From Thermodesulfobacteriota bacterium (GTDB taxonomy: Bacteria > Desulfobacterota > WTBG01 > JAGOGO01), in contig CP113000.1 of assembly GCA_026625185.1 (NCBI GenBank), forward strand, positions 1,095,622 through 1,127,621: 32,000 nt of DNA, given 5' to 3'. Positions within the stretch are counted from its first letter, which is position 1, and each line of letters begins with the position of its first letter. Below are positions 1 through 32,000 of this stretch, one piece after another. Both the position numbers and the translations under genes were made by a program. The notes beneath the pieces were generated by a model that saw nothing but the letters and a program-made list of their open reading frames with translations, did no database searches and was not told the DNA's origin.

Positions 1-1027
1 ACGGGATTTTAAATTGGAAACCCTAAGTAAAAAACCCCTGGTGGGAAAAGAGCGGTTTGATAACATCATCAGCAACAGTCCGGAGATGCATAAAATCTTT
101 GCCCTGATCACCAGATCCTCCAGCGCGAAAAGCAATGTCCTTATTATTGGCGAAAGTGGTACGGGTAAGGAATTGGTTGCTCGGGCGATTCATCAGCACA
201 GCGACAGGAAAGATAAACCCTTTGTAACCATAAATTGCGGTGGAATCCCGGAAAACCTTCTGGAAAGCGAGCTGTTCGGCCACAAAAAAGGCTCTTTTAC
301 CGGCGCCTTAGCTAATAAGATTGGTCTTTTCGAAGCAGCGTCGGGCGGCACTATTTTCCTTGATGAGATCAGTGATCTTCCCCTTCTCCTCCAAGTCAAA
401 CTTCTCCGGGTGGTTCAGGAAAAAGTCTTCACTCCTATTGGCGAAACCAAGGAGGTAAATGTAGATGCAAGAATAATCTCGGCTACCAACCAGGACTTGG
501 AACAAAATGTCATTGCCCGAAAATTTCGGGAAGACCTTTATTACCGTTTAAATGTAATCCAAATAAGGATCCCTCCGCTTCGGGAGCGAAAAATGGATAT
601 TCCTCTTTTAGCCCAATACTTTCTGGACAAATATTCCCGGGAGATGGGAAAAGAAATTCAACAAATCTCCTCCTATGCGCTTGACACCCTACAAAACTAC
701 CACTTCCCGGGAAATGTAAGAGAACTGGAAAATATCATTGAGCGAAGTGTTGCCCTCGAAACCACTAATATCATCCTTCCCGAGAGTTTGGCGCTCGCAA
801 CCCACAAGATGGGGCAAAAAGAGTTGGGGGTGGTTGATATAAACCTGCCACCTGAAGGAATAGATTTAGATGGATTAATTAATAAGCTGGAAAAAAATTT
901 ATTGCTTAAGGCCCTGGGGGAAACTCAGGGAAAAAAGAACAAAGCCGCTGAGCTTCTCCGAATCTCCTTTCGTTCCTTCCGTTACCGGCTTGAAAAACAT
1001 GGTATTGATGCTCCGGGTGATGAGTAG
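1..1027 (+). CDS. sigma-54-dependent transcriptional activator (NtrC/EBP family), 5' end outside the window
   Basis: The reading frame is open from base 2, with no stop upstream of the TTG at 14, so the N-terminal sensor/receiver part is missing. Motifs: Walker A GESGTGKE; GSFTGA, a variant of the GAFTGA sigma-54 contact loop; FLDEI Walker B; C-terminal Fis-type HTH AAELLRISFRSFRYRLEKHGI. Confidence 0.9.
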   Translation, partial: RDFKLETLSKKPLVGKERFDNIISNSPEMHKIFALITRSSSAKSNVLIIGESGTGKELVARAIHQHSDRKDKPFVTINCGGIPENLLESELFGHKKGSFTGALANKIGLFEAASGGTIFLDEISDLPLLLQVKLLRVVQEKVFTPIGETKEVNVDARIISATNQDLEQNVIARKFREDLYYRLNVIQIRIPPLRERKMDIPLLAQYFLDKYSREMGKEIQQISSYALDTLQNYHFPGNVRELENIIERSVALETTNIILPESLALATHKMGQKELGVVDINLPPEGIDLDGLINKLEKNLLLKALGETQGKKNKAAELLRISFRSFRYRLEKHGIDAPGDE

Positions 1028-1956
1028 GATAAGACCAGCCCTTCTAAGATTCCTGAGTCAATAACCCGCAAAGCCGAAAATTCAAAAATCTCCATCACTC
1101 CCATAGCAATAATGATCCCCGGGATAATTAAATCCTCGCGTCCCTTTTGCAGTCCTGGTAGTGATAAGCGTTCCGCAACAGTCTTAACAATTAACCCCTG
1201 GAAAATCTCTTTGATCCGTTTTATCTCTACGAGGTGATTAGTCACTTTTCCCCGGTCATACTGAGCTAACTGCAAATCAAGTGCCGCTAAGGTGGTTGGG
1301 GTTCCGGCTATTCCAATCAGAATTATCCGGTGATCACGCTTAAAAGGGTAAAGCGAAGCGCTCTGAAACTGTTTTTTAATCGTCTGAATTTTTGTTGCGA
1401 CAATCTTTTCTATTGCCGTTAATTCTTCTTCCTGAGGAGGGTCGTGATGAAGATATTTCTCCGTGATATGTACTACCCCCAGGTCAATGCTTTCCACCCT
1501 TAAAACGTCAGTCATCCGCGTGAGAATAAACTCGGTGCTTCCGCCCCCAATGTCAAAAATAAAAGCCTCGTCATATTCACAGTCAACCGGTAACAATGCT
1601 CCCCGGCAAGCCAGTTTAGCCTCAGTATCCCCTGAGATGAGAGTGATTTCTATCCCCGTTTGTTCTCGTACTTTATCAATAAAATCCTTTCCATTGTGAG
1701 CGTCCCGAACCACGCTTGTCGCCACCGCAATAATTTTATTGGTTTTACGTTTGGTAATCGATTTTTTAAAATCCCTAAGCGCCTCAAGAGTCCGATCCAT
1801 CGCCTCAGGCGACAATACCCCTCGGGAAGAAAACCCTTCCCCGAGCCGAGTGATCATTTCTTTATGAAAGACCGATGTAAAATTTCTGCCTCCCGCGTAG
1901 TCAGCTATTAAAAGCCGCACGGTGTTTGTTCCCACATCTATTGCCGCGACCCGCAT
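982..1956 (-). CDS. Ppx/GppA family phosphatase (exopolyphosphatase / pppGpp phosphohydrolase N-terminal type, no HD domain)
   Basis: N-terminus MRVAAIDVGTNTVRLLIADY and FDIGGGSTEF are the ASKHA-fold phosphate-binding motifs typical of Ppx/GppA. The 324-aa length fits the catalytic domains alone. Confidence 0.9.
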   Translation of the reverse strand: MRVAAIDVGTNTVRLLIADYAGGRNFTSVFHKEMITRLGEGFSSRGVLSPEAMDRTLEALRDFKKSITKRKTNKIIAVATSVVRDAHNGKDFIDKVREQTGIEITLISGDTEAKLACRGALLPVDCEYDEAFIFDIGGGSTEFILTRMTDVLRVESIDLGVVHITEKYLHHDPPQEEELTAIEKIVATKIQTIKKQFQSASLYPFKRDHRIILIGIAGTPTTLAALDLQLAQYDRGKVTNHLVEIKRIKEIFQGLIVKTVAERLSLPGLQKGREDLIIPGIIIAMGVMEIFEFSALRVIDSGILEGLVLSYSSPGASIPCFSSR

Positions 1957-2008
1957 CAGTCCTCCGTTTTGATAATAGTATGAACTGACAGTGGCTACCC
2001 CGATGTTA

Positions 2009-2191
2009 TTCCCGCGAAGAGACTGTGTCGCACGCCATCTTGTGTCATTTCGAAGCGAAGCGAGTGCGCATCAGCTCATTATCCCTCGCAAAGCGAGAAA
2101 TCTTTTTGTTATATATTCAATACGGTAAGATTCCTCCCATACGTTCGGAATGACATTTTTTCTAATCACGACACAGTCTCGAAGGCGGGAA
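2009..2191. repeat. nested imperfect inverted repeat (REP/MITE-like palindromic element)
   Basis: Left arm ttcccgcgaagagactgtgtcg (2009-2030) matches the reverse complement of cgacacagtctcgaaggcgggaa (2169-2191). An inner pair is tgtcatttcgaagcg (2043-2057) versus the reverse complement of cgttcggaatgaca (2142-2155). A central hairpin ctcgc-aaa-gcgag lies at 2085-2097. The 110-aa ORF over this region (2071..2403) is probably an artefact of the repeat. Confidence 0.6.
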
Positions 2192-2347
2192 TCCAGTTTA
2201 AAATACTGGACTCCGGGGCAAGCCCGAAATGACCTAAAAATAAAAACTTTCTTCTCTACAGAGATAGGTTGATAAGCTTTCTTGACAACTATACGGTATC
2301 CATGATAATTTTTCAACAGAAGTCTATAGGTAAATTTTTTTATTGAC

Positions 2348-3190
2348 ATGAGAAGATCAATAACCACAAACATCGCCCTTGTCTCGTGTGACCTCAACGG
2401 CACCCTGGTCCATCAGCATACGATGATGGACATGATCAGGGTTTATTTTCCCGATCAGCCGGAGCGATTTAAAAAAGCAAAAGAAGCTTTTAACAAGCAA
2501 ACCTCCGGACTTTTAAGCATGAAGGAAGCCTTTGCGATTGCCGGACCTCTTACCAGGGGTTTAAGCCTTCGGAATGCCATCCGCTATGCAGTAAAAGAGA
2601 TGAATTTTCTGGAAGGCTTTGAACTTTTTATTTCTACTCTTTATGAAAAGGGGATCTATTTTATTATAAACTCTACGGGATACAGCATAACTACTGAAGT
2701 TATCAAGGCGATTTATGGGCCGGAAAAAATTTATGCGGTGATCTGCAATCGCCTTATTTTTGGATGGGGGGGGAGAAATCATAAAGTGATTGACGAGGCT
2801 GAATTGTCTCAGCGGGTGAAAAAGTATTTTCGCGGTAGTGAAAAAGAAAAGAGCTACGATGAAATCCTGGCCACCGGACAGGTAAAGCTCGGAATCCAGG
2901 ATGAAAGAGAGAAGGTTAACCTGCTCTTTACGATTGCGGATACACTAAAAATACCAAGACAAGCAATCGCCCATATCGGAGATACCATGGGAGATAGTGT
3001 TGGAATAAGCGACGTTGCCCGAAATGGGGGCCTGGGTATTGCTTTTAACTATAACCAAGCCCTTAAGAACTATCTGGAGAAAATTCTTAAAAATGAAAAT
3101 TTTTTGGGAACGATTCTCCTGATTGAGCCTAAAAAAGAGACTTCCAGTCTAAAGCTTCTTTCAGATATTATACTATCCTATTCATCATAA
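2348..3190 (+). CDS. HAD-superfamily hydrolase-like protein (phosphoserine-phosphatase-like, subfamily IB-like)
   Basis: Motif I-like ALVSCDLNGTLV has D-x-N-x-T rather than D-x-D-x-T. Motif IV-like is HIGDTMGDSVG. The stop lies 12 nt before the next gene. Confidence 0.65.
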   Translation: MRRSITTNIALVSCDLNGTLVHQHTMMDMIRVYFPDQPERFKKAKEAFNKQTSGLLSMKEAFAIAGPLTRGLSLRNAIRYAVKEMNFLEGFELFISTLYEKGIYFIINSTGYSITTEVIKAIYGPEKIYAVICNRLIFGWGGRNHKVIDEAELSQRVKKYFRGSEKEKSYDEILATGQVKLGIQDEREKVNLLFTIADTLKIPRQAIAHIGDTMGDSVGISDVARNGGLGIAFNYNQALKNYLEKILKNENFLGTILLIEPKKETSSLKLLSDIILSYSS

Positions 3191-3202
3191 AGCCCCTAAC
3201 GC

Positions 3203-4195
3203 ATGCAAAAAGAAACTTTGGATATTTTGAGAAAAAATTTGCACGACCTGACGGTAAAAGGAGAAATAATTTTCCGGGATGGGGAAAACAATTTTTTTTC
3301 TCAGGCCCTGAAAGAATTTGCCCAGGCAGTTTCCGAAGCAACCGGGGGAAAAATTTCTGTTAATATGAAAAAAAGTGGTTCTTCTCTGCCCGGATTGCCT
3401 GCTCTCACCATATCGGGTGAGCATTCTCGCAACATTCATTATTTGGCTCTTCCAGAGGGTTATGAACTTCATCCTTTCATACAAGCCATTAAATTTCTAA
3501 CCCCAGGCTATGCGCCCCTTTCTGCCCAGGTAAAAAAAACGATCTCCATGGTCACAACTCCCGTTGAAGTCCGCGTTTTTGTCTCTCCCTATTGCACCAA
3601 TTGCCCCCAGGTGGCCGAAACAGTGATTAAATTAGCTTCCGCCAACCCCCTGGTTTCCGCCTTTATTATTGATGTTCATAATTTCAAGGGATTAGCTGAT
3701 GAATATCGCCTCACGTCAGTTCCGGCTACGGTTATAAATAATGAACTTGTCCTTTTTGGGTTAATCACTGAGGAAAAATTAGCAGAGCTTCTGGCACAAA
3801 AGGATAAGCCCCTCTATGGTCGTGAGCTGATGCGCTCTCTGATTGAAAGCGGGCTAACCTTAAAAGCAGCCGACCTCATCTGCCACGAAAAAGGGAGAGG
3901 AGTAATTTTAGAACTCTTCCGAGAAGGAGACTTTTTTACCCGGTTGGGTATATTAGTTGCGTTCGAAGAGGCATTAGAAAAAGACCAAAAGGCAATCCGA
4001 GGAATGGTCCCCCAGCTTATTGAGCTGCTCTACCATCAAGACCACCGCATCCGAGGTGATATTGCTGATCTTCTGGGAAAGATCGGGGATGCAACCACCA
4101 TCCCTCATCTGCAAAAATTGACCAGCGATCCCCACCCCGAGGTGGCTGAAGCCGCGTCTGAGGCCCTGGAAAGGTTTCATAACGCTTCAGGCTAG
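3203..4195 (+). CDS. thioredoxin-fold protein (AhpF N-terminal domain / protein-disulfide-oxidoreductase-like) fused to HEAT repeats
   Basis: The second Trx-like unit, VFVSPYCTNCPQVAE...SVPATVINNELV, has a CxxC site. The first unit resembles the cysteine-less half of PDO/AhpF-NTD (IHYLALPEGYELHPFIQAI). The C-terminus HQDHRIRGDIADLLGKIGDATTIPHLQKLTSDPHPEVAEAASEALE resembles PBS-lyase-type HEAT repeats. Confidence 0.7.
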   Translation: MQKETLDILRKNLHDLTVKGEIIFRDGENNFFSQALKEFAQAVSEATGGKISVNMKKSGSSLPGLPALTISGEHSRNIHYLALPEGYELHPFIQAIKFLTPGYAPLSAQVKKTISMVTTPVEVRVFVSPYCTNCPQVAETVIKLASANPLVSAFIIDVHNFKGLADEYRLTSVPATVINNELVLFGLITEEKLAELLAQKDKPLYGRELMRSLIESGLTLKAADLICHEKGRGVILELFREGDFFTRLGILVAFEEALEKDQKAIRGMVPQLIELLYHQDHRIRGDIADLLGKIGDATTIPHLQKLTSDPHPEVAEAASEALERFHNASG

Positions 4196-4198
4196 CCT

Positions 4199-5482
4199 AT
4201 GAATCTTTTACTTTTTGAAATTAACCCGTTTACTCCCCCGTCAGTTCCCATATCATTGGCGTATATCGGAGCCTATGCTCAAGCCAATGGTTTCGGAGTA
4301 AAGATCATAACTCTTGGTGAAGGCACACCCTTTTCCCTTCGCCATTTACAAACACTCATTGAAGAATATAAACCCGGTCTTGTTGGTTTCTCAACCTACC
4401 AAAGGAATATCTTCTATGTATTAGGATTGGCAAATGCCATAAAAAAGATCGCCCCCGAAATAAAGACGGTAATTGGCGGCCCCCAGGCAACGTTCCTTCC
4501 GTCTGTCAGCCTTGCCCAAAGCTCGATTGATTTTATCTGCCGAGAAGAAGGCGAGCTCGCTTTTTTTACTATTGCCAAAACCCTGCTAGAAGACAGCGCG
4601 ATCCCTCTCGTTCCGGGATGTTCCTGTAAATTAGAAGACGGACGGTTCTCTGATGGCCCTCCTCTTATTGGTTACACAAACCTAGATCATCTCCCCTCTC
4701 CTTATTTGAGCGATGGTCTTATTGACTTTGAAAAAATAGACGAAGCTATCCTCCTTACTTCCCGCGGTTGTCCCTACCAATGTATTTTTTGTTATACACC
4801 CAATGCCTTCAAACAGAAAGTGCTTTTCCATTCTATCGAAAGAGTAATAGAGGAGATTGAGCGAATCGTAAAAAGGGGGATCAAAAAAATTTGGTTTGCG
4901 GACCCGAGTTTTTCTTTCCGTATGGAGCGGGTTGATGAGCTGATGGAGAATATCCTCAAAAAAAATTTTAAGCTGGATATCTGGCTTGAAACCCGCGCCG
5001 ACCTGATTAATACGGAATTGCTCAAAAAAATGAAACGCGCAGGAATAAAGCAGGTTGCTTATGGACTTGAGTCAGCATCCGAGAAAGTGCTTTCAAAGCT
5101 CAAAAAGAAAATTTCCCTTGACCAGATTCGAAAGGCTATAGATCTTACGCACCAGCAAGGAATAGGCGTAGAGCTTTTTACCCAATTCGGTCTTCCCCAT
5201 GAGACCTTTGAGGATGCTATGACCACCTTTAGGTTTCTAAAAGACAATCAGGTCCCGATCCGGGGAAACTCCAATTCTCAGCAGACCCAAATCTATTTTG
5301 GCACTGAACTTTATACTCATCATAAAAAATACGGGGTTTTCCCTTTCGAAAATCAAACGCCTCCTTATCTTTCCATCGGCGACCAGTATGAAACATCCTG
5401 TCTATCATCGGGTGAGATCAAAAAAATTAAAGTCATCTGGGAAAAAGAATCTTTAGATGGCGGAAAAAGAATGGTATCGTGA
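4199..5482 (+). CDS. cobalamin (B12)-binding-domain radical SAM protein
   Basis: CxxxCxxC radical SAM cluster motif in TSRGCPYQCIFCY. The N-terminal Rossmann-like region (GFGVKIITLG...LVGFSTY...VIGGPQATF) is typical of class B radical SAM enzymes. The start lies 3 nt after the upstream stop. Confidence 0.85.
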   Translation: MNLLLFEINPFTPPSVPISLAYIGAYAQANGFGVKIITLGEGTPFSLRHLQTLIEEYKPGLVGFSTYQRNIFYVLGLANAIKKIAPEIKTVIGGPQATFLPSVSLAQSSIDFICREEGELAFFTIAKTLLEDSAIPLVPGCSCKLEDGRFSDGPPLIGYTNLDHLPSPYLSDGLIDFEKIDEAILLTSRGCPYQCIFCYTPNAFKQKVLFHSIERVIEEIERIVKRGIKKIWFADPSFSFRMERVDELMENILKKNFKLDIWLETRADLINTELLKKMKRAGIKQVAYGLESASEKVLSKLKKKISLDQIRKAIDLTHQQGIGVELFTQFGLPHETFEDAMTTFRFLKDNQVPIRGNSNSQQTQIYFGTELYTHHKKYGVFPFENQTPPYLSIGDQYETSCLSSGEIKKIKVIWEKESLDGGKRMVS

Positions 5483-7218
5483 CCAAGGTTCTCTCGATTA
5501 AAAACGCGATAATCCTTCTCAATGGGAAAAACCGCTCCCGCGGCTATAAGGACTTTCTTGCCCCGATTTTCCCTTTGCTTGACCTTTACTCCGATATTTA
5601 TGTGGTCTCTGAAAATTTTCTGGAAGACTTTTCCCGGTTTATGGAGACAATGAAAGAGGTTGCTCAGTTCCTTACTGCACATAAATTCTATCGGATCAAC
5701 CTCCGCCCCCTTCATCCATTCTCGTCCTCCGCCCATTTCATAGAAATTTACACCACCCTCCATTATACGCTGCTGCCTTTTATGGAGGAGGCATATCGCC
5801 ACCAAAACATATCCCGTTTAATGATCTTTCCCGTGATACAATTAAAAGAAGCGGGCGATGAAAAAAACCTTTTGTCGTTTTTAGAGTTTCTGAGAGAGCG
5901 AAACCTGGTTCCCAGCCTGTATCTTCAAAACTTTTCTTCCTTATCTATCCAGAATCTTATCAATACCCAAAAAGAACGCGTCTATATAGAACGTGGCGAA
6001 GGGCCACCAGAGGAAAAGATTGTGCGAACACTTTGTTGTCACCTTCAGTGCGATAAACTTCTTGCCTGGTTTAATACGCCCGTGAGGAGCGGACTGCCGG
6101 AGGACCGGACGCTTATTTTTTCAGAAAAAGATCAAATTTTTTTTGTGGGATTAAAAAACTTTCTTACCGGGAATTCTTTAGACGCGCATTCTGGGGCATT
6201 AATTTCGGAAATTGAAAAGACGTTTTTAAAGAACTACGATGATCCCCTTTTCCACAACCTTGCGGTTCTCCCCCAATTAAAAGAAACCTTCCTGACAAAC
6301 AACCGAAAACGAGAGGCCGCAAATATTTTCTTCAGCCTCGGGTTAGAATTGGTAAAAAGAGAAGACTACGCAAAGGGACTTGATCTGTTTGAGGAAGCCC
6401 TCGCCATGCCCGGCGGTATCGATGATCTTCGTGCGGTCTTACTTTCTAAGGCCCTCTGCCATCTCCGGCTTCATGATTTTAAATCAGCCCAGGCGGGTCT
6501 GGATGCGGTTGAGAAAGAAGACCCTACCGATGCCATGGTGCACTATTATCAGGGACAGCTAGAGTTTGGACTTAAGGATTATATTGAGGCAATTGACCGG
6601 TTTAAGAAAGCAATCGAAATTGATGCCCGCCAAATTCCCGTGGGAGATGCTTATTATTATATGGCGCTCTCCCACATCGATATTTTAGAATATGATGATG
6701 CCTTGACGTGCTTAGCTGAGGCGGAAAAAAATTTTTCGCAGGATAAGCTCAGTCCCATTTTTTATTATCAAGGGATCTGCTTTCTGGGAAAAAATAACCT
6801 GGATGCCGCGTACCAATTTTTTCAGAAAGCATTATGCTCTAATCCCGCTCAGGAGGACTTAAGCAGCATTTACCTTCACCTCGGAATCTGCCACAAGGAA
6901 AAAGGAGAGTACCTTAGCGCTCTTGATGATCTTAAAAAAGCGCGGGAAGCTGAAGAGGATCGATTGGACGTTCATAACCTTATGGGATTCTGCTATTTCA
7001 AACTTAAATACTATGATCAGGCAATCGCGTGCTTTTTAAGGGCTGTCGAGATAAACCCTCATTCCGCGATTGACTGGGCTAATCTGGGGGTAAACGTGCG
7101 GGCAAAAGGCGAAGATGAAAAAGCCATTATCTTATTTAAAAAAGCATTGGGCTTAGATCCTACTATTGGTTTTGCCCAAAAACACCTGCAGGAGTTGCTG
7201 GAGAAAAAAAACCGATGA
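5479..7218 (+). CDS. TPR-repeat protein with an N-terminal domain of about 270 aa and unknown function
   Basis: The GTG start overlaps the radical SAM stop (GTGA). The C-terminal half has repeated 34-aa A/Y/G-patterned units (e.g. AYYYMALSHIDILEYDDALTCLAEAEK, HNLMGFCYFKLKYYDQAIACFLRAVEINP). I recognise no motif in residues 1-270. Confidence 0.8.
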   Translation: MTKVLSIKNAIILLNGKNRSRGYKDFLAPIFPLLDLYSDIYVVSENFLEDFSRFMETMKEVAQFLTAHKFYRINLRPLHPFSSSAHFIEIYTTLHYTLLPFMEEAYRHQNISRLMIFPVIQLKEAGDEKNLLSFLEFLRERNLVPSLYLQNFSSLSIQNLINTQKERVYIERGEGPPEEKIVRTLCCHLQCDKLLAWFNTPVRSGLPEDRTLIFSEKDQIFFVGLKNFLTGNSLDAHSGALISEIEKTFLKNYDDPLFHNLAVLPQLKETFLTNNRKREAANIFFSLGLELVKREDYAKGLDLFEEALAMPGGIDDLRAVLLSKALCHLRLHDFKSAQAGLDAVEKEDPTDAMVHYYQGQLEFGLKDYIEAIDRFKKAIEIDARQIPVGDAYYYMALSHIDILEYDDALTCLAEAEKNFSQDKLSPIFYYQGICFLGKNNLDAAYQFFQKALCSNPAQEDLSSIYLHLGICHKEKGEYLSALDDLKKAREAEEDRLDVHNLMGFCYFKLKYYDQAIACFLRAVEINPHSAIDWANLGVNVRAKGEDEKAIILFKKALGLDPTIGFAQKHLQELLEKKNR

Positions 7219-8438
7219 ATCCCCAAAAAGCAAAGGCGCTTTACTCCCTCATCTTGCCTCAGGGATTAGTCTTAGGGGCAATTATTTTTTATCTCCATTT
7301 TTTTGCCACCCCAAAAACCGTGCTCCTGGTCGCTCCTATTTATTCTTCGGTAGTATTAGTGGCTGGGGTGTTGCTGGGTTGGCGTTTTAACAGAAGCCGG
7401 CTCGTGTTTTCTCTTCTGGTCTTGGCCCTGTCAGAAAGAGGGCTTTTTTGCCTTTTTCATATCCAGGGCATTAATGATGTTGTGAAACACACTGCCTTTG
7501 GTAGTATGGCGCTGCTCTTACCCGTAAACTTTGTTCTTCTCTCCATAATGCGCGAGCGTGGTATATTCACTTTCACCGGCCTTTGGCGAGCGAGTGTAAT
7601 CCTCCTCCAAGTTTCTTTAGTTGTTTTAATCGCCTACTACCATCCCGAAAAGGTAATCGTTTTTTTCAATTATAATCTGCTGAGTCCACGCGTTCTTCAA
7701 TGTACACCAATTCCCCAGAGTGCTTTGATCGTGATCGGATTAGGATTGATCTTTTTTTTGATTCGTTTTAGGTATAAGCAAAAGCCCATGGAAATCGGCT
7801 TCTTTTGGGCGCTCTTTACCGCGGTTATTGCTCTAAGTCAAAACAAAGAGCGCTTCGTTACCGTTTACTTTGCCACCGCTGGCCTTATCCTCGTTATTTC
7901 CCTTATAGAGACTGCTCACGCCATGGCCTACCAGGATGAATTGACAAGTCTTCCGGGAAGACGGGCATTAAAAGAATATCTGCTTAAACTGGTTAGTGAG
8001 TATACCATTGCCATGCTTGATATCGATCATTTCAAAAAATTTAACGACACTTACGGACACAACGTGGGAGATCAGGTGTTACGGATGGTAGCGTCAAAAC
8101 TCGCCGCGGTTTCCGGCGGGGGAAAGGCTTTTCGGTATGGCGGGGAAGAATTTACTCTGGTATTCTCAAAAAAATCTCTTGGAGAAACAACTCCTCACCT
8201 AGAAGATCTCCGGGAAACGGTTGCATCATCACGCTTTACCATTCGAGGGAGCAAACGCCCCCAAAAAAAGCCAAAAACCATTATTCCCGTGAGCGGAGAA
8301 AGAAAAAAGCTCTCGGTTACCGTAAGTATTGGCGTAGCTGTGCAGAAAAATAATCAAAAGTCAGCTCAGGTGATCAAAGCTGCGGACAAAGCGCTTTATC
8401 GTGCTAAAAAATCAGGACGCAACCAAGTGAGTACATAA
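7215..8438 (+). CDS. membrane-anchored diguanylate cyclase (GGDEF domain)
   Basis: The ATG overlaps the upstream stop (ATGA). About 230 aa of hydrophobic multi-pass segments are followed by DELTSLPGRRAL...DIDHFKKFNDTYGHNVGD...RYGGEEF...ALYRAKKSGRNQV. The active site is GGEEF. SGGG occupies the position of the RxxD I-site. Confidence 0.9.
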   Translation: MNPQKAKALYSLILPQGLVLGAIIFYLHFFATPKTVLLVAPIYSSVVLVAGVLLGWRFNRSRLVFSLLVLALSERGLFCLFHIQGINDVVKHTAFGSMALLLPVNFVLLSIMRERGIFTFTGLWRASVILLQVSLVVLIAYYHPEKVIVFFNYNLLSPRVLQCTPIPQSALIVIGLGLIFFLIRFRYKQKPMEIGFFWALFTAVIALSQNKERFVTVYFATAGLILVISLIETAHAMAYQDELTSLPGRRALKEYLLKLVSEYTIAMLDIDHFKKFNDTYGHNVGDQVLRMVASKLAAVSGGGKAFRYGGEEFTLVFSKKSLGETTPHLEDLRETVASSRFTIRGSKRPQKKPKTIIPVSGERKKLSVTVSIGVAVQKNNQKSAQVIKAADKALYRAKKSGRNQVST

Positions 8439-8687
8439 AAAACACAAAGAAGAGTAGCGCTAAACGAAAACAAAATCGCTCAAGCCCCTCAAAACTCAAC
8501 TGAAGAATTATTTTTAAGGTTAGCAATAAATTCATGAAACCCATCACCCTGAGCAAGAAGGTCATACCAAGTTTCATTCAAAAGCGGATCGAGGCGACGA
8601 CGAGGAATCGACGCAGGCGTAAGTTTTAGTACGTCGAGGAGTATGACGGGGAGACAACAAAGATATGCAAAGGAAGGCGACTTGGCA

Positions 8688-9278
8688 TCAGTTGTCGCTT
8701 GTGGCAGTGCCCTTAAAATCCGGTTGCGGAAGGCTTAATCGGTTTAAATCACTTTTTTCCTGAAACAATTCTTTATCGTGTTTCAGCACAAACTGCTGGA
8801 GTTTCTTTTGTTCCTCGGTTATGGATAAAGAGTAAGCATATTTTTCTTTGCACACTGTGCCCTTCAAGCTACCTTCCTTAATTGCGTTTTCAATCACCTG
8901 AGCATTCAGAATAGAAATCACCAATGATTCACCTTCCGTTGAGTATTTAATCAAGAGATATCCTTTCGGCTCATCGGCCGGCCGAACCCATTTCAAATTC
9001 AAATACTTGTTATTCCCCAATGAGGATGTGTTTCCATTAAACTCGGAAACATCTATGGTGCCATCCTTGTCATGTTCGATCATAATTACCTGAAGCAGCT
9101 TCGACTCTTTATTCAGCCCTATGTGGACAAAACCCGAGTCACTTTCTTCGTTCCAAAACCAGGTTCCCAATACTGCCGCATCTATTTTTTCTTTATTCGG
9201 GTCAGTAAGAGGATTATCTGAATAAGGTACACACCCTCCTAAAAAAATTACCATAAACAGTATCGTTACGTAACGCAT
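8688..9278 (-). CDS. lipoprotein of unknown function
   Basis: Signal peptide with lipobox MRYVTILFMVIFLGGC. I recognise no catalytic motif. Confidence 0.6.
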   Translation of the reverse strand: MRYVTILFMVIFLGGCVPYSDNPLTDPNKEKIDAAVLGTWFWNEESDSGFVHIGLNKESKLLQVIMIEHDKDGTIDVSEFNGNTSSLGNNKYLNLKWVRPADEPKGYLLIKYSTEGESLVISILNAQVIENAIKEGSLKGTVCKEKYAYSLSITEEQKKLQQFVLKHDKELFQEKSDLNRLSLPQPDFKGTATSDN

Positions 9279-9464
9279 CTTATCTCCCGTGTCTCAATAG
9301 TTATTGCCATTTTTTATACCAAGATAAATAATCGTAGGAAAAATAATCTCAATTCATTTTTAATTATCACAAACCAATTGAAAATACAACAAAAAGAAAA
9401 TAAAAACCAAACCTTAGGAAATCCGGTGATGAGTTCAAAGGATATTTGAAAACCATTCTCTCTG

Positions 9465-9493
9465 TTGACAATCGTGCGATTTTATCCCATACT
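9465..9493 (+). promoter_or_regulatory. candidate sigma-70 promoter for the 9556 lipoprotein gene
   Basis: TTGACA (9465-9470), a 17-nt spacer, then CATACT (9488-9493), about 60 nt upstream of the ATG. Pattern match only. Confidence 0.4.
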
Positions 9494-9555
9494 ACGAAAA
9501 CTAACTCAGTTAAACTTCATCTATAAACCAAAAATCAATTAAGGCACAAATAAAG

Positions 9556-10365
9556 ATGAACCAGCCAAAACTCATAATGTTGTTATTCATTATTTTCTTG
9601 CTTGGGTGCTCCCTCCAATTTAGATCACCCATCGTTGTTAAACAAACCCCCAAGGAAGAAGAGAAGGTACCTCGTCCAAAAAAAATAGTTCCTCCCCCAC
9701 CCCTTACCGCTTCTGAGGCGGCTGAGAAACCCACGGAATCCCCCACCAAAAAAGAACCTGCTCCAACCGAAGAGCCAATGATTCATGAAGAAGTTTCTGG
9801 AGAAACTCCGGAAGTTGTCATAAAATCAGAGACCGTGGAGATAACGGCGCCCAAAGACAAAACTGCAATTTCTTCGGCAAAAAACATCGTCATTCTTGCT
9901 TCCCAGTATCTAAAGAACACAGAGTATAAAGTTTTAGAAAAAATCACCGTGAAAGATGTTTCTCGAGCTGGATTTAATAAACAGGAAGCCAGAGAAGCCC
10001 TCCAGTTTGAGGCGTTCCGCCGTTTTGGCTCTCAAGCTAAAGGCATAACCAATATTATTTACGGAGAGAAAACTGGTTTTATTCCCGGCTCAATAAGAGT
10101 TTCCGAAGTGAGCGGCGAAGTAATTACCTGGGAAGGGAAAACACCTCCCCAAAAGAAAGTCATTGAAAAAGAGACAAAACCCGAGCCTACAATAGAACCC
10201 TCGCCTCCTGTTCCTAACACCAAAACTGACACAAAGGCGTCTGCTCACGATACTGCTCCTTATGTTAAAACAAAAACAGAATCGCCTGCTCCTAACCCTC
10301 AAGCAAAACCAGAACCAACTCCTCCTTCTGCGCCTTCTATTAGCGAGCAGCAATTAGAACAATAA
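9556..10365 (+). CDS. lipoprotein with Pro/Glu/Lys/Thr-rich low-complexity linkers flanking a small globular core
   Basis: Lipobox LLFIIFLLGC. N- and C-terminal PEPT-rich tracts (KPEPTIEPSPPVPNTKTD..., PKKIVPPPPLTASEAAEKPTESPTKKEPAPTEEP). The central region of about 90 aa is non-repetitive. Confidence 0.65.
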   Translation: MNQPKLIMLLFIIFLLGCSLQFRSPIVVKQTPKEEEKVPRPKKIVPPPPLTASEAAEKPTESPTKKEPAPTEEPMIHEEVSGETPEVVIKSETVEITAPKDKTAISSAKNIVILASQYLKNTEYKVLEKITVKDVSRAGFNKQEAREALQFEAFRRFGSQAKGITNIIYGEKTGFIPGSIRVSEVSGEVITWEGKTPPQKKVIEKETKPEPTIEPSPPVPNTKTDTKASAHDTAPYVKTKTESPAPNPQAKPEPTPPSAPSISEQQLEQ

Positions 10366-10383
10366 CGTAACCCAAAACTTCTC

Positions 10384-10412
10384 AAAGCCGACTTTTCCGG
10401 GTCGGCTTTTTA
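10384..10412 (+). terminator. rho-independent terminator after the 9556 gene
   Basis: aaagccgac (10384-10392) pairs with gtcggcttt (10401-10409). The stem is followed by and includes a T-run (tttt). Confidence 0.75.
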
Positions 10413-10473
10413 AGCCCATTAAAAGTTTTCACTCATCATAACAAAACCTTCAAGGCTCTAAGGAAGCAATACG

Positions 10474-11754
10474 GTGAGTAATAAATCAGAACTTCTTTTG
10501 GAAAAAGCAAAAAAATATATCCCCGGAGGAGTTAATAGCCCGGTCAGGGCTTTTAAGGCCGTGGGAGGAATCCCCCCTTTTATTACTTCAGCTTTAGGGT
10601 CAAAAATTTATGATGTTGATGGAAAAGAATACATTGACTATGTGGGCTCCTGGGGTCCTATGATTGTTGGTCATCGACATCCTCAGGTAATAGAAGCTTT
10701 GCAAAAAGCGTTAACAAAAGGATTAAGCTATGGCGCGCCTACTGAGGCAGAGATCGAGCTTGCCCGGATGATTGTTGAGGCGGTTCCTTCGATCGAAATG
10801 GTTCGCATGGTAAACTCCGGTACTGAGGCGACAATGAGCGCTGTTCGACTTGCTCGCGGCTACACCGGGCGGGATAAAATAATTAAGTTTAGCGGATGTT
10901 ATCATGGCCATGGAGATTTTCTTTTAGTAAAAGCCGGATCAGGGGCAACCACGCTTGGCATCCCTGATAGCAAGGGCGTGCCTGATGATTTTGCCCGCAA
11001 CACCATCACCCTTCCTTTTAATAACCTCGATGCAGTTAAAAGGGCAGTAAAGTCTGAAGCGCTTAAAATCGCCGCGATTATTTTAGAGCCAGTCCCCGGC
11101 AATATGGGAGTAATTCTTCCTCAGGAGGAATTTTTATGCGGACTTCAAGAGCTTTGCCATGAAACAGGCATCGTGCTTATTTTTGATGAGGTGATGAGTG
11201 GATTTCGAGTCGCATGGGGAGGAGCCCAGTCGTTATACGGAGTCATTCCTGATATGACCTGTCTGGGAAAGGTTATCGGGGGAGGTATGCCGGTAGGAGC
11301 TTTTGGAGGAAAAAAGGAAATCATGGAAAACCTCGCTCCCTTAGGTCCGGTCTATCAGGCAGGAACCTTATCCGGAAATCCCTTGGCAGTTACCGCAGGA
11401 CTGGAAACCCTAAAAATTCTTGCCCAACCCGGAACCTATGCGACCCTGGAAAAAAGCTCAGAGTACCTTGTGAAAGAGGCTAAAAAACTCGCTCAAAAAA
11501 CCAGCGTGAAAACGCATATCAACCGGGTTGGTTCTTTGTTTACCCTGTTTTTTGCCTCTCAGGAAGTGATTGATTATGATACCGCGCTAAAAAGCGATAC
11601 TGTTGCATTCAGTCGCTATTTCCATTTAATGTTAAAAGGGGAAATCTATCTTGCCCCTTCTCAGTTTGAAGCAAACTTTATCTCTTTAGCCCACTCTCAA
11701 GAGGACCTCGATAAAACCCTTGAGGTCATGGCCAAGGCCTTCAAGGAACTTTAA
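10474..11754 (+). CDS. hemL: glutamate-1-semialdehyde 2,1-aminomutase
   Basis: GTG start. N-terminal [18 protein letters not shown]-lysine region [19 protein letters not shown] and a 426-aa length all match HemL. Confidence 0.95.
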
Positions 11755-11757
11755 CTT

Positions 11758-12177
11758 TTATTTTTTTCGAAAAGCAATACAGCGCACCTCTCCCTCTTGG
11801 TCTAACGTGGATATTGTATAACGGCCATTTTTATCCGGTGGTTTGTCCCAAAAAATCGACCGGGTATAGTCCTGGGCTTGGTGCAGCAATTCAAGGACAT
11901 GGGAGCACCCTCGCTCTCCTCCGAGCGTCTTTAACAACCTCCGCCGGAACTGAGGATGCTGCAGGGAAAGACCCATGAGCTTTTCCACGTTTTTTATGCA
12001 GTCTAAGCAACGATCTTCCGGATGACGCGGCATTTCGAGCTCTATCCTGACAATGGAATACTGAGAATCTTCCACCCAGATCCGGAGAATAATGTGGTGG
12101 TATTCATCCTCCATCTCAGCGGTTATCCTTTTTAATGTATCCTCATCGGTTTCAGCTAAAAATTTTTGTGTTCTCAT
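11758..12177 (-). CDS. hypothetical protein, possibly DUF2889-like
   Basis: 139-aa ORF with Cys/His positions (CLDC, GCSHVLELL) reminiscent of DUF2889. The family assignment is from memory only. It converges on hemL with only 3 nt between the stop codons. Confidence 0.55.
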   Translation of the reverse strand: MRTQKFLAETDEDTLKRITAEMEDEYHHIILRIWVEDSQYSIVRIELEMPRHPEDRCLDCIKNVEKLMGLSLQHPQFRRRLLKTLGGERGCSHVLELLHQAQDYTRSIFWDKPPDKNGRYTISTLDQEGEVRCIAFRKK

Positions 12178-12254
12178 TTACCATCCGTAATAAAAAGTTT
12201 AATCTCAAAGTCCCCGCCTCCTCGCATAGGCGATTTGCTTGACCAGCAATAGAA

Positions 12255-12284
12255 ATTATGACCAAAAATTCACATGTTTTGCAA
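12255..12284 (-). promoter_or_regulatory. candidate sigma-70 promoter for the 11758..12177 gene
   Basis: On the minus strand: TTGCAA (12284-12279), an 18-nt spacer, then CATAAT (12260-12255), about 75 nt upstream of the ATG. Confidence 0.4.
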
Positions 12285-12889
12285 GAAAATAAAAAAGAGG
12301 GAGGGTCTTCTCCAAAATGAGTGGGTAAAAAAAGTATTTCTTTGGAGAAAACCACTTGCAATTAAAGGCAAAAAAGCTTGGGAACGGTGATATTTTTATG
12401 CCATTTTTTAGGCATGAAAAAACACTCTTTATCAGATGTAATGCGTTTTAGTGAATGTTGTTGGAAATGACACCTTTTTAAGTTTACTAAGCTCTGTTTA
12501 CCGTGGATTGATTCCCCTCTAGGGGGAATTAAGAAAACCCCTGAAATCTACCCACTCGACAAGGAGAAGAACCAAAAAAAATTATTACTGGGAAAATTTT
12601 AAAAAAGCGAACTTTCCTCTAGCTTTTAAGTAGGATTTTCAGACGGCAATCAAACAAAAAAATGGCTATTCAGGGATTGACTTAAGAATACGAGATTCAT
12701 TTGTTGTGCTATTTGCCATGAATGGTTTAAACGCTCGATAAATTTTCAATGGTGGATTTCGCAAGGACAATAGAATTTGACGCTGCATTGACTTTTGAAA
12801 CAGATTGGGCTTTAGTCCGAGGAGCGGGCTGCGAATCTTCAATTGCGGACAGTGAATGATAGGCTGGGGAAAAGCGTTTGTCGAGAATG

Positions 12890-14509
12890 CTAAATGAAGT
12901 TAGCTTGATCGAGAAGCAGCTCACTTTCCATCAAACATACTTTCTCCTGACCAAGTTTTTTCGCGATCTCAGCAATCAAAGAGGCTATGGTGAAGCGTTT
13001 GGGAATTATGGCGGGACTTAAGCCCGACAAGACCGCTTCTTTAGCAGTAAGGGGGCCAACGGTTGCAACTTTCAACGTGCTTAGGATCTTCTCCCAAAGC
13101 CTTCCTTGCGTTAAGGCGCGAAAATTTCTTACCGAGGCAGGAGAGGTAAAAATTATAAGATCAATTCCGGGAGAAACCAGAGCCTTCCTAAGCTCTTGTG
13201 CGTTGATTTTTTCATCGGTGATTTTGTAAGCATCAACCGTGACCACTTTATTCCCCATCTCCTGAAAAAATTCAGCCAGCTCCCCTCTCGATTCTTTACA
13301 GCCTGGGATCAGTATCTTCTTTCCTTTTAACCCCTTCGCTTTGATCATCGCAAAAAAATCTTTCATCCCCGCATGAGGTGAGGGAAGGTCAACCTTAAGC
13401 ATCCGTTTGACAAACTCATTAATAGTATTTTCTCCGATCGCGCCCAAGACAATATTAGAAAGTTCCCGGATGTCCTTATCTCTTTCGGCAAACCGATGAA
13501 AAAAACACTTTACACTGTTTATGCTGGGGAAAATTATGCAGTGATAATCATGAAGATGATCGAGGGCTGAATCCAAATCTTCCCAGGAATCAGGATAAGT
13601 AACCCGGATAGTAGGGAGCATGATAGGAACCGCTCCCAACTCTTCTAAGTTTTTTGCCAGCTCAAAAGCTTGTTGCTTCGATCCGGTCACTAGGATGCGA
13701 AGTCCAAAAAGGGGTTTGTTCTCAAACCATTTTATCTTCTCCCGAAGCGTAACCACCTTGCCGATAACTGCCAAAACCGGAGTTATTATCTTCCTCTTTT
13801 TCGCTTCCTTCGCTATCCGTTTAAGGGGGGCAGTCAAAACCTCTTGATCTCCTAAGGATCCTCGGCTAATCAAGGCAACAGGGGTGTCCGGCGACCACCT
13901 CCCCTGGATAAGCTTTTCGGAAATATAGGGTAGATTAGCCAACCCCATATAAATAACAAGAGTTCCTGCATCTGAAGGAATGTTCTCCCACTTGATTCGG
14001 GAATCTGGGTGCCCCGTAAAAAAAGTGACCTGGGATGCAAAGTCCCGATGGGTGAGCGGGATTCCACTATACGCCGAAACCCCAACCGCCGAAGTAACCC
14101 CAGGAACTACATCAAAAGGGATGCCTTGTTCGGCTAATTTTTGGGCCTCTTCTCCTCCCCGGCCAAAAATAAAAGGATCACCGCCTTTAAGTCGAACAAC
14201 GGTCTTTCCTTGAAGAGCGTGTTCGATTAAAGCAGTGGTGATCGTTTCTTGGGGAACATGTACCCCCCAGCCCTTCTTCCCCATATTGACTATCTCAGCA
14301 TCCTCTCGAGCCCAACCAAAAATTATCGGATTAACCAAAGAGTCATGAACAATAACATCCGCCCGAGCGATGCATTCCTTGGCCCGAAGTGTAACCAAAC
14401 CAATATCCCCCGGCCCAGCACCCACCAAAAAAACCTTTCCCTTTTTCTTTTGGGCACGAGGGGGGAGATTGATTTGAGAGCTTTTATCTTTGCGACGGAG
14501 CTTTGTCAT
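12890..14509 (-). CDS. cobA: fused uroporphyrinogen-III C-methyltransferase / uroporphyrinogen-III synthase (CobA/HemD)
   Basis: The N-terminal SUMT domain has VFLVGAGPGDIGLVTLRA and GGDPFIFGRGGEE. The C-terminal half of about 250 aa has HemD-like organisation (LRILVTGSKQQAFELAKNLEELGAVPIMLPTI...). Such fusions are described in Desulfovibrio. Confidence 0.9.
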   Translation of the reverse strand: MTKLRRKDKSSQINLPPRAQKKKGKVFLVGAGPGDIGLVTLRAKECIARADVIVHDSLVNPIIFGWAREDAEIVNMGKKGWGVHVPQETITTALIEHALQGKTVVRLKGGDPFIFGRGGEEAQKLAEQGIPFDVVPGVTSAVGVSAYSGIPLTHRDFASQVTFFTGHPDSRIKWENIPSDAGTLVIYMGLANLPYISEKLIQGRWSPDTPVALISRGSLGDQEVLTAPLKRIAKEAKKRKIITPVLAVIGKVVTLREKIKWFENKPLFGLRILVTGSKQQAFELAKNLEELGAVPIMLPTIRVTYPDSWEDLDSALDHLHDYHCIIFPSINSVKCFFHRFAERDKDIRELSNIVLGAIGENTINEFVKRMLKVDLPSPHAGMKDFFAMIKAKGLKGKKILIPGCKESRGELAEFFQEMGNKVVTVDAYKITDEKINAQELRKALVSPGIDLIIFTSPASVRNFRALTQGRLWEKILSTLKVATVGPLTAKEAVLSGLSPAIIPKRFTIASLIAEIAKKLGQEKVCLMESELLLDQANFI

Positions 14510-14530
14510 GGTTAAGAAGGAACTTAAAAT

Positions 14531-14716
14531 TTAAGTTTCTTCAACGGTAATAGCACCCTGGGGACATTCTTCTACACAACTCTCACAGCCAACGCAATCA
14601 TCCATATTTTCAGGATAGGACTTGCCGTCTTTTACGACAAAAACATCACTGGGGCAAATATCCGCACATGCGCCATCCCCATCGCATTTATCAAGATCAA
14701 CAGTAACCTGAAACAT
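14531..14716 (-). CDS. small ferredoxin with seven Cys (3Fe/4Fe-4S type)
   Basis: 61 aa. Contains [12 protein letters not shown] and [12 protein letters not shown] cluster motifs. An SD aaaggag lies upstream. Confidence 0.9.
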
Positions 14717-14757
14717 GATTATACTCCTTTCTAAAATTCTCTATATCAAGCCGAGCA

Positions 14758-15084
14758 CTAAACACAGCCGGTAGGCTTGGGAAGTCCTGCAACTTTACAA
14801 GCACCTTTAGCGGGGCCTGAGGGAAACATTTCATAGATTTCTTTCAACTTTAAATCGCAGTCCTTGCAGAGCTTTCTTACCATCGGCGCAATTCCAAACT
14901 TCTGATAATACTCTCGAATATAGTTTACCAGTTTCCAGTGTTTTTCCCCCATATCCTGGACGCCTTCAGTCTTTGCTAAATCTATAGCAACATTTTGATC
15001 CCAAAGATCAGGTTCCTGGATAAAACCATCCTCATCAACTTCCACTTCTTTCCCTCCTAACATAACCTTTGCCATTTTTTTCAC
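14758..15084 (-). CDS. dsrC: dissimilatory sulfite reductase subunit DsrC (TusE/DsrC/DsvC family)
   Basis: GIAPMVRKL...FPSGPAKGACKVAGLPKPTGCV. The C-terminal arm carries both conserved cysteines (penultimate Cys and the Cys 11 residues before it), which is diagnostic of true DsrC rather than TusE. A strong SD aaggaggtga lies upstream. Confidence 0.95.
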   Translation of the reverse strand: MKKMAKVMLGGKEVEVDEDGFIQEPDLWDQNVAIDLAKTEGVQDMGEKHWKLVNYIREYYQKFGIAPMVRKLCKDCDLKLKEIYEMFPSGPAKGACKVAGLPKPTGCV

Positions 15085-15174
15085 CTCCTTAAATAAAAAG
15101 GGTTAAAAATTGTTTTGGGCTGTTAAAGCCTTACATAAAACACAATAAAAATTACCGTAATAAACGGTTTGTGT

Positions 15175-16563
15175 CTAATTGTTTTTATAGGATTCAGCTT
15201 TTCTTATCAGGGCGCTCGCCCACCTTCTTTCTCCCAGGGCATGAATATGCGTATACGTTGAGAGAACATTTTTATAGCAAAGACCATCTCGTTTTCCGTT
15301 AAAACCAAAGCCCCGTTTAACTTTAAAAGCCAAACATATTTGGTCTTCCTTCCACTTCTCTACCTTTGAATAGTGAAACTCATGGCCCCGGATAACACTA
15401 CCGGATTCAAAAAATGGGTTAGGGGCATCAGATTTAAGAATTGTATACCCATGTCCCCATGGTTTTTTATCAAGATTAAAAACAACCGGAAAAATGTCGG
15501 CCATGGGAAAAAATTTGTTTTGCACGTGCACGCTTTTCCCGAGATACATTGCTCCGCCACATTCAGCGTAGACGGGCAAACCATCTTCAACCGCCTGTTT
15601 TAATGAACGGCGAAAGTATCTATTCGCCGCTAATCCTTCAATATTCGTTTCAGGAAATCCACCCCCAATATAAAGACCATCCACCGAAGGAAGTGCTTTG
15701 TCTTGGAGCGCATTTATCTCAACAATTTCCCCCCCCCTTCTTTCCAGCTCCTCCAGGTTCTCCGGATAGTAGAATTGGAAAGCTGAATCCTTAATAATTC
15801 CTATCCGAACTAAAGAGGTAGGCTTTTTTTTGCAAGCCCCTTCGTTGTAACTAGAAATTTTTAGATGAGGTGCTTTTGATGCTACCCCCCATAAACAATC
15901 AAGGTCAAGATATTTTTCTCCAATTTCGGCGCAAAATTTAAGGGCCGCTTCTCTTTTATGATGTTCTGGAGGTGGAACTAAGCCCAGATGCCTTTCCGGG
16001 AAAGGGAGATCTTTTAATTTTGGTATCTCCCCTAATACCGGAATCCGGCACTCCTGTTCAATCGAAGAACGAATAATGCTTGCGTGCCGATTCCCTGCAA
16101 TTTGGTTAAGGATTAGCCCCTTAATTTTCAACTGAGGATCCATTTTTTGGCACCCCAGCACCAAGGCTGCTATTGTTCGAGTCGCCTTTGTACAATCAAT
16201 TACTAAAATCAAAGGTGTCTTTAGTAGCTTAGCAAGACTGGCAGTACTATGACTTCCTTTTTCATCCACTCCATCAAAAAGCCCCCGGTTTCCCTCGATT
16301 ACCGCACCAGTTTCTCCGCGAGTGCGCTGGATAAAAGATTGTACTACTGTTTTTTCGGCCATTAGAAACGTATCAAGGTTATAACAGGGTTGCCCTGTGG
16401 CCTCCTTTAACCAAGCTGAATCAATAAAGTCAGGCCCTTTTTTAAAGGCAGTAAGGGAAAAACCCTTTTTTCGCCAACCACAAATAACTGCTATGCTCGC
16501 AATTGTTTTGCCTGAGCCTCCTCGAAAAGCGCCAATAACAATCCTTGGGATATTTAAGTGCAT
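15175..16563 (-). CDS. dsrN: cobyrinic acid a,c-diamide synthase family amidotransferase, likely DsrN (siroheme amidase)
   Basis: The CbiA-type N-terminal P-loop (GAFRGGSGKT) and a C-terminal glutamine amidotransferase domain (YAECGGAMYLG, HEFHYS) are seen directly. The DsrN call is inferred from its position immediately upstream of dsrC and next to siroheme genes. Confidence 0.75.
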   Translation of the reverse strand: MHLNIPRIVIGAFRGGSGKTIASIAVICGWRKKGFSLTAFKKGPDFIDSAWLKEATGQPCYNLDTFLMAEKTVVQSFIQRTRGETGAVIEGNRGLFDGVDEKGSHSTASLAKLLKTPLILVIDCTKATRTIAALVLGCQKMDPQLKIKGLILNQIAGNRHASIIRSSIEQECRIPVLGEIPKLKDLPFPERHLGLVPPPEHHKREAALKFCAEIGEKYLDLDCLWGVASKAPHLKISSYNEGACKKKPTSLVRIGIIKDSAFQFYYPENLEELERRGGEIVEINALQDKALPSVDGLYIGGGFPETNIEGLAANRYFRRSLKQAVEDGLPVYAECGGAMYLGKSVHVQNKFFPMADIFPVVFNLDKKPWGHGYTILKSDAPNPFFESGSVIRGHEFHYSKVEKWKEDQICLAFKVKRGFGFNGKRDGLCYKNVLSTYTHIHALGERRWASALIRKAESYKNN

Positions 16564-16638
16564 TTTCCCTGATAGGATGGAATCAAAAAAGCCAAGTAGG
16601 CCAAAAAATTAACTTTATTTAAAAAAGAAAGTCTTTTT

Positions 16639-16666
16639 ATATTAATGATGTAAATTTTTATGTCAA
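16639..16666 (-). promoter_or_regulatory. candidate sigma-70 promoter for the dsrN-dsrC-fdx-cobA/hemD transcription unit
   Basis: On the minus strand: TTGACA (16666-16661), a 16-nt spacer, then TAATAT (16644-16639), about 75 nt upstream of the dsrN ATG. Confidence 0.4.
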
Positions 16667-16822
16667 GAAAAAATGTGGGTAAAATTTTTTTACACCAAAA
16701 GCGCATTTCTTATTCCTCTCCACTCGGTTTTTTTTATAATTTTATGGGTAAATTAATTCTTTCAGAACTAAATTTTATAATTCTGGTCTATATTAATAAC
16801 TAATCCTATCTCCTCCTTTCTT

Positions 16823-16845
16823 GGGCCGGGCCCTCTTCCCGGCCT
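16823..16845. other. GC-rich hairpin just downstream of the mnmA stop; possible terminator
   Basis: ggccggg (16824-16830) pairs with cccggcc (16838-16844). The T-run (tttttatttt) follows on the plus strand, not on the mnmA strand, so the orientation is ambiguous. Confidence 0.35.
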
Positions 16846-16854
16846 TTTTATTTT

Positions 16855-17898
16855 CTATTCTATCCACCCACCCCCCACTACCGTATCTTCATCATAAAAA
16901 ACCGCAGCTTGACCAGGCGTTACGGCCATTTGGGGTTTAAAAAACTCCACCCCAACCCTTCCTTCAGATAGGGGAATTATTCGCGCTGGGCTTTCCTGGT
17001 GCTGATTTCTGATCCGAACCTTAACCTCCATGGGTATATCCAGTGATTTTATTGAAACCCAATTTGTCTGGGACACGATCAGTTCTTTGCGAAAAGTCTC
17101 TTCCTTCCTTCCTACTACAGCGGCATTAGTTGCTTTATCCAGAGAAATTACATAAAGCGGAAATCCCTTTGCAATCTTTAGCCCCTTTCTTTGTCCCACT
17201 GTTAAAGAAAAAATTCCCTGATGTTCTCCCAAAATTTTTCCTTCGGTTGAAACAATTGGCCCTTTTTCATTTAAACGTGGGAAACGGCCCTTGATAAAAT
17301 TTTTATAATTATTACCAGGGATAAAACAAACTTCCTGGCTCTCCGGTTTATCAAATACCTGAAGGCCAATTTCTTTTGCCTTTTCCTTAACTTCGGTTTT
17401 AGTCATTTTCCCCAGAGGAAAAACCACTGGCGTCAATTGAGATTGTCTCAACGCAAAGAGGAAGTAAGACTGATCCTTTTTCGCGTCTTTGCCTTTTTTT
17501 AAGAAAAAACGCCCCGTTGCATCATCGTAAACCACCTTTGCATAATGTCCGGTAGCCAAATAATCTGCCCCTAATGCCCGCGCGCGAGTTAAAAGAAAAC
17601 CAAATTTAATTTTTTTATTACACACAATGCAAGGGTTAGGGGTTCGTCCTGAAAGGTATTCTTTGCAAAAAAAATCTACTATTTCATGTTCAAATTCCTT
17701 TGTGAGATCTAATACAAAATGGGGGATGTCCAATTTTTTGGCCACGTCTTGAGCAAAATTGATTCCTTCAGAAAAAACCTGATCCGTTAAAATTAGGGTT
17801 GCGCCAACAACTTCGAACCCCTCAGTTTTAAGCAAGGCTGCCGCTACACTGCTATCCACCCCTCCACTCATAGCAACCAAGACTTTTTTCTTTCTCAT
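16855..17898 (-). CDS. mnmA: tRNA 2-thiouridine(34) synthase
   Basis: PP-loop VLVAMSGGVDSSVAA, catalytic Cys context NPCIVCNKKIKF and a 347-aa length. Confidence 0.93.
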   Translation of the reverse strand: MRKKKVLVAMSGGVDSSVAAALLKTEGFEVVGATLILTDQVFSEGINFAQDVAKKLDIPHFVLDLTKEFEHEIVDFFCKEYLSGRTPNPCIVCNKKIKFGFLLTRARALGADYLATGHYAKVVYDDATGRFFLKKGKDAKKDQSYFLFALRQSQLTPVVFPLGKMTKTEVKEKAKEIGLQVFDKPESQEVCFIPGNNYKNFIKGRFPRLNEKGPIVSTEGKILGEHQGIFSLTVGQRKGLKIAKGFPLYVISLDKATNAAVVGRKEETFRKELIVSQTNWVSIKSLDIPMEVKVRIRNQHQESPARIIPLSEGRVGVEFFKPQMAVTPGQAAVFYDEDTVVGGGWIE

Positions 17899-17906
17899 TT
17901 TTACCT

Positions 17907-18188
17907 TTATTGACTAATGAGAAAACGAGGGGTTTGGATATATTCACCCTTGCATCGGGGGCACCTCGAAGGCGGAGCAAGGCGGTCTCTCTTTGTAAAT
18001 ATAAATCCGCACTGTTTACAAGAAGATGGTTCTATCAGAAATTTTTTTGGTTTAATCGAAAGTTTTATATGCTCCAGGTGATAAAAAATGTCTTTCTCTT
18101 TTATGCCCAATTTTACCGATAACTCAAGGGTTGACAATGCTTCTTGGCTTAACATTTCTATAATTCTTTGCCGGATGGTTTTGGCCAT
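17907..18188 (-). CDS. small transcriptional regulator, wHTH fused to a Zn-ribbon (COG3357-like)
   Basis: N-terminal ArsR-like HTH (IRQRIIEMLSQEALSTLELSVKLGI) and C-terminal CKQCGF...CPRCKG. The stop lies 8 nt upstream of mnmA. A candidate promoter is TTGAAT-17-TAAACT at 18290-18262 on the minus strand. Confidence 0.7.
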   Translation of the reverse strand: MAKTIRQRIIEMLSQEALSTLELSVKLGIKEKDIFYHLEHIKLSIKPKKFLIEPSSCKQCGFIFTKRDRLAPPSRCPRCKGEYIQTPRFLISQ

Positions 18189-18572
18189 GTTTTTTGAAAA
18201 ACAAATTTTCCGGGAATTAGGGCCGGATCAATCCGTAAAAAGATAAAAGTCTCCGTTTTTTAGTTTAACCTTAAAGTTTTCACAATTCAAACCATTTCAC
18301 TCAACTGACTTTTTTTACCGGCGCTCTGAAATTTTCTTTATCATAATTCTGTTCTTTTAAATGTCCTGTGGGCTTCATCGTCTCTAATTTCAAAATACCA
18401 TTCGTCAGATATAACGTCAAAAATTCTGGGAATGTTACCCAAATAGCAATTAAAGCTATTGGGTCATACTGAACTCGTTTCAGCATCTAATAAAATCAAC
18501 ATATTCCGAGCCTCTGAATCAAGTTCAGGGTGACACAAAACGATTTGGGCAATAGCCCCTTCTCAGTAATTT

Positions 18573-19346
18573 TTATACATTCTCCCAAAGAAAGTTAACC
18601 AAATTTCTACTAATTTCTAAATACTTAAACCTAACCGAGGGGTCATGAGAAAATACTTCTAAGGTGATTCCCTCTTCATACCTAATGGATTTCAGCGCCT
18701 TGATCGCTCCCTTCCAATCAATACTTCCGACTCCCAGGGGCATATGGTGGTCATCTGATCCGCGATTATCAGAAAAATGAACATGAACAATTTCTTTTGG
18801 AAATTCTCGACAGAATGCCATGCCGGTTTCTTTTCCCAAATTGCCGTGACCAAAATCGAGGTGAATTTTAAGCCCGGGGAGTTCCTTCAGAATCCTTCTA
18901 AAGGTGACCACCGTGTCAAAGGGTGCAATAAAGTTTTCTAACATCAAAACTAAACCAAATGACTTAGCTGTTTCTAAAATAGGAGATAATGCCTCGATAT
19001 TCAAATCAACTAAACTCTTCTTCATTGTAATCGGAGAGGAATAACAGGGATGGATGTTCATAATTTTAGCATCCAATCGAGCAAATATTTCAGCGCACCG
19101 CTTAAACTCTCCAAGGCATGCTTCCCGAATTGACATAATAGGATAGGCATAAGGAATAATGGGGTCAGTGTGCCCGACCACTGAAAGATCGTAATCTTTT
19201 AATAGTTGTTTTGTTGCCGTGACCTCCAGATGTTGAGCGTTCGGAGCTTCTATGGTTAGGTCAATAAAATCATAGCCCGCCTCACCGATCACTTTGATTT
19301 CATCAATAATTGGAATCCGCGGATTGTTCATTACCCCGATCTTCAT
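18573..19346 (-). CDS. sugar phosphate isomerase/epimerase (xylose-isomerase-like TIM barrel, AP_endonuc_2 family)
   Basis: Metal-ligand pattern: HLDFGHGNL, HVHFSDNRG..DDHHMPLGVGSIDW. 257 aa. Confidence 0.8.
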   Translation of the reverse strand: MKIGVMNNPRIPIIDEIKVIGEAGYDFIDLTIEAPNAQHLEVTATKQLLKDYDLSVVGHTDPIIPYAYPIMSIREACLGEFKRCAEIFARLDAKIMNIHPCYSSPITMKKSLVDLNIEALSPILETAKSFGLVLMLENFIAPFDTVVTFRRILKELPGLKIHLDFGHGNLGKETGMAFCREFPKEIVHVHFSDNRGSDDHHMPLGVGSIDWKGAIKALKSIRYEEGITLEVFSHDPSVRFKYLEISRNLVNFLWENV

Positions 19347-19501
19347 TGGTATCTCCCTGTGATTAATCTCTATTTTTTTTAAAAGCTGAGTAGATACCCA
19401 CGGGCTTACGCCCGGGGTCCTAAGCGTTCTTTTGACAGATTGTCACTGCAAGTGGTCTTTATTTACTCACCATTGATAAAGTCGTAAAAAGTCGAAAATC
19501 A

Positions 19502-19599
19502 GACGGCCCAGTAAAAAGCTTTCCCGCACAGTAAAGGACAGATGGCCCGCTTCAGTTCTTTATCCCCCGCCGCAAGGCGGTACTTTTTACTCAGCCGTC
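19502..19599. repeat. 98-nt long-stem palindromic element with an internal GNRA hairpin (REP-like or structured RNA)
   Basis: gacggcccagtaaaaag (19502-19518) pairs with ctttttactcagccgtc (19583-19599), giving 15 of 17 pairs with a 2x2 internal loop. Inside it, ccgcc-GCAA-ggcgg lies at 19567-19580. It sits in the 677-bp divergent intergenic region. Confidence 0.5.
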
Positions 19600-20023
19600 C
19601 GTATTAATAATAATTAAATGTTCTCTGAAGGTGCAACTAAAGTTTTCCCCTTTATCGGGGCCAATCCCTCATAGCGCCTGGTAAGAAAAGGGAGAAACTT
19701 TAAAAGCCATCAACAAAAAGCTAGTTGCCCCCGGATTAGCAACAATATTTTTTCTTTTAATTTATTATATTGATTTTTAAAGTTATTTTTAGATAATTAC
19801 GATTAACTTTCCCTTTTTGCTTGACTTTCTTTTATTTTTATCTTAGAAATTTACCATTACCCGCCGTAACATATTTTCTTCTTTCCAAAAAAATTTAAAC
19901 TTTTCAATAGTTGTTTACAAAAAGGGAAGCGCAATAACAGCTCAACATAATAAGATGTTTTGTATTTTTTTAAAAACGCTTTCAATATAATTGATTAAAA
20001 GATAAAAAGAAAGGCAATGATTC

Positions 20024-20812
20024 ATGGTAATTAAAGATTTTTTGAGATTTTTGCTTCTTCTTATATGTTGTTTTTGTGTTGTTAGTTCTGTTGCTTTTGC
20101 CGAGGATGGATCTAAAAAGCCAAACTGTGCTTTTACGTGGACATTCTATTCTAACTATATTTGGCAAGGGCTTGAGCTGAGCAAGGCAAATCCGTTTTCC
20201 CCCCCCTCAAATTCAAAAGAATACAACCAAGGTCTGAGTTTTACTCCGTGGCAAAGTTTTGACACCAGGTACAGAAGCTCTATACCTTGGGACAATAAAG
20301 GGAAAAATCATGGGGTTATTGCTTACCAAGACAGTTTTTCCCTTACTAACGAGACAGCCTTAAATTGGAAACTTGGGTGGCTCACTTATGATACTGATGC
20401 CGAAGAAAATGAAAAGGTATTTGCCGGGATTGGTTTAAATACTTTTCTTTCCCCTGGGGTCAGTTTTTGGAAAGGAAGGGAGTTTAAACAAGATGCATGG
20501 ACAATCAACTTCGCGTTATCCCAAAATTGGGATTTAAGCAAGTGTTTGTCAAGAGCAGATGGCTGGAGTCTTGGTCTTAGCAGCGGGGTAAGTTATTCAA
20601 ATTTTGATAATGTTGACTATAATGATTTGCAAAACGCAAATGTATGGGCCGGCCTTAATATCCCTTTCAAAGACGGGATTTCCCTTACACCTTCCATAAA
20701 TTATTCATTTCCTATGAAGGATCTAAAAAGGGACATGTATGAAAAGGAAAGCTTTAGGGACCTAGAATCCGGCTTTGTTTTCGGTGGAGTTGACCTTAAA
20801 ATCCCCTTTTAA
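20024..20812 (+). CDS. putative outer-membrane beta-barrel protein (TorF/TIGR02001-like porin)
   Basis: Signal peptide LLLLICCFCVVSSVAFA. YSNYIWQGLELS resembles the SDYVFRG motif of that family. Alternating amphipathic strands and a C-terminal aromatic residue (...DLKIPF). Confidence 0.55.
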   Translation: MVIKDFLRFLLLLICCFCVVSSVAFAEDGSKKPNCAFTWTFYSNYIWQGLELSKANPFSPPSNSKEYNQGLSFTPWQSFDTRYRSSIPWDNKGKNHGVIAYQDSFSLTNETALNWKLGWLTYDTDAEENEKVFAGIGLNTFLSPGVSFWKGREFKQDAWTINFALSQNWDLSKCLSRADGWSLGLSSGVSYSNFDNVDYNDLQNANVWAGLNIPFKDGISLTPSINYSFPMKDLKRDMYEKESFRDLESGFVFGGVDLKIPF

Positions 20813-20941
20813 TTTAAACCGATTAACCTGCCTATTTTAACGGACTAACTTCCAACAACCTGGAAACATACGATAAGTTATCTGCGTATACTCAACTCCT
20901 TACCCTACCCAAGAAAAGTGACGAAAGATCCCTTCTCTTTT

Positions 20942-21538
20942 TTACCGCCCCTTCCATTTATCCCGATAAAAAATTTCCTCCACCGGCTTTCTCTTTTTTA
21001 CCAGGTTTACATCGGTATCCTTTGGGTAGCCGACGGTAAGCAGGGCCAAGACTTTTATTGTTTTTGGGATTTCCAAAATTTCTTTGATCTTTTTTTCATT
21101 AAACCAGCCGATCCAGCAGGTACCCAAGCCAAGCTCGGTAGCTTTGAGCACCATATGCTCCATGGCTATTCCGAGGTCTATCTGATAGTATTCAATGCCG
21201 GTTACCAAGCTTCCTACCCGGTTAGCTAAAATGTCCAATTGAGCGCAACCCACGATTACAAGAGGTGCGGTGGCTATCCATGCATTTCTAATGACCGGAA
21301 GCATGCCATCCTGAGTGATCTTTTGGATAAGAGCGCGATCAGTGACCGCGATAAAGCGCCAGGTTTGACTATTACAGGCGGACGGCGCTACCCGGGCAGA
21401 TTCGAAGATAGCCTTGATACCTTCCTCTTTTACCGGCTGAGAAGCGTACCCCCTGACTGATCTCCGGGCTTCTAAAATTTCATCTAACGTCATTTTACTT
21501 AGCTTTGGAATCATAGAAACGATTGTAAAACAACTCAC
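20942..21538 (-). CDS. nitroreductase family protein
   Basis: [19 protein letters not shown] and the C-terminal GYP motif. The start is uncertain: GTG 21538 overlaps the comM stop (GTGA). ATG 21514 or ATG 21493 ([12 protein letters not shown]) fit typical N-termini better. Confidence 0.85.
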
Positions 21539-22410
21539 TCCAAATGTCTATCCAGGCTCCGGTACTGAATGGCTTCCGCGATATGGGAAGACTGGATCGA
21601 TTCTTTCTTGGCTAAATCAGCAATCGTGCGGGAAACCTTAAGAATACGAGTATACGCCCGGGCACTGAGTCCCAGTTTATCAATCGCGGCTTCCAGGAGG
21701 CATTTGGAATCTTCTCCGATATGGCAATGTTTTTTAATGTACCGGGAGGTCATCTGCGCGTTGCAATGGATTTTACTATGATTAAATCTTTCGCTTTGGA
21801 TTGTCCGGGCTTCCTCCACCCTTTGTCTGATCACTGCGGAAGACTCACCCGTCGCTTCCTGGGATAACTCTTTGTATTTCACTGCCGGCACTTCAATGTG
21901 GATATCCATCCGATCCAGAAGAGGGCCGGAGACTCTGGATTTGTACCGCTGAATCTGAAGAGGAGTACAGATGCAGGGCCGCTGAAGGTCCCCGTAAAAA
22001 CCGCAGAGACAGGGGTTCATGGCCGCAACCAGCATAAACTGAGCCGGAAAGGTGAGAGAGGTTGACGCGCGGGCAATGGTAACCTTGCCGTCTTCCATCG
22101 GCTGACGCATCACCTCAAGCACATTTTTCCGAAATTCAGGAAGCTCATCCAGAAACAAGACCCCATGGTGTGCTAAGCTTACTTCTCCGGGTTTGGGAAA
22201 CGTCCCTCCTCCGATAAGACCGGCATCAGAAATAGTATGGTGCGGGGAGCGAAACGGGCGCGTGGTGATAAGGAAACGGCTCTCTCCCAAGAGACCGAGC
22301 ACGCTGTGGACCTTGGTCGCCTCGAGTGCCTCCTCGAGCGTCATGGGCGGCAGGATAGAAGGCAGACGCCGGGAAAGCATGGTCTTGCCTGATCCCGGCG
22401 GCCCGATCAT
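21535..22410 (-). pseudogene. comM: comM/yifB-type Mg-chelatase-like AAA+ ATPase, C-terminal fragment (Walker A onward)
   Basis: From 22410 downward it reads [22 protein letters not shown]...[10 protein letters not shown]...[24 protein letters not shown]...[12 protein letters not shown]...[19 protein letters not shown]. These are the YifB AAA+ and Mg_chelatase_C regions. The 14 codons upstream of the Met ([13 protein letters not shown]) have no ComM homology. Confidence 0.85.
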
Positions 22411-22587
22411 AAGTCCGTTTTGACGGCCTTCTTTATCAACCTGCCAAGTCAAGTCCGTCTTCCCACATTAAAAATAGTACCTCCAGAAAACGAGAAAAGT
22501 CACCTATAATCGCAAAAGGAAACCGCGCTTATTTCTCCACGAAGCTACTTTTTTAATCCCTGGGTAATACGTTTCCGGACGCGGTTT

Positions 22588-23142
22588 TTATTTGGTTAAA
22601 TATATTCCGCTCAGCTTCTTAATCAAACTATGAAATTGTTCATGTTTACCGACTCCAATTCGCTCCTCTTCGATTTTCTCAAACCCTTCAAATAGTTCAT
22701 CCTGGCGTTTTTCCGACAAGAGATTGTCTGCCATCACAAATAAGACGGTATTCTCCTTTTCAATGTGGCCTTTCAGCAATGAAATATAACCGTGAGCATT
22801 TTGCATGATGCCTTGAGATGAAGATTTGTCTCCAACCATATATGTAGCATAGGCATCGCTCATAGCCCTGATATAATTTCTGCCCATCTCATGTTCATGC
22901 AGCATGACCGCTATAGGACCATCTGCGGGGACTCCTGCGGCTACCAATGCGGGGAACAAGAGTTCCTCTTCTTTGCTGTGATGACATTTATCCACAAAGA
23001 CTTTCAAAAACTCAAGAATACCCTCCAGGTGTTCTTTGTTCAGATTTCCAGTTGACCCCAATTGATGGCATACCTGCTTTAGAATGCTGAGCATGATCTT
23101 AACACCCTCATGTTCATCTCTTAACTGTTGAGTCGCTTTCAT
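22588..23142 (-). CDS. hemerythrin (HHE cation-binding) domain protein
   Basis: The His/Glu pattern QLRDEHEGV...CHHSKEEELLFP...LHEHEMGRNY...HIEKEN is typical of hemerythrin-like domains. An SD aggagg lies upstream. Confidence 0.8.
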   Translation of the reverse strand: MKATQQLRDEHEGVKIMLSILKQVCHQLGSTGNLNKEHLEGILEFLKVFVDKCHHSKEEELLFPALVAAGVPADGPIAVMLHEHEMGRNYIRAMSDAYATYMVGDKSSSQGIMQNAHGYISLLKGHIEKENTVLFVMADNLLSEKRQDELFEGFEKIEEERIGVGKHEQFHSLIKKLSGIYLTK

Positions 23143-23276
23143 TCCTGTTGCCTCCTATCAGATTTTCTCTTGGCCATGCTTTGTCGCGGCCTAATGCTTG
23201 TTTCCCACCTTTCCAACCTTCTTAGTCAGATGTGGCTCTTTGAATTGCGCGACAGGTTGCCGTATGGATTTCGAGA

Positions 23277-23567
23277 TCATTCAACAATAACTTGGTAGAA
23301 TGTCGGCGTTGGTTTACCATCAAAGAGTGGCCTCACTTGATCGCCTGCTTCATCATGGGTAGGACTACTATGCATTGCTTGGAATGCGGCTTGGTCTTTG
23401 AATCCAACTATAGCAGCGTAATTTCTTCCATTTACAGGTTTCAGAAGTCTTCTGTTTATAAAGCCACTAGATTTGCAGAATGCTTGATTTGAAGAGACAA
23501 ACCATTTTTGAAAGGCGGCACCCTTGCCCACCTTAATGGGTGGGCAAGAAATAATAACGATAAACAT
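23277..23567 (-). CDS. ABM-like (dimeric alpha/beta-barrel, antibiotic-biosynthesis-monooxygenase fold) protein
   Basis: 96 aa. The beta-alpha-beta pattern and ...YAAIVGFKDQAAFQAMHSSPTH... resemble ABM domains. The assignment is tentative. Confidence 0.5.
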   Translation of the reverse strand: MFIVIISCPPIKVGKGAAFQKWFVSSNQAFCKSSGFINRRLLKPVNGRNYAAIVGFKDQAAFQAMHSSPTHDEAGDQVRPLFDGKPTPTFYQVIVE

Positions 23568-23599
23568 AGGTCACCTGCACCGTTCTTGTTCATCAAATG

Positions 23600-23633
23600 G
23601 GAAAAATAGGGCTGATTTTTTACAATCAGCCCT
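23600..23633 (-). terminator. rho-independent terminator after the Cys-rich peptide gene
   Basis: A perfect 10-bp stem, agggctgatt (23608-23617) pairing with aatcagccct (23624-23633), has a 6-nt loop. It is followed on the minus strand by atttttcc (23607-23600). Confidence 0.75.
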
Positions 23634-23644
23634 TTTCCCAGGGG

Positions 23645-23755
23645 TTATTTTTTACAAGTACAATCAACCGATTTTTTGTTGCATCCGCTACAAACACCCT
23701 TCTTAATTGGTTTTCCACATTTGTTGCATGGGGTACATCCACATGTTTGGCACAT
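23645..23755 (-). CDS. 36-aa cysteine-rich (9 Cys), lysine-rich peptide; metallothionein-like; absent from the ORF track
   Basis: My own minus-strand translation gives MCQTCGCTPCNKCGKPIKKGVCSGCNKKSVDCTCKK. It is preceded by the SD aaaggaggtga with about 5 nt of spacing and followed immediately by a strong terminator. Confidence 0.6.
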   Translation of the reverse strand: MCQTCGCTPCNKCGKPIKKGVCSGCNKKSVDCTCKK

Positions 23756-23801
23756 AACGATCACCTCCTTTCGCTTTTTATCCTTCTATTTTTCCCATAG
23801 G

Positions 23802-23897
23802 CTACCCGCAACAAACAAGTTCGCCACCGCCTGCCTTTGTTACAGTAACCTCGTTACCGCAAAAATTGCATCTATATTTCTCGCCCACTTTCTCCAC
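23802..23897 (-). CDS. desulforedoxin-like small rubredoxin-type iron protein ending at an in-frame TAG; absent from the ORF track
   Basis: Minus-strand translation gives (GTG)EKVGEKYRCNFCGNEVTVTKAGGGELVCCG-TAG-PMGKIEG-TAA. This matches the Dx/Dfx N-terminal pattern Y.C..CG..V.V...GGG.LVCCG.PM. An SD aaggaggg lies upstream. The start could be GTG 23897 or ATT 23903. Confidence 0.7.
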   Translation of the reverse strand: MEKVGEKYRCNFCGNEVTVTKAGGGELVCCG

Positions 23898-23924
23898 TGC
23901 AATTTTATAACCCTCCTTGGGTAG

Positions 23925-25184
23925 TTAAATTTTAATTATCTTGTCCAAAGGGGCCCCGCATATAGGGCAATGCTCCAATTCTTTATCCAAACGTCCTGTG
24001 TTGCCGCAAGTTGTGCATACAAAATAAGTGGCCGACTCGATATCCTTTCCCGCATGATAAGCTTTGATCGTTTCCGGTAATAGGCCTGAGTAATTATTCT
24101 TGGCACCGTATGTTTCGCTAAAAGCATATTGGGTGAGCGGCAAATGAACTTTGACCGCATAAGGTAAATATTTAGAATAAAGCTCGACCAGATCTGCCTT
24201 CTCGATTTTCCGGCTCTCCTTAAGGTTATAGCCGATGCCATGCAGTTTATTTAAAACGCTGAAATAGTTCTTCGCATGAAAAAACGCTGACTTTGATAAG
24301 GCATTGAAAAGCTTTTCTATGCCCATAAATCCTTTTTCATGGGCATCGTCCGCAAAAAACTGATAGCGGAGATGAGCCATGGCTTCATTTTGGAAGGCTT
24401 CATTAAGGTAGTTATATATCTTCTTATTTTTAATCTCGCGGGTGTAAGATTTTTCAGCAAGGGAAACATATTCATACTTAAGTTCAGAATCGTTATCAAA
24501 GTAAAATCTTAGCACGTGATGAAAGGAGCTTTCTTTATTCGGAAGTCGCCCGAAAAACTCAAGCCTTGCACCGCCGCCTGCAGATACGACAACTTTGTAA
24601 CCATCAACATCATCCTGAAAATAGGAATGGACATGGCCAGAGAGAATCAATTTGATATTTTTTTTGTAAGGGTCCATAACTGCCTTGAGTTTCTGCCACT
24701 CCTCCATCTTCATACTATTAGAAGAATAACTGTTAGGTGGTGGTATGTGAAATAATATTAAAATGTTTGTGCGAGTGTATTCTTTTAGAGACTCGTCAAG
24801 AAAGTTAACGGTTTCGGCTTCAAATCTTCCCTTAGAGTTATCCAAGGCCACAATCAATAACTCATCATTTACTAAAATATAATTTCTTAGTCCAAAATAT
24901 GTTTCGTAATAAACTGTATCGTGGTTGCCGCATAATGTGTATACAGGTTTTCGAGATACCTCATTGATAATTCCTTGTATGTATTCATAGAACTCTTCCA
25001 GTCCGAATGGAACAAGATCGCCCAGGATAATTTTAAAGTCGGAATGGGTGCAGCTCATCGCTTTTGCAAATGTGGTCATTATTTCTACACCAAGGCCGTC
25101 ACAGCCCGGATCACCCAAGATGGTAAAGGATGAGGTTTTCTTGATAAAATTAACTTTGTTTTTTACATTCACAACACCTTTCAT
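23925..25184 (-). CDS. metallophosphoesterase fused to a degenerate rubrerythrin-like domain with a C-terminal rubredoxin-type Cys4 knuckle
   Basis: MPE motifs: ILGDPGCDG, LGDLV, CGNHD, FHIPP, SGHVHS. The ferritin-like region NEAMAHLRYQFFADDAHEKGF...AFFHAKNYF...SETYG has both ExxH motifs altered, by my manual alignment to Desulfovibrio rubrerythrin. The C-terminus is CTTCGN...CPICGA. Confidence 0.8.
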   Translation of the reverse strand: MKGVVNVKNKVNFIKKTSSFTILGDPGCDGLGVEIMTTFAKAMSCTHSDFKIILGDLVPFGLEEFYEYIQGIINEVSRKPVYTLCGNHDTVYYETYFGLRNYILVNDELLIVALDNSKGRFEAETVNFLDESLKEYTRTNILILFHIPPPNSYSSNSMKMEEWQKLKAVMDPYKKNIKLILSGHVHSYFQDDVDGYKVVVSAGGGARLEFFGRLPNKESSFHHVLRFYFDNDSELKYEYVSLAEKSYTREIKNKKIYNYLNEAFQNEAMAHLRYQFFADDAHEKGFMGIEKLFNALSKSAFFHAKNYFSVLNKLHGIGYNLKESRKIEKADLVELYSKYLPYAVKVHLPLTQYAFSETYGAKNNYSGLLPETIKAYHAGKDIESATYFVCTTCGNTGRLDKELEHCPICGAPLDKIIKI

Positions 25185-25641
25185 CTTCGCCCCTTCAAAG
25201 TTTTATTTCTGTCCCGTCATTACTTCCACTCTGACAAATCGAGCTATAAATGTAAATTTCTCTCGTAGGATTGTTCACAAAAAAAACTGGCGCTATTCGT
25301 TTAAGGTAGGCGAACACCACAAGCACTTGAAAAAAACCTCCTCATAAACCACATCCCCCTTTCAAAACCTTTCATTGAATCTATTAGACCGTGCCCCAAA
25401 ATAAAAAAGACCCTTTGCCTTTGTTATCTGGCAATTTGGCCTTGTTTTTATTCTTATCACTAATGAAAGACCCTTCATCCTTAACACGCGTTTTTTGAAC
25501 TGCGACTATTGGTTTCTGGGTTTTGATGGTCTCTTTTCATTTTAACCCGTTGGAGGAGAAAAGGCAATAATTTTTAAAACCTGTTAATTTAGGGCATTTC
25601 CCAAATGGTTTTAAAAATTTATTTTTCAAGCAAAATTTTTC

Positions 25642-25669
25642 TTGACAAGGAATTTTTTATTGGTAAAGT
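25642..25669 (+). promoter_or_regulatory. candidate outward-facing sigma-70 promoter at the right edge of the comM insert
   Basis: TTGACA (25642-25647), a 16-nt spacer, then TAAAGT (25664-25669). It points into the antisense strand of the comM N-terminal fragment. Pattern match only. Confidence 0.3.
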
Positions 25670-25718
25670 GAATACTAAAAACAGGTGTAATTAAAAGATG
25701 TTAGCTTAAAAAAACTAT

Positions 25719-26380
25719 TTATAACATTAGCACATTGTGCCCGCCGGCAGCAGCGATCTCCAGAGCGCGCTTTACAAACTCCTGCCCTTTGACCTCATTA
25801 AAGTCTTTGGGATACTCCTCCGCTTTAACAAAAAGCGAGCTGAGATTAATCCGGGAAGGAGTGAGTGAAAGCTGCTCATTCAGAAAATCTACCACCTCTC
25901 CCAGGTCGCGAACCCCGATCGCCTCAATTCCCTGCACAACTGCCGCCTCAGCAGTGTTATCCACGGGGAGAAGAAGCCCCTTTACGTTCTGGCTTTTAGC
26001 GGCGAGCGCCATCGGAAGACTTCCCCGAATTGGTTTTATCCGCCCGTCTAAGGATAGTTCACCAACGATAAAATATTCTTTAAGCTTTTCAGGCTTAATG
26101 ATCCCGGTGGCAGAAAGAATTCCAATCGCGATCGGGAGGTCGAATACTGATCCTTCCTTTTTGATGTCCGCGGGAGCCAGATTAACTGTTATCCTCCGTT
26201 CCGGATATTCGTATCCGGCATTTTTTATCGCTGCCTTCACGCGGTCCTTGCTCTCTTTGACTGCTCCTTCCGGGACCCAACCGTCGAAAAAGCCGGCAAC
26301 CCGAGAGCGATATCCACTTCTACTTCAACCTGATAGGCATCAATGCCAAGGATGGCTGAGCTTAAAACCCGGGAAATCAT
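25719..26380 (-). pseudogene. comM: comM/yifB N-terminal fragment (Lon-protease-like ChlI domain) with a 1-nt frameshift, ending at the insert junction
   Basis: ATG 26380, preceded by an SD aaggggga, gives MISRVLSSAILGIDAYQVEVEVDIALGLPAFSTVG. The frame then shifts near 26275/26276 and resumes as (V/L)PEGAVKESKDRVKAAIKNAGYEYPERRITVNLAPADIKKEGSVFDLPIAIGIL...ALEIAAAGGHNVLM, followed by Leu-stop at 25724-25719. Confidence 0.85.
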
Positions 26381-26672
26381 AATCCCCCTTGTTCCATAAA
26401 AAGGTTAGTATTCGTTCATCGTTGTTTACCATAACCTGTGAATTTTGCAAGCTTCTTTATTTCCAAAAAAGGGGGGGCTGGTTTTCGTCTCCTTCGTGTG
26501 CCCTAATATTATTTAACAATTTGAAAATAAAAGGGTTTTTAAAAAAAATTACTTATCTCCATGCCGGGGAGACGGATACCGTCCGTTTTTCCTGATTAAT
26601 ATTTTATTAATTATTTTAATTAGTTATGTTTTTGTTATAGCAGCACGGGAAATACCAAAAGGTAAATGCTTA

Positions 26673-26706
26673 TTGACTTAGCAAGGTTTTTAGTATAATA
26701 TATAAT
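26673..26706 (+). promoter_or_regulatory. candidate sigma-70 promoter region for carD
   Basis: TTGACT (26673-26678) is followed by overlapping -10 candidates: TATAAT at 26694-26699, TAATAT at 26697-26702 (18-nt spacer) and TATAAT at 26701-26706. Confidence 0.45.
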
Positions 26707-26769
26707 ACTTATTTAAATTATTTATTTGGTGTTTTTAGCACAAATGCGAAGAACAGTTAGGCAAGAATT

Positions 26770-27282
26770 ATGTTAACCATAAAAGAAGGTAACGGGAAAA
26801 CATTTAAAGTTGGAGATAAGGCAGTCTACCCCGCACATGGGGTCGGAGTAATCGAATCCATCGAGATAAGGGAGGTTTCCGGCGCTCAACATACTTTTTA
26901 TATGCTCCGGATATTAGATAACGATATGACGATCATGATTCCCACCAAAAATATTCATTCCGTGGGTCTGAGGGAAGTGGTTTCTAAAAAAGATGTCACC
27001 AAGATTTATGGAATATTAAAAGATAAAACCATATCTCTGGGGAACCAGGCCTGGAATCGAAGGTATCGGGAGTATATGAGCAAAATAAAGACCGGATCAT
27101 TGTTTGAGATTGCCGTGGTATTACGAGACCTGATTTTGCTGAAAATGGACAAAGACCTTTCTTTTGGAGAAAAACGGATCCTGGATATGGCTCGAAACTT
27201 GCTTGTTAAAGAACTTTCGATTGCAAAAAACCGAACAGAAGAAAGCATTAAACACGACTTAGAAACAATTTTCGGTTGTTAG
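26770..27282 (+). CDS. carD: CarD/CdnL family RNA-polymerase-binding transcriptional regulator
   Basis: N-terminal Tudor-like FKVGDKAVYPAHGVGVIESIE...FYML and a 170-aa length. Confidence 0.9.
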   Translation: MLTIKEGNGKTFKVGDKAVYPAHGVGVIESIEIREVSGAQHTFYMLRILDNDMTIMIPTKNIHSVGLREVVSKKDVTKIYGILKDKTISLGNQAWNRRYREYMSKIKTGSLFEIAVVLRDLILLKMDKDLSFGEKRILDMARNLLVKELSIAKNRTEESIKHDLETIFGC

Positions 27283-27340
27283 TTTTAGCCTCGGCTTTTG
27301 CCTGGGGTTATTTTTTAGAAAGGAGGTGAAAAACTCAAAA

Positions 27341-28366
27341 ATGATTCTCAAGCTAATTCTCATTATCCTGACTTCTTTATTGGGATACTTTCTGGGGGAT
27401 AAGTTATTTCTTACCCGGATCGCTTCTCTATCCGGCTTAGGGTGTGGAGCTATCTTGGGTCTTGCAATCATATTACTCGAACGAAAAATCGAAAAAATGA
27501 CTGCGTGGGTCATCCTTGGGGGCGTATTCGGGTTAGTCCTCGGACTATTTATAGCAAACCTTTTCACCTTTATCTTTTTAACCTATAGCCCTCAACCACC
27601 GGAAGCCGTTGTTGACATGAGCCTATTGACCAATGCCATCTTCGGATATTTAGGCCTTACGACAGGAATGAAAAAGGTTAAAGAGCTTGATTTAAGCAGG
27701 TTTAAAATATTTTCTAAGGTGACTGCTTATTCCCCCAAAGAAAACTACAAAATTTTAGATACCAGCGTCATCATTGATGGAAGGATTTTTGATATTTGCG
27801 AAACCGGGTTTATCGAAGGAACCTTGGTCATTCCCCAGTTTGTTCTCCAGGAACTTATGCGGATTGCCGACTCTTCTGATCCTTTAAGAAAAACCCGGGG
27901 CAGAAGAGGGCTTGATATTTTAAAAAAAATTCAAAAACAGACTGATTTGGATTTAATCATTAGTGATCAGGATTTTCCCAAGATCAAGGAAGTTGACCAT
28001 AAGTTGGTTGCCTTGGCCCAGAAAATGGGAGGTATTATTGTTACGAATGATGTAAATTTAAATGAGATCGCGGGAATTCAAGGTATTACGGTTTTTAATA
28101 TTAATCAACTTGCCTCGGCATTAAGGCCGATCGTTTTGCCGGGTGAAATTATAAATGTGTCTGTCCAGAAAGAAGGCAAAGAATACGGGCAGGGGATCGC
28201 TTACCTGGATGACGGCACGATGGTGGTGATAAAAGATGGGAAAAAAATCATCGGGAGAAACGCGGAAGTTGCGGTGACCAGTGTCCTCCAGACCACTGCG
28301 GGCAGGATGATCTTTGCCAAAGAAAAAGAGGATTCTCACCCTCAAAATGTCCACCGCTTGAAATAA
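27341..28366 (+). CDS. PIN/TRAM domain membrane protein (YacL-like)
   Basis: N-terminal TM helices are followed by a PIN domain (ILDTSVIIDGRI...TNDVNLN) and a TRAM-like C-terminus (GEIINVSVQKEGKEYGQGIAYLDDGTMVVI). The track start GTG 27326 overlaps the SD aggagg (27321-27326), so I prefer ATG 27341. Confidence 0.85.
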   Translation: MILKLILIILTSLLGYFLGDKLFLTRIASLSGLGCGAILGLAIILLERKIEKMTAWVILGGVFGLVLGLFIANLFTFIFLTYSPQPPEAVVDMSLLTNAIFGYLGLTTGMKKVKELDLSRFKIFSKVTAYSPKENYKILDTSVIIDGRIFDICETGFIEGTLVIPQFVLQELMRIADSSDPLRKTRGRRGLDILKKIQKQTDLDLIISDQDFPKIKEVDHKLVALAQKMGGIIVTNDVNLNEIAGIQGITVFNINQLASALRPIVLPGEIINVSVQKEGKEYGQGIAYLDDGTMVVIKDGKKIIGRNAEVAVTSVLQTTAGRMIFAKEKEDSHPQNVHRLK

Positions 28367-28380
28367 TAATTTATTCGAGA

Positions 28381-28424
28381 AGAAAACCCAAAATCGACCC
28401 GCAAAGAAACGCTTTGGGTTTTCT
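28381..28424 (+). terminator. 12-bp stem hairpin between the PIN/TRAM gene and ispD (terminator or attenuator)
   Basis: agaaaacccaaa (28381-28392) pairs perfectly with tttgggttttct (28413-28424) around a 20-nt loop. The stem is AU-rich and the 3' arm is U-rich. Confidence 0.45.
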
Positions 28425-28437
28425 CTGCTTAGCCTGC

Positions 28438-29151
28438 GTGAAAAAGAATAGTGCGATAATCTTGGCTGCTGGAAAAGGAACCCGAATGGGAGGAGAAGAG
28501 GGAAAAGCTTTTTTGCCCCTTTTGGAAAAACCTCTTGTGGCCTGGCCCCTTTTGGTTTTTGAGTCTTCCCCGGAGATCCAGGAAATTATTCTCGTTGTCC
28601 CACCAGGTCAAGAAAATAAATGTCGAAAAAAAATTCTATCCCCGTATAATATATCCAAAGCAAAAATAGTTTCCGGGGGGGCGGAGCGACAGGATTCCTT
28701 GTGGAATGGTTTTGTGGAAATTCATGCCTGCAATGTCGTTGTCATCCACGATGGCGCGCGGCCATTGTTAGACCGAGAAACCTTGAAGAATGCCATGGAT
28801 GCGGCAGAACAGGATGGGGCTTCGGTCGTTGCCGTACCGGTCAAAGACACGATAAAAATCGGGGATGAGAAGAAAATGGTCCTAAAAACCTTGGACCGCA
28901 ACATTCTCTGGGCTGCCCAGACCCCACAGGCCTATCAGTATCCCATCATTAAAAAAGCGCTGGAAAAAGCAAAAGAAGACGCCTTTTATAGCACTGACGA
29001 TTCATCGCTGGTAGAGAGAATTAACGTACCGGTCCGCATTATTCCCGGCTCTTATGAAAATATTAAAGTCACCACTCCGGATGATGTGATTTTTGGAGAA
29101 ACCATCTTGCGTAGGCGACTGAAAATACAACCAATCGGAACGGAGAAGTAA
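28438..29151 (+). CDS. ispD: 2-C-methyl-D-erythritol 4-phosphate cytidylyltransferase
   Basis: AIILAAGKGTRM, GGAERQDS and VVIHDGARP. The track start TTG 28414 lies inside the upstream hairpin. GTG 28438 (VKKNSAIILAAGKG) matches typical IspD N-termini. Confidence 0.92.
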   Translation: MKKNSAIILAAGKGTRMGGEEGKAFLPLLEKPLVAWPLLVFESSPEIQEIILVVPPGQENKCRKKILSPYNISKAKIVSGGAERQDSLWNGFVEIHACNVVVIHDGARPLLDRETLKNAMDAAEQDGASVVAVPVKDTIKIGDEKKMVLKTLDRNILWAAQTPQAYQYPIIKKALEKAKEDAFYSTDDSSLVERINVPVRIIPGSYENIKVTTPDDVIFGETILRRRLKIQPIGTEK

Positions 29152-29154
29152 ACC

Positions 29155-29664
29155 ATGCGAGTAGGCTTTGGATATGATGTTCATCGGTTAGTAGAAGGAA
29201 GAAAGCTGGTGTTGGGCGGCGTAGAATTCCCTCATTCTCGAGGCCTCTTAGGTCACTCGGATGGGGATGTTGTTCTCCATGCCATTTGCGATGCGATCCT
29301 CGGAGCAGCGTCGTCAGGAGATATCGGCATTCACTTTCCTAATAATGACTCTCGTTTTAAAGATATTTCAAGCCTCGCTCTCTTAGAGGAAACCCATGAA
29401 ATTATCAAGGGCAAGGGCTTTATGGTTAAAAATATTGATGTCACCATTGTGGCCGAGAAACCGAGGGTTGCAGAGATAATTCCTTTGATGAAAGAAAAAA
29501 TTGCCAAAGTCTTAAAGATTAATCGGGAAGATATTAATATCAAGGCCACCACCAACGAAGGATTGGGTTTTATCGGCAAAGAAGAGGGGATTGCCGCTTT
29601 TGCGGTTGTCCTAGCGAAAAGGATTATACGGACATTTAGGAAATCTAAACCAAAAGAAGAGTGA
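29155..29664 (+). CDS. ispF: 2-C-methyl-D-erythritol 2,4-cyclodiphosphate synthase
   Basis: MRVGFGYDVHRL...LGHSDGDVVLHAICDAILGA...DIG. The start lies 3 nt after the ispD stop. Confidence 0.95.
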   Translation: MRVGFGYDVHRLVEGRKLVLGGVEFPHSRGLLGHSDGDVVLHAICDAILGAASSGDIGIHFPNNDSRFKDISSLALLEETHEIIKGKGFMVKNIDVTIVAEKPRVAEIIPLMKEKIAKVLKINREDINIKATTNEGLGFIGKEEGIAAFAVVLAKRIIRTFRKSKPKEE

Positions 29665-29725
29665 AGTTCGCTACCCCCAGTTCGCACCGCTCTTTTTAAT
29701 TTCCCTACGAAAAAGGAGAAATCCA

Positions 29726-30592
29726 ATGATCAAGGCTCCTGAGTTTAATAAATTTGTCGGCACCACTAAGTATATTGTTTCTCCGGCGTTGCAAAATTCC
29801 GTCAATGTCGCTATTGCTCTCGGAAGGCCCTTGCTGGTAAAGGGAGAGCCGGGAACAGGCAAAACCCTGCTCGCGCATAACATTGCCATCGGGTTGAATA
29901 AGGAACTCACTATTTGGAATATTAAATCCACCACCAAAGCAAAAGACGGCCTCTATTTTTATGATACTGTTCAGCGGCTCAATGACGCCCGGTTTGGCGA
30001 TCGCGATATCTCCGATATTCAACAGTATATCAAGCTGGGCAAGCTCGGTGAAGCCTTTATCGCTACCGATCAAGGAGTGCTTCTCATCGATGAGGTCGAT
30101 AAAGCGGATATCGAGTTCCCTAACGACCTCCTCAATGAACTGGATGAAATGAGTTTTCATATACCCGAGACCAGAAAAACGATCACCGCCCAGCACCGGC
30201 CGATTGTGATTATCACCAGCAATTCGGAAAAAGAGCTCCCGGACGCTTTCCTGCGGCGATGCGTTTTTCATTATATAGAATTTCCGGACGCGGAGATGAT
30301 GGAACAAATCGTGCGCGTCCATTTTCCCGCTATCGAGAAAAATCTTCTCAAGGACGTGCTCAAGCAATTCTATTTTCTGCGGCAAATTGACGAATTTCGC
30401 AAAAAGCCCTCCACCAGCGAGCTGCTCGATTGGGTGCAGGCATTAATCGCCGGAGGAGTCTCGCCCGGCAAGGTGGAAAAAGAGATTCCTTTTTTAGGTG
30501 TGCTTCTTAAGAAAGAAGCCGACGTAGAATATTTTCAAGCCCGAAGCTCCGGCACCCAGGGGGGTCGCTTTAAATTTTACAAGCAGTATTAG
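29726..30592 (+). CDS. MoxR/CbbQ-NorQ-like AAA+ ATPase (AAA_5 type)
   Basis: Walker A GEPGTGKT, Walker B LLIDEVDKAD, sensor-1 VIITSN and LRRC. 288 aa. An SD aaggag lies upstream. Confidence 0.85.
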   Translation: MIKAPEFNKFVGTTKYIVSPALQNSVNVAIALGRPLLVKGEPGTGKTLLAHNIAIGLNKELTIWNIKSTTKAKDGLYFYDTVQRLNDARFGDRDISDIQQYIKLGKLGEAFIATDQGVLLIDEVDKADIEFPNDLLNELDEMSFHIPETRKTITAQHRPIVIITSNSEKELPDAFLRRCVFHYIEFPDAEMMEQIVRVHFPAIEKNLLKDVLKQFYFLRQIDEFRKKPSTSELLDWVQALIAGGVSPGKVEKEIPFLGVLLKKEADVEYFQARSSGTQGGRFKFYKQY

Positions 30593-30628
30593 GCGCCCCT
30601 TCCGAAAGTTGTTAAGAAATGTTGTGTT

Positions 30629-31801
30629 ATGTTCACCAATTTTTTTTACACTCTCAAAAAACATAAAGTCCCGGTCTCCATCACCGAGTGGATGACCCTT
30701 ATCGATGCCCTGAATCAAGGATATGCCTGGTCAAACCTCACGGATTTTTATTTTTTAGCCCGCTCGCTTTTAGTGAAAAGCGAGACTTTCTACGACCGAT
30801 ATGACCTTGCCTTTCAGGAGTTTTTTAAAGGCATTGAGACCCCTGCCGAGATCAGGGATGAAGTGCTCGAGTGGCTTAAAAATCCTTTAAATCGCCTGCC
30901 TTTTTCTCCGGAAGAGTTGGCCAAAATAAAGCAGATGGACCTGGATGAGGTCCTTCGCCTTTTTGAGGAGCGCCTGCGGGAGCAGCGAGAAGCTCACCAC
31001 GGCGGAAGCAAATGGATCGGCACCGGGGGAACATCCCCTTTTGGTCATTCCGGCTATCACCCCGGCGGAATCCGCGTGGGGGGAGAATCGCGCAACCGCT
31101 CAGCGGTAAAAATTGCCGCGGAGAGAAGGTTTAAAAATTACCGGAGCGACCTTACCCTCGATGTCCGGCAAATCAAGGTGGCGCTTAAAAAGCTCCGCCA
31201 ACTCAGCCGAATCGGGCCGGAAGACGAACTTGATCTTGAGACTACGATTGACAAAACCTGCAAAAACGCCGGTGATTTGCATTTGGTGTGGATGAAGAGC
31301 AGGCAGAACGCAGCGAAGCTCCTGTTGCTGATGGATGTCGGAGGGTCTATGGATATTCATATTGCCCTGTGCAGCCGTCTTTTCTCCGCTGCCCACTCAA
31401 CCAATCATTTTAAAGACCTGCAGTACTACTATTTCCACAACTGCATTTATGATAAACTCTATAAGGACGTTGAGCGCTGGGACTCTATCCCGACCAGTTC
31501 CCTGCTGCACACATTGCCGAGTGATTACAAAGTGATTATTGTGGGCGATGGCTCCATGGCGCCCTCGGAGTTGATGTCACGCTATGGCGCGATCAGTTAC
31601 CAGGAGAACAACGAAACCCCGGGGCTTGAGTGGCTTAAACGCTTTGCCGATCATTTTACCCATTGCGTCTGGATTAATCCGGACAATCCTTCCTATTGGA
31701 ACCATTATACTGTCGCAATCATTAAACACCTCTTTCCCATGTTCGGCCTGACCGTGGAGGGGATCGAGCAGGCGGTCCAGAAACTGATCATCAAACACTA
31801 A
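30629..31801 (+). CDS. CoxE-like VWA domain protein, partner of the upstream AAA+ ATPase
   Basis: The N-terminus MFTNFFYTLKKHKVPVSITEWMTLIDAL...FYFLARSLLVKSE is typical of VWA_CoxE proteins. MIDAS-like LLLMDVGGSMD has the first Ser replaced by Gly. Confidence 0.8.
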   Translation: MFTNFFYTLKKHKVPVSITEWMTLIDALNQGYAWSNLTDFYFLARSLLVKSETFYDRYDLAFQEFFKGIETPAEIRDEVLEWLKNPLNRLPFSPEELAKIKQMDLDEVLRLFEERLREQREAHHGGSKWIGTGGTSPFGHSGYHPGGIRVGGESRNRSAVKIAAERRFKNYRSDLTLDVRQIKVALKKLRQLSRIGPEDELDLETTIDKTCKNAGDLHLVWMKSRQNAAKLLLLMDVGGSMDIHIALCSRLFSAAHSTNHFKDLQYYYFHNCIYDKLYKDVERWDSIPTSSLLHTLPSDYKVIIVGDGSMAPSELMSRYGAISYQENNETPGLEWLKRFADHFTHCVWINPDNPSYWNHYTVAIIKHLFPMFGLTVEGIEQAVQKLIIKH

Positions 31802-31860
31802 TTCGGAAGATATTCTTTGCGCGCTAGGAAAATGTTTTTGTAGAAATAAAGGAGTTTTAA

Positions 31861-32000
31861 ATGTCGGCTCATCCCATTCACCTTTACAACAGCATGACCC
31901 AGAAAAAAGAGGAGTTTATCCCCCTGAAGGAAAACCGGGTGACGATGTATGTCTGCGGAGTAACCGTCTACGACCACGCCCACATCGGCCATGCCCGCGC
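31861..32000 (+). CDS. cysS: cysteine--tRNA ligase, 5' part (continues beyond the window)
   Basis: My translation gives [46 protein letters not shown], including the class I HIGH motif. An SD aaggag lies 6 nt upstream. The ORF track lists only the antisense shadow ORF 31798..31992. Confidence 0.9.

Follow-up and report, generated by a model that had tools for sequence, protein, structure and literature searches.

The conserved unit among sulfate-reducer relatives of this locus was a pair of genes, not five: a gene for a predicted class-B-type radical SAM enzyme (rSAM) and a gene for a partner protein with TPRs. We read this pair as a B12-rSAM enzyme of two subunits, one of them a pseudo-enzyme scaffold, that probably has a protein as its substrate (probability of roughly 0.55). 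In the window (the whole stretch of 32,000 nucleotides that was analyzed), the pair lies within a block of five forward-strand ORFs: a HAD-like ORF (2348-3190; 280 aa), a Trx-HEAT ORF (3203-4195; 330 aa), the rSAM ORF (4199-5482; 427 aa), the partner ORF (5479-7218; 579 aa, GTG start), and a membrane GGDEF ORF (7215-8438; 407 aa). Read directly from the sequence, the junctions are 12 nt between the HAD-like and Trx-HEAT ORFs (TAA at 3188-3190 to ATG at 3203), 3 nt between the Trx-HEAT and rSAM ORFs (TAG at 4193-4195 to ATG at 4199), a GTGA overlap between rSAM and partner (5479-5482), and an ATGA overlap between partner and GGDEF (7215-7218). The ORFs, junctions, and sequence motifs all matched the first-pass annotation, and the block is compact, its genes co-oriented and probably co-transcribed.

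A consensus scan placed a sigma-70-like promoter (TTGACA-16 nt-GATAAT; 11/12 match) at 2282..2309 on the forward strand, about 39 to 40 nt upstream of the first ATG. The stretch from the -35 element to the start codon was nearly invariant in about five relatives (L001, L084, L086, and L087 among them), and the sequence farther upstream had diverged in relatives that keep the promoter block. Within the block, there was no excess over shuffled sequence of promoter-like sites (14 versus 12.9 ± 3.5) or of terminator-like sites (12 versus 9.3 ± 3.1). No Rfam family matched anywhere in the window.

The first-pass annotation had suggested that the five genes may act together, and would have counted a gene order not conserved in relatives against this. 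A conserved five-gene pathway was not supported, and the suggestion is refuted in part. The order of all five was kept only where the rSAM was 86 to 90% identical to that of the window (L001, L084, L086, and L087), so that conservation of the full set and its order was limited to close relatives. In L081 and L089 (rSAM 74% identical), the GGDEF gene was absent; at rSAM identities of 65% and below, the HAD-like gene was absent and the Trx-HEAT gene was either absent or placed elsewhere. Wide conservation was limited to the rSAM gene with the gene for its 579-aa partner directly after it. The partner family was present in 67 of 83 rSAM loci by jackhmmer, and tblastn placed it after the rSAM gene in about 70 of 80 genome loci. 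ORF clustering put the partner family at 65 loci, against only 15 of 81 for the next most common neighbor family; the genes flanking the pair were varied, unrelated housekeeping genes. The rSAM and partner genes are often translationally coupled, since 31 of 54 adjacent pairs overlapped or lay 21 nt or less apart. In the lineage of the window, three accessory genes appear to have joined the pair behind one conserved sigma-70-type promoter.

The HAD-like gene is a lineage-specific accessory, confined to the window clade (rSAM at least 74% identical). Its product scored just under the PF12710 cutoff (26.9 bits; cutoff, 27) and below that of TIGR01488 (34.3 bits; cutoff, 45). It carries a HAD-IB-like motif I (C-D15-L-N17-G-T) in which the acid/base Asp is replaced by Asn, and both D-L-N-G-T and G211-D-x-x-G-D216 were invariant in three orthologues. 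The Trx-HEAT protein matched Thioredoxin_3 (53.7 bits) and HEAT_2 (36 bits), with the HEAT repeats at its C terminus. Like the AhpF N-terminal domain and archaeal PDO, it has two tandem thioredoxin folds (AhpF region, 61 to 81 bits, below cutoff; PDO TIGR02187, 102 bits, cutoff 185). It differs from both in having a CxxC in the second fold only (C131-T-N-C134, both Cys invariant in six orthologues) and in its added C-terminal HEAT repeats; neither AhpC nor a flavoprotein partner is encoded in its vicinity. In the window clade its orthologues are encoded upstream of the rSAM, and in a Thermodesulfobacteria-like clade they are found downstream of the partner; the linkage to the module was seen in both directions. 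Trx-HEAT thus appears to be a recurrent redox or adaptor accessory, recruited independently in Thermodesulfobacteria-like genomes.

The GGDEF protein has about seven hydrophobic transmembrane segments by hydropathy scan, followed by a GGDEF domain (119 bits) with the motif GGEEF at residue 309; a motif search of the entire protein found no RxxD I-site. The gene was present only in the window and in L001, L084, L086, and L087; in L081 and L089, the partner gene is followed directly by an orf269-like gene and hemL. We infer that this membrane diguanylate cyclase gene is a recent lineage-specific insertion, the latest of the three accessories.

These observations bear on the earlier suggestion that the product of the B12-rSAM enzyme is coupled to c-di-GMP synthesis through the membrane GGDEF protein, all five genes forming one pathway. 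In the window, the partner and GGDEF genes are coupled through the ATGA overlap. In four lineages, a GGDEF gene lies no more than two to three genes away from the module, and the encoded proteins have unrelated sensors (7TM, 4HB/CHASE3-HAMP, GAF-GAF, and Tll0287-like); no GGDEF gene was found among 384 more distant genes at the same loci (rough P of about 0.03). Moreover, Trx-HEAT homologues without an rSAM adjoin a PilZ protein and a CHASE2 class III cyclase. Against this, a GGDEF gene was found at only 10 of 96 rSAM loci, and the 74%-identical relatives have the same neighbors directly after the partner gene with the GGDEF gene missing. Further, the HAD-like gene is limited to one clade, and GGDEF genes made up about 1.5% of flanking genes, which we take to be near the genomic average. 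The recurrence beside the module is weakly suggestive of a c-di-GMP link, and a single five-gene pathway built around it is improbable.

The rSAM (4199..5482) has an N-terminal B12-binding domain (PF02310, 58.8 bits) and a Radical_SAM domain (PF04055, 94.4 bits) with the cluster motif C191-x3-C195-x2-C198. Its family comprised 238 genome loci; the best 120 matches were at least 50% identical over the full length, and the C-terminal tail (...SLDGGKRxVS) was conserved in all loci. Consistent with the first-pass reading, the protein falls outside every characterized family, each NCBIfam score being far below its cutoff. Among the best were ApyD (124 bits; cutoff, 750), HpnJ (115), HpnR (101), the ladderane-lipid rSAM (97), and BchE (87); TIGR04014, the MgmA family, scored 82.8 bits (cutoff, 360). 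ApyD, HpnJ, PhpK, KedN5, HpnR, and BchE share its domain order and cluster motif (87 to 124 bits over residues about 15 to 385), with class-B family scores 4- to 7-fold under the curated cutoffs, and no Twitch-like partner has been described for any of the six. The terms auxiliary, SPASM, twitch, partner, and heterodimer do not appear in a review of B12-rSAM enzymes from 2026; ThnL is stated to be without an auxiliary cluster. It is important to note that some rSAM enzymes predicted as "B12-binding" do not bind cobalamin (PMC12931638). On its domain content, the rSAM is probably an uncharacterized class-B-type enzyme that forms the catalytic core of the pair.

The identity of the top-scoring family, a RiPP enzyme, and a match to TIGR03975 might point to maturation of a RiPP whose precursor peptide escaped annotation. 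Both scores are far under the cutoffs (750 and 282, respectively), and across all loci the conserved ORFs of 18 to 110 aa around the module were only alternative-frame artifacts of neighboring genes. In the window, the four junctions are too tight for a precursor ORF, and no transporter or protease genes recurred near the module. With no precursor-peptide ORF conserved beside the module, a RiPP role is unsupported, as had been concluded from the window, and we consider it very improbable.

A small molecule, a lipid, or a tetrapyrrole-type cofactor is a better candidate for an alternative substrate. Here the module would carry out a methylation or cyclization like those of HpnJ, HpnR, or BchE, with the partner serving as its chaperone or as an adaptor near the membrane and not recruiting a protein. 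HpnJ, HpnR, the ladderane-lipid rSAM, and BchE are among the best NCBIfam similarities; the window-clade block adjoins hemL, cobA/hemD, a DsrN-like amidase, and dsrC; and in L083 a PKS-like gene precedes the pair, which is followed by genes for a CMAS-type methyltransferase and an FAD oxidoreductase. However, the lipid and cofactor-enzyme scores reflect generic class-B similarity, far below the cutoffs, and ApyD and PhpK score equally or higher. Moreover, the neighbors of the module vary by clade, each being found at 15 of 81 loci at most, and proteins are the usual ligands of TPR and HEAT domains. We therefore regard such a substrate as possible, though clearly less probable than a protein.

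[quoted passage not shown] In a PDB profile search, the rSAM matched it over the core (E = 3.8e-19). Both are compact proteins of about 430 to 450 aa with two domains, a B12-binding domain and an rSAM core, and the substrate of MgmA is a folded protein, not a leader peptide. MgmA differs in being archaeal, and the last 80 residues are unique to the rSAM family of the window; to our knowledge, MgmA has no dedicated partner subunit.

The partner consists of an N-terminal domain (residues 1 to 286; 5479..6336, forward strand) and a TPR superhelix of about seven repeats (residues about 290 to 579; 6337..7218, forward strand; TPR_2, 109 bits; TPR_1, 101 bits). The TPR part matched consensus TPR proteins and the OGT TPRs in Foldseek (E = 2e-14), and the full-length model had a pLDDT of 90.8. 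The first 270 aa or so had been described as matching nothing recognizable, and this held: residues 1 to 286 matched no Pfam family and no PDB sequence. The AF2 model of this domain (pLDDT, 87.5; pTM, 0.88) is a partial alpha/beta barrel with six beta/alpha units, followed by a beta-hairpin and helices. Foldseek returned nothing at or below 1e-3 for it, only weak barrel matches, of which generic TIM-barrel enzymes led by E value and SuiB, a SPASM enzyme, had the best query-normalized TM-score (0.42).

Across the partner family, four columns are 79 to 93% Cys, and 51 of 68 members carry C-x9-15-G-x4-C...C-x2-C, the SPASM/Twitch signature. The family profile had a sole PDB match, the Twitch of BtrN (E = 0.12), whose Cys align with the four columns; SPASM TIGR04085 was the most frequent weak NCBIfam match (4 of 12 members, E = 0.03). 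The predicted order of Cys, hairpin with a Gly turn, Cys, helix, and CxxC is the canonical order of the paper that defines the Twitch Cys motif (PMC6231123). On four independent, individually nonsignificant signals (Cys motif, BtrN, TIGR04085, and SuiB), the N-terminal domain looks Twitch-like. BtrN itself, a Twitch-domain radical SAM dehydrogenase (PDB 4m7s/4m7t), similarly combines a partial barrel, hairpin, helix, and CxxC in about 250 to 280 aa, and four Cys of its Twitch give full ligation of a [4Fe-4S] cluster (PMC6231123). Unlike BtrN, the partner has no CX3CX2C cluster motif in its N-terminal domain, so that SAM cleavage by the partner is impossible; it also carries a TPR fusion, and its gene adjoins that of a distinct, active rSAM enzyme. 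The window copy, moreover, carries none of the four Cys, which are replaced by E208, G224, P256, and H259, a loss common to the window clade.

The four Cys could instead ligate structural zinc rather than an Fe-S cluster. The domain would then represent an alpha/beta domain of a new kind, with a Cys4 site and no relation to radical SAM or Twitch proteins, its likeness to BtrN and SPASM a coincidence of Cys spacing. The Twitch similarity scores are all nonsignificant, profile-profile comparison by hhalign with the rSAM family found nothing (0.1% probability), and the Foldseek leaders by E value are generic. However, four independent methods converge on the radical SAM/Twitch superfamily, the Cys of the sole PDB match align, and the predicted element order is canonical. 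A zinc domain is thus a credible but decidedly less favored explanation.

We favor a model in which the partner would be a noncatalytic, radical-SAM-derived scaffold subunit in complex with the rSAM enzyme. Its TPR platform would recruit a macromolecular substrate, and it would offer a conserved polar pocket (H79, E104, Q109, and R113) and, in most lineages, an auxiliary Fe-S site in trans. The rSAM would perform a B12-rSAM reaction on the recruited substrate, most simply C-methylation of a protein; a protein is suggested because of the TPR and HEAT content and the lack of biosynthetic neighbors. Recruitment through TPRs may not be universal, as partners in a paralogous subgroup are about 300 aa long and have no TPR part. 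The partner N-terminal domain evolves fast (25 to 33% identity, with no more than 38 representative clusters in a set of 1.84 billion proteins), and the rSAM is highly conserved (about 427 aa, 50% identity or more, invariant C terminus), a pattern expected for an enzyme and its scaffold. METTL3-METTL14 and Dph1-Dph2 likewise pair a catalytic subunit with a degenerate homologue in which cofactor-binding residues have been lost and which serves as a substrate scaffold. They are an analogy with no sequence relationship to the module, and the partner's own homology to the rSAM superfamily is weakly supported. Because the window clade has kept the partner gene and lost all four Cys, the cluster is not essential for the chemistry, and in the lineage of the window the partner would act as a scaffold only.

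The five genes that the first-pass annotation had described as a tightly coupled operon lie on the + strand of the window and encode an HAD-like protein (2348 to 3190), a thioredoxin-fold protein with HEAT repeats (Trx-HEAT; 3203 to 4195), a radical SAM protein (4199 to 5482), a 579-aa partner protein (5479 to 7218), and a GGDEF protein (7215 to 8438). The ORF coordinates were as first described, and so were the four junctions: spacers of 12 nt and 3 nt, then overlaps of GTGA (5479 to 5482) and ATGA (7215 to 7218). The domain assignments for all five proteins were borne out by Pfam and NCBIfam profile scores. The idea of a conserved five-gene operon failed beyond the species or genus level: all five genes occurred together only where the radical SAM protein was 86 to 90% identical to that of the window, four were present at 74%, and at ≤65% there were two, or two plus a reordered Trx-HEAT gene.

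A search of GTDB species genomes with the radical SAM protein gave 238 matching stretches, of which 80 loci were retained, all 80 from Thermodesulfobacteriota-type MAGs. The carriers were Desulfobacterales, Syntrophales, Thermodesulfobacterium, Thermodesulfatator, Desulfofervidaceae, and the Eth-SRB partners of alkane oxidizers, and clustering the loci at 65% radical SAM identity yielded four main clades with 58, 12, 12, and 11 members. In tblastn searches with the window proteins, the partner gene was found 3' of the radical SAM gene in ∼70 of 80 loci. De novo ORF clustering placed the partner family in 65 loci and any other neighboring family in at most 15, and jackhmmer detected the partner's N-terminal domain (N-domain; residues 1 to 286) in 67 of 83 loci. 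Among the 54 adjacent pairs, 31 overlapped or were separated by ≤21 nt, and translational coupling of the two genes is frequent. The flanking genes varied and included those for aconitase, ADP-forming acetyl-CoA synthetase, RNase III, and thiolases, based on reading of the sequences, and hemL, ATP sulfurylase, and a tRNA synthetase, based on Pfam matches. The window block is a lineage-specific elaboration of this conserved two-gene module. The original interpretation held in part, with the two-gene module, and not the five-gene unit, being widely conserved.

Several loci had additional genes in or beside the pair. In clade B (L005, L006, L009, and L011), one to five genes were inserted between the radical SAM and partner genes, so the pair is not always contiguous. 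The inserts, as read from the sequences, encode a Thi4-like protein, a membrane protein, and a class I methyltransferase, with an apparent toxin-antitoxin pair in L006; they read as unrelated to the module and offered no functional lead. In many clade A Desulfobacterales loci (L016, L023, L036, L043, L048, L050, L057, and others), the pair was followed on its strand by a gene read from its sequence as RNase III, after which came a gene for a second radical SAM protein of ∼345 to 375 aa that lacks a B12 domain. This order may be housekeeping synteny. In L083 (11287 to 13449), a relative with 65% radical SAM identity, the pair was preceded by a gene for a 1,069-aa ketosynthase-acyltransferase protein and followed by genes for a CMAS-type SAM methyltransferase and a FAD/NAD-binding oxidoreductase. 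These surroundings could be a lipid-modification context, seen at this one locus.

The radical SAM protein has the predicted features of a class B enzyme: an N-terminal, Rossmann-like B12-binding domain (PF02310, 58.8 bits with a cutoff of 32.1; residues 16 to 122), a radical SAM core (PF04055, 94.4 bits with a cutoff of 29.5; residues 187 to 347), and a CX3CX2C cluster motif, C191-P-Y-Q-C195-I-F-C198, invariant across 28 aligned homologues. A predicted B12-binding domain also occurs in AprD4 and ArsL, yet these proteins do not bind cobalamin (PMC12931638). The protein fell outside the characterized families, with every curated NCBIfam model scoring below its cutoff (score/cutoff: ApyD, 124/750; HpnJ, 115/578; PhpK, 112/600; KedN5, 102/700; HpnR, 101/650; ladderane radical SAM, 97/360; BchE, 87/481; MgmA/TIGR04014, 83/360; BzaD, 64/450). 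Its PDB relatives were the usual class B set, matched over the core only: CysS, TokK, OxsB, TsrM, AprD4, and MgmA (9ccb, identified as such through PMC11796369). The family is large and uniform: the best 120 database matches were 49 to 100% identical over their full length, and nearly all were 424 to 455 aa long, with a few partial or longer. The matches included a protein of Thermodesulfobacterium geofontis. Only three Cys residues were invariant in the alignment, which argues that the radical SAM protein itself has no auxiliary cluster. The C-terminal tail, W...S-L-D-G-G-K-R-x-V-S, was kept in every locus irrespective of the form of the partner. A defense-system reading was also considered and rejected: PADLOC gave a generic radical SAM match only (PDC-M51A, 101 bits) and none for the other four proteins.

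The partner protein consists of the N-domain followed by TPRs at residues ∼290 to 579. The first-pass annotation had recognized nothing in its N-terminal part, and residues 1 to 286 indeed matched zero Pfam families. The full-length model (pLDDT, 90.8) had Foldseek matches to TPR proteins only. Modeled alone (pLDDT, 87.5; pTM, 0.88), the N-domain is predicted to form six beta/alpha units, then a beta-hairpin (residues 211 to 223), and then helices. Foldseek of this model against the PDB returned nothing at or below 1e-3; the matches were TIM-barrel enzymes with TM-scores of 0.2 to 0.36, and the highest query-normalized TM-score (0.42; E = 9e-3) was to the SPASM radical SAM enzyme SuiB. With the N-domain alone as the query, a word-indexed homologue search recovered only 3 proteins; both a full-length query and an exhaustive search were needed. 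Across 68 family members, L65, H79, E104, R113, and P118 were invariant, four alignment columns were 79 to 93% Cys, and the motif C-x9-15-G-x4-C...C-x2-C was present in 51.

The SPASM/Twitch motif begins with one Cys before a hairpin and one after it, as C-x9-15-G-x4-C (PMC6231123). At the family level, the Cys motif together with the modeled hairpin and the helices that follow it shows this pattern. A profile built from the Cys-bearing members and compared with 177,635 PDB sequences had a sole match (E = 0.12), to the archetypal Twitch enzyme BtrN, whose Cys residues aligned with the four Cys columns of the family. In the Twitch domain of BtrN, four Cys residues ligate an auxiliary [4Fe-4S] cluster (PMC6231123). 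When Cys-bearing members were scanned singly, the SPASM model TIGR04085 was the commonest NCBIfam match (4 of 12; best E = 0.03). A profile weighted toward the window clade (relatives with radical SAM identity of ≥74%) matched nothing in the PDB or Pfam, hhalign of the N-domain against the radical SAM family was negative (probability, 0.1%), and CX3CX2C was absent from all aligned partner members. Because of the Cys motif, the BtrN and TIGR04085 matches, the fold, and the absence of CX3CX2C, our reading is that the N-domain is a radical SAM/Twitch-like pseudo-enzyme. A Twitch-like element is probably present, and the chances that the barrel itself is derived from a radical SAM enzyme seem about even.

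In the window partner, the four Cys columns are occupied by E208, G224, P256, and H259, and the invariant polar residues are retained despite the loss of Cys. The four Cys residues were likewise lost in L001 and L081/L082, that is, in the window clade down to 74% radical SAM identity. Since this clade has dispensed with them, a structural or electron-relaying role for the four-Cys site is more likely than one essential to the chemistry. Members of a paralogous subgroup of partners are ∼300 aa long and lack TPRs. In three loci with such a paralogous module (L077, L078, and L080; for example, L080 5652 to 10192), the partner is ∼296 aa long, and upstream of the module on its strand are genes for a ∼185-aa lipoprotein-like coiled-coil protein and a 4HB/CHASE3-HAMP protein whose GGDDF motif is degenerate. 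Modules with long and short partners occurred together in some genomes, such as CP070769 (L055 and L068) and JAJSZT01 (L024 and L080).

The remaining genes of the block had narrower distributions. The HAD-like gene was confined to the window clade. Motif I of its HAD-IB-like product reads C-D15-L-N17-G-T, which is invariant in its three orthologues and departs from the D-x-D-x-T/V of HAD phosphatases, whose second Asp is the acid/base. Such a D-x-N motif would favor a stable aspartyl-phosphate, judging by D-to-N mutants of phosphoserine phosphatase. Motif IV (G-D-x-x-G-D) is present, and scores were below the phosphatase cutoffs (PF12710, 26.9/27; TIGR01488, 34.3/45). The Trx-HEAT protein combines HEAT repeats with a double thioredoxin fold resembling those of PDO and the AhpF NTD; it has one CxxC, both Cys residues of which were invariant in six orthologues. 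The position of its gene differs between clades: it precedes the radical SAM gene in the window clade, and in the Thermodesulfobacteria-like clade C (L019, L033, and L047) it follows the partner gene. In a search of metagenomes, ∼19 full-length Trx-HEAT orthologues were beside the pair, or what the contig retained of it, and four were away from it (L090 to L093). Full-length Trx-HEAT proteins of a third clade (33 to 35% identical) had neither a radical SAM nor a partner gene nearby; their genes lay directly 3' of a gene for a PilZ-domain protein (L091 1784 to 3571) or, with a 12-nt gap, 3' of a gene for a CHASE2 class III nucleotide cyclase (L092 and L093 3994 to 6984). There are hints here that the Trx-HEAT family itself is tied to cyclic-nucleotide signaling.

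Within the window, a consensus scan placed a sigma-70-like site (TTGACA-16-GATAAT, 2282 to 2309) upstream of the HAD-like ORF. The sequence from this site through the start codon was almost invariant in four relatives, also in those whose sequence further upstream was unrelated. Internal promoter-like and terminator-like sites in the operon were no commoner than in shuffled sequence. An Rfam scan gave zero matches, and thus neither a cobalamin nor a c-di-GMP riboswitch, and no sigma-54 promoter was found upstream of the operon, although a sigma-54 activator gene adjoins it. Taken together, these sequence features make it likely that the five genes form a single transcript, with a predicted start near position 2316. 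Just 5' of the conserved promoter, the ppx-operon intergenic region (1978 to 2192) contains ∼170 nt that are extra relative to the close relatives L001, L084, and L086. At its ends are the arms of an inverted repeat (2019 to 2030 and 2169 to 2180), perfect over 12 nt and imperfect out to ∼23 nt (ATTCCCGCGAAGAGACTGTGTCG and CGACACAGTCTCGAAGGCGGGAAT). The segment resembles a small insertion of the MITE type, and the window has no second copy of it. Further downstream, hemL (10474 to 11754) and a DUF2889 gene (11758 to 12177) lie between the operon and a sulfate-reducer tetrapyrrole/Dsr cluster on the - strand (12890 to 16563), an arrangement that was the same in L081. The cluster encodes a fused CobA/HemD (12890 to 14509), a 61-aa ferredoxin (14531 to 14716), DsrC (14758 to 15084; C-terminal ...CKVAGLPKPTGCV), and a CbiA/CobB-type amidotransferase, likely DsrN (15175 to 16563), all on the - strand.

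The first-pass annotation had also proposed a link to c-di-GMP. The window GGDEF protein is a predicted diguanylate cyclase (PF00990, 119 bits; TIGR00254, 128 bits; GGEEF at residue 309) with ∼7 hydrophobic segments (7TM) and no RxxD I-site anywhere in the protein. Its gene was found only in the 86 to 90% subclade (the window, L001, L084, L086, and L087). In L081 and L089, an orf269-like gene and hemL come directly after the partner gene, which indicates that the GGDEF gene and the convergent orf196 (8688 to 9278, - strand), which arrived with it, are a two-gene insertion. orf196 and orf269 (9556 to 10365, + strand) encode predicted lipoproteins of 196 and 269 aa, the latter Pro/Glu/Lys rich and of low complexity, and neither had a significant family match (one faint NCBIfam match, E = 0.006). 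Of the 96 radical SAM loci, 10 had a GGDEF gene. These genes fall into four independent contexts, each with its own sensor module: 7TM (window subclade), 4HB/CHASE3-HAMP with GGDDF (L077, L078, and L080), GAF-GAF directly 3' of Trx-HEAT on the same strand (L109), and Tll0287-like on the opposite strand (L098). All of them were no more than two to three genes from the module, with 0 among 384 more distant genes at the same loci. Of the flanking genes counted, 42% were proximal, defined as lying no more than two genes away from the module; with four independent contexts, the rough P value for this proximity is 0.42^4, or ∼0.03. However, few loci carry a GGDEF gene, and such genes make up ∼1.5% of the flanking genes, an unremarkable density by the baseline estimated for these bacteria. 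The link between the module and c-di-GMP is thus suggestive but not established.

We propose that the radical SAM protein and its partner form a complex in which the former would be the catalytic member and the latter would contribute a conserved pocket (H79, E104, and R113) and a TPR platform as well as, in most lineages, an auxiliary metal site. The enzyme evolves slowly and the partner beside it fast. A RiPP pathway was considered and rejected: clustering of small ORFs around the module at all loci produced only alternative-frame artifacts of neighboring genes, in agreement with the earlier statement that there is no precursor-peptide ORF, as no conserved small ORF surrounded the module at any locus. 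As TPR and HEAT repeats are usually protein-binding modules and the pair lacks recurrent biosynthetic neighbors, the most economical guess is that a housekeeping protein would be the substrate and would be modified posttranslationally, by analogy with MgmA and Mmp10, which act on methyl-coenzyme M reductase. We regard a protein substrate as possible rather than probable. The most far-reaching reading is that a B12-type radical SAM enzyme may work as an obligate heterodimer with a dead, radical SAM-derived subunit that provides a Twitch-type auxiliary Fe-S cluster in trans and a TPR platform, posttranslationally modifying some housekeeping protein of sulfate-reducing and syntrophic Thermodesulfobacteriota, and wired in several lineages to cyclic-nucleotide signaling through GGDEF, PilZ, or class III cyclase neighbors of the module or of Trx-HEAT. 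Such a radical SAM machine would be of a type not described before, and we give this reading as a whole a probability of roughly 0.15.

Literature searches found no published description of the radical SAM-partner pair. The module is uncharacterized within a known superfamily, and the architecture of the partner is without prior description. [quoted passage not shown] A 2026 review of these enzymes makes no mention of an auxiliary cluster, a SPASM/Twitch domain, or a partner subunit, and ThnL is explicitly without a cluster beyond the radical SAM cluster; against this background, a Twitch-like subunit working in trans would be a new variant. The group described here is a well-defined one, highly conserved throughout a phylum that is dominant in anoxic sediments and counts syntrophic partners of alkane-oxidizing archaea among its members, and it has a dedicated partner gene annotated so far only as "TPR protein." The natural loss of the four Cys residues in the window lineage is a ready comparison for the role of the auxiliary site. 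If the partner is a dead radical SAM/Twitch relative, the pair would be a concrete, testable case of a split between enzyme and pseudo-enzyme in the superfamily, and its TPR and HEAT proteins would offer, through copurification, a handle on the substrate.
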